Shown in pieces: positions 1 to 64,000 of a stretch of 64,000 bases of DNA. This stretch comes from Camelus ferus. Lineage: Eukaryota. The position numbers and the translations under genes are program-made. The stretch covers positions 66,714,001 through 66,778,000 of the forward strand of contig NC_045696.1 of assembly GCF_009834535.1 (NCBI RefSeq), given 5' to 3'. The notes beneath the pieces are model-generated. The model saw nothing but the letters and a program-made list of their open reading frames with translations. It had not been told where the DNA came from and did no database searches. How positions within the stretch are numbered: the stretch's first letter is position 1; each line of letters starts with the position of its first letter.

Positions 1-819
1 TTGAAGAATATGCCAGAATACAAATTAGTAGGGAAGCAATTTATTGTCAACTAAAGAACAATGGCTTTGACTTCTCGTTTGGATATTACATCTTGTGGCG
101 TCTCTCAGAGCAAGGGCTGAATGAGACAAGGTGCAGAAATCACGTTTCAGTTATGATAAAAAGTGTCTGGACCGGGGGCTTGGGAGACTCAGAACTGAGA
201 CAAGTTCTGCAGTGAGATGTGAGGACATAGAAGAGTGATTTAATCTATCTGAATTTAATGAATCTGAGTTTTATTTCCTCAATACCAATTCAGAGCTAAT
301 AAATCTCTATCCTGACAACTTCCGACCATCACTGTGAAGTTCAACACTAACACTGTGTAAACTATAAAAGCCTGTGCAGGGCCATGACCTATAAGGCTGA
401 ATCTCATAAAGTTGCTAATATTTACCTGTTTTTTATCTATGAAACTGGTGATGTCAAACAAATATTCTGGAAGTGTGGAGGATTTTTAAGTCAAACTTAG
501 AAATATAACATTTATTATGTCTATCAATGAGCTAAAGAAAGATTTGTTTTCTGCTTTCTCTTACCTTGATAGCCCCTACATATTTCTTGTTTCTCTCTCA
601 GATACATGAATCTGAGGAAAGATTATCAATATTCTTGAAGAAAATGAGCTTAAAAAGACAAGACTTTATACTGAAACTATAAGGGTAGATACCAACTAAC
701 ACAATAATCTAAACTGATACAGATCTCAAAAATGGGAATAAATGCTTGCTTTGGTTTTATTATTATAACTTTCTTAACTAATGAAGCAGACCAGAATATT
801 ATAAACAGCTGTGGCTTCC

Positions 820-968
820 AATTCTAATTCTAGTTTTGGCTTTATTATGAACTGGCCATGAAATCACAAGTGTAGTTCATTGGGCCTCCATTTCCCCAGC
901 TGTGGTAGGAAGAGGTTGGAACAAAGGTCTTGAAGACCATGTTCTGTTCTAATATTCTCTGACCTATG
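820..968 (+). mobile_element. MIR3-like SINE remnant (approximate bounds)
   Basis: gggcctccatttccccagctgt...ggttggaacaaaggtcttgaag...ttctaatattctctgac resembles the MIR core and MIR3 tail. Confidence 0.5.
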
Positions 969-2916
969 TTATTAATGAGCCACAATCATCAAGTGATTAT
1001 AAAGGAGAAGGAAACACTAAAGGTTCCTTAGGATGTCACATATTTGTATTAAAATTAAAATAAATCCATCCTGTAGAAACTCAAAAATAATTCTCCAGAG
1101 GAAAGCAAGAGTTCGGCTAAGCAAAATTTTAACAGTTGGCCTCAGATCAGGATGAAAGCCAAGAAGAAGGATAAATTCTAGAAAAAAAATGAAAAAGAGA
1201 TAGTACTGGGCTAAGGTACACATGTCAAAAGATTGCTAAAAAGGAGCAAGTGGCTTCTGCAAAGCTGTCTTAAGAGCTAATGTCATTTGAAAATATGGCG
1301 GTAAGGTGTGTAGTGACAAGAATGGGTCCAATCTGTCCCCAACTAGATTCTGGCTCCCATGGACACAACTCTCTATGTTTATTCCAATGTGAGCAAATTA
1401 AGTAAAATCAAATTTCTTTATAAATGGTATAAAGCCTATTTACATCTATAACAATTTGATTCACAAAAACTCAGTGTAAAATGTAGCCTCCATAAAGCCT
1501 ATGATCATGAAGGTAATTGTGAAGGAATTTTTAAAAGAGGAAAACCATGCACCAGTAAAAAGCAAACAGAGAAAACACATAGTGGGGAACTAACAGAAGC
1601 AACTGAACTTAAAATACTGTATTGCAACTTTGTACAAAGTAGATTCCCTTCCCAATAATTTTTCCTCTTATACTATGAAGAAAAGCACAAAACTGATTCC
1701 TCACCAGCATAAAATTGGTACTAAGTCTTTGGGAAGGAAATCACAGGCTATCACAGACATTTTCCAAGCTGACGTATTCTTTTCAAATGATGGTCATGGA
1801 ATTGGGCTTCCTTTTTTTTTTTTTTTGTCTAGTCATTACGCTTTTTTTTTTGAGATTTGCATAATGATAAAAGAGCTGAAAAAAGCTCAGCTGAAGAATA
1901 CAGCAACTGGAGGATTCATATAGATGTATATCAATCATTGGAGACCCATGTATGTATAATGTAACAAAGCCATAATTAGATGAAATGTCTGTATTTTGCA
2001 GTCTGTTATATTCCCATGCACAAGTTATCACAGCTTAAGTTAGCTCTTACACACTGCGAGATAACCACTCAAAACCATGCAATGATACATATAAGTGGAC
2101 ACCACAGAGAACTATGTGGCTACTAATGCCTCTCCGTTTCTCTGTGACCACACATGCAAAAAAGTGAAAATACGTCTCTAAAATCTTTTGAGCATCTTAA
2201 AAACAATTTTAAGATCCATTTTCTTCTTCAATGAAATAGATTATTTTATGATATATGAATTATAAATAAAATAATTTCCCTTTAGAGCAATGCCAGCCGG
2301 TTAGGCTAGACAGGTTATAAGCACTGGATGCCGCATCATCTAGGAACACAGGACTATGTATCCTCAAGAGAAGCATGTAAACAAGCAAATACATATGACC
2401 CCAACCAGCAGATGTCTTGGCTTGTTAAGTCTGTAAAACTGTGACACAAAACTATTCCTTTTATTGTACAATCTAGAGAAGCTGTTTAAAATTGTCCTTT
2501 TAACTTCCATGATGCTGAAGATAAATTCCCAGAGCCTCCTTAAGATTCAAAAGGTGTTCTGGTTACAGATTCACCACCAAATTGTAAACAATGGGAAGGC
2601 AGGAACTGCAACTTTCTCATCTCTATTTTTGATGTTTTCGTGTAGCAGCCCTTCAGTAAAAGTTCGTTACATGAATGAAGTCAACTACTCCAGTCTTAGC
2701 TGATGATTTAACCATACTTTGTGTCTGGATGGGCATGCCTAACTTTCTCAGACAGAAGGGATCTGCTTTTGTTTTGTTAGATCCTGAAGTGCCACTTTAA
2801 AAGATTTCTCAAAACCTTTTAATACTTCTCTACTTTAAACAGACTAATTTCCAAATACTCCCATCAAAAAATATGAGCCTCAAGACACATGATGGAGACA
2901 CTTGTTTATCTAGAAC

Positions 2917-3221
2917 AAACTACAGTGAATGGACCAAATCTGACCCATACACTAGGAATGCTTTTTACATTTAGAAAAGGTGGGAAACAATTCAAAAGAA
3001 GAAGAATATTTCATGCCATGTGCAAATTATATGAAATTCAAATTTCAGTGTTCATAAAATAAAACTTTATTGTAACAGCCTCTCTCCTTTGTTTCCATAT
3101 TGTCTGTGGTTGCTTCTGTGTTTTGGCAGCAGAACTGGGTGGTTGCAAGAGACCATATGGACCAGAAAGCCTAAGACATTTACCACTGGTGCTTCTCAGA
3201 AGACACGGTTGCCAACCCCTG
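2917..3221 (+). mobile_element. MER58B-like hAT-Charlie non-autonomous DNA transposon
   Basis: Contains aattatatgaaattcaaatttcagtgt, tattgtctgtggttgc and gagaccatatgg...aaagcctaa, and ends in the TIR ttgccaacccctg. Confidence 0.8.
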
Positions 3222-4596
3222 TGCTAGAGGGGTCAGACCTTTCAAACCACATCACTTAATACTGACAGCACTTTTCCTGTTAACTGAAAAAAAGACGGAA
3301 AATCATGGAGCAACTAGTTTAGCATGATAACCTCCTGAGTAGTTCTTCTGAGGTCATTTTGGCCAAGCTGACCATTTCCAGAGTGAACTGGAATTGATCT
3401 GGGGGCATGTCTTAATAGCATGATGTGCATATCTTGGAGAAGGTACTTATCCCCTCTGGGTCTGTAAATGATGTTATAGGTCTGTTTCTTTGATTCCTGT
3501 TATATTAGTTTATAAGACCTAAATCAGTTTGCACAGTTTGCTCTAGAATATATTCATATACCTCTATCTGATATCCTAAAAAATATATAGGATTGACAAT
3601 GGGAATTCTGTTAACCTTGAATTCTAATTCTCCTTCAGAGTACTCTGTGTCCCCAAGGAACTTGTGTGATTAAACTTTCCACTCAGACTTACTATAAAAC
3701 CATATAATTATGATCTGCAAAACTTTCCTGCCAGAAGTAAATGGTGAGATTCACTCCAAGCCAAAGGATCTTAACTGCTCAAAGAGCCTAAAGTTCTTTA
3801 AAGAGAGAGCACACTTCTTTTCTATCCCTCTGCTGCCTACCTGACACCCTGTAGTCAGCAGGTGCTCAGAAGATGCCTTCTGACTATCAGAGATGCGGTC
3901 CAACCTCAACTGCATTTATTTTGATTTAAAAGAGAGTAGCAAACCTGCTCTATTACACTTTTTATAGCTATCACTCTATAGCGGCTAATAACGTGAGAAA
4001 AAAATCCATTATTTATTGTTCATTAACATTTCTATTGTAAAAGACAATCTTGGCCTTAGGCAAGATGGTTTTGGCTTCAATTCTTTTTGCCTAAAGAGTA
4101 AAGTCAAATGCTTGAATTACTCAAATGAGCCCAAAATGTATACATTTTATGTTTATCTGTAGAGACTGGGGCAATACTTCCAGTACAGACACAACAGCTT
4201 TTAAGAGAACAACTAAATATTCTTAACCATAGAAGGGTAAGTATAAGTGGAGCCCTGATTGCCCCACTTCTCTTCTTTTCATAAGAGCTATTCTATTCTG
4301 GTTAGTCATAAAACAATTAACACCATCAAAGATCTAAGAAAGAAGGTACAAATTAACATAAATAGGTTTATGTATATTCTAATATGGTTGCAAAATCTGG
4401 CTTTACTCATGTAAACATGCATTGCAAGACGAAGACCTAGAACAGGGATGTTAAAACATGGCAGCCTGATGCCACCTTGCCCTTCTGCACCAGATGTTTT
4501 CTCAGTAAGCATGCACCAGGACTCTGAATCCTTCTCAACACAGCACTCAAAGAAGTCACTTGGAGTAAAACTTATGTGCTATCCCTAGTCTATAAC

Positions 4597-4895
4597 AGTT
4601 TTCCCCAAAGTGTATTGTGTGCATCCCAGGAGAGGTACAAGAGAATCCATTGGGATGAGAGGAGGGTACATGTTTTTAAACAGACTCATTATTACTAGAG
4701 TAGAGTGTGCACTCAAAATTCCATTACTGGTAGAATTTGTATGAATCAAGGGGAGAGAAGAGAACCAATTCTGTTAGTGTGAGTCTTTTCTGTAATTCAC
4801 TTAAAATGGTTAGGATTCTATACACTATATTTCAGAATACAGGTAGAACATTGCAAAGGGAAGGTTATAAGAAACACAGAAGGTTGTTGAAACTG
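4597..4895. mobile_element. Degenerate hAT-Charlie-type non-autonomous element (subfamily uncertain)
   Basis: Imperfect terminal inverted repeats cagttttccccaa ... ttgttgaaactg; internal ggtacaagagaatccattggg. Confidence 0.4.
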
Positions 4896-5046
4896 GAAAA
4901 GGTGCCCCACACCAGCTCACCTGAAACTACCCAGTTCTGCCGTCTCACAAGCTCCTCTTCTCCATCACCCATCAATTACCCTGTTGCTGACCTGAATGAA
5001 CACTCCTCGTTCTCACATCTCCTAAAACGCCACATGGACACACTCA

Positions 5047-5184
<138 letters not shown>

Positions 5185-5240
5185 CTACATAAAAGAGCAG
5201 AAGGAAAGAGAAGGAAAAAAATGAAGAACCATCAGACGTA

Positions 5241-5860
5241 CAGTCAATCCTCATTATTCATGGATTGTGAGTGGATGAATTCACCTACTTGTTCACATTT
5301 ATGAGTATCATGAAAACCAATACTGGCCAGCCTTGCAGGCACTCACAGACGTGGACAGAGTCACAAAAAAAGCTGTCACCAAATGTGGGTATTCCCAGCA
5401 CGTTCCCGCTTTCCTGCGGGAAACAAGTGTCCTTCTTGTAGTCTACTTAATGCCATACTTGTCACCTTTTTTGTACTTTTTGTTGGTGAATTTGCTGTTT
5501 AACATGGTTCCCAAGGGTAGCCGAGGTGTTATCTAGTGTTCCTAAGTACAACAAGGCCGTGATGTGCCTTATGGAGAAAATACATGTTAGATAAGCTCAG
5601 TTCGGCCATGAGTCACTGGCTTGAGTTCAACATTAATGAATCCATGGTCTAGATAACACAGCCTACATTAAATAAGGTGTCATTAAACAGAAACACACAT
5701 GAAACAAGGTAATGTATTGATCAGTTGCTAAAAACATGACCAGAAGCTCACAGGAACCTAATCAGGTCTTTCCCCTAGGAGCAAAGGAGTCTGTATTTGC
5801 TAGCACAGGGTTCACTGTGACTTTAAAAAGCATAAGTACCACAAATCATGAGAATAACTG
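5241..5860 (+). mobile_element. MER82-like TcMar-Tigger non-autonomous DNA transposon, near full length
   Basis: ta|cagtcaatcctcattattc ... gagaataactg TIRs; diagnostic internal blocks tctagtgttcctaag, gtgatgtgccttatggagaaaata and aaacagaaacacacat. Confidence 0.85.
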
Positions 5861-6159
5861 TCTCTGGGAGGATACATGTCTTCAGCAGGGGTTAAATGTG
5901 CTTCCCTCTTTAAGATGGTCTCTTAAAAGCTTTAAAAAGTCCAAGCAAGACCAGCACTAGAGAGAGGCAAGTGGAGAAAGGTGGGCACTTGCCTGTGCCT
6001 CGAGAGTGGGGGCCTGTTTACACTGCACACTCTAGGTAGCACTGCACCTTCCTCAGCCCTGCCTCCTGCCCGGGTAGGAGAGGCAGAGTTTGTCAGAATC
6101 CAGAAATGGAAAAACTTCCTCCAGCTTTTGTTGGGTAAACTCCTTCTCATCCCAGCTCT

Positions 6160-6385
6160 GGGATCACATTCTCTGAGAAGCTTTTCCTGACCTCAGTCTT
6201 TCAGGCCAAGTCTTCCATCCTTCCTATATGCTCCTGCAGCATCACGCCCAGCTTTACTGAAGCATTTATTTTATTGCATTGGTCAAGTCTCCTCACTAGA
6301 AGGCACGCTCTCAGAAGGTAGGAATTGTAACCTACTGATCTCTAAATGCTCAGGGTCTAGCACTTCTGCTGCTCCACAAATACCA
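6160..6385 (+). mobile_element. L2 LINE 3' end remnant (approximate bounds)
   Basis: tcacattctctgagaagcttttcctgacc ... tctcctcactaga ... cagggtctagcac pattern. Confidence 0.5.
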
Positions 6386-6442
6386 ACCAAATTCAGGTTA
6401 AATTAAGAGGGTTTTTTTTTTTTTTTTTTTTTTTTTTGGTGT

Positions 6443-6540
6443 GGGGGACAGTATAGCTCAGTGGTAGAGCACATACTTAGCACGCATGAGGTCTTGGGTT
6501 CAATCCCCAGACCTCCATTAAAAAAAAGGTTAAAAAAAAG
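6443..6540 (+). mobile_element. Vic-1-type tRNA-derived SINE (camelid)
   Basis: Pol III A box tagctcagtgg (6454-6464), B box gttcaatcc (6498-6506), body cttagcacgcatgaggtcttggg and an A-rich tail. Confidence 0.85.
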
Positions 6541-7585
6541 GAAATAATCTTTTTTAAGATTTTTTTTTCTTTAGACACTTCAGATTGGCTAATTCTTCAT
6601 TACATATGAGGTATAACTGATTACAGGGTATCTCTTCCATTAGTACAAACTGAAATTTCATTAAAAAACAGCTTTTCCAGTGGTTCCTATCTCATCAGCT
6701 AAAAACACATTAGGTCTTTTGGAACATCTAGCACAGCAGGAAAATGTTTAGCTTAACGTCCACATGTCACTTTCCATATGTAGCCTGAGGAATAAGACAC
6801 TGAGAATCTTAGCTGACTCACTGACTGTTCTACCCGTAAGCAGTCTCATTCCCTGACCTGACTTTCAGGGCCCAGAGAAGGAAGGGCGGTGGGCATGGCA
6901 CACCCAAACCTGTTTTTCATTTCAATCCCAGTCCGATCTCCTGGCCTTGCTTACCCGTGTCTCCTGTCAGTGTAGATGGCACCAAGGGCTACATTGGTCA
7001 CCAAAACTTCACTGCCACTCTGGATGGCAAAGAACTAAGGTGGTAAGAATTCAATGGACTGCAACCATAGTCTAAAAAAGGGGTGCCTCAGTGAGCGTGA
7101 GAAGGCTTATATTCCCTGGAGGAACGACCAAGGCTTTTACACAATAATTGGGCCAAGTCTCTGGCCATTCACACATGACTGAGGATCCTAGCTGGCCTGG
7201 CTTGCTTTATAGCACTCCCTAAAATAAATCACAGGCCATTCTTTGTAACTGTTGTATTATCAGCTTTGTGAATGCCTTCTGACAGAATTTTAGTCCTAAA
7301 TTGACATGGCCATGTTGTCTAGGATAATCTTATCACTCTTAAATCATGAAGTACATATTAATTTAAAAACTTAGGGTAAGAAACATTCTATTAGGAGAGT
7401 AGCTTTGATTAGGTGAAGAGGAAGTAAAGAAGGCCACATTATTAACCTGTTCAGAATTGTAGAGGGAAGAAGTTCCTAATTTTTCAAAAAATGGATTCTC
7501 TCTGTTTTATGTCACTAGCTTCCATCACCCTTTTCTCACTGTCACAGATAATCAAAAAAATGACCCTAGAGTAAAAGTTGATTCA

Positions 7586-7738
<153 letters not shown>

Positions 7739-8736
7739 TCATCCTGGGAACATTTCTGAAGCAATAATGCACTTATGGAACACACAGTAGCACCAGCAAT
7801 ACCTGAGATCAGAATTTCTAGTTCTAGGCAGCCACTCAGTTGGTGATGACTGCTTTTACCTTAAGTGTAAACCTAGTAATAATGAGGTGGTGGGAGTGAG
7901 GCAGAACAAGTGAAAGAAAAATCTGGGTGGAGGGAGGCTGGGAAACGGCCTTTGGCTTAAGCAGTGCTGTGGGAATCCCTGTGTCTTCTGGTGTGTGTCT
8001 GGGAACAGCTATTAGGGAAAAGAAGATAAACTGCTGTTGTGTTTTATTTTTCAGATCCTTTATCTTCCCAGGAGATACATGTGTGTTGTAGAGGTTGTCT
8101 TGCCAATGCATTCAGCCTTGTGAGTTCCCTTCCCATGTCAGTACAGACATCGCATCACTTCTGACAAGCAGTCTCTCCTTCCGGGATCTCATTTTTTTTC
8201 CCTTTGGTAAAATGAGTGAATTAATCTCATAAATCCCTAAGGTTTCCAAAATTCAGAAACTATACCCAGGATCTGGGGTATAGAGATGATCCTTCTAGCA
8301 CAGTTCAGATAAGTGGTCTTACTGAAAATTACTGATTTATAGGTACCAGAATTGCTCAGGGAAGCATATGGAACTGGGCCACCAGACACACTCAAGAGGA
8401 AAATTATGGTAGGGATGTAACTGCTGATATTATATATATTATATTTTAATATAAATAGTATATATATGATGTTTTGAGAAAAAGAGACTAACTGGAAAAG
8501 CAAATCCCACTGAACAGCCAGAAGTTGATGGAGGCTGGCTGTTAGAACACTCTGTTGTTCTGCAAAATGCAATACTATTTTTATTTCTTCTGGATAGTAA
8601 TTAGGAGTAAGATGAAAACCTTTGATCGTGATATAATTCATAGTGTGACATACTTTAAAATTCTTGCTTTAGGGATATCAGGCTTATGCCAGCCGCCTTC
8701 CAGAATTAAATCTTACCTGCGAGTGGCTCACGTGGG

Positions 8737-8948
8737 TCAGTGGTTTTCAAGCTTTGTTACCAGAAGAACGAGGCCTCTCGGGGCGGGTGCCTCCTGGGCA
8801 AGGGGTGGGTGGAGCTTGAAACCACAGCCCACCCCGGACTCCTGCTCCTTCAACAAGAGCAGCTCTGCTCTCATCTATTTCACATTCCTTGAAATATTTC
8901 ATTTAAAAAAAGCTTTTACTGATAAAAAACCAAGTTTGAAACAACCGA
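8737..8948 (+). mobile_element. Charlie4-like hAT DNA transposon remnant in intron 8
   Basis: cagtggttttcaa ... agagcagctctgct ... aagtttgaaacaaccg termini. Confidence 0.6.
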
Positions 8949-9167
8949 TTTGGATCGTCAGCCTCATGGTAAATGGCATGACTGGGGACCTTGGAGGGTC
9001 TTAGATATCTAGTATCAGTGAGCACATACCTGCAGATTCCCCAGCCTGGGCTGCATGAAATGCGTTCCTAAATCTCACTCTTCCCCCAGACTCGTGAGGT
9101 AGGAAGATGGTAGTTTCAACCCTCATGCTCAATGGCAGAAGGATAAATGGAGACCAACAGGCTGAGA

Positions 9168-9312
9168 CACTGCTTCTCCAACTTGAGCTCGGCACCTGGA
9201 GGACTCTCACAACATAGATTCCAAGCCTGGGAACTAAGACTTTGCATTTCTACCCAATTTGCAGATGATGCTGGCCCTGCTGGTTTGGGAGTCATATTCT
9301 GAGGACGCTGGG
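9168..9312. mobile_element. MER5-like hAT-Charlie MITE remnant in intron 8
   Basis: cactgcttctccaactt ... tgcatttcta ... gatgatgctg ... ctgctggtttggga pattern. Confidence 0.55.
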
Positions 9313-9502
9313 CTAAGAAATCCTCACCATGATCATTTGCTTTGAAAAGCAGTGGCGCACACCTGGAGTCCATTTCAGCCATGGCTGCGCCCCCTGGCTC
9401 TGGTGGCCTCGGGTCAGGCTGCTTCTAAAGCCCTTAGGTCTTATTCTGCAGCTTCTCAAATATCACTCCCCGGCCCCCCACCCCATTTGGCCACTACAGC
9501 TA

Positions 9503-9679
<177 letters not shown>

Positions 9680-10327
9680 TTAAAAGGATTTGAAAAGGCC
9701 CCGGAGTTCTCCTGTTTCTATTCCTTCCTTCCGATGCTGCTGGCCATTGCCGGTACCCAGCACCACCAGAGCGGCTGTGCCGGCTTTGAGGATGGGCCCC
9801 GAAGCATTTGGCAGAACACAAAAGTGCTTACTTGCCATGAGCAATATTAGTAAATAGAACCCATTTGTTCTGCAAAGAACCTCCGAGCCATTAGCTGAAC
9901 AGCTGTATTTAGCTACATATTTTGAAGGAAACTTGAGTTAAGCCAGTGGGTGTCTCCAGATAAAATCCCCCCAGGCAGCTCAGATTTACTCAAAGAAACT
10001 GTTAAATGCCTCGGGGACCATATGAAAACAAACACTGTCTAATCAGAAGCTATTCCTGTCAAATGTCAGGAATTCAGGTATGAAGCGACTTGAACGCCTT
10101 CCCAATTCTTTTATTTTTTTTTTCTCTTCTACCTTTACCCACCCAGTTCTGTCTTCACTTTCTTAGATCTTTTATATAAGAGTTTGCAGCAAGGATTTAA
10201 AGCACACAGGGTAAAATCAAGGCTAGCTCTCTGCAGTACGTGCAAAGGTAATGATGAAGCAAACACAATTTCACTTTGCGCTCTGCCCAGAGTTTCTACA
10301 TAATGACAATTCTGCATAAGCCACTTA

Positions 10328-10495
<168 letters not shown>

Positions 10496-10834
10496 TTAGT
10501 CCTTCTGTCTTAGTTCTTCTGTTTAAACAACTACACCTCTGATGAAGGGATATGCTTTCTTCTAGGAAGGCAAGCTCTACAACCCAAGGTAGATTCTTCT
10601 CTGGGAAATGTCAAGCTAATGTTCGCAACAGTGGGCCCTCCATAAGGTGAGACAGGCTTTTTACAAATAACAATCTTGGACCCTATTCATCTGCAATATC
10701 TCCTGATTCAAACAGGGTTCATCACACAGATAAAAAGGAAAAGATAAAAAAAATTACCAACTATAGGAGCAATGCTCCAGGGACATTTTACCAAGGTTGA
10801 TAAAACATACAACATGTATGTGAATGTACACTTC

Positions 10835-11030
10835 TATAAAGAACACTCTGGAGCTTAAAAGGGCCTCAGAATTAAATTATCTAGTCCAAAAAAATTAATA
10901 ATTATGAGTGAGGCAATCTGAAGCCCAGAGATGGAGAAGTTACAAGCTAAAGGTGCAGAGAGCAAGCCAGCAAACTAACAGACTCTGGCCCACTCCTCCA
11001 GCGTTCTTTCCGCCACACCACTCTGCTTTT
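10835..11030 (-). mobile_element. MIR/MIR3 remnant in intron 6 (approximate bounds)
   Basis: atctagtcc ... gaggcaatctgaagcccagagatgg ... ccagcgttctttccgccacaccac. Confidence 0.55.
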
Positions 11031-11328
11031 CTAATCTGCCAACCTGATCATTCAAACTTCAGCTAAGAGATCCTTCTTAGGGTCTCCCATTTTCATGCCA
11101 GTGTGAACAAACTTGCATCTAGTATAGGGCACACTCACTACCAGCTGAACTGCCAGTTAAAAATCTCTGGATAATAATGCCATGTATTAACTGTAGATTC
11201 AATTATTATCTGCCTTTAAGATGGGAACATGAATGCAGAGCCATGTTACCAAGTATAAATTTAGTACAGATTTAGGAGTTTTAAAGGGGGATAGAAAAGT
11301 GGCCTATGGAGAGGAGGGAGACAAATAC

Positions 11329-11354
11329 AAAAAAAAAAAAAAAAAAAAAAAAAA
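11329..11354. repeat. Poly(A) mononucleotide run (U-tract on the TP63 pre-mRNA) about 110 nt downstream of the exon 6 donor
   Basis: Directly visible. Confidence 0.95.
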
Positions 11355-11453
11355 GAAGTTACCTGTTCAATGACAAGAACTAAGACCAAAATACATGCCT
11401 GAAACACCCTGCTATCAGCAAAACTAATCTCGCTCAGGTCTGCCCAGTCCTTA

Positions 11454-11696
<243 letters not shown>

Positions 11697-13491
11697 CTAG
11701 GAAAAAGGAATAGATCCTGTTGACGGATATCTCATACACAAAGGTATCACAACCTTTATAGCAACAGAAAGCACAGGAATGCTCATCTATATTTAAGGGA
11801 ACTGTCCTATGTTTCTGGTGCTCAAGGTCAACAATTCAAGTTGTAGAGAACTCTATGGCTACAACTCTGACCTGATCATACAAGAATTTTGCCATGTTCC
11901 CTGGAAAATGGAAGAAAAAGGAGCAAGTTAATTAAAAAAAATATATTATCTTGAGAGAAAAACACTGCCCCTGAAATTAACCATTAAAAATACTAAATCA
12001 GAAGCTACAGATGGCAAGGATATAACTTTCACTTTTCCTATTCTTTTCTTCATGATCAAGTCTCCATCCTTAAATCTTGCTTTGTTCATAAAGATTCAAA
12101 ACCTACTGCTTTTGTTGTGCTGAAGGAGCCCCAGGACAGAGGATAAGAGAAAGGAAACAGGTTTTAAAAAGAGCGGAGGCAAAGTTTCACAAAATGTGAT
12201 ACTCGTCAGAATTCTAAAAGAAAGATGCTTCTCCAAGGGTTAAAGCCATAAAGGTGTTTTTCACTTTTGACTGCATATTCTTGCTCTACACAAACTGATA
12301 TTCAATGAAAGTTAAAGGCTAAGTGTATCAAGAAGATCTCTGAAGCGCCATCTATTATGGCAAAAACTAAAAACAACTACGATGTCAAACAATAAGCAAA
12401 AACAATAAAAAAAAAAAAAGTGGGTATGTCACTTTGATGGGTCAAAGGCAGCTATGGAAACCTATAACGAAGCCTAGCTATGAGAAATAACCCTCAGAGC
12501 GTATTGCTAAGTGAAAAGCAAGATGCAAAGCTATGGATAATGAGGTCACGTCAACAAGGACTAGAGGTGGTAGGATTTTAACTTGATATTCTCTGTCTAA
12601 ATTTCTACAGTCTCTTTTGCCATTACTTTTTTCTCTACCATAATTTATATTCTCTGCATTCACACACTCTGGCTATTAATCTTTCTATTTTGCATATATT
12701 TTTTATAAGAAGTATTGTAACTCCCAACTCTTCTGCTCTCCCATCACTCTGATGAAACTTTATGTTTTCTCCTGTCTTTCCCTTCCACTTTTCTGTGTTC
12801 TTGACTTAGCTCCCTTCATAGAACCTTAGAGTAGCAGGTGTAAGGGGGCCTTTGGAAATAATAAGCTCTTCTGTAAAACCATTACTGGATCTGAGGCTCA
12901 CGACCTGGGGTATGATTTATCCATGGTCACAGAGCTTAACGGTGGCCCCAGTAAACCTGCTCTCTGACTCCCAGTCCTTCATTTTGCTGTCTACCTCGCC
13001 CCTCAGCTTATGCTCCAGATCTTCCATTTGCCCCCCTTATCTATTATTTGTCTTCAATTCTTTCTTATTTCCCACTTTCCTCTTCCATATTTTTAAAAAT
13101 ATTTCTCGGCTTTTATGTTCCTTTCTCTTATCCATTCAGCTCCCAATTGGTCTAGCCTTGAGAATCACCCTGGGAGAGGCCCTGAAGCTGAAGGACACCC
13201 TTGCCTGGGCTGAACAGACCAGATGCCACATTGTTCTCCTTATATCCTCCCATTAAAAAAATTATAATAAAAATAAAAAGAGGAAGCAAAACAAAGAGCC
13301 AAGTCCAGGTCGTATAGCAATTGCCAATATTAAAATAAACAGTTCAATCATTGTGAAAGTCACAAGCGTATTCATCATTTATTCATCATTATTCTCAGTC
13401 ACTCTTGTCAGCCAACAAGGTAGACTGAGCTGCCATCAGATTGCAGACGTTGGAACCAGGTAGGTGGACCCCAAATCTCACAGGAGCTCTA

Positions 13492-13812
<321 letters not shown>

Positions 13813-15755
13813 TCACTTTCTGTTGTATGTTCACCACTGGCTACTATGTACATGACATCCAGCAATCTTCTTAGAGGGAGATATGTTCATTAATCAAATT
13901 GATAATTTTTCCTCCTTTAAATAAAATCCTATGTTTATAAAGTATTTCACATTTACCAAAACACAGTTATGTCATTATTTCCTGTTATCTTCTCTTTAAT
14001 ATGAAGAAACTGAGTTTTAGAAAGACTTCAGTGATTAATACTATGAGCAGCTTTATTGAGTATCAGAAACTAAATGGGAAAACAATGTTCTTTTGTACTG
14101 AGTGATATTAAACAGATTATAATTAATCCCATCCTTACAATACTCTAGAGAGACTCATAGGAATTAGGGTTTATGGAAAAAAAAATTTTTTTAAGACAGA
14201 AAATCAGGCAGAGAGTGAAGAGATTTTACCCAAAGTCAACCGACTAGAAAATTGCAAAGCAAAATTTCCCCCAAACAACTGTACTTATCTTCTAAGGTCA
14301 TAGCTTAAAAGAATGAGGAATCTGGAAGGGGCCATTTGGTCCTCTGCTTTCGTGAAAGAAGGACTGCCCTACTGTAACACAGCAAGTCATGGCAGCAAGA
14401 GGATCAAAACGCAGATCTTTCCATTTATAAGGGATTGAAACTTTTCCTCCCCCCATCTCCTTCTGCAGGGAGAGGAAGTCCAGGGACTGGTTGGTTGGTT
14501 GGTTATAGAACTGGAAAATAGGGTGGAGAAAGCATGAGACCTAGAACAAACTGAAGGAGAAAAAGGTCCTATTCCGTGTTATTCTTCTTCTTACCTGTGA
14601 ACCAGTATAGAAAGTCTCGGCTCTAATCCTTATACTATCTTAAACCTTATCATCCCTGTTCTCTGGGTCAGTGCCTCATCACTGCATTCCTCCTCTTTCT
14701 GATGTTGAGTGAAACCACCCAGGCAGTGGACCTGCTGGCCAAGAGCAGGGCACCTAGTAACACTTACCAAACAAAGGTAAACATACACACACACACACAC
14801 ACAGGTTGCTGTCCTAATTTGGCAGCAACATCCCTCCAAGGAAAAGACACTGGGGAGCAGGAGCCAGAGTGGCAAAGGGATTCATTATTGCTATGTTCCC
14901 ACCCAACTCTGAACAGAGGCAAATGTCCCACTGAAAAGCACATTCAAAAATAATTGCTTTATCTCTTCCTTATGAAATATAATATTTACTTAAATAATCT
15001 ATCTTTCTTTTTCTCCCAAGCATTTCAGGATACGATATTTTCAGTTAAAAATTTCCCAGTACTAGACGTGTATTACACAATCATTTCTCCGTGCCCACAG
15101 GTCAAGGATTAAACACGGCAAAAGGGTTTTACATAGCTTGAAGAAACAGGAAGCATGCCAAAATGCCAAAAATCAACCACAGAAATAAAATTCTACTTGG
15201 GAAACACTGAATGAAATCTAGGTGGATAATTTTGCTCTGGTGTTTTTAACCAAGGATTATACAAAGATATTCGTCTTAAAACATGTTATGAACTCACTTT
15301 CATTGAGGACGCTCAGAAAATAAGCATGTCTGTTTGTGTTTTAATTAGGAAATGTATCATCTAAACACGCATTTCATAAACTGCTCCTTAGGAAAGATGA
15401 CAGCAAAATAAGTTTATCAGTTAACACCTGAAGGCAAATAAGGCTCCTATCCAAGTATGTAAAGACTGCAAAAAAAAAAAAAAAGAAGGAAAAGTGTTCA
15501 GAGTAGGATGGTGAAGAGGAACATTCCGTTTCAATAACTGATATACCATAAATCACACTTGACAGACTAAAATGTAAAAAATATTAAGAATAATCTTAGG
15601 CATCATCAGGTATTAAATCCTCACTCATTCTCAGAGATGGGAGTGGGGAGTCTAATTTCCGAGTTTAAATAATGATAAGCAATAATAGTTTCACCGTTTT
15701 CTGAGTTCGGTTGTAAGAAATTTAATCTTCCCAGAAGCCTATGAGGACGGGATTA

Positions 15756-16091
15756 CAGATACACAATCTCTTATCTAAAGCCCCTGTGGCCAGATGTTTC
15801 AGAATCCAGAACTGTTCAGATTTTAGAAAGGGAGCAGAGTTCATGCAGCCTATGTTATAAACCCCTCCAGCGGGATGTAGGGGAGCACTCCATAATCAAA
15901 CCTTACTATTTCTTCAGCATTCATGAATATTTACACCAAGTGGGAAAGGGCTAGAAAGCCTCAGTGTTCAGGTCATGTTTCACCATCACCTGAGTTTGCC
16001 ACCACTTATGAAATTCAAACAAAACCAAAGCAACTTTTGGTTTTTAGAGTTCTTTGAATTTCAGAATTGCAGATAACAGATAGTGGATCAG
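15756..16091. mobile_element. MER46C-like TcMar-Tigger element inserted at a TA inside a MIR
   Basis: ta|cagatacacaatctcttatct ... cagataacagatagtggatcag|ta. The MIR halves tttaatcttcc...atgagg and ttattatccccattttatagataagaaa...ttgcccaaggtcacag flank it. Confidence 0.7.
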
Positions 16092-17194
16092 TATTATTAT
16101 CCCCATTTTATAGATAAGAAAAAGTCAGAGAGAGGACTTGCCCAAGGTCACAGAGAAGAGATGGGTAGCAACAAATATAGTTATTCTCTTCCTGTAACCA
16201 TAGTCCATCTTCTCCCATTCTCTTGGCTCAGCAGGGCAAATTTGTGTACTTTTTAATTTTTTTTCTAACTCCCAGCTGTATGGCTATTTATGAATCAACT
16301 AAAAGATATACATACAATCTTCTCTATATGAAAACGGAGCTCAAAAGTGACCTACTTACCATCAACAATTCCTCTGGGGACTTCATGAATGGGGTCCTGC
16401 CCTTCCACATGGTTCATTAAGGCCCTTTGTGTTCTGGCTCCATCTTTGATTCATTCCCTCTCCTCGCTCTCCAAACACACATGCTTCCCAGCCCATGCCA
16501 ACTTCTTAATGCCTCAGACACACCGTACACTCATCACCCATGATTCAAACATAGTTTTCCTCTGTTCTCTGCACCGTTCCAGGGCAATTTAGCTATCATT
16601 CCTCAGCCAGGCCTGCATCTAGGACTGCAGACCGTATTTTCCAATTATAGTGATGAGGGTTTACTATTGACTAAATCTAAATATCTGTCCAGGGCCAAGA
16701 TGCATTCCAATTGTTGCTTCTGGTTAAACTGCCAGACAGACCTGCTGTTCAGTTCATTAGGGGGCTGAAGTGGTCTGGCGCGGTTGCTTCTTTACAAAGC
16801 CAAGCTTCTGCTTTTCTATTTCCTTCATTGTTTGCAAACTGTTTCTGTGATGACGTTTAATATTTTCCTAGTGCTAAATTCAGTCTTCCTGGCCTACAGC
16901 GTATTCATAATTCCTTAGAGACTTGCCCTCTTTCCTTATCCCCCACTAAATAGCCCCTATTATCTTCACCAATTTTCCATGCTTCTGCAAGATCACCAAA
17001 AATGGGAATCTGATTTATGCCAAGATTTTAAAATACCCTGGTGATTCAATTCAGCAGAGTCTGCAAACTGGAACACACTGGACTTCTTTTAATGGCTCCC
17101 TCTTTCTCTCCGGGATTTCTAAAATTTGCCTCCCAAACATTGACTTGAGATTCTGTAAATCTAAAGACTAATTTTTTCTTTTGGGTATATAGAT

Positions 17195-19700
17195 TTTGTT
17201 TTGCATTAATCAGCTTTGAAGCGTAATTTACTACAAAATACACCAATTTTTAAGTGTACACATTGATGACTTTTGACAAATGTATACTGTTGTCTAACTA
17301 TTATCACAAATAAGATACATACTATTTCCATCCCCTCCTTGGCCTTCCCCCAGACACCACCACTCTTCAGAAATACCTTTTTCCCCTTTGCAGTTAATCC
17401 TCTCCCCAGTCCCTTCTCAGGCAGTCATGTACCTGCTTTCTCTCATTACACTTTTGCCTTTATAGAATTTTACAGAAAGGGAATAATACAGTACAGTCAC
17501 GTGTCTGGATTCTTTCACTTAGCGTAATGCTTTTGAGATTCACCTATGTTTCTGCACATGTCAGCATTCCATTTTATTATTTCATGGAATTCCATTATTT
17601 ATCAATTCATCAATTATTTCCAGGTTATATTTACTTTCTGTAAATAAAACTACAGTTGCTTTCCATATCTGTGGGTTCCACATTGACAGGATTCAACCAA
17701 GCACGGATTGAAAATATATACGGAAAAACTTTTCCAAAAAGTTCCAAAAAGCACAAGGATTGGCCATGCCAGCAACTATTTATATAGTATTTACATTGTA
17801 TTAAGCATTATATGTAATCTAGAAGTGATTTAAAGTATAGATGAGGATGCATGTAGGTTAAGTGCGAATACTGTACCATTTTATAAAAGGGATTTGAGCA
17901 TCTATGGATTTTGGTATTCATCAGGGGTCCTGGAACCAGTGCCCCATGGATATGGAGGGACAACTGTATTATGAACATTCAGTTTACAAATCTTAGGACA
18001 TATGTTGGATAAGCACCTGGAAGTGTGATTGCTGAGTAGGGGTATGCTTAACTTCATAAGAAACTACCGAACTGTTTTACAAAGAAGCTGCCCTGCTTTA
18101 CAGGCCCACCAGCAATATATGAGGGTTTCATATCCTTGCCAGCACTTGGTATTCTCAATTTCAATGACACTGTAGCAGATACATGGCGGTTCTCATTGTG
18201 GTTTAAATTAGCATTCCCTGATGATTAATGACGTTGAGTATCTTTTCATATACATACATTCTTCACTTATATTTTACATAATAAAAAGTTAGAATATAAA
18301 TAGATTTATATGCATTTTATATTATTTTTATATGCTTATTTACTATTCTTTTTTGACGTGTCTGTTCAAATCTTTCATACTTCTAAAATTTTCATTTTTT
18401 AACTGGGCTGCTTGTGTTCATAATTTGAGTTAAAATAGTTCTTTATGTATTTTGGATACAAGTCTTTTATTTAAATTTTAAAAATATATTTCCTCGCAGG
18501 CTATAGCTTGCCTTTTTTACCCCACTTTCTGTATTTTTCAAAACAGTTAATTAAAAAAAGTATCAATATTTTGCTTTTAAGGCTCATGCTTTTTGTATCT
18601 TAAGAAATCTTGGTCTAACCCACTGTTAGAAGGGCCTCCTATGTTTTCTTGCAGAAGATTTATAATCTTAGCTCTTGCATTCAGTCCTGTATTTACTTTC
18701 AGTCACCTTTCTCTTGTTTCTCTCCCTCCTCTTCTTTCTCCTCTTTTTTTTTTTTTTTTTAAACAGATAGTCAATTCTTCCAGCACCATTTGCTGTATCT
18801 TTATAATTTCCCTTTATTGAATTGCCTTGGCAACTTTTTTGAAAATTAATTGACTGTATGTGTTCAAGTCTTTTTATCTGGACACTGCCTTCTCTTCTAC
18901 TGATCCATTTCTACACCAGTATCACGCTGTTTGGATTATTCTAACTTTATAGCAATTCTTAAAATCAAAATGAGTCCTCTAATTTTGTTCTTCTTTTTCA
19001 AAAGTGTTTTAGCTATTCTAGGTCCTTTGACTTTCTATATAATATTTACAAGCAATTTGTCAGTTTCCACAAAAATGCCTGGTAGAATCTTAGATGAGAT
19101 TTTGTTGAATATATCGGTCATTCTGAAGAGAATTGATATCTTAGTAATGCTGTGTCTTCTAATCCATGAACATGATATATATCACCACTTAATTAGGTCA
19201 TCTTTAGCTTTTCTCAGGAATATTTTATAGTTTTCAGTGTGCAAATCTTGTACAAATTTGTTAGATTGCTCCTTCAGTGTTTTTCATTCTTGTAAATGAT
19301 ACTTTAAAATTACACATTTCTAATTGTATTCTTCTCGTACATATAACATGATTGATTTTTATATATTGATCATATCCTATGATCTTGCTAAACTTATTAC
19401 TTCTAGTAGTTTTTTGTAGATATAATTTGCTACATCAATATAATCATGTCAACTGCAAGTAAAGCCAGTTTTACTTCTTTTCCAATATGCGTGACTTCTA
19501 ATTTTTATTCTTGCCTAACCACAAGAAGTGAACTATGGTTCAATTTGCTACTGCTTTCTTTTTCTTCTTCACAGTCTTCTTTACATTGGTATCTTAGATC
19601 AGGGGATTTTAGACTTAATTTTTCTAATATAGGCATTTAATTCTACAAAGTTCCCTTTAAGCACTCCTTTAGATATATACGCAACATTTTGATGTATCTA
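17195..19700 (-). mobile_element. Old L1 (L1M-type) 3' UTR plus decayed ORF2, interrupted by a Tigger3a-like element
   Basis: Antisense L1 hallmarks: ttttaagtgtaca...ttttgacaaatg, ctttcacttagcgtaatgcttttgagattcacc, ctcattgtggtttaaattagcattccctgatg, ttgttcttctttttcaa...gctattctaggtcctttg, tcttctaatccatgaacatg. Confidence 0.85.
17653..17966 (+). mobile_element. Tigger3a/MER7A-like TcMar MITE
   Basis: TA duplications at 17651-52 and 17967-68; TIRs cagttgctttccatatc ... gatatggagggacaactg; internal tttacattgtatta...taatctagaagtgatttaaagtata. Confidence 0.88.
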
Positions 19701-20755
19701 ATTCTTAATATTGAGGAACATATGAAGCATTTCTTTGAGGGGAGTGGTTCTATTAGTCTTCAGTGTCCAATATTATGGAAAGAAGAAAATAGATACATAT
19801 TCCTCCTTCCCAGAGACACAGTTCCATGACGTTTTAGACTTTTTCTTACACACACACGCACGCACACACACACACACACACTTCTACAAACTGGGGCATA
19901 TCACAAAAAATTTGATATCTTTTTTTTAAAACATATGATAAGTATCTTCTAATTTAAAAATATAATTTAAGTAGTTGCATTTATAGTATTAAAAAGGGAT
20001 ATACCATGATTAATTTAAACGTGCCTTTCTTATATGGTATAAATTTTACTCCAGTGTAAAAATGTTAACACTGTAGAGTACATTTTAGTATACAAATCTT
20101 TAGTATATAAATTTGTCTTAGCTGAATCTCTTGAAACTGGATAATTGAGTCAATGCATAAATTAGTGTTGTAGAGAAGTCTGAGGTTGATTTGAATTTTC
20201 TTCCTTTAAATTAAGTAAGCTTCTTATTTATCTCTAGATCCTTGCAGGATTTTGTTTCCCTCTTTATTTTTTTATTTTTTTTTAAGTGAAACTGTTCGAA
20301 ATGTGTCCTCTTTTCTTCTTGAAATAACTTGGAAATTAGTGACCTCTTTCAACTTACGTGCTTGACCTCAACTCAAAAAATTTTCTCTTTTCTTTTTTTT
20401 TTTCTTGTGTTTTCAATCCTTATTCTCTTATTAATTTTTAGGAACATGTAAGTCTTGCTTTGGATATCCCTTCTCCATCCACTATACATCTTATATACTC
20501 AAACACTAATTGTTAACACCTTTTTCTATTATTTACCTGCTGTGAAAGCTCAGATTTGTTTTCCCTACCATGAGTATTGCTTTTTAGAATTAACACTGTT
20601 CTATTCAACTAAATGATTGAAATTCTTCTATTGCATTTCAAATGACCTTCCTTATCTCATCTCCCTTTTTACCTTATCCAGTCATCTTTTCATCCGAACC
20701 TGCTGTTCTAGGTTTACTGTTTTCTTCTCCAACTTATTTATAGTGCTTATATATA

Positions 20756-20800
20756 TTTTTTTAATTGAAGTGTAGTCAGTTACAATGTCTCCATTTCTGG
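20756..20800 (-). mobile_element. Very short 3'-terminal fragment of lineage L1
   Basis: Reverse complement ccagaaatggagacattgtaactgactacacttcaattaaaaaa matches the L1 3' ends at 21596 and 33007. Confidence 0.8.
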
Positions 20801-20900
20801 TTATGTTTTATTGCTCTATACTAAAGCAAACTTTTAGACATTCTTTTCAGTTGTTTGAGATGCTTTTTCTTCCTTTGGTTCTTTAAAATGTTTCCTCCTT

Positions 20901-21648
20901 CAACACTGTTGGTGGGAATGTAGTTTGGGGCAGCCATTATGGAAAACAATATGGAGATTCCTTAAAAAGCTAAAAATAGACTTACCATATGATCCAGCAA
21001 TCCCACTCCTGGGCATCTACCCAGAGGTAACTCTAATTTGAAAAGATATGCACCCCAATGTTCACAGCAGCACTACATACAATAACCAACACATGGAAGC
21101 AACCTAAATGTCCACTGACAGATGACTGAATAAAGAAATTGTGGTATAATTATACAATGGAATACTACTCAACCATAAAAAAGATTAAAATAATGTCATT
21201 TGTGGCAACATGGATGGACTGGGAGGTTGTCATTCTAAGTGAAGTAAGCTAGAAAGAGAAAGAAAAATACCATGTGATATTACTTATATGTGGAATCTGA
21301 AAAGAAGAGAAAAAGAAGGCACTAATGAACTCATTTACAAAACAGAAACAGACTCCCCAACATAGTAACCAATCTTATGGTTACCGGGGGAACGGGGATA
21401 GGAAGGGATAAATTTGGGAGTTTGAGATTTGCAAATATTAACCACTATATATAAAAAATAGATAAAAAATAAATTCCTTCAGTATAGCACAGGGAACTAT
21501 ATTCAATATGTTGTAATAACCTTTAATGAAAAAGAATATGAAAATGAATATATGTGTGTATATATATATATATGACTGAGACACTATACTGTACACCAGA
21601 AATTGACACATTGTAACTGACTATAATTCAATAAAAATTTTTTTAAAA
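20901..21648 (+). mobile_element. 5'-truncated L1 (end of ORF2 plus 3' UTR), camelid/cetartiodactyl type
   Basis: cactgttggtgggaatgta, ttaccatatgatccagcaatcccactcctgggcat, acaatggaatactactca, ending tgtaactgactataattcaataaaaa. Confidence 0.92.
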
Positions 21649-21979
21649 ATCATGTTCCCTTATACTTAGTTTTCCTTTTTTTTTAATAGAAGCCCCTAAT
21701 TTGCTTTTGTTGTTTTCCACAAATATAGTTAAGATATAGCAAGAGCTAATATTTGCATCCTTTTGTCTCTTTGACATTTTTCAATTCAGTTTCATACCTT
21801 TTAAGCAACACATTTGCTACAGGATTTTGTCAATAGCTTGAGTGTCCAATTACTTAAGCACTTTTCTGGAATTCATAATATTGTAGTGGAAAATAAAAAG
21901 TTGACTATATTAGAATATGCTAATCAGTTGTCATTGCAAACTAGAAATGAGGTCTATTTATCTCCTCATTTGCACATCA

Positions 21980-23085
21980 TTCAATAATTATCAAACAAAC
22001 ATTTACTGAGTACATACTACATTATGCTAGGTACTCTAGTCTGTACTAAGAACAGAGAGACATAAGATTTAAAAAACCCTCAGATTCAGGAACTTATGTA
22101 TCCTCACTGCATAGGATAGCTCTTAAAATGTAAAATAAATTGGATGAAAAAATTACTCATTCCTTACCCTCAAGGTGCTCACAGTTTAGAGGCAGAGTGA
22201 AACACAAACAGCATAAATATACTGGGTATGGCAGAGTATATACAAAGTGTTGGGATTACAGAGGATAGAGCAACTAACTACTAGTTAATAAATATGATAT
22301 TTGTTCAGAAAATGCTATATTCAAGACTGCTTTTGGTGTGGAAATTCAGCAGTGAACAAAAGCAAAGGCCAAGCTCTAAAGGTGCTAACATTCTGGGATA
22401 AACAAGTGAATACTAGGTCAGATATTGAAAAGTGCTATAAAGAAAAGAAAATCAGGGTAAACTGAAAGGAGATAGAGCGTAAGAGCCAGGAGTTGGGGAG
22501 TGTTATGTGAGGAGGATATTATTTTATCTAGAGTTGTCAGCAAAGGATATTTTGGTAAGTTGATATTTAAAGAAAGACCTGAAGGAAGCACTGGAGTTAG
22601 CCATGCACACCTGGGGAAATAATACTCCAATTATTAGAGATAGTGAGTGCTAAGGTCCTGGGGTGACTATGTTTGTCACGAAGGCCAGTGTCACTGGAGA
22701 GCAGTGAACATAAGTTACAGTGGTAGGGGTGAGATTGGAAATTTGAGAGAAGTTGGGGCCCAGATCATGCAAGGTTTTTAGGCCAGAGTAAACACTTCAG
22801 TTTTCCTTGATGTGAGGTGAGACAGTAAGCCACTGGAGAGGCCTGAGAAGATGGTGTGATCTGATTGACATTTTAATAAGATACTGGCTGCTCTGTGAAG
22901 AATAATCTCTGTAGATCAAAGATGGAAGCAGGGAGACCGGCAAGAAAGCTACTGCAACTAATCCATGTAAAAAAAAATATGAGAGTGGCTTAGACCAGCA
23001 GGGAACTGGTGAGAAGCAGTAGGTTTCCAGATGTATTTTAACCAGATTTGCTGATGGATTGGTTGGAGATAAAAAAGAGAAAAGT
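21980..23085 (-). mobile_element. L2 LINE remnants (at least two pieces; approximate bounds)
   Basis: tcattcaa...aaacatttactgagtac; aaagacctgaagga; aaggccagtgt; cccagatcatgcaagg; ctggctgctctgtgaagaata; accagatttgctgatggattgg. Confidence 0.75.
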
Positions 23086-24484
23086 AAATGTGTTCCACTA
23101 AAGGAGAGAAGAAAGGTTTCACAGGGGTCATGACTCAGCCTTAAAAAGACAAGTTATTCACCAACTAGATGGTGCCCTCAAGAATAGGAGGAAGGAAGAG
23201 CCAAGAAGCAGAGAGCAGGGACTATGAAGAGAGAGCACCATGAGTATGAGCAAAGAGACATTAATATGGTTGAAACAGAGATGGGCTGGGGGAAGGAGGA
23301 GAAGAGGCAGAGAGGAAAGCAATGAGGCCAAGCGAGGGAGGCAGCTCCCAGATTCAGAGGGGTCCTGGGTGCCACAGGAACAGGCAGACTACCAGCAGGC
23401 AAAGCAGAGCCACTGAGGACTGTAAAGCAGGGGAAAGACCTAACCAGTTTCTAAGTATTAAGGAAAACAAAGCTGGTAGAAGCAAGGTTGGAGCCAAGTA
23501 GGAAGAAGGGAGATCCATCAGGACCTATTCAGGGAAGAAATGAGGAGGGTCTAAACTAGAGCAGTAGGAATGAATGAAAAAGTGGAGAGATGAAAGAAAA
23601 GTCTCAAACTTACTAAAACTCCATCTTCTAGTTTGCATCACGAAAGATACACATGGAAGGACCAAAACCGATCAAGAACTATTCCTCATTAGAACAAAAG
23701 ATGCTTGCAAAAACGAATATGTGATTTTTCTTACCCCTTTTCTAAAATCAAAGCAGAATGAATAAGAGTTAGTTTTAACACAGGGCTCCCAATATTCAGT
23801 AGCCAAATGAGACGTGGCTTAGTCAACCGACTCGTCAACAAGTAGAGAAAAGAAAAAAATAATTGGTCTTAATTTTGGGCAAAAAATAAATAAAATAATG
23901 TGAGGTAACACTGGAATTAATAGGCTAATTTTGTTGTGAAAAAGGAAAGGGCTTAATTCTCAAAGCCAAGAGTTTGGAAAAGGACGTTTATCCAACACCC
24001 ACGATGGGGAGCAACATTTACTGGACTGGGGGTGTCAAAAGACAAGATTTAACTTCTGCCTCTTCTATTTTTCCCTTGAGTCTTTATGCAGTTACTTCAC
24101 CCCTCACAAGTAACATACAATATACAGCTCTTCAAATGCAGGAAAAAGTCAGGGCTATGAGAAGCCCTTATCAGCTGCAAAGACTGATGTAAAAGGCATG
24201 TGCTATGATTATTACTAAAGTTGCTCCTATTTCTAAGATTCTCCATATAAAGTGCTTAATGTAGCTTAAGCAATTCTGGGAACACTGTGAAAACATTTTT
24301 ATTTCAACCTGCTCAGGAAGTGGTTGTTGCCAGATAATAAAAGTCTGCTAAAAGATTAACCATTTACAATGAATCACACAGTTCATATTTATCTGCTGGT
24401 AATCACTAAGTTCTAAACTATGAGTTATTTATTTAAAAAATAATGGATTTAGTTTACCTGCTTCCACACATTATTTTGCTTCAT

Positions 24485-24600
24485 TTTTTTAATTGAAATA
24501 TAGCCCGTTTACAATGTTGTGTCAATTTCTGGTGTACAACCTCATGTTTCAGTCATACATGTGCTTACATATATTTGTTTTCATGTTCTTTTTTATTGAA
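24485..24600 (-). mobile_element. Short lineage L1 3' end
   Basis: ttttaattgaaatatag...ttacaatgttgtgtcaatttctggtgtaca...cagtcatacat. Confidence 0.8.
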
Positions 24601-27600
24601 GTATGTATTGAAATCTATGTTGTATAATTTTATGGGTCCTTAATATTGACTTAAACTACACTGCACAAAATTTAATCTCAGTGGTCTGCTATTTCTGCTT
24701 CCCATGTTTTCAAGATCTATTCATGTTCTTACATATAGAAATATTTCCTTCTAATAGTTGGAAGGAGAGAAGGGACTGAAATAGAACAGAAGGAGATCTT
24801 TTGCTTTACCTGTTACATTTTGTTTTAACAAAAAAGATTTGAAGGAATATGGAAACATTTTTAATATTTTGGTAGATACTCAGGTGTCTAAATTTACTTA
24901 CTTTTTTGTATGCTTGAAATATTTCCTAATTAAAATTTTTCATAAATAAATTTAGCACTGGCAGCACCAACCTATAAAATTGTTGCAGACTGATGATGTT
25001 AGAAGACACAGTATAGAAATAAGATATCAGAACCCAGAAGGAACATTAAGCATGTCTTGTCTAAGCCTTCCTCTCCCTTCAATTTTCAGATACAAAACTT
25101 GGGCTTACCGAGGTGAAGTTGGTCCACTAATTCAACAAATATTTATCAAGCACTTGCTTCATGCCAGGTTCAGTCCTAGGTCCCACATCTTTTGAAAGAG
25201 TTCCTTATCCTAAAGGAGGTGGTTTAAAGGAAGCACTGACATTGAATAAACTATTTCTAAAATTGAGATATATGGTCTAAAGAAAAGGCAGAGGGAAACA
25301 GGGCACATAGGGTTCTACTTAGTTTGGAGGGTCAGGAGGGCATCCCTGAAAAAAACGACTTCTAATGGTTACATAACTAAATCTAGGCAATGCAGGGATA
25401 AATTCAGATTTCCTTCCTTCTGAAAAGTGAATATTTTTATAACTTTATTTTACTCCAATGACTGAGTTTCCATAGAAAACCAAATTGACATTTTAAGCCA
25501 AGGACTTGGTTCTATGCTTCTATTATTAAGTCACTTGTTTGAAGGTTTTTTGGTAGACGATACAAAGCTTTTCTTAGAAAGTTAGATTAAAAAAGCTCGG
25601 TTGATTCAGCCACTTCAGCTAGAGAGGAGGGATCCAAGAGGAACTGATTCCAGAGAGGAAACGAGACTTTTTCAAAAACACTCAACAATAAGGACCATCT
25701 TGACCTACAGACCAGTGTTCCTCCCCGTGTAGCATGTGGTCTTCGTGCTCATTGTGTGGGGCCAAAGGAGAGGCCAGATGCCAGTGTGTATTTGGTAGCA
25801 GTACGAATTTATATAAACACAACACAATTAGAAAAATAAGTATAAAGTTTAGAGGTCATTTAAAATATGAAATATGATCACCAATTTCCTACAGAATTAT
25901 AAGGATATTCTATATTACTTTTTTGACCCAATATCACATCCTTTTTAGTTTAGTAAATACATTTGTCTAGAAATTAAGATTTTTCTTCCCTAATTTGTAA
26001 CCATATTCTCAGAACAAGATCTTGAACAAAAAACAAACAAGCAAAAAACAAAAACCATGAAATGCCCACCAGTTTTGTTTGTTTGTTTGTTTGTTTCTTG
26101 TGCCAATTCTACTCCATTAAGTCCTAGGTTTGATAAGTCAGCAGTGGCCTGTACTAGCCTTTTTACATACTTAGGTAAGACTGCAAATGAACCTGTGGCT
26201 CTTTAAATTATGCACATCTTAATATGATATTAGAAAATGAAATACTGTGACAGAGGGGAAAAAAAAAAAGAAAAGAAAGCAAACGTAAAAAAATTTACTC
26301 CCAAAGATGGAAGTAACTGACCTCTCAAAAGTAATCATGGACTTCTGACACTCACTGAGGGATTTCAGGCAACTCCTATGATCTCCCTGAACCCTGAGAC
26401 AATCACCCACGGGCAGGAAATGAGGACGCTCCATTAGATGATCTATGATGCTTCTTCTGTTTTGAATATTTCCTGATCAGGTCCAATCTGTTACAGAAAC
26501 CAATTACCAGGTTCACCTGGCAGCATAACTCTTTAAAAAGAATGTGGAAAACAAAGTGTTGACAAGCTTTCTGATTCCTGATCAGAAATATATAAAGAGT
26601 AGGAGTCAATGTTTGTACTTTACATGTATGGATGCACACTCAAGAACGTGTTTATTCCTGGGAAGTACTAGCCTACAAGCAAGAATGAAGAGACACAACT
26701 TTTGGTGGGCCTCAACCAAATTTCCTCTTATGCAGTCTTGAACATCCACACGAACAAAGTATGTATGTCTACAGTGGTATGGAACAAAAGCGCCTCAAAA
26801 CAAACAAATGAACTAAATTCTTTCTTTCCATACAGTGTCCCTAACAAAAATGCAAAAGCAAGCTTTGCCTTAGTTTTGTTTTGTTTTGGAAGGGAGGGGA
26901 AGAGGTTTGGCGTATTGAAGAGTGAGCCGCTCAAAGCCAAATATCATGTTCAGATAAAATAACTCCAGGGGATTTTGGAAAACACGAGTAAATTCAGCTC
27001 CTTTACTAATAATATGTTGCAAAGAGAAGGGGGAAAAAAGGCATTTCAGGAACTACAACCCACCGTCACCACCTGCCTCAGTTGACATGCTATACTACCC
27101 GCTCTTGGCTGCCAGACTGGTAATTCAGTACCACAATGCGCAGAGATGCCAGTTAGTATCAGCCCACACCTGCATAATTTTTTAACAGCTCTCTTTCCTA
27201 AAGGTGCAGCAAAGACCCTTCCTCCCCCCTCGACCAAACAAAACACAACAAAACAAAAAAAAAACCTTCAACCTGCCCCAGAAGAAATGCCTGGCTGTGA
27301 AAAATCCCAGTCGCAAGGCTACTTTTAACCCACAATTCTCCAAGAAAATGGACAGAATAAACTTCCATGGACTATAAAACTCAACAATTATATAACCCAC
27401 CATACGGCTCAATCCGTCATCAAGGGAAGCAACTGTGTAGGGCAGCGTCATGGTCACTGACGCTACAACGCCAGCTTCCAGAGAAATCCACATCCGGCAT
27501 GCTATCATGCTAAAAGGAAATGTGCTCAATTTTTTCTAATATCATACTATGTACATTATGACCTACTGGCCATTAGACTACAGAGTTAACCTTAGTATAT

Positions 27601-30600
27601 ACAACCAGATGCAGCTGAGGCCCACCAAGACTTTGGGAAAATTACCTACTCTGAGGATGGCTGGGTCTTAAAAAAAAAGAGTTTAAACCTATGCCAATGC
27701 TTAAATACATCAACGACACTTCTGGCCTTCTGCATGAATTTGGGTTGATTAAAATAAAGAAAAAATAATAAAATACACTAAAAGACAACCATTATTTACT
27801 ATCAGAAAATTCTAGGTGTACATCTAGTTAATAGTTCTTTTTTTCCAAAGGGTTCAAAGAATACATGAGGTGAAAGCTGAGGTCTGTACTAACTTAAATG
27901 ACCTAAAATATTTGACAAGAAAAAAAAGGGGGCAAGCTCAAAAGCTGTCACAGCTCCACTCACCCACGTTCAGCAAACATCAAGTACAAAAAGCCTGTCT
28001 TAATTGAGACAAAGCTATTCAGGGACTTGTTTGTTTGTTTGTTTGTTTTTCCTATTCTAAACTGTATTCTTGGGAAACGCCTAATTAAAAGGCCCTTTTC
28101 TGAAGGCAAGAAGGGTGATGAAATCAATAATTGGAATCGGTAGGAAAGAAAATCACACAAAACAGATGGGGTATTCAGAGAGGGCAAAATTAAGTTCTGG
28201 CAACTGACTTGGTTGGGGAAAGATTGCTAAGGGGGGTAAATGAGATACTTGGAAATAAAAATATTAGGGTCAAAACAAAATTTTTGATCAAGAGGCTTTA
28301 GAAAGTTAACGACAAATATCCAAGTCCCCTAAAATACAGAAAGAGTCTTACATGGAAAGACCTAGACACAGCTTTGGTGTGAGGAGCTTAACAAAATCTA
28401 CTGACTAATCTTACTGCATGTAGCTGTACAGGCTGACTACATGCTACATTCCGGATTTGTTCTCTACCAATAAACCCACTCGAGAAACCTCATATACTTC
28501 ATATCTCGGAAAAACGTCTTCAAATTTTTTTGATAATTAGAAAGGGGTCACTTCAAAGGTTTTAGTGAAGTCAATGTACTCTAAACAAACATCAGGCTAA
28601 CAGTCTCTGACGGCTCTGACGTACGGCGTACCAGCACAGCAAAAACGAACAGAGGGAGTGAACGCAGGCGTGTGGTTTGGGGGTGGGATACGGGTGCTCT
28701 TGTGAGAAGTCAACTTTAAAAGGTCAGGCGGACAACCAAAAGATCATTCAACAGCCAACTATTTATCCTTCCTGTGACTGGACCACAGTTTTATCACCCC
28801 ATTTCTAAGCTGCACGTGTACAATGCACCTAGAGAATTGAGGACAAGAAGTCAAGAGGGCAGGGCTCTGGTCTTCCACCTGCATAATGAATTCCTGCATC
28901 GTCTTAGGCAAATCATTTCCCCTCTTGGGCTCCAACTTCTTCATTCACAACGAAGGCGTTCCACTTAGGACTGAATCTGCTTCAAAGGAAGGGAAATCTG
29001 CGGAGTGAGTGTGTACACAGGCCCTACTGGATCTCTCCTCAGGATCAGGCAGGAGGATGTCCCAAAAGTGGCCCCACAGTCGTCTGGCCTGGTATTCACT
29101 TCTCCTCCCCGTCTCCCTTCCTGCCACAGTCGTCTAGCTGCCAGACATGTATGAATTGTGTTCTTAATAGTTTAAAAAAAAAATCCTTCCTCCAAGCACT
29201 TTTCTTGATGGCCCCAGCCAAAGGGCCGCCTGTTGCCACCTGTCAGTTGTGGGGATTAATTACCTGAGCCCAGGCTGGGAGCGGCACATTCTTCCTGGGG
29301 CCGCGCCCACAGATGTTGACATCCAGCAGGTGGGCTGTCTGCTACCCGCTTACGGTGAAGACCAGCCGGGAGCCCAAGGGGCCTAGCAGGTGGGAGTCAG
29401 TGGGGTGCGGCGGGGGCGGGGGGCCCTCAGACTGCACCACAAAGCAGCACGATCTTGGCAGAGAGGAATGTGCCCTGAGACCTCTCCGGGAGACCACAGG
29501 CAGCTCTGTGGCCAGCCCTGCGCATCAGCCTGGCCCAGAGGCAGCTGCAGCCTCCCTGCTGGAGGACAGCACATGGGCACTGACTTTGGGATGGGATGGG
29601 GGTGAAGCCTGCCAGCCTCATCCTAGCTGCCTGCGGGTATGGCTTTAGAAAGTCAGTTGAAAAAGATGTGACAGTCCCGATTGGTAATTTTGCAACTTTC
29701 TCTCCCCAGGAGGATAAAAAGACCTTTCATTTAGCGCCTTGTGTTGCTGCTATCCCCTGCCAACCCTGCCTGACCAGTAACAGCATTCACGGTTACCTTT
29801 GTGAAGCAGACACTGGAAGGCGTCTGTCAGAGGGACTGGTACCTAACAGGTACTCAACAAACGTGAGCTAACCTTTCATGTTTCCTGAAGTCACAACCAT
29901 CCTGAGAAGACTCCTCTAGTGAGATGACTCCTGCTGCACATGGGCGGAGACTGGGGCTCAAACATTTAGAGTGACACGCCAATAAATGACAGGACCGAGA
30001 ATGGACTTCAAGGAGTTTCTCTTCTCCATGCTGCTTAAACACCTGCAAACGAGCCTCCTGACTACCATGTCCCTCAAAAAACCAAACCTGCATGTCCCCC
30101 GGGGATACAGGAAGATGGAATTACCTGTGGAGTGAAAATCCTTCTAGCAGGAACCATGGTGGGCAGAGAATTCTTACCGCACTGGACAAACCTAGTTTCA
30201 GTCTCCAAGGTACAGATGAGGGAAGAGATTCCGAGGAAAGGTCACACCAGAAGTCAGCAAGGGGACAGAATTAGAGCCTGTGGCTCCTCACTTCTAACCT
30301 GGTGATCTTTTCACGGTAAAACCTTCCTACACCTCTTCTCTCCTAAACGGTGTGCGCTGGGCAGCCGGTTGGTGGGCACATCGGAGAGTCTCCTGGGCAC
30401 ATACACGCTGCCAGCAAGAGAGGATGATGCCAGCCACCAGGCTCCCTTCCACAGCAGCAGTGGCATGTCTGGTTGACCACAGCACTCTCCGGGGCACGGC
30501 TCTGGGTTTCAGCCTTCACTTGCCCTTAAGGGAGAGAAAGTGTCTTCCTTCCCGCTCCTGGTGACTCACTGTTCCCAACAGCCTGCAAAGCCCTGGGCTT

Positions 30601-32249
30601 CTACATCTGTCCTTCTCTCCCCTCGGGGCCCAAACCAGATGCCTTCCCCTCTCCTTCCTCAGCTCCCATCTTGGCATATTGACAAGGCAGCCTTGGGTCA
30701 CGAAGGCCCCACTCCTGCCCAGAGCTCAGGTCTCTGCCCACCAGGAAGGTGTCAGAGCCCCTGGTCCAGGACAAAGCCTCACACTGTGGGTCCTGAACTA
30801 GTGAGCATCCCCTCCTGGTGTCTGTCCCATCTTCAATCCCTGGATGCCAGAGTTGAAGGTGATCATCTACACCTCCACACACACTCTTGTGTTCTCTTTT
30901 AAAATGTCAAGATGCACAGTTCTTAAACCTCTAGTCCTAGTCCCTGATGAAGGCTATGTCTTCCCAGTGAACAGAAGCACATTCAGAACCTCCTGACTGG
31001 TGGATGCACTTATAGCCCTATCCCCACAGAACAGCCCAGGCACCCTCTGTAAGACAATACCAATCATATTTGTTCTGTTTGTTAGATTCATTGCTCATTG
31101 TGCAGTTTCATTGGCAAATTAACCCTAAAAGTGAACCCTCTATTCCAATCATTTGAATATATTTGGATGTGAGATACTCTTTTTTTCCTGGAAGGCTGAA
31201 TAGGCCAGTCTTGTGACAAGAGATGGGAGAATATGTCTAGATAGTACGGAGGGGAACAGCATCTGCTGATCTCCACAGATGACACGGTCACACCTCCATC
31301 TGCAGAGTTCTTCAGAGATTATGGAACACTTTCACACACAGTCTTTAATTCTAAGCTAGCATTCTATGAGAAAATCATCTTCATCCCCTTTTCATCAATG
31401 AAGAATCAGAGGCTCGAGTGGGTAAACTAGTTTGCTCACAACAACAGCAGGGAAGAAGACAAGGGCAAGCTTCTAATCTAGGTTTTAACTTCAGATCCAG
31501 GGCCCCTACTGTACATGTGCACACATCATACGGCGCACTGAATGCTACCTCCCGAAATACAAATAAATGCCTTTGCTATATTCAGGTTACTGTATTCCAT
31601 GCAAGGACAGGAGGGGCGGGGACCAAGCCCCTACCCTCCAGAAACTACCACTTGGGAAAGGTCAATATATATATAAATATTGCTAGCATAAACAGAATAT
31701 AAAATTGAGACACAATATAATGAAACAAAAAATATCGAAGTGTTTTCTGGCTTCAAGATCCCAGAAGGTTATTGAGAGGCCTTGAAAAAAAATTTTTTTT
31801 TCTACTTACAAGGAGGTAGGCTGATAAACATTGCAACAAATACCCTCTAAACCCTTACTGTGTGTGCTTCCATTCCTCATTTCTCTCTCTCTCTCTCACA
31901 TACACACAAACACACATACACACACACAGAGTTAAACTGTTTTTAGAACATCAAGAGTTTAATGGCTTTTTTCTTTTGGGAATTAAAAACACACACTTCA
32001 ATTCATTACTAAAATAACTATACAGCTTCCAATTTCAGGTTTTAATTAGTAGGCTGAATTATGACTAGACATCTCCAGTTTTGAGGATTACTGTCCAAAA
32101 AAGAAAAATCTAGAACCTGCACCTTTCAATGAATTGCAGCATTTGCCATCCCTAATGCTCAAATATTCTGAGTACTGAGGGCTGGGGATATGGCCTTGGG
32201 AAACAGGACCCATGTTTGATATATATATTAAAAAAAAACAAGCTAATAC

Positions 32250-33152
32250 CTACTGAACATGATTTAGTCCAGGCACTTTGCTAACTTCTTGATGTCTGAT
32301 ATTAGCTTCACAGTGACCTGTGAAGTAGACAGAATTACTCTCATTTGCCAGATAAGTGAGCTGAGACTCAGAAAAGTTAAATTGGATGTTAGGGTCTCCT
32401 ACGATGATTGTGTTCCCATCAATTTCTCCCTTTAAGTCTGTTAGCATTTGCTTTATGTATTAGGTGCTCATTATACAATAGCCAAGAGATGGAAGCAACC
32501 TAATGTTCATTAACAGATGACTGGATAAAGAAGCTGTGGTATATTTATACAATGGAATACTACTCAGCCATTAAAAAGAATAAAATAATGCCATTTGCAA
32601 CAACATGAATGGATCTGGAGATTGTCATTCAAAGTGAGGTAAGTCAGAAGGAGAAAGGAAAATACCATATGACATCACTCATATGTGGAATCTTAAAAAA
32701 AAAAAGAAAGAAAGAAAGAAAGAAAAAGAAGACACTAATTAACTCATCTAGAAAACAGAAACAGACTTGCAGACATAGTAAACAATCTTACAGTTACCAG
32801 GGAAAGGGGGTAGAAAGAGATAAATTTGGGAGTTTGAGATTTGCAAATGTTAGCCACTATATATAAAAGTAAATTAAAAAAAGCAAATTTCTTCTGTATA
32901 GCAGAGGGAATTATATTCAATATCTTGTAGTAACCTTTAATGAAAAAGAATTTGAAAATGAATATATACATACATGCATATGCATGACTGGGACATTGTG
33001 CTGTACACCAGAAATGGACACATTGTAACTGACTGTACTTCAACAACAAAAAAAGAAAGGTTATATATGTTGCCCAGTCTTTCAGAGCTACTGAGTGGAA
33101 GGGTCAGGTTCAACTCCAGGACCCCTGACGGCAGCGCCCTTGCTCCTAACCT
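32250..33152 (-). mobile_element. MIR split by the L1 insertion (halves about 32250-32382 and 33054-33152)
   Basis: ctcatttgccagataag...ctgagactcagaaaagttaa continues after the L1 as gttgcccag...gagctactgagtgg...tgctcctaacc. Confidence 0.7.
32383..33053 (+). mobile_element. 5'-inverted L1: antisense ORF2 endonuclease fragment (32383-32470) joined to a sense ORF2 end plus 3' UTR; inserted in a MIR
   Basis: The minus strand translates YIKQMLTDLKGEIDGNTIIVGD (L1 EN domain). The sense part is homologous to the L1 at about 21070-21640. Imperfect TSD agaaaagttaaat (32370-82) / agaaaggttatat (33054-66). Confidence 0.88.
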
Positions 33153-34341
33153 GCATGGCCACAGCTCGGAGCACTAGGGAAGCACTGATCTGACCTCCTG
33201 CAAGCCCTTGTGTAGTTGGCCAAGTGATGCCCGAGCCTGGGGGAATCCCTGCAGCGTCTGCAGACCAGTGCAGGGTCCCAGGAAGACGCCTGATGAACAG
33301 CAGCTCTCATCCTATCACCGAGCTTAGTCTCAGACATTATTTCCACTGCGCAGCTTTACTGCTAGACCAGCGACTGGCAGAAGTATTCTAGTGACCCAAA
33401 GGGTTTTCTAAACAAACTTCTAAAGGTTAATCTTTGACTCAAGTCCGAGTTGATGCCTAGGAAGATACCTTTCTGGGGTGAATCCAGAGACGAAGAAAAG
33501 AAAGTAGAGGCGGAGAGACAAAAACATTGGAAGCCGGTTTTATCACTACGACTGAAATCAATGAAGCTGGATTCTTCATTCGACTTCTGAGGCGCCTAAT
33601 GATGCATCATGTTTGATTACTTTTTCTGTGTGGAGGGAGCAGTTCCTCGTCTCATGCTTCTACCGAGAGTATTTAAACTGTAATCCTACTGTCCTGTCCT
33701 TCCAACAGGAACTAAGTCAGGTTAGAAAAGGGTTTTAAATCGCTCCATGGACGAGCACCAGCAACGATTGCTGAGAGTCGCTGTTACTCTGGTATTTATA
33801 TCCTTCCTCCCTTTCACCTCAGAGAAGCGGATGCCCAGGTATAAATATAATAGGACTTAAAAATAAGGGAAATGAGTAGCACATGGATTTCAAAACATAA
33901 ACAGAGGCCCTGCCTGCTGATCTCCTTGGACTCACTGTATTTTTATGACACTTTTTAAGGTGCTACAATGAACCTGCAGAAAGTTTGAGACTCTAGGGTT
34001 CCTTCAACTACCACTGTCCCAGAGTTTCCAACTGAACAATAATAAGATGAATTTCTCTCAAGGCTACGCCGCCTTATAGGCGAATTGTTGTGTTTCTTTA
34101 TTCCAGATAAGTACAGGAAGTCAACACGCTGAAATACTGAGAGCCTAGGAGCATTGTTAAGATACTGCCAAAAAGGAAAGGTGTAACTTAATAAATTGGA
34201 TCAGATTTGCTCTTTAATACCTTTAATCCAAGTCTTAAATGTTTGCTCTCCTCCCCCTTTTTAAATAAACCCGTAAGAACTAAACTAATTTTGAGATGTC
34301 TATTTCTTTTTTTTTTATTCTTTAACTTTCAATTTTCTTTT

Positions 34342-34343
<2 letters not shown>

Positions 34344-34372
<29 letters not shown>

Positions 34373-34447
34373 GATGGAGGTATTGGGGATTGAACCCAGG
34401 ACCTCATGCATGCTAAGCATTTGCTCTACCACTGAGCTACACCCTCT
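34344..34447 (-). mobile_element. Vic-1-type tRNA-derived SINE with long poly(A) tail
   Basis: Minus strand reads gagggtgtagctcagtggtagagcaaatgcttagcatgcatgaggtcctgggttcaatccccaatacctccatc(A)n. Confidence 0.9.
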
Positions 34448-35152
34448 GTTTCCATGGCTGATAATGAGGGACTATATAGGCCACTAACACGCACGTGTCT
34501 GCGTTTGCTGGGGGTGGGGGTAGGAGGTGGCGAGTGGGAAGAGATTTAAACAAACCTTTACCCCCACTTGCAACATCTCTTTAAAAGCTTATCATAATGT
34601 TACTTCCTATTTCTTTAGAGTTCACTTGTCTAAGATGGAAACATGCTTCATCTTGCTCCCCTTTTCTGCGTTCTTGATAGACTTAATATTCTGATTAGCC
34701 CCAGTGGACTAATATGCGTGAATGCAAAATAACTTGGCTATGCCTTGGATTGGCAGAGTATCTCTATTAAAATGTTGTTTATGTTATTTTAAAGTTATTA
34801 AAAAATAAAAAAAAAACCCCAAAACAATCCTGTTAAGAGCAGCTGCCTTTGCCCAACAAACTGAAACATAATCTGGAAGGAAAAGAGGAAGGAAACAGAC
34901 ATGACACTTGAAAAAAGAAGGAAGGAAGGAAGGAAGGCAGGGACGGAGGGCAAGGGGGAGGCAGGAAGGGAGGATGAAGAGAAGGAAGGAGGGAGAAAAG
35001 CAGGACGGGAGGCTGTGGAGGACAGTGTGACAGCTTAGCTTGTATTTAAACTCATGTAGCAAACTTTCGTCACCTCACTAATGCTGAACTCAGTCTAGTA
35101 AGAGGGATGAAAACTTCACTTCTGCTTAAAGAGTTGTTGTTTGAGCTGGGCA

Positions 35153-35362
35153 TAGGCTTGCCAGATACAATACAGTACACTCAGTAAGAATTTAATCTCA
35201 GAACCAAGAAATCATTTTTCAGCATAAGTACATCCCCAATATTGTATGAAATGTACTCATGCTAAAAAAAGTTGTTGTTTATCTGAAGTTCATATTTAAC
35301 TGGACATCTCAGATTTACGTTTGTTTGTTTTTGATTTTGTTTTGCTAAGTCTGGCAACCCTA
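35153..35362. mobile_element. MER53 palindromic hAT-type MITE
   Basis: TIRs taggcttgccaga ... tctggcaacccta; 8-bp TSD gctgggca (35145-52) / gctgggag (35363-70); central inverted repeat agcataagtacat / atgtactcatgct. Confidence 0.85.
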
Positions 35363-37499
35363 GCTGGGAGTTCTCTTAAATTTTTATTACTGAAGTTTTC
35401 AACTTTATTGAACCCCATTACCCATTACCTACCTTCCAGAGTTATTAGCATTTTGCCAATCTCATTTCAGGATGGAGGGGATTCTGACAGGCAGGAATGA
35501 GGGAAGAGAAAGAGGAAAACCTTGAACAGAAGGGAATAGAAGGAGACCAGGCAGTAGGGGTTGAAAACCAAAACAAAAACCTGATGCTCGGCTGCGGGGC
35601 AGAGTCTACATTTGGAATCACAGCCTGCGGTGAAGGACACAACCCCCCGCAAGGTAGAAGGCTGGCTGTCCCGTGTAGCAAAGCAGTGTGTAATCTCAAG
35701 GAAAGTTATATAACTCTTTGATTGAGAAGTGAGGGTAATACTCGCCAACCCAACTTGACAGGTTTGTTATAAGGATTAAATGCGATAATGTATACATGTG
35801 TGTGTTGAAAAATATAAAGCATTTTATAAACAGAAAGTCATTACTGTTATTAGTGGGAGAATGGGCCAAAAAGGAACACTTTGATCAGAGTGTGACCTGC
35901 TTAGAGGTCAGTGTGCAGTCACCAACGACGGGCCATCTGCAATCCTTGATCTGAGCTGTGTGTTAGGAAGATCCTTCTGTCTGACTGTGAAGAGGAAGAG
36001 TTGGGAGGAGCAGAGATGGGGCCAACTACACTAGCTGAACCAAGGCATGCGGTTTTGCTGCGGGACAGGGGCACTGAGAACAGGCATGAGGGATGTTGCC
36101 AAAACCATTATCAGCAAGATGCCATTGCTGATGACTCTGGGGGGAGTGAGAGCAGGGGTGGTGATGTCCATAGGCTAACTGATGTCATTTTTACAGGTCA
36201 CAGGGCAAAAATTGTTCGGTTTGTCCAACCCTAGAAGGAATATACTTTCCAATCGCCGACTAGTCTCAGTACTAGAAGGTATTTTCTAAACAATTCCATT
36301 TCTCCTTGTTGAAACTGCTGTTAATAAATGTTGGTGACTCTTGCAAACCTCTGACACTTCGGACACATTCAGTTTCATATTCTACGCCAACAGAAATATG
36401 AAAATCTCCTCTTAAAAGAGGGATTCCTGACACTCTGAGCTGCACATGTACATTTGATTTATCACCTCAGAAGAACAAAGAAAAAATAACTCTTCTTCCA
36501 AAATTGACATTTTCCTAAGTGTGGACAGAACTAAGAGTGAAATCTCTTGAAAACAGCAAATACTCATGGAAATAAAGTGTTATCCAATCAATCAAAGAAA
36601 CGTGCATTCTGAGCACCTCCTTCCAAGATACAGCTGCTGACAGTCACATCTGACAAGCAAGCCAAACTCCTCCTCATCCATTTCTAGGAAACATCTTATA
36701 ATGGTTTGAACCTAGATTTGCTCTGGTTACAAGCAAGCAGCTGCTAACAGAATGGAAAGTAAACATTCAGTATTAATGTACTGCAACGCTTTCCCTCTGC
36801 TCATTGTATCTGAGACACCAGGCGCCTGGTGTACTATACCCTACAGACAACATTTCCACTTATTTTATCTTACTGGCCACCTGATTTATTTCCAGTTAGG
36901 ACTTAGACCAAAAAAAGAAGTTCAAGTTATTCTCAATCGGAGGACTAAGGGGAGAGAGCTGTTAGCATTAGGAGTTGAAATTTATCAAAACTAACCATCA
37001 GTCTGTATTCTCTCAAAGTATATACATCACCTGGTATGTAGCTTCCTAAACTATTCAGAATCTGAGAATGCAAAGCTCAAAGCAACTTAACTCATAAACC
37101 CTATAACTCTTCATGTGTGGAACCCCAGTCTGGGCACAAGACAGGATGCCACTCAGGTCACAGGGCATCAGGAACGTATCAGATTAAGAACTTGGGTTCT
37201 CTGTCTGACAGGACTCCTTTCATGGGACCAGACCACCATCTCTATCCCAATCAAGATTAAAATATTTTAAAATGCAGGATTCAGTTCTCAAAGTTGAAAA
37301 CTGTGTATCCTTTAACAAGTTTAGCCAAAAAAAAAAAAAAAAGAAGAAAACAAAACCAGAAAAACAAATGTATGAAATCAACATCTACATATTTGTACAA
37401 AACATCAAAATATATGTGATTTTCTTCCAAAAAACGATCCAGCCTAAGCAGAGGTTCAGGTGCAGAGATTTAAGGATTGTGTTTCCAATGGAAAAAAGG

Positions 37500-38260
37500 G
37501 TGTGCTTGCTCTGTTCGGTGCACCAAACTCTCTCATCAAACCAGTTGGATTATGGTCTTAGTCACTATCATAAACGAAAGCAACCAGTCAGGTTTAGGAA
37601 CCCACAGCCCAGGCGCTGGAAGACTCTGTTCTGTGGGAACAGCAGCAGCGCAATAGGGGAGACCCACGCACAGAAAGGACACAGAAGAAGTGGTCTTTTA
37701 TTTTTGTTGTTTTTCAGTAGAAGCTCTAATGGAAAATCCCTGATTCAGACTCTTAGGAGCCAGAGCAATCCCATGCATTTGAATGGCACCAAGACCACTC
37801 CCCTCCCCCGCTGATCTTAGTAGCCAGTGGGTAAGCGTAAGACTCTATGTTTTCCAAATAGAATATTAATAAACCCCTCCCCAGGTCTCTCCTCTCCAAA
37901 ACTTCGAAAAAGAAAAGAAAAAAGAATCTGTCAGACTATCAAAGCATTGTCAGTGCCAGTAAAACACATCATTAAGGTGAGTAATTTTCCTGTTTACTTC
38001 AAACACTTTTTTTCCCAAACTCAAACCCGGGCAGGTCTGATCAGGTAAGGCTTTGGAACGAGTAAAAGCGTCCCCAATTTCTACATAAACGCTGCAGGCC
38101 ATGGGCAAGAACAAGTCTCAACTGAGCACTCCACAGTAGTCAAGCTTCCCGGCGCCTCCGGTCTTGTCTCCCTCATTCCTTACAAGTATCGTCATGTCTC
38201 CTAACCCTCAAAATCTGTTTTATCTGCAACATACATACACACATGCGCACACACATCCTA
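37500..38260. promoter_or_regulatory. Candidate keratinocyte/p63 autoregulatory enhancer (possible C40 orthologue)
   Basis: Apparently repeat-free block with AP-2 GCCATGGGC (38098-38106), perfect p53-family half-site GAACAAGTCT (38109-18), zero-spacer CWWG pair (38180-99), TEAD-like CATTCC and GRHL-like AACCAGTT (about 37539). Mid-intron-4 position. Motif-level evidence only. Confidence 0.5.
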
Positions 38261-38616
38261 CTTGTTTTCTTCTTTTTACCTGTAACTAATATATGCACAC
38301 ATTCTGAACAAAACTCCGCATTGATGCTTTATATCCTCTGTGTCTTTCAGAATAAAATACTTCCCACTTGAATTCATAGGTTCTTCACGTGAAGACAAAC
38401 GGCAGAGGGCAAAAGAATAATTCTTTTCTAATTGTTAAAATGTCTCTGGTTTTGGAATCAGGTGGAACAGAGAGCTAACTTCTTTTTTCTTTTCTTTCTT
38501 TCTTTCTTTTTTTTTTTTTTTTTTTAGGGAAACAGGTACTGTTATCTCAAACAAATGTTTTCAAGATCTACATTTTATGCAAATATACCTACTATGTAGT
38601 TAGTGTTTTCTTCCTT

Positions 38617-38618
38617 AA

Positions 38619-38674
<56 letters not shown>

Positions 38675-38675
38675 A

Positions 38676-38727
<52 letters not shown>

Positions 38728-38749
38728 AAAGAAGAAAGAAAAGAAAGAA
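38617..38749 (+). repeat. (GAAA)n tetranucleotide microsatellite, about 130 bp
   Basis: Directly visible, with a few interruptions. Confidence 0.98.
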
Positions 38750-41700
38750 TTTAGAGAAAAATGCTAACTTTGAGGTCAAATTAACCTTCTAGAGTGGTTT
38801 ATTTCTAAGGAGATAGGAAGCTGGAATTAGAGTTCAGTCCTAGATCTGTTTTGTCTATGTGGACAAATCAGTAAGTAGATCTTGAGTTGACTTCCCAGTC
38901 TATAAAATAGAGCACTAAAAAAAAAATGCCCTTAGATCACAGGGGTACTGTGAGTTCCATTATTTGCAAAGCACTTTGCATTCTTTGGGTGAGAGGTGTT
39001 GGGCTTGTTATGAAGACACTGCACTTACATAATCCTAAACATGCTCACAAATTGGAAAGGTAGTTTTCAAGCCAAAGGCACATTTTTTTTTTTTTCCACA
39101 CTTAGCGATGAACTTATTTGCATATTTGTCTGAGGCTCTTATTTGCTCCTGTTCATTCACCCTGGTTTCGTCTTGACGCCATCGCTGTCATCACTCCTGC
39201 TTTCTCCCACCACACTTAACTTTGCTTTATGTAGAACAAGCAAATGGACAGGAAACTAAATAAGGACACAGGGCTTACACTGAGTGGAAGCTCTCATTAT
39301 TTCCCGACCCTAGGGGCAGGGAGGTGGGAACAAAGCAAAGGGACCAGGAATGGACGGGGAAGGGCTTTAGGGAATCTAATCCCATTTACTATTTTCCAGT
39401 AGAGAATAAGGGGAGGCCCTAGTGCACCTCTGCCCTTGCGCTCTCTATCTCATTAGAAGTGTGTAAATTTGGGCAGGCAAAAATGACAGCTATGAAAGAG
39501 TAACAGACAAAACGGTCAAAGCCAAGACAGTAACAGGAGGGACCCTTCCTTCAAGGCTCACTCCTTCCTGGATTGAGAGCAGAGCATGGCTTTTTATCTG
39601 CTAGACGACTTTAGAGAGGTAGGTAAGTAAGTAACTGCATCTCTAAATGTGAATATTAATCACCTACGTGGCAGAATTCTTATATAAATCAGTTGCTGTG
39701 ATGTTAATCGCCTTCTGGAGCTCTTGGCTTGATGCTCAATAAACAGTAACTAGCAATTTCATGTCCACCACCTAAATTTTAGAGTTGGTTATCACTTGCC
39801 AACTCCTGACACCATAACACCACATTCAGGACAGTAAGCGTAACTGACTATACTGCCAGAGGCAAAATTTTAAGTCAAACATTATGTTTTATTAGAAAAA
39901 GATAGAAGAAGCAAATATTATTTTTATTCTACCCTTCCTTGCCTGGTCATTATTGTAACATTGAGTTTTAGCTGGTAAACTGCCTCCCAGCTCCAGCCAT
40001 TTGTACCTGAGTTGTACCAGAGCTCCCGTCCCTGAGTTCTCTACTCGGGGAAGGTGGTCCTGAGCAGCCTCCTTGGATTCGAGGCTTTGGCTCTAACAGC
40101 TGTCCATCTGACAGTCACTGGGGTTGATTATAAGAATAGTATAGCCCTCTAAGCCCCATGCAGAGAACACAAAGCTAACGTTCATGTTTTCCATTAGCCA
40201 GTCACTTAGTAAAACCCAGAAATGAGAATGATCATACCGTCTGCAGGTTCGTTTCTCCTAAATGAGAACATGATTGCTTTCATGGTACACCAAGTTCCAA
40301 ACCAAAAATTACAATGCAAGCCCTACAGATTATAAATTAATTTTACTTACTACTTATCAGCCAAATGCCTGCATATTTAATTATAGTGCTCCCATGATAG
40401 AAGAACAAAATTAGGAAGGGGGAGAGGGCTCAAAAAATGCTGATTAGGAAAGGACTTGCACCATTATTGCAAAATGAGCACCATGACCAGAAAACAGAGT
40501 CCTAAATACACCACCTAGGAGCCTAAAGACCCGGGGTCCTCATTTCACCCATGAGCTTCCGTGTCCTCATGCTACACCGGAAGATGAGACTAACACACTG
40601 AACTTGGAGTGTTACTGTGAAGCTCACATCACAGAAGTGAAAAATCACCTGTACATTATAAATGCACAAGTAAAACTATGACTTAAAAAAATAACTTAAG
40701 AAATACCCTCAAAGAGAACTGCAGAACTTTCTGCCTACTGAAACTATCCTTGGCGATAGATTAAGATTAAAGCCAATCAACTGGGTAGAAAATTAATAAT
40801 AAAGATAACTAATCACGTCAAGTAAAAATATTTAATAGGAATAGAAAGACCTCAGGAGCCAAGGAACCTCAAGCAGAAGATTTAAATCACTATCTCACGT
40901 CAAAATTACAAGGACTTTTCTTGTTGTTGTCAGAGATAGAACAAGCCTCTTCTCACCTAAGTAGACTCGGAATCCCTATCGGTTTTCATTTCAGAGGAAG
41001 TTGTCAGCATTGGCACTGGAAAGAGAAAGCCACACGGGCAACACAGAAAGCCAGGCTGCCCCTCTGAGTTAGCACTATGTGCCTGTCTCACCCAGAAAAA
41101 CCTGGTACAGGAACTTGCGCTGTTTCCCCCACTTCTCTAGTACTGTAGTAGGACAGTCGCACACAGTGATTTATATCTTACAGAGTTACACATGATTGTT
41201 TTGTGTTTCAGTTGCTCCAAACCTTACAAGTGATGTTCACTCCACTTTTACACATCCATTCCTTTATTCCAACAATATTTACTAAATGTGCACATGCTCA
41301 CTTACTCCTTCAAAGCCCAGAAAATCTTAATTTTTCTCTTGGGATACATATAAATTCAGTTCTTTTATTATAATTACAGATCTTCAATTGTCTTCCCAAT
41401 TATTATATAGTCTTTTGGCTGGGAAGAAAATATAAATTCTAGAGGGAGAACTACCTTATCCATCTTTCACACAAGCGGCAGGCATAACAAAACAAGAACA
41501 ATCTTGCATGCTTTGTAAAGAGAGATGGCACTTACACAAAAACAGGCAAATGAAAAACACATTTGAGATTAATAAATACATCACCGAGATCTGTGATAGA
41601 AACCCACTATTAAGAAAGGAAAAATGTTAGTGATTTCAGCTCCTGTCACTAAACTGGAAGTTTTTCACTCCAATAAAATTAACATCGACATCCAATTTCC

Positions 41701-42101
41701 AGATGGTTTCAGAATTTTTTTTTTTAATTTGATGAAATGAACTTTATCTTTAACCCTTGCCATGAAAGGGGGAGTTACAACAAATCAAATGGATTTAAAA
41801 AAAATTGTTTTGTTTTTTCAAACCCACAAATTATCTATCCGTGGTATCAGGAACTATGACAGACTGAAAAAAGGGTAGCTCTTAACTATAATTTTCAAAG
41901 GTCCAGTCTTATTCACTGGCCAGATTCTCTTTGTCAGATCTAAAATCTGAATTCCAGATGTGCTGAAGTGTCTTTGTGTCAACAATACTTTAATACTCTC
42001 TCATTCTATTCTAATCCCAGCAAGTGGCCACTAGCCTTTCCTTCCGAAGTCCAAGGAGATGGAGGTTGACTGTGTAGCTAATATTTAATCAGTAGTAATA
42101 C

Positions 42102-42152
42102 ATCCCAGATTGTGTACAGAGAGATTATTATACATCAGGTGAGATGTGCCTG
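42102..42152 (-). other. Putative orthologous site of primate MIR944; single arm only, not a hairpin
   Basis: Similar to the 5' arm and 3' flank of hsa-mir-944 as recalled from memory; position in TP63 intron 4 is compatible. Confidence 0.7.
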
Positions 42153-43574
42153 TGTAATGAGTACAAATTTATCCCAGAAAAATAGTTTACCTTGGTTGAA
42201 AAAACTTAAGGCTACATTTTGGTTGGCTAATGAAAGGATTAAAGGGGCAAATATTTGAAGAAAACTATAGAGATCATTGACAGTGAGTTTAGTTAAGAAA
42301 GGCAATGAACTAATTTTCAAAGAAGTTATTCCAAACATTGTCTAGTGATAACTTTAAAACAATACATGCAACAATATCCTTCTTTAGCTCTTCCATTCCA
42401 TCCCTTAGTATCTGGGTCAAATAATTAGGTGAATGAGAAGGGGAAGAGGACTCTCTAAAAATTAATGGTCGGATTCTAACGTATTTGTATGGATCCAGTT
42501 TTCCGAATGAATGCTTAAAGCTCTTAATTATATTCTATTTAGTACCAATTAGAGCACTCACTGTAGTTTACTTCTCAGAAACAGCATGTACCAGGCACTA
42601 AAGCAGGAAGAATGATTTAACTGATTTCCCAATTCCTCTTTTGAGATGCTTGGTTCTCTCAGTAGGTAATTTTCAAAGTCTCTTTCTTGGTCCAGTTCCT
42701 ATAGCTAGGTTTAGGAACACAGTGTCTGTTAAGAAAATTTTCAGCCTTTCTTAAAATAAAAGTAGTTTTCTTTTCTTTTTTTTTTTTTTTGTAAACAGTA
42801 AACATCTGTTGTAACAAATCCATCACTAACATTCAGCAAAAAGGAATGGAGAGATTTTATAATTCAATTCACTGAACTCAACTGAGGGCCAACCCTTGGT
42901 CAAAACACAAGTACATTTTTCTAGTTACTGACATTGTAAATTAGCATTGTTGTTTTTTTCACAGCATGCTTGCTTCTATCTTTTTCATTAGACCCAAAGC
43001 AAAGTGAAAGATTCTTCTGTTTTCCATGAGCTAGTGTTAGAGATATTATTTTTACCCAATAAAAAGCCAAAAGTGCTCATTCTTATATTTAGGACAAGAA
43101 GTAGGAAGATAGATTAAAGATTTAGCTCAATACTTTTTTTTTTTTAAAGATAAGGAAATTGTAGTCCAAAGCAGCAAAAGGATCTGGCCAAAGCCATCAA
43201 GTCAGTCAGTGGCTCCCTGGCTAGAGCTCCTCCTTCTTCCATCAATAAAATTTCTTCCCAGATACTTCCAATGCAAGGCAATACCAGAGGGAACAGAAAA
43301 TGCTTCTTTCTCTGGTCAACTACAAACATGTGGGTCCTCTCACACACAAAGCAGTAGGCTAAACAGCCAAGATGAATCCTAAGAGAAGAAAGTGAAAGCA
43401 TAACACCAAAAAGTCCCCAAACACTTGAGGAATATATCCTTTGACTGGTTCATGCCTGCAGTCCTGATAAGAAGCAGTTCCAAAACAACGGTGCAGGAAA
43501 TGCTACAATGTTAGGAGTCAAAATGGCCCCAAATGTGAGTGGGTTTCTGTCTCAGAAATACACACTGCAAATCC

Positions 43575-44430
43575 ACTCCAAAGCACCAACTCACCTTCAT
43601 CTCCCCTTGCTTTACCTTTTACCTGAATTATTGCAACAGCCTCCCAATCAGCCTCCCTGCCTCCAGTCCTCCCACCTCCATCCTACTGCCAGTTATCTCC
43701 CTCTGGTAGAGTATGATGTCATCCCCCTACTCAAAGCCCTTCCATGTCTCCTCAATGCCTGTAAGACTGAAGCCAACCTCTTAAGGATGATTCAGAGGCC
43801 CTGTCCTTCCAGCTCTGTGAACTTCTCTCCAGCCTCATTTTCTGCTCCTCTCCCATTCCTCCAAACACTGCGTGGTCCAGGTGTGTCAGATTCTTTCCTA
43901 CTTCCAGACTTACACAACACTCTTTTATCTCCATGCCCTTTTTTACCTGGATCCTCTACCTGGAATGTCCTTTCTCTTTGTCCCCCTTGCAAGACCCTGC
44001 TCCGCTTTGGAGAGCCAACTTTAAATGTCAAGTCCTTGGTGAAGCTGAACAAATCAGCCTGTTTTCCGTGCTGTATCACACTTTGTTCAGCAAGGATTAT
44101 TATCTGACAAATATTTGTTGAGACCCATTACATGTGCCAACACTAAGCTACAGAGATGAAAAGACAAAGCTACTGCCTCTGAGTTCGCAGGGTAATGGTG
44201 AGACAGACACTGTGATTCTGAATACATGTACAAAGTGTAATGAACATAAGAGAAGGAACTCCTGAGTGTGGTCTTTGTGTGTGTGTGGTGGGTGTGTAGG
44301 GGGTGCAGGTGAAGACAGATGGCAAGGGAAGGCTTCACTTACAATTAAGGCTTTCAGTGAGTTTTAAAGGCTGAGTAGGAGTCTGCCTGGCAGACAAGGG
44401 AAGGTGGTGGGTAGGGGGACATTCCAGACA
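43575..44430. mobile_element. Two L2 remnants in opposite orientation (plus strand about 43575-44045, minus strand about 44105-44430)
   Basis: cctgaattattgcaacagcctccc, ctcaaagcccttcca, cctctacctggaatgtcctttc; then acaaatatttgttgagaccc...gtgcca, ggcttcac, ggggacattccagacag. Confidence 0.75.
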
Positions 44431-46499
44431 GATTATAGCACCTGTCACACTGAATTACAGCTCGGTTTATCAGTTTTCCCTGATAGACTGTGAGCTTTCT
44501 GAAGAAGGGCTAACTTACCTACGAACAGGATTACCCTCCAGCATCGAGCTCTAACAGTAACCAGCATGATTTATGAAGGGACTGCTCAGTGGCCTGCACT
44601 GGACTGTGGGCTCCCACACTCACTCTCAATAACCTGCCAGGGAGATTATTTACATCTGAAAGAGGGGGAAATTGAGTCTCAGAGGGGTCTGGTCTCTTGT
44701 TTACTCATAAACTGTGGAGTTATGTCTGTTTTGCTTCAAAGTGCCTCTTCCAGTGCTCAAGAAACTCACTTTGAAACTAACGGTATGGTTCAGTGAATTC
44801 TAACAACTGAGACTTAATGATATGATGTCTTCAACTTAGCTTCAACAAAGGCACCTGGGGACAAGTGCATATGCAAATGATACACAATATACAAAGCACC
44901 GAACGGAAAACCCTGATGACCATGATAAGCGTACACTTGGTCACCCCAGTTTGGTTGGGTAGTAATTCTGAAGCCTCTGAGAAGGTAAAGTTTTAAATAT
45001 TTCAAGAAAAAAAAATATAACACCATCGTTTTCCTGCAATTACCGAGCTTTCCACATAGCCTGGTATTTTCAGAAATTTATTAATAAAGAGTCCTCTTTA
45101 TCTTTTTATTGGGGTATTTCACTCAGATCCTTACCTCTGTATAGTTCCTTCATACTGTATTTAATCAATATTTCTCTCGAATAAAAATTGTACATGTCTT
45201 GATATGCCAAGAAAAGTTAAAATCAGAAAAACAACAACTAGTTAAAATGAAAAATGCGTGTAATCTCACTTCCTAGAGAGACCCACTGTTAACACTTTGT
45301 GGTCCAGAAAAATCACTTTTTAAAGTATATATGAACAAAAGGAAAATTAAGGTTCTGAATATGAAATAATGCCTCTTACAAGAAACTGATCGAATATAAT
45401 CAACCCCGATTCACTTTAAGTGACAAAATGCTTCGGAATTTGCTAAGCCAGAGAACAACATGTATCCTTGTGGCAAATAATACCTATAGATGCCTCAGAA
45501 AGTGTGAAAAGATTTGGCTTTATGGGGAAGAAAATTTTCATTACACTCTCTGCCCTTTTAGAAGCTCAAAGGATTCATTTCACTAAAAAGAATCACTAAA
45601 CTTTAAGTTCTGGAAGTTTCTTTACTATTTTTCTCACCATTCCCTACCCTTTTCTTGCTTTCTTTGCCCTTTTCACCACTGTAGCTCATGTCTTTGCCAG
45701 AATGAAAAAGGAAGCAAGAAGGGGGAAGAGGAGGGAAAACAGGAGAGGGTGCAGAAGTAGTGGCAGAGGGACAGTCTTGTGGACTCTGAAGACTCAGTTA
45801 TAAACTATAGCTCATACCCCCAACCTCCTTCCCAAACGATGTGTCAGGATGTAGATCACTGTCATAAGACCTATTAAAGCAAGAAAATAAGTAGGCTTCT
45901 CACTAACCCATGGAATATTTTTTATTATGTTTATTTTATATATATATATGCATGCATACATGTCATACACATAATATATACGATATATATGTATATGGTA
46001 TATATGTATATCATATACTTATGATATATATGAGAAAGACAAAGAACAGAGAGCAAGAGAGACAACTAAAAATCCTGTTGTTTAATCAATATTGACAGCA
46101 TTTAAGCTTATTCCCCCCTCACTTATTTCTTCCTCCTTTCTGTTATTTTCTTTTTGATCAAATTTTGAGCAATACCTCTGAGTGTTTGGCAGAACAAATC
46201 CAGGTGCGTCTCATTATTCTTTGCGTAAAATCTTTATCATGAACATCAAAAAATTTGGAAAACATAATTTCTTTGTGCCTATTGGATTACGAGGTAGATT
46301 TATGAATTATTCCTGACATTCCTAATATGTTTACATCGACTTCATATTGACAACAATTTTTATAACACTTATAGCTCAATGTTGGGACTGCCCACACACC
46401 ATGCGGATAAATCCACCAGGCTATTAACATTTATTTCTGTTATAGGAAGGAATAACGTTTTAAGAGGAATCCTCTAAAAGTTTATAAATCTTTTTTTAA

Positions 46500-46950
46500 A
46501 AAAATTGGACATGTTTGAACAGGCAATAAAACACAAACAAGTCTTGGCCCTATCTCATGCAGAATGGGTTGGTTACAGATGCTTTCCTGCAAGCTACATC
46601 TTGCCTGTTACAAGAACATTCATCTCCCAAGCACATCATTTCACCTACTTTGCCTGAAGCAAAACAAAGCACACACAAAAAGCATGGGATCTGTAAAAAT
46701 AGCACTGCTAACTCTTAAAGAAACGTGCACACTTATTCCATACCCTTACAGAGGAGAGCAACCAGACATCTGATTTCCAAAATACCACTTTCTGGCGATG
46801 GCTCAGTTTGCCTTTCCCCCTTGCAAGCCAAAGATGGGAGGGGAGTCTGACCTGTGTCTTCATTTTTCTTACCTGCAGAACTGAGGCTGGGCCAGCACTG
46901 ACTCACAAAGCTGGAGACATTAGCTCATGGCCATGATTCAGTCATGGGAA
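46500..46950. promoter_or_regulatory. Candidate enhancer with clustered p63/p53-family response elements and an AP-1 site
   Basis: GGACATGTTT-GAACAGGCAA (46507-26), AAACAAGTCT (46535-44), CTGCAAGCTA-CATCTTGCCT (46587-46606), TGACTCA (46899-46905). Motif-level evidence only. Confidence 0.45.
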
Positions 46951-47499
46951 TCTGAGAGGCAAGGGCCCCTCCTGTCCCTGGTGCTTCCAGGGGGAAGTCA
47001 GTCCCTGGAAGGGATGGCTTAGGACCTCGGCACTGATGTGACCATGTCTGTTGTCCAGCATGGGGAGAAAGGTGCAGTGCTGTCTGTGTGATAGCAGCCA
47101 CCCTACTGAGAAAATGACCGTCTGCAGAGGGAAGCCTGTGTACACAGTCAGTGAGAAGAACCTTACAGAAAGGTCCTTATCTCCCGCCACCAGCCCTTTC
47201 CATCAGTCCAGGAGAGAAGTGTGGGTTCTGGTCTCTAGATGACTTGGGTTTCTCCCCAGGGAGAGCAGAGAGGCAGAAGGCTCAAGTGTTCAGGAACTAA
47301 TAGGTCTTCAGCTTTTATTAGGAACTTTTGAAATAAGCTGGATAAGAATCGCCTCATTCAACCAACACCTTCAGCTTCGAGCTCAGATGAAAAAAAAAAA
47401 AAAATGCCAGTGTTCACCCTGCGAGACAGGAGCCGTTCCTGCTGCCCCCACCTCCAGGCAGGGGCGGCAGTTTGCTGGAGGACGGACTTCCGAGTTTAC

Positions 47500-47670
47500 A
47501 GACCTCTTTCACCTCATTATCTCATCTGATCCTCACAACAACCCTGGAGAGTAGGTGTCATTATCCTGGTTTGACTGATAAGATAACTGAGGCACCAGAG
47601 GGGTTAAGCGATCGGCAAAGGTCTCAGCTAGAAAATGGCGGCCTGCACTGACCACTTAGGGACAGCTCTC
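47500..47670 (-). mobile_element. MIR SINE
   Basis: ctcatctgatcctcacaacaaccctggagagtaggtgtcattatcc...aactgaggcaccagaggggttaag. Confidence 0.8.
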
Positions 47671-49369
47671 CTGGAGTAAGACAGTTCATCGTTCCAGCTC
47701 CCTCCCTGGCTCTCCATTCCGCCTCCCTGCTTTCCCACGTAGCCTCTGGAAGTAGTGACTGTCAGCAGCTGCCTCTGCCCTCTCTCATTTCTGCCCTTCC
47801 CACAGCCAGCGCACCGCATCGCAGAGCGAGCGCTCAGCCCCGCCATCCTGTGTCTGCCCTCCTGTGGCATTTTCCAAACTGCTTCCCTTCCTCCAGGTCC
47901 CCTCCAACCAACCTCCGTATATTACCAGTTGAATGGGTTTTATCTACAGTCCTGAGCATGATAATTCCTGTGCTCAGGAAGTATTCAGTGTCAGCACACT
48001 GCCGGTGGGATACAGCCCAAATGCCCTAACCGACGTAGGCCGGCCCCATGCCACCTTCTGCTCTTTCCTACCCACGGCCATCGCTTCAGGCGCAATGGCA
48101 GAGTCCCTGTCTCCAGGAGCCCAGAGCAGACTGGACTCTGTGTTCGTTTGTCCCTCAGCGGCTCCCACTGCCTGTCTGGGAAGCCTACTCTCTTCCCCAC
48201 TTAACCAGCCACCTGGCCAGCTGCTGTCCGCCTTTCTCTTTCCAGCCACATTAAGTCTTCTCTTCTGGATGCAAAGGAGTTTTAATTCAAAGAGCACTTC
48301 AGAGGCCACTTGGCTCATTCCGTCATCCAAAACCTGAGGCAAGGGTCTCCTTTCTGTTCTGACGCCCTCCAGGGGCTGCGCGCTGGCCACCACTGGAGGC
48401 AAGCGCATTCCAGCCCCACGGGACCCTGACCATTCCTCCTCCTGAGCTGGAATCTGCCATCCTGTGACTTCCCGTCTTCGGTGGTAATTGTGCCCTCTGG
48501 GGCCATCCGAACGAGGTAGGATGTGGCTGGTTTCAGAAAGTCTAGCAATAAAAAGGGGAGCTCTGTGTGACTGATTAAAAATACCACCCTTTGAAAAAAC
48601 GAACCAAACAACAGGTGAGGATACTTGGATGCACGCAATACATAGAACAGACACAAGACGTACGTATGTACATATATATGCACACACACATACACACATT
48701 TGATTGTAAGAGTCCTTCAGAATAGACATGATAGAAAACTGGAAAAACAATGTAAAGTGGGTAACAATTCTACAAATGATTGACAGAAAATGTAGATAGA
48801 AAAAAAAAAGAATATCACCCTTTCAGAGCATGGGTCCTCGTTCTTTATGGGTTGAAGTGGTAAAAATAAATAACCGCCTGGTGCTTTTGCCCAGAGCCAA
48901 TCACTTTATCTTAAAATTGTGCCCCTTAAATAGTTGTTTATGGTACTTTTACCTCAGAAATATTCATGGCAGTGTGCCCGAGTGTAACTCAAAGCCACCC
49001 GATAAATGTTACTCATCTTCCTGGAATTTTCACTCTAAACATTTAATGAGGAAAAGAAATATTTCTAGTGAAATGTATATTTATATTAAAATGAAAAGTT
49101 GAAATGTGTTTTACAGAAATTATATTTTTTCTACAGAACCCTTCAGATTTTACCCTCAGGATGTCCAAAGCAGGCATTCATTTTCCCCGGCTCCTAACTG
49201 GGGTAAAAGTTTTAAAGTACTGTTCCAATGTATCAATCGTGAAAGGCACCTGAAGCCAGAGTTACTCCACAGACCGGATTCCCTACTGCAGTGCCTGGCA
49301 GACCTGTGAGAAGGGCAGGTTTAGTCTAAATTCTAATCCTAAACTTACGATCCATCCTAATAAAAATCA

Positions 49370-49575
49370 CCATCTACCTGGCACTGTTAGGCAGTCTATA
49401 TTTATTATATCTAACCCTGCCAATAACCCTGCTACTAGAGACGCATAATCCCCATAGCAGGGCCGAAGAAGTGCCCTGGGGATAGTCTTGCCCACGGCCA
49501 CGCTAGATACAGGTGGAATTCAACCCCAGGTCTATCTGACCGCCAAGCCTGAATTCTTTCAACTCCCTGCTCCAC
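49370..49575 (-). mobile_element. MIR SINE remnant
   Basis: ggcactgttagg...aataaccctg...cttgcccacggccacgctag...ggaattcaaccccaggtctatctgac. Confidence 0.65.
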
Positions 49576-49877
49576 GTCCTTAGGCACTTCTGCTCATTCT
49601 TTAGTACAAGAGCCACAGTCCCTGCTCTCAGGAAAAGGCAAGGCTGTGCTGGATGGCCAAGCACTGAGATGGGTCACAGTCTGTAACCTTCAGTCTCACA
49701 AGGTAACTAAAACAGATACACTGCTAAGTACCTCTCATGCTGTACAGGATTATACATTTTATATCACATCTCAATGTAATTTAGCAGTTGAAAGAATACT
49801 GTCATTTTCAACCAGGAATTTATGTAAAAAAGATCGTTTCCTATTCTGGTGAAATGTTTCAAAGTATTATTTTTACT

Positions 49878-49892
49878 ATATTATTATTATTA

Positions 49893-49923
<31 letters not shown>

Positions 49924-49925
49924 TT
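49878..49925 (+). repeat. (TAT)n microsatellite
   Basis: Directly visible. Confidence 0.95.
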
Positions 49926-52900
49926 ATTTTTTCTGGTTTCTGAGACCTGAATTTTGATGTCAAACAAAGCATGAAAGCAATGACTTAGGCACTAATCTAT
50001 GCCCCACAACCATATGCCCAAGTGACACCTTCAAAATGAATTTTCATACCATTTTAAAAAAGAAAAATCTGTTAGCTTGGGAATGCTTATGAGCAACTCT
50101 CGGAAGGCTATTACCTTTCTCAACTGTTCACGTAACAGTGTGGGCAGTACCCAGGCATAAAATGTTCAAGCTAATTCCTCCTCTTCTAATTAACTTTATC
50201 TCAAGGCACTCTCCCCATGGTGAACACGGCAGACTGCTCTATGCAGACCAGTGGCAAAAGATACACAAGTAGCTCTGGTCATTTCTGTATCTACATGGAT
50301 ACTCACTAGGCTCCTCAAAGGCAAACAGTGTGACATCAGAGTCAAACCTAAGCTCTGTGAAGTTAGGCAGAGTTCTGAGTTAGTGGGAAGAAAACTTAGA
50401 TTCAAATGTAATTATAATAAAAGAATATTTCTAACAGGAGGAAAGAACATATAAAATTAAAAAAATGCTTCTACATGAAAATACTATTGTAATTACATTA
50501 TGGCATTAACTAAAGAGTGACAACTCACATCTTTCAAAATAAAACCATCACGACCACATATGAGAAGAGGGACTTAAAATTACTATTGCCTAACTTGATT
50601 TCACTAAAATACAGGCAGATGATTACAGAAAAATTCTTCCCTGCAAATGTTAAAGCATTTTAGAAAAGTACATAGAATTATGTATTTACCAGATTTATTG
50701 ACTAGGATAGTCTAGTATTGTGGATGTTTTGAAGTAAATGCACAGTTCTCCTAAAGGAATAAGACTTGCTAGGGAGGAAAAAGTAAGAAGTCCCCCAGTT
50801 TCCCCTCCTTTTCTGAACTAGCCTCATCAGCTCTCCCAAAAAGACAGCTGAAGGAAAGAAGAGCTATGTTCTCACACATCAAAGCAAAAACATCCAGTAG
50901 ACTACAGAATGCGGTACTCGAGGAAGTGAAGATTTTAGATTGAATTGGAACATTCCAATTGAATTGGTTTGGCTTCTTTCCTCAAAGTAGAAGTCCAGAT
51001 CATGAAAATATACTGTCAGAGCTACAAAAGTATCTTAGAAAACATCCCACTCATAAATTTAAGGTGTACACGTTATACTTTGTAGAAGGACCCACTTCAC
51101 TATTTCCATTTCACTTTCCTCTCCCTGCTGATCTTTTGTTTATCGTCTCCCTCATCCCACTCCTAATCCCAGAGTATCTATGAGCATGATTACACTTGAA
51201 TGTAGGAATGAGAGAAGATTCTAGAAAAGCTTAATGGAAAGACTGTTCCCAGCACAACTCTTATACCTTTTAACATCTATGTCTAAAATGTGTATGCAAA
51301 GAAGAGCATTATAATTGAAAGCTGTGGAGTGCTAGGCAAGAAATCAATTCTGAAATATGAACATATTATAGAAACATATACAAATAGCTATGTATTTATG
51401 TATGCTTTTTGAGTAGGAAACTAGACAGAAAGAAGTCTGTATTTCCTTCTGGTTCTGCTGCTGAGTGAGACATCTCTTCTCTTCTCTACATCTCAAGTTC
51501 CCCATCACTTGTCATTCCGATTTTTATACCAATAAAATATAAGTATCTGCAAAATATGCCTTTGTTACAATTATACATGAAAGTGTAAGCTACAGTCTTT
51601 GAAGATAGATAACTATAATCCATAACCATATTATGAAAGAAAAATATAAGCTTAAAGAATGAGTTGCCCATGATAACTCTTAAGAGGCTGATGATTTTTA
51701 TTTAAAGACTAATTAAAATAGTTATTTGCCAAGTATCTTCTTAAACTCAAAGGGAATAAAGTTAGACTGAAATGTTTTAAAAGAGTGTGCATTTATTTTT
51801 ACATACATAACTTCAACAGATTCTAGGCATGACAATGAGAAAAGGAAAAAAGAGGTTACTGGTCTATGTAGGGTTAGTTCAAAAAAGGAATAATTAATTA
51901 TCACAACAGGATACACTTCCTATGCATCCATTCCAACTGCGGAAGTATAGAAAAAGGTATTCCAAATTTCTTTTATGAAAATACTTTTTATTTTACCTGT
52001 TGGTCAATCTGCTTTATCTAATTATCAACTAAACACCATTTCCCAAAAGTCTTTCCCACTAATGCCATTGTTTTGTACAGAAAGGTTGGAAGACGGAGAT
52101 GCAAGTGATAAACTTGAATAGACGACTGTTGAAAGGCAAACACCAAACCCTGGGTCTCATACACAATCTGTGTCCTCAAAGGCCTCCACGACTTGATCAC
52201 CAAGGCAAAGAACAGACCTCTCTCCATTAACACTCCCCACCCTTCTTGTAACCAGCTGCTTTGGGGGACATTTTTGCCTCTCAAGACTACTCCACTTTGG
52301 AGAATATGGTGGCAGACAGGGCTAGTAAACACTCACAAAAACTCTCTTCTCATATTCAAAAAAATCTAGTTTTTCTGTTTTTTTCTTACAAGCAAAATCC
52401 ATCATATCTTTTAAAAATGGATTCAATATCTTAAAAATAAATAATGGTTTACACTACAGAATTTATTTGGATATAATTCTCAGCAAAAGGAATACATTTT
52501 GTAAGTATTAATTCTAATTCCCCTAGAAAAAATTTTGAGAAAATAGACTTCTCAAATTAGTACATATCAAATGCATCAAAATTCTGGTATGTCAAATGTT
52601 AAGTTAAATGTTTATTATAAGAGTATGTCAGCTTTAGACAAGTCACATTTATAATAAATAACTTAAGATTTTTTTAAGTAAATAATATCTACATGTCAAG
52701 GCATACAAGATATTTAAACGAATTTTGTAGGAATATGGGAATCATTTTGCTATTTTAAACAATAGCTATAGCTTATAGTAGAGCTTTGCTTTTATGACAC
52801 AGAGTTAATCATATCTATGACTGACTTGATGACAATTCCTTGGTCAGAAATGTAATCCATAATTATAATGTTGTTCTTATGGGAAAATGAAATTTGCTTT

Positions 52901-55618
52901 TCCAATAATACAAAGCAGTAAAAAAAAAAAGTAGAGGTAATTTATATCATTTAACATAACAGCTCTGTACTCATAAATATGAAAATCTCAAATTAACACA
53001 AAGGGCAGAAGAAAAAAGTAAAAGGAGAGAAAGAAGGAATATCTTTGAAGTCCAAATTATAATTATTATAAATCAATTCCTTTGTTACTCAACAAGAATA
53101 ACATATTTGTATTTATATAAATATGTGTATCTACTTCTGCATTTTTAGGAAAAAGATTAAATGCTTCTTCTAATGACCTAATCAAAATGATCACAATTTA
53201 AAACTCCCATACTGGTTTGCTGCAATGTTACCAATAAAACACCAAGACCTAAGAAAAAAAGTATCTGATTAATAGTTACAGGATCCAATCAAACCTGTTT
53301 TAAGAAGAAATTATTTTACATTAGAAAAAAAAATACACATATGTTTACATATATGTTCATCCCAGATTCCTAGGGACTTACAGATCTGTGATGTTTCATT
53401 TTGGGTCTGCTTATAAACAGAAATACTTTGAAAAACTGCCTGAACTGTAGGCATGGATGTGATGTAGTATTCATGCAGGGAAATCTAAAAATAAAAATGT
53501 AGGATAAGATAATAACATGTGTTTTCAGAGCTTCACCTCTCAGGCTCCCAAAGTTCTTTGTGAACTTTAATTAAGCCTCCCAGCAATCCTACCAAGTAAA
53601 TATTACAATACCCGTTTAACAGATTGGCAGAGACAAAGTTACTTGCCCCAGATCCTGTAGCTTGTTAGTACCCATAAGCTGGCCTTCTAAACTCTGCGTT
53701 CTACTTAACCAGCCACCCTCTTCAGGACCCTGTCAGATGACTTCTCAAATTCAAATGCAAATCCTAAGTTAAGCAATCATCCTTCGTCCTATTTAGTACA
53801 ACTTGGAAACCAATCGAAGAAAGAGGAAAGTCTTTTGAAATGGTGTCCTCATCTTATTTGTTGTATTTTCCACAAGATTTAGTGCAGATGATACTGGTTA
53901 AACAGCATAAAAAGTAAAACAAAAAGTGCATCCTAAATGAAGTAACCCACACAAGCACACCTGTTGGGTGAACTTACAGATTCAGAATTAATCCCACGTA
54001 AAAACCCCTGGAAATTACATTCCAACTCTTCAGACCTTTCTCATACAGTAACAAGGTGGCGGATTGTACTGTTCTGTTGTTTTCACTAAGACATCATGAG
54101 TCTTCATTATTAGATTCAAACCAAAATGAGAAGGCTCATTCTATTCATAAAGTGAGACTCTCTCCCTAACTTACCTCACAATAAACTAGATCCAGGGCCT
54201 CTGGCTACTCTCAGTTTCCTTTAAATTTCAGCTGAGGGGAGCCTGATGATGGGGTCGTAATCTTTATTAAAAACCACAGGAGAGAAGGCTGCTAAGATCA
54301 CTACCTTTAGGCCTCTGTGTGCCTAATTAGAGGACCCGTTGTCCTAAAAAAAAGAAAACATCCCATGTCTACAAAACATCTGCAGGGCTTCAAAGAATCT
54401 AAGATTTTCCTTTCTATCCTACAACAAACTTTCCTTTAATCTCAAAAAATTAGAAGTTGTTGGGCAGAAAGCTATGTTACCTCAAGCCTCCTTCTGGCCA
54501 CAGTGACCTGATAGACATACTAATTGCTGCTGATAGAAAACCATGAGGATTTATTTCATATGCAGTTGCTTTAACTCATGACATGACAGCTGATTGCTAA
54601 ATACCTTCCATGAGAAAAATACATCTGTCCTGCTCCACCAGAGGGGGTGGGGACAGTTACTTGGTCACACTATGGAAATGGCTAACGGCAGGGAATGCAA
54701 ACAGGAGGAGGTGTAAAGCCCACGTATGGGAAGACGTGGAGAGCACACATCCCTCAGGGCTGATGTGAAGAAACCTCTGCTCGATCTAATGACATACTGT
54801 CTTTTTCTCAAGTCGTTAGCAAATGCTATGACATTATTCTCCGTTTATATCTCAATTTTCTGGCGATTTTTCTTCTGGCACTCTCTTTATGTCCCAATTA
54901 AGATCAGCCATCAGTGAGTGAACTGAGAAAACTGATTGCAAGCCCTTTAATCTCACTGTCCTTTTCTGAGCACAGCTTTGGCCAATTTTAGAGAGGTAGG
55001 TTACGTGGTCCCATAAATTCTCTACGGATTAAAACAAAACAAACAAATAAGATTCTTTCTTTATGCCAAGGATCCAATGCTGCGTAGCATTATAGTTTTA
55101 CAAAATAAAATTGTATGGGGTGTGAAGGTAGAAAGGTCACTTACTGCAAGAAAACAAATTGAGAAAGATCTACTTTGACAGTATGTTGTTTAGTTCACTG
55201 CAGGAGGGGATGACTTTATAAACAGACTTTTGAAAGAAATAGAGAATTATTGTTTCCGAATGAAATATATTTACCGATAACTTTTCCCTCAGATGCCTGC
55301 TCTAGTTTCAGTTGTTTTATTTAAACTTTAAGTAATTGTCCCCTGTCACTGGTAAATATATTGCAAGGATGCCATTCAGTCTGGCTACTGTTTTGTTTGG
55401 TCTGTGATTTTTACAACTTAAAAAAAAAAAAAAACCTGATACTATCATTTGAAGATCTGGAGATATTACATGCAAAGCCAGGGTTCCAGATGTTCTTGAA
55501 AAATTAATCTTTTAACTCCAGGCCTACCTTCCCCCATGACACCAGGCTGGAATTGCCGAGTAGTTGCCCCTGTAGACAAGGTATGTAAGTTCATCTTGCC
55601 ACTGTCCCCATTCTCACA

Positions 55619-55876
55619 TTTTTTTTTTAACTGAAGTATAGCTAATTACAATGTTGTGTTAATTTCTGGTGTACAGTATAGTGATTCAGTTATATATATA
55701 TATATACACACACACACATATGTACATACATATTTTTTTTCATACTCTTTTTCATTATAGGTTATTACAAGCTATTGAATATAGTTCCCAGGGTTCCACA
55801 GTAGGGCTTTGTTGTCTATCTACTTTATGTACAGTAGTTTGTTTCTACTCATGCTAAACTCCTAATTTATCCCTCC
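55619..55876 (-). mobile_element. 5'-truncated lineage L1 3' UTR with target-site duplication
   Basis: tttaactgaagtatagc...ttacaatgttgtgttaatttctggtgtacag...ttgaatatagttccc...ctcctaatttatccctccc; flanks cccattctcacatt / cccattctcagcatt. Confidence 0.88.
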
Positions 55877-56325
55877 CATTCTCAGCATTTGACTCATTTA
55901 TGCTACCTCCCTCGTCCCACAGATATTTGGGTCTGCCACCTCCAAGGTAGTCCATTATTGGTCAAAGTGATTTGTGAGAGGAATGCCTAACGATCTGATT
56001 CCTGTTCTTGATGGAAATTTCCGTGGTAATTCATGTATATTGCAGTCCTCTTCATAATAATCTGCCATTCTGGGAAACCAAAGCTACAGTGAGAACACAA
56101 AATACTGAGTGGCTGGTAATACCTACAAAACCAAAGTGACCACTAAGAATGATAACCTAAGGGACAGAGGTGGGTGAGGAGGAGGAAGAGGGGGGAGGAG
56201 GAGGAGGAGGGAAGCGGGGACAGAAGAGCAGGACAAAGAATAAACAGAAAAAAAAGGGGGGGGCGGTGCTGCTATTAATTATTTATTTATTTTTTGTAGC
56301 AGAAAAAGAAACAAGCTTACTGAAA

Positions 56326-56436
56326 TGCTGTGCTGTACACCAGAAATCGGCAACATTGTGAACTGACTATACTTCAATAAACAAATAATAAAGCAGCTTC
56401 TCTATAAATACATACATACATACATACATACATACA
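56326..56436 (+). mobile_element. Short L1 3' terminus followed by a (TACA)n microsatellite
   Basis: tgtgctgtacaccagaaatcggcaacattgtgaactgactatacttcaataaa, then tacatacataca... Confidence 0.8.
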
Positions 56437-58609
56437 TTTGAGAAAAAAAGGCAAGTTTTATTTAAATCTGCTATTTATTTCTTCTTAATAAATGGTGATT
56501 TCTCATAATATTAGATGAAGTAAATAAGTACTAAATTTTTTTCTTTTAAATAGAAACTCTACAGTGCACTCAGCAAATCACTGAATAGTGTGGGAGGGCC
56601 CTAAACATTAGATTAGGCGAAACTGGCTTATCACAAATATTTTAGCTGAGAGTTAATTTAAACAAATTAGGGCAAACATGCTGATTGAGTTGATTCTGCT
56701 CTGGAATGGGAACAAACCCCTGCAGCAAAGGTTACGATGGAAATTTGCTTTTAAATCCAAAACCTAGAGCTAAGTAAGTAAGAGGAACCATCACCAAATC
56801 TCCAAGTCCTTTATTTAGGACATTCATTCTCCATTCTCTGAGAACGAAGAATTAGCTTTAATAACAGGCAAAAATGCTCAATGTTACTATTTTCTTTACT
56901 GTGGGAGGGGCACAAAAAAGACACTCTCAGATGTACCTCCGGAGATTTATAGGACAGCTATGCTGAAGAGTGAAAATAACCTTGTTATGATTAACAAATG
57001 TATCGCTGGCAAGAGCCAAGTCCACTGACTGCTGTCCCTCAGCAATGAAATCTCACAGCCACACAGTTTGAAGACAAGCCCCAGGGAAGGCTCCAACTCT
57101 AATGAGAGACGTGTTTCCTTTGTGCAAGGAAGCTGATAAATCATATTCACCATGGAAAAGTTTGTCTGTACATCATGTCCTTTGATGGGCTATTCTTAAG
57201 AGGCCCAAGATTCCAGAGGGCCACGCAATGGGCTGGCTTGCATTAGATTTCTGCAGAGCTGGCAGCCTCATTCTGGAAGTCTTACATTACAGGTAACCTG
57301 ATGACAGGGAGGGTGGGCCACAGGCATGCATCTCAGCTTGCCTGTGAAGCCAAGGGAAGCAAGCTTGCAAGACCGAGATGCTGGGATCAATGAAACTCTC
57401 TGGGGAACTGGCTGTTCCCCTTTCAAATGCCACCTCCCTAATCTCTCCACTTGCTCAAGGCAGATTCTTCAAAGCTCTGAACACAACACGAGGCTGGCAT
57501 GATTAGGAAAGGCAAAGGAAGAAGGCTCTCTAAATCATGGGTGGAGGCAAAAGCCATCAAGTTCACGGAGAGTTAACAATCAAGGTCAGAATGGAGGGGT
57601 ACTTGTTTCCTTTAGCCATGAGAAAACACTTTAAAAAATATATTTTTATGAGCCTACTATATGCTGGACATGGGGCTGAGCACTAGGTCAAGGTGCCTGC
57701 CCTAGAAGACCCTGACGTCTCTGAAGGGAGAAAGTCACAAGAGCAAAAAGTGATGTCTGTCCAAAGGCCAGGGTCATTATCTCAGGCTGAGCACATCAGA
57801 GAAACACTGACCTGAGGATTTTCCCAGTGTTTGCACACAGATAATACTGTGTGTCAGGGGTTGTGGTAAAAACATCTCTCAAACTGACAGAGGTGCATGA
57901 GGCCAATGATCAAGAGAGACTGACCCATATTCACAAAAAATGCCTTGTTCCTGGAGTCCAGCAAAAGAAAGCACTTTGCCCTCCAGAAGTGGTGTCCTTA
58001 CCCGTCCTCTTCAATTCTCAAGCAGGTGTCACAGAAAGCTTAGCTCTTCTTCACCAGCAAGTCCAAAAGCATTCCAGATCAGTGCATCTACTGAATAGCC
58101 ATAGAGTATGTTGTCACGTGGATATGCCCCAATTTACTGAACCACTGGTGAGGGTGGAAGGTTGCCTCCAATACTTTGCCACCATAAACCCACTGTTATT
58201 CTTTATTGAGCACAGAGAATTAAAAAAGGCATACCCCTACATGAAGTGGCAGATTAAAAGTGAGCAATAAATGCTGGAAGTCAAAGCTGAAAAAGGCCCT
58301 GGTGCTGGCAGAGCGGACCCACAACTGCTTGGAAAGGCTTAGGAAAGCAGCAGCGTGGCCAGCCTGCCGAAGTCCGCATACGGGGGAGCCTGTTATCACC
58401 CTGTGCCATCCGTTCATATATTTGAGTAGTGCATAATATCACAGTTCCTGGGAGCTGAAGCATGCAGGTCAATAGCCCAAAACCAATAGAAAAAAAAAAA
58501 AGTAGGAGACATTTTGACTTGCCATCTCTCAAATTATTACTTGTTGCACCACTGAACTCTCAACAAAATTGAAATAAATTCATGAAGTCAAGGGATTCAA
58601 ATTCAGACT

Positions 58610-58830
58610 CAGTAAACATGCATGTGCCCTGACTAGCCAGGTACTGATAGGTGCACTTATACCTCGCATGTGATCCTCATGAGAAAGAAAGTCTGAACAA
58701 CCTCATTTGTAGATAGAAAAAGTCAGGTTTAAAGAGAATGCATTTGGGGGTGGGGGCAGGTCCCAAATGCTGCTAGTAAATTTCAGGGTTGAAATCGGCA
58801 CCTAAGTTTCCTGCCATTTCTAAATTACCA
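58610..58830 (-). mobile_element. MIR SINE remnant
   Basis: gccaggtactg...tgatcctcat...cctcatttgtagatagaaaaagtcaggtttaaagag. Confidence 0.55.
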
Positions 58831-59404
58831 TACTGTCAGCTGACTTATGGCTGATTGTTCCCAGCTATAATACTAGACCAGCACTGTATTATATGAAATG
58901 GTAGGCCTCTATCAAGAGTACCAATTACACTGTAAAAAGAAGAAGAAAGTCTGAAACTAAATCCTAAATTCAGTGTTGGTTTGAGTGTGACTGTGTGCAG
59001 TGTGTGTGAAACAGAGAATACAGAAAAATGTCATCACTCTTCCCTTTATTTCATTGGAAGACATTTAAAATAAATACCATAATTCTATGGAACTTGAAAC
59101 ACACTTATTGTGAACAAGAAAGAACATTAATGAAATACCATATACTTATAAATATCATGGTATTACAAATACCATGTTACAGTGGGAGGGGATGGACATC
59201 TAACTCAGTCATTGCATTCTGTCATTTCTGTAGCGCAGGCTGTGGACCACTACCTAGAAATCCAAGAAAGGCAAACCAGCTTAACCGAGGTCACTTAGTT
59301 AATGGCAGGCGAAATACCTGATTAGAATCTAAGTTCTTCTAAAAACTTTCTATGTTCATTAATAATACCATCTCACCTTAAGAAAAGGGAGTAGATCTCA
59401 CCCT

Positions 59405-59535
59405 GCTCCTCCTCGTCAGAAGCAAAGACTGAGTTCCAGAAAGATGAAGTGACTTGGCTAAGGTCGCAAGGATGATTCCGATAAGAACCCAGGTTTCCTG
59501 GCTCTCAGCACGTGATCTTTCCCACCACCACAGTG
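59405..59535 (-). mobile_element. MIR SINE remnant
   Basis: aagactgagttccagaaagatgaagtgacttggctaaggtcgca...agaacccaggtttcctggctctcag. Confidence 0.65.
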
Positions 59536-61289
59536 GCTGCCCCTTTCTCAGGGTTCTGATCCCACCGTGGTCCCACATGAGGAAATTTTTACCAGGGTAC
59601 TCAGCAGAACATTCTCTGGCCTTTTTAACCTACCACTTACATCAATATCCCCAACCATATGTTGTGAGACAACGTACTTCTCTGAGAGAGGGGCTTTGAT
59701 GGAAGATGGTTCAGAATGGTGCTAACTCTGGGAAAAAAAAAAAAAAAGCCTTACAATTTCTGTCTGAGGAAGTGGGGAGGGAGAGAGGAGGAAGAAAGAC
59801 TGATGGAATGTTGTCCTTGCATCTGCTCCATCCCCACAGTCCTTAAGCCATTTTAGGAGGGAAGTGATTTTGCATTTAGCGGCCCCCGTATGCCCATCAT
59901 CCCACAGATGGGGTCACTCGTAATACTGTGGTGCTCTGCGTCAGTATGCCAGATGAGAAACTGTTAGCTTCAAAGATCAGCAACTGTAAACATCCAACTG
60001 GTGGCTCCTATTCTAAAACACATCAGTGCTCCAGTTATACAATGGTTATTTTAGTGGTTCTTCAGCAAAATATTACTTCGATCAATCAACCAATATTTAT
60101 TTAAGGCCTATGGACTCTAAGTGTACTCACCTGTGGTGTCTACCGCCACAATTATTAACATAAAAAAGATTAAAAATGATGACACAATTGATTAAAATTA
60201 AAAAAAAAAAAAACACACATGGAAGAGAGATCAAGTTTTGAGCTACTAATTCTACTTTATGGTTGCAATATGAACCATGACAGAACTGCTTCTCAAACTA
60301 TGAAAGAAAAGCACTAAAATAATTTTTTAGACAATTCTGGGATACACTGATATGACATGGTAGAAAAAGAAAGCAAGCATACAGTCTAATGGTGGGGGAG
60401 GGTGGCCAAGTCAGAAACAGGGGCAGCTACACAAAAGTCGCAGTAACTGGAAGGGTGTCAGCAAACCCCACGTTCCTCAGCCTTTCTCACTAGTAAAATG
60501 GGAGTTGTGTAACTTGCCCTCCCCCACGTACAAAGAATTGACGTCAGAACGATGGGACACGTGTGAAATTCCGTTGGAATTTCATAGTTACTAATGCAGA
60601 TTATTTCATAAACTTGCTTAACAGAAGTAAAGCCTAGATGCTATAACATACAAAGAGAACTGCTTTCCAAGGAAACCTATTTGCCAAAGAGGGGAGAAAA
60701 AACTTAAAACAATTCTAAAGCCACTTCTCAGCAAGTTGATGATATCTAGAAGCCTTTCTATAATTCACACAAACATTAAATTGTTGGACACATCTATCTG
60801 CCACTTTGGTCTTGGGCGTTCTTTGATCAACCACTTAAAACCAGTCTCAGAGGTCTCCTCCCTTATATTTCAGCTTTATCCATGTTATAACACATTACAA
60901 AATAGACTCTGAAACAGAATAAGCATTCTGGTACCTTTTTCACTTTAAAAAGTATTTCCATGTTTTCTCAGAAAAGCTATATATACTTTTTTTGTTGTTG
61001 TCAACATTTTTTCATCAGAATCTCTTTGAACTAATTCAGGGCTCTGATATGTAGGTTTAGAGGCTTCTTTTGGGGGGAAAAAACGCTTGTAAATGTAATA
61101 AACATGTATGTATCAATACATTATGATTCATGATATAGAACCTGCATGTATAAACAAATTCAGCCCTTTCTTAACAAACGAGATTTTAATTTCTCTTTAC
61201 ACCTTAATGTGACATATCTTTCTTCAAAATAATGACTCGTAACTATCCTACACTTGCAGACTGCAAACAAAGACTGCAAAATCCTACGA

Positions 61290-62060
<771 letters not shown>

Positions 62061-63130
62061 TCTGTTCTGGGATGCCCTGCACACATCACACAGCTTCATA
62101 TGCAGCTTTTAGAGACTGTGATCTCCTCCAGAGCATTTGAAAGTAGATTATGTCATTTTCACAAACTGGGCAGAAAGAGCCAGCGCTCAGTAGCTGCTTA
62201 TGAATTCTTCCAAATAAACAAATACCACCTGCTATTCTTTCTTTTTCCCTTCTGTCCTGGTATTCAGAATGAGGAAGACCACTGGACAGACATGTTCTAA
62301 AGGGGATTTAAGCATCAAATTGTTGTTTACAGAGCAAAATCGGTTGTTCTCCAAATTTCCTTTTAGTCTTGCAATTCTAAATTCTGTCCCAGGCTACCAT
62401 CTTCCCCTCAAGAACCGGGTTCATGAAGACTGGAGGGGAATGGGTAGCAGGGTTAGGGAGAGGCAGTATATATTTTAAAAGATAACATGCTAATATATCA
62501 TCCAGGCACGGCCTAATTTTCCATCTGTTCTATTTTCTTTGGAGCAGTTTATTATTTTCTAAAGTAGAATATGTGTAAGAGAAATTTTGTCTGGTTATGA
62601 TTAAAATTCTATATTTGGTATAATTCAGAAATACATTAGTTCATACAAATTCTCTGTCAGATGCTTTTATTTCTTCCAGAAGAGACGCAGAATAGGTTCT
62701 CAGTAAGACATTTATGGAACGAATGATTTAACTTCTCGTTTCATCAGCCAAAATCTCTTTACTGTATTACTCTCGGAGAGGGGAAGTGATTCGCTCAAGC
62801 ATCAGCTAATTAGCAAAGAGTAAGGATTTTGAAACCAAATTTTCTGATTCTGAATCGAGGGCCCTGCCCACACCATCACACCTGTCAGCTTGATCAGATA
62901 ATTCAAGCCATTCCTGAGTCAAATTGGACACATTGCCAGAAGGGGCCACCTGCCTGGGGTACCGTTTTCCCTTTGTAAAACCTTCTGACACAAGGAAACC
63001 TCATTGTTTCTTCAAGTTAGAGATGGGAGAACAAATCAAAAGCAAGAAGAAGAAGGGAGTCCTGTTAGTACATATTTTATAAAGGAAATAAGGAGTCTGG
63101 CTCTTCAACTGAAATACAACTCTTGGGGCT

Positions 63131-63220
63131 AGGGTAGTATAGCTCAGAGGTAGAGCACATGCTTGGTGTGCTCAGGGTCCTGGATTCAATCCCCAGTGCC
63201 TCCGTTAAGGGGAAAAAGTA
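63131..63220 (+). mobile_element. Vic-1-type tRNA-derived SINE (more diverged copy) in the intron upstream of exon 4
   Basis: gtatagctcagaggtagagcacatgcttggtgtgctcagggtcctggattcaatccccagtgcctcc plus an A-rich tail. Confidence 0.85.
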
Positions 63221-64000
63221 AAGATTATAATAAAAAATTTTAAAAAGAAATATAACATTGAGAGTCCCAGATATAGTCAAACTATGGTGAAGAGCAAACT
63301 CACAAAGGAATTGATGTTTGAAAACAATTTTAATTGAACTTTAAGCATAATAAAATTATTTTACTAAACTTTAGGTATTCCACATGGGGAGGAGAAAGGA
63401 CTCTTCCATTCCATTCAGTCCAGGGAGCATCTGTCTAAATGTTAACAGTCGCATGCCCATTCCATTACATTTATATATTCGAATTCCACTGCTGAATGCC
63501 ATGTCCCCATTTGCTCTTCAAATAACAATTAATCTCTTCACATTTATCCCCCTGCTGACAAGAGCAGCTGTCAGTCTGGCCTTCTCTCCCCTCTAACTTC
63601 TACGGCTCCCATTCCTCTCCTCCCCCCTAACTTCAGCTTCCCCTCTTGACAGGTGAGGCAAACTGCAGGTGAGACAACTAGGAGAGAAAAAACTAAAACC
63701 CGAGGCCCTGGCTGAATGAAAGCTTTGAGGTGTCCAAGCCTGCGGCAACAGTCCAGGAAGGGGATTGAAAAGAAATTATTATTTGTGTGCAAGTTAAGAG
63801 TCAGTCTACCAAGCACTCCTGAGCATCCTGTAGGAATCAGATAATGCTCCCGGAGGCACGTGCTTCCCTACAGCAGTACAATTAGGGAGGCAGCCGGCCC
63901 TGACGAAAGGGACAAAGAAAAGCGCCCAGCACTTTCTCACAGGCAGTAAAAAGCCTGTCTGTCGGGCCATCCCTCTCCTCCTTCTAGCTACACAGAATGG

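Follow-up and report, generated by a model that had tools for sequence, protein, structure and literature searches.

The TP63 intron and its one-armed site

The window analysed here, the whole 64,000-nt stretch of Camelus ferus DNA, includes exons of TP63 on the minus strand at both sides of the site of interest (Table 1), in agreement with the first-pass annotation, which had read this site on the TP63-sense strand. The upstream exon belongs to a minus-strand frame (61537-61965) matching residues 2-43 of the PDB chain 2rmn_A (“Tumor protein 63”, E 1.7e-20), and its translation ends in ...SATWT near 61645. The next exon lies in the minus-strand frame 13492-13812, which matches the Pfam family P53 (PF00870, E 7.6e-19) and residues 33-98 of 3qym_A (“Tumor protein 63”, E 5.2e-39; the p73 chains reach 5.8e-33), its translation starting with YSTELKK near 13725. 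The host intron measures roughly 48 kb (~47.9 kb), with the site ~19.5 kb below the upstream exon. A mir-944 gene is expected in the intron between the ...SATWT exon and the YSTELKK exon, and this is the intron in which the site is found; human MIR944 is located in TP63 intron 4 (Kim et al., 2015, NAR, PMC4551945).

Table 1. Coordinates of the features discussed in the text (positions in the window; minus is the TP63-sense strand).
Feature	Position	Strand	Remarks
TP63 exon preceding the host intron	61645..61899 (approximate)	minus	human exon 4 as numbered by Kim et al.
Next TP63 exon, start of the DNA-binding domain	13537..13725 (approximate)	minus	Pfam and PDB matches
Site likely orthologous to p63-binding site #3 (human MIR944 promoter; candidate)	46572..46611	minus	4.4 kb upstream in TP63 sense
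24-nt direct repeat, upstream copy	42155..42178	minus	partner 42086-42109; both copies begin with TCTGGGAT
Source segment, 47 bases	42107..42153	minus	reverse complement corresponds to human loop + 3' arm
Ortholog of the primate 5' arm	42117..42153	minus	kept forward in primates; 23/27 over the first 27 nt
miR-944-like 22-mer	42122..42143	plus (antisense to TP63)	orangutan 3 mismatches; human 18/22
Loop bases, only inverted in primates	42107..42116	minus	10 bases; hairpin loop in primates
16 bases GGGATGTATTACTACT, missing in primates	42091..42106	minus	represented in both horse and dog
3' flank GATTAAAT, common with primates	42083..42090	minus	human 7/8, horse 8/8 (hand counts)

Read from 42152 to 42102, the minus strand gives CAGGCACATCTCACCTGATGTATAATAATCTCTCTGTACACAATCTGGGAT, identical to the letters quoted in the first-pass annotation. 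The latter had also stated that no complementary arm lies nearby, and both kinds of search carried out bear this out: inverted-repeat searches over 41600-42700 and 40000-44300 returned no pair touching 42102-42152, and with ≤3 mismatches allowed, the 31-mer 42118-42148 matched nothing but itself on either strand of the 64 kb. RNA folding of 42060-42200 (141 nt) gave -20.4 kcal/mol for the minus strand (z -0.15 vs. shuffles) and -26.4 kcal/mol for the plus strand (z -0.16), i.e., the stability of shuffled sequences and no pre-miRNA hairpin, as had been predicted. A sense-strand stem-loop of pre-miRNA size, as a mir-944 gene would possess, is absent from the folds and from the inverted-repeat searches alike. 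Using Rfam, no miRNA family was matched at E ≤10 in 41500-42800, a result to be read with the proviso that Rfam 15 may hold no mir-944 family; at gathering score, the whole window yielded no miRNA families and only three tRNA-like matches. Furthermore, the 261 nt around the site occur a single time in the 2.09-Gb assembly, so the locus is not a repeat family.

Other elements of the window were also recorded. The three matches to tRNA models that exceeded the gathering score of Rfam (34375-34446, minus, 48.9 bits; 6454-6510, plus, 35.7 bits; 63133-63204, plus, 33 bits) are, in a mammalian intron, probably tRNA-derived repeats or pseudogenes. The Rfam mir-562 model produced 31 sub-threshold matches in the genome, spread over many contigs (best 53.5 bits vs. 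a cut-off of 100), and these look like a dispersed repeat resembling the model. At ~38479-38751 (+), a frame reading ...KERKKERKKERKK... corresponds to a purine-rich simple repeat of GAAA/GGAA type. Around the one-armed site, the two copies of the 24-nt direct repeat agree at 19/24 (79%) with a spacing of 69; this is the sole non-low-complexity pair with at least 19/24 at a spacing of 30-150 in the 64-kb window, ~1-2 per window being expected by chance. Between its two copies lie 45 nt comprising most of the 5'-arm ortholog, and only the position of the repeat is curious. A tandem duplication was considered for it and rejected, as the 45 nt ahead of the two copies are mutually unlike.

Comparison with the primate MIR944 precursor

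The reference sequences were the rows of Suppl. Fig. S1A of Kim et al. (2015, PMC4551945), in which the MIR944 stem-loop and mature sequences are printed for five primates (human, chimp, orangutan, rhesus and marmoset); the non-primate rows with sequence are those of mouse, rat, horse and dog, and no letters are given for opossum and chicken. All comparisons with the primate, horse and dog rows are hand counts on the printed figure, made without an aligner or a four-point tool. The human precursor used in the first-pass annotation agrees with the human row, and the identities derived from it were reproduced on hand recount: 23/27 for the first 27 nt against the human 5' arm, 32/39 for plus-strand 42110-42148 compared with the human loop and 3' arm, and 18/22 for mature hsa-miR-944 against 42122-42143 (+). 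The terminal octamer TCTGGGAT calls for a correction, having been equated with the human 3' flank: it is present in human, but inside the annotated 88-nt precursor, of which it forms the final 8 nt, and not beyond it.

Searched against the window, the orangutan mature 22-mer gave a single match, at 42122-42143 (+) with 3 mismatches, while 0/100 shuffles were matched. The primate 22-mer matches the plus strand only, which is what the proposal of a mature sequence latent on the antisense strand had anticipated. The arrangement proper to a mir-944 gene, with the mature sequence on the TP63-sense strand and in the 3' arm, is absent from the window at ≤3 mismatches.

Positions 42162..42083 agree with the horse row at 63/80, ungapped (hand count), and the orthologous position with aligning flanks is indicated by synteny, by this identity and by the 7/8 agreement of GATTAAAT with human; as only ~6 nt of 5' and 8 nt of 3' human flank are printed, flank homology comes mainly from the horse and dog rows together with synteny. 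Both arms are found in 5/5 primate rows, and the second arm is missing in 4/4 non-primate rows (PMC4551945). As for the multi-mammal comparison that had been recommended, the rows covered are thus one-armed in mouse, rat, horse and dog and two-armed in human, chimp, orangutan, rhesus and marmoset. The stem-loop and mature sequence were described as “only conserved within primates” (Kim et al., 2015, PMC4551945).

Geometry and origin of the inverted fragment

The human 47 nt running from the loop start to ...TCTGG, which would be positions 39-85 of the human precursor, match the reverse complement of 42107-42153 at 37/47, ungapped (hand count). The loop is the informative part of this match, because the complementarity of the arms does not explain the orientation of the loop. 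The human loop 10-mer agrees with window positions 42107-42116 at 8/10 when inverted vs. 1/10 when forward, and the corresponding hand counts are 9/10 vs. 2/10 for the horse row and 7/10 vs. 1/10 for the dog row; the human 5' half holds no forward copy of the loop bases. The published TSM criteria ask for an inverted fragment ≥15 nt long that accounts for ≥5 mismatches (Monttinen, Frilander and Loytynoja, 2023, PNAS, PMC10710096). Counted by hand, the locus shows an inverted fragment above that length (37/47), at least 5 mismatches explained by it, and a better agreement inverted than forward (loop 8/10 vs. 1/10). The rodent rows, too, have extra sequence at the place of 42091-42106.

When the points of a switch follow the order 3<1<2, the stretch 1-2 is inverted in place and the stretch 3-1 is added as an inverted repeat. 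Under the four-point template-switch model, which is said to come from Loytynoja and Goldman in 2017, the order 3<1<2≤4 gives the 5' side of the human allele in one step: 42107-42116 would be inverted in place and 42117-42153 copied backwards, with a length of 45-47 nt that agrees with the published 47. In the event that we envisage, a replication template switch in the common ancestor of monkeys and apes, synthesis would have left its template past the position corresponding to 42117, restarted on the complementary strand at the one corresponding to 42107, proceeded backwards to ~42151-42153 and returned downstream once a 45-47-nt inverted fragment was written. The loop, the 3' arm and the whole mature miR-944 would have been obtained in this one step. 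The exact switch points are those that we infer.

Two readings of the return are compatible with the rows. If return point 4 was at 42090, one event would have replaced 26 nt by 47, and the 16 bases 42091-42106 would have been lost in the switch itself; if the return was at ~42106, right after point 2, 14 of these bases would have been lost by a later deletion. As TCTGGGAT is matched in full (8/8) by the window, a return at or near the octamer is favoured, which would make the 14-nt downstream loss a separate deletion. The octamer is a weak anchor, because the window has two copies of it within 70 nt (42102-42109 and 42171-42178), because it is conserved at only 6/8 in horse and 4/8 in dog, and because its TCT(GG) in human may just as well be the reverse complement of the 5' (CC)AGA. 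The lengths add up: +47, -26 and a human 5' arm 2 nt shorter make +19, the difference between the human row (99) and the horse row (80).

After a scripted switch on the letters of the window, a 69-nt stretch with a fold of -12.3 kcal/mol became a hairpin of 90 nt at -69.5 kcal/mol, in which 38 base pairs enclose a loop of 10 nt. Any inverted copy gives a hairpin, so the scripted switch serves as an illustration that one step is sufficient. A small quasi-palindrome pre-exists in the unswitched minus strand, where ACATCTCA (42140-42147) can pair with TGGGATGT (42100-42107) through 8 pairs, one of them G-U; this pairing is seen in the fold of -12.3 kcal/mol and is not common to the horse and dog rows (4/8 each, hand count).

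The first-pass annotation had proposed an inverted copy made by a single template switch and inserted “exactly before TCTGGGAT”; the copy and the single switch are supported, whereas the plain 39-nt insertion is unlikely. In that geometry, the ancestral segment stays intact, a 39-nt inverted copy of 42110-42148 is placed before the octamer, and the product is a loop-less perfect palindrome which is trimmed later. It accommodates the 8/8 identity between 42102-42109 and the final octamer of the human precursor, as well as the 32/39 found for the inverted match, and its simulated product folds at -74.3 kcal/mol. Nonetheless, we hold it to be unlikely: it is unsatisfactory because losses of ~6 nt in the human 5' half and 14-16 nt downstream are left unexplained, so that an extra ~6-nt loss would have to remove exactly those bases that the loop carries in inverted form, and an additional 14-nt loss would be needed downstream. 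Besides, its anchor occurs twice in the window and is imperfect in horse (6/8) and dog (4/8), and the published fragment is 47 nt, not 39. Judged on the sequences compared, the human allele is better fitted by a four-point switch than by a plain insertion before TCTGGGAT.

The opposite direction of change, namely a hairpin ancestral to placentals whose 3' arm was deleted in the camel lineage, is very improbable. The one-armed state is common to mouse, rat, horse and dog (4/4 rows). Mouse and rat belong to one superorder, and horse and dog, both laurasiatherians, to another. A deletion would not flip the loop segment (8/10 inverted vs. 1/10 forward) either, and the window retains 16 nt that primates are missing. 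Slightly less probable still is a chance likeness or non-orthology, for instance an unrelated transposon-derived palindrome in primates; Mariner, MaLR and L2 elements are indeed recorded at ≤1 kb from the human gene (Dataset S1 of PMC10710096), but gene, intron and strand are all identical, the 22-mer match was found in 0/100 shuffles, the locus is single-copy in the genome, and the 63/80 identity is to a horse row assigned to MIR944 in the published alignment.

We therefore regard it as highly probable that 42083-42162 (minus) is the ancestral, unswitched MIR944 ortholog of a non-primate placental, the hairpin having originated from one switch in the common ancestor of monkeys and apes. In the Camelus ferus genome, the one-armed site is most likely inert intron. 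Both the one-armed pre-hairpin state and the single template-switch origin in primates, as put forward from the letters of the window, are supported, and they were already in print.

The upstream p63 site and the relation to known systems

The candidate ortholog of p63-binding site #3 contains a response-element-like core, AGGCAAGATGTAGCTTGCAG, at 46587-46606 (minus), with both CWWG cores intact. The human promoter primer 17-mer matches 46572-46588 (-) with 3 mismatches, a match that is weak alone, as 22/100 shuffles were also matched; in the adjoining sequence, 25/29 bases are identical to the mutagenesis primer that Kim et al. used for site #3, its two mutated cores being left aside (hand count). 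A GC-richer island (47000-48500, GC 0.51-0.58) lies, together with site #3, 4.4-6 kb upstream in TP63 sense. In human, the promoter is ~5 kb from the stem-loop, and site #3 is reported as widely conserved in vertebrates (PMC4551945). The human promoter reverse, promoter forward and nested RACE primers had no matches in the window at ≤3 mismatches, which is to be expected in a diverged intron and is uninformative. The p53-family response-element consensus at ≤2 mismatches gave 2 matches vs. 3.3 expected, neither of them near the locus; candidate site #3, with its 5 flank mismatches, is not one of the two.

We advance only tentatively, and from resemblance at the sequence level, that the p63-responsive intronic promoter of pri-MIR944, described in human keratinocytes, may be older than the hairpin. 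If this were true, the switch would have put a ready hairpin into a p63-driven transcription unit, bringing a new miRNA into the p63 network at one step, and the camel would make an intronic transcript without a miRNA.

The template-switch origin of MIR944 and its absence outside primates are both published, and the finding is real, ordinary and already known. hsa-mir-944 appears in a table of TSM-generated miRNA loci with a TSM length of 47 (Monttinen, Frilander and Loytynoja, 2023, PNAS, PMC10710096, Dataset S1), in a row giving 3:189829922-189830009, mature 54-75 and its use in the heatmap. The derived allele, of which the window would hold the parent, is accordingly classed as a TSM product in that dataset. 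The main text of PMC10710096 has 0 occurrences of “944”, mir-944 being named in the supplementary table only. A full-text literature search on miR-944 and template switching gave one unrelated paper, the published link being confined to that supplementary table.

What the window contributes is a clean “before” view of a published de novo microRNA birth, in which one replication error would have provided the loop, the 3' arm and the entire mature miR-944, the non-primate sequence carrying the latter in antisense only. It is also of relevance for annotation, since the conserved 5' arm could mislead homology pipelines into calling a MIR944 ortholog, and none is warranted in the camel genome; a comparable annotation error has been described for hsa-mir-4731 (Monttinen et al., PMC10710096). 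No new mechanism emerges, and no new question apart from the promoter-first idea.

Compared with the systems already described, the entry of Monttinen et al. for hsa-mir-944 concerns the same locus, the same mechanism and the same length of 47, according to its dataset row, and the window adds a further outgroup with the reconstructed parent state (PMC10710096). The host intron is identical to that of MIR944 in Kim et al. (2015), whose figure already has horse, dog, mouse and rat as one-armed; there, the non-primate state is given as non-conservation only, with no origin mechanism, and the downstream sequence of the non-primates is forced into alignment with the human 3' arm. As described by the same authors, MIR944 has its own deltaNp63-driven promoter; the p63 site #3 of this promoter is probably represented in the window by 46572-46611. 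Lastly, the present case is no different in kind from those covered by the four-point model and by the quasi-palindrome model of Ripley, as the latter is described in PMC10710096, in both of which one event accounts for an inverted repeat and for an in-place inversion; here only the unswitched allele is present.
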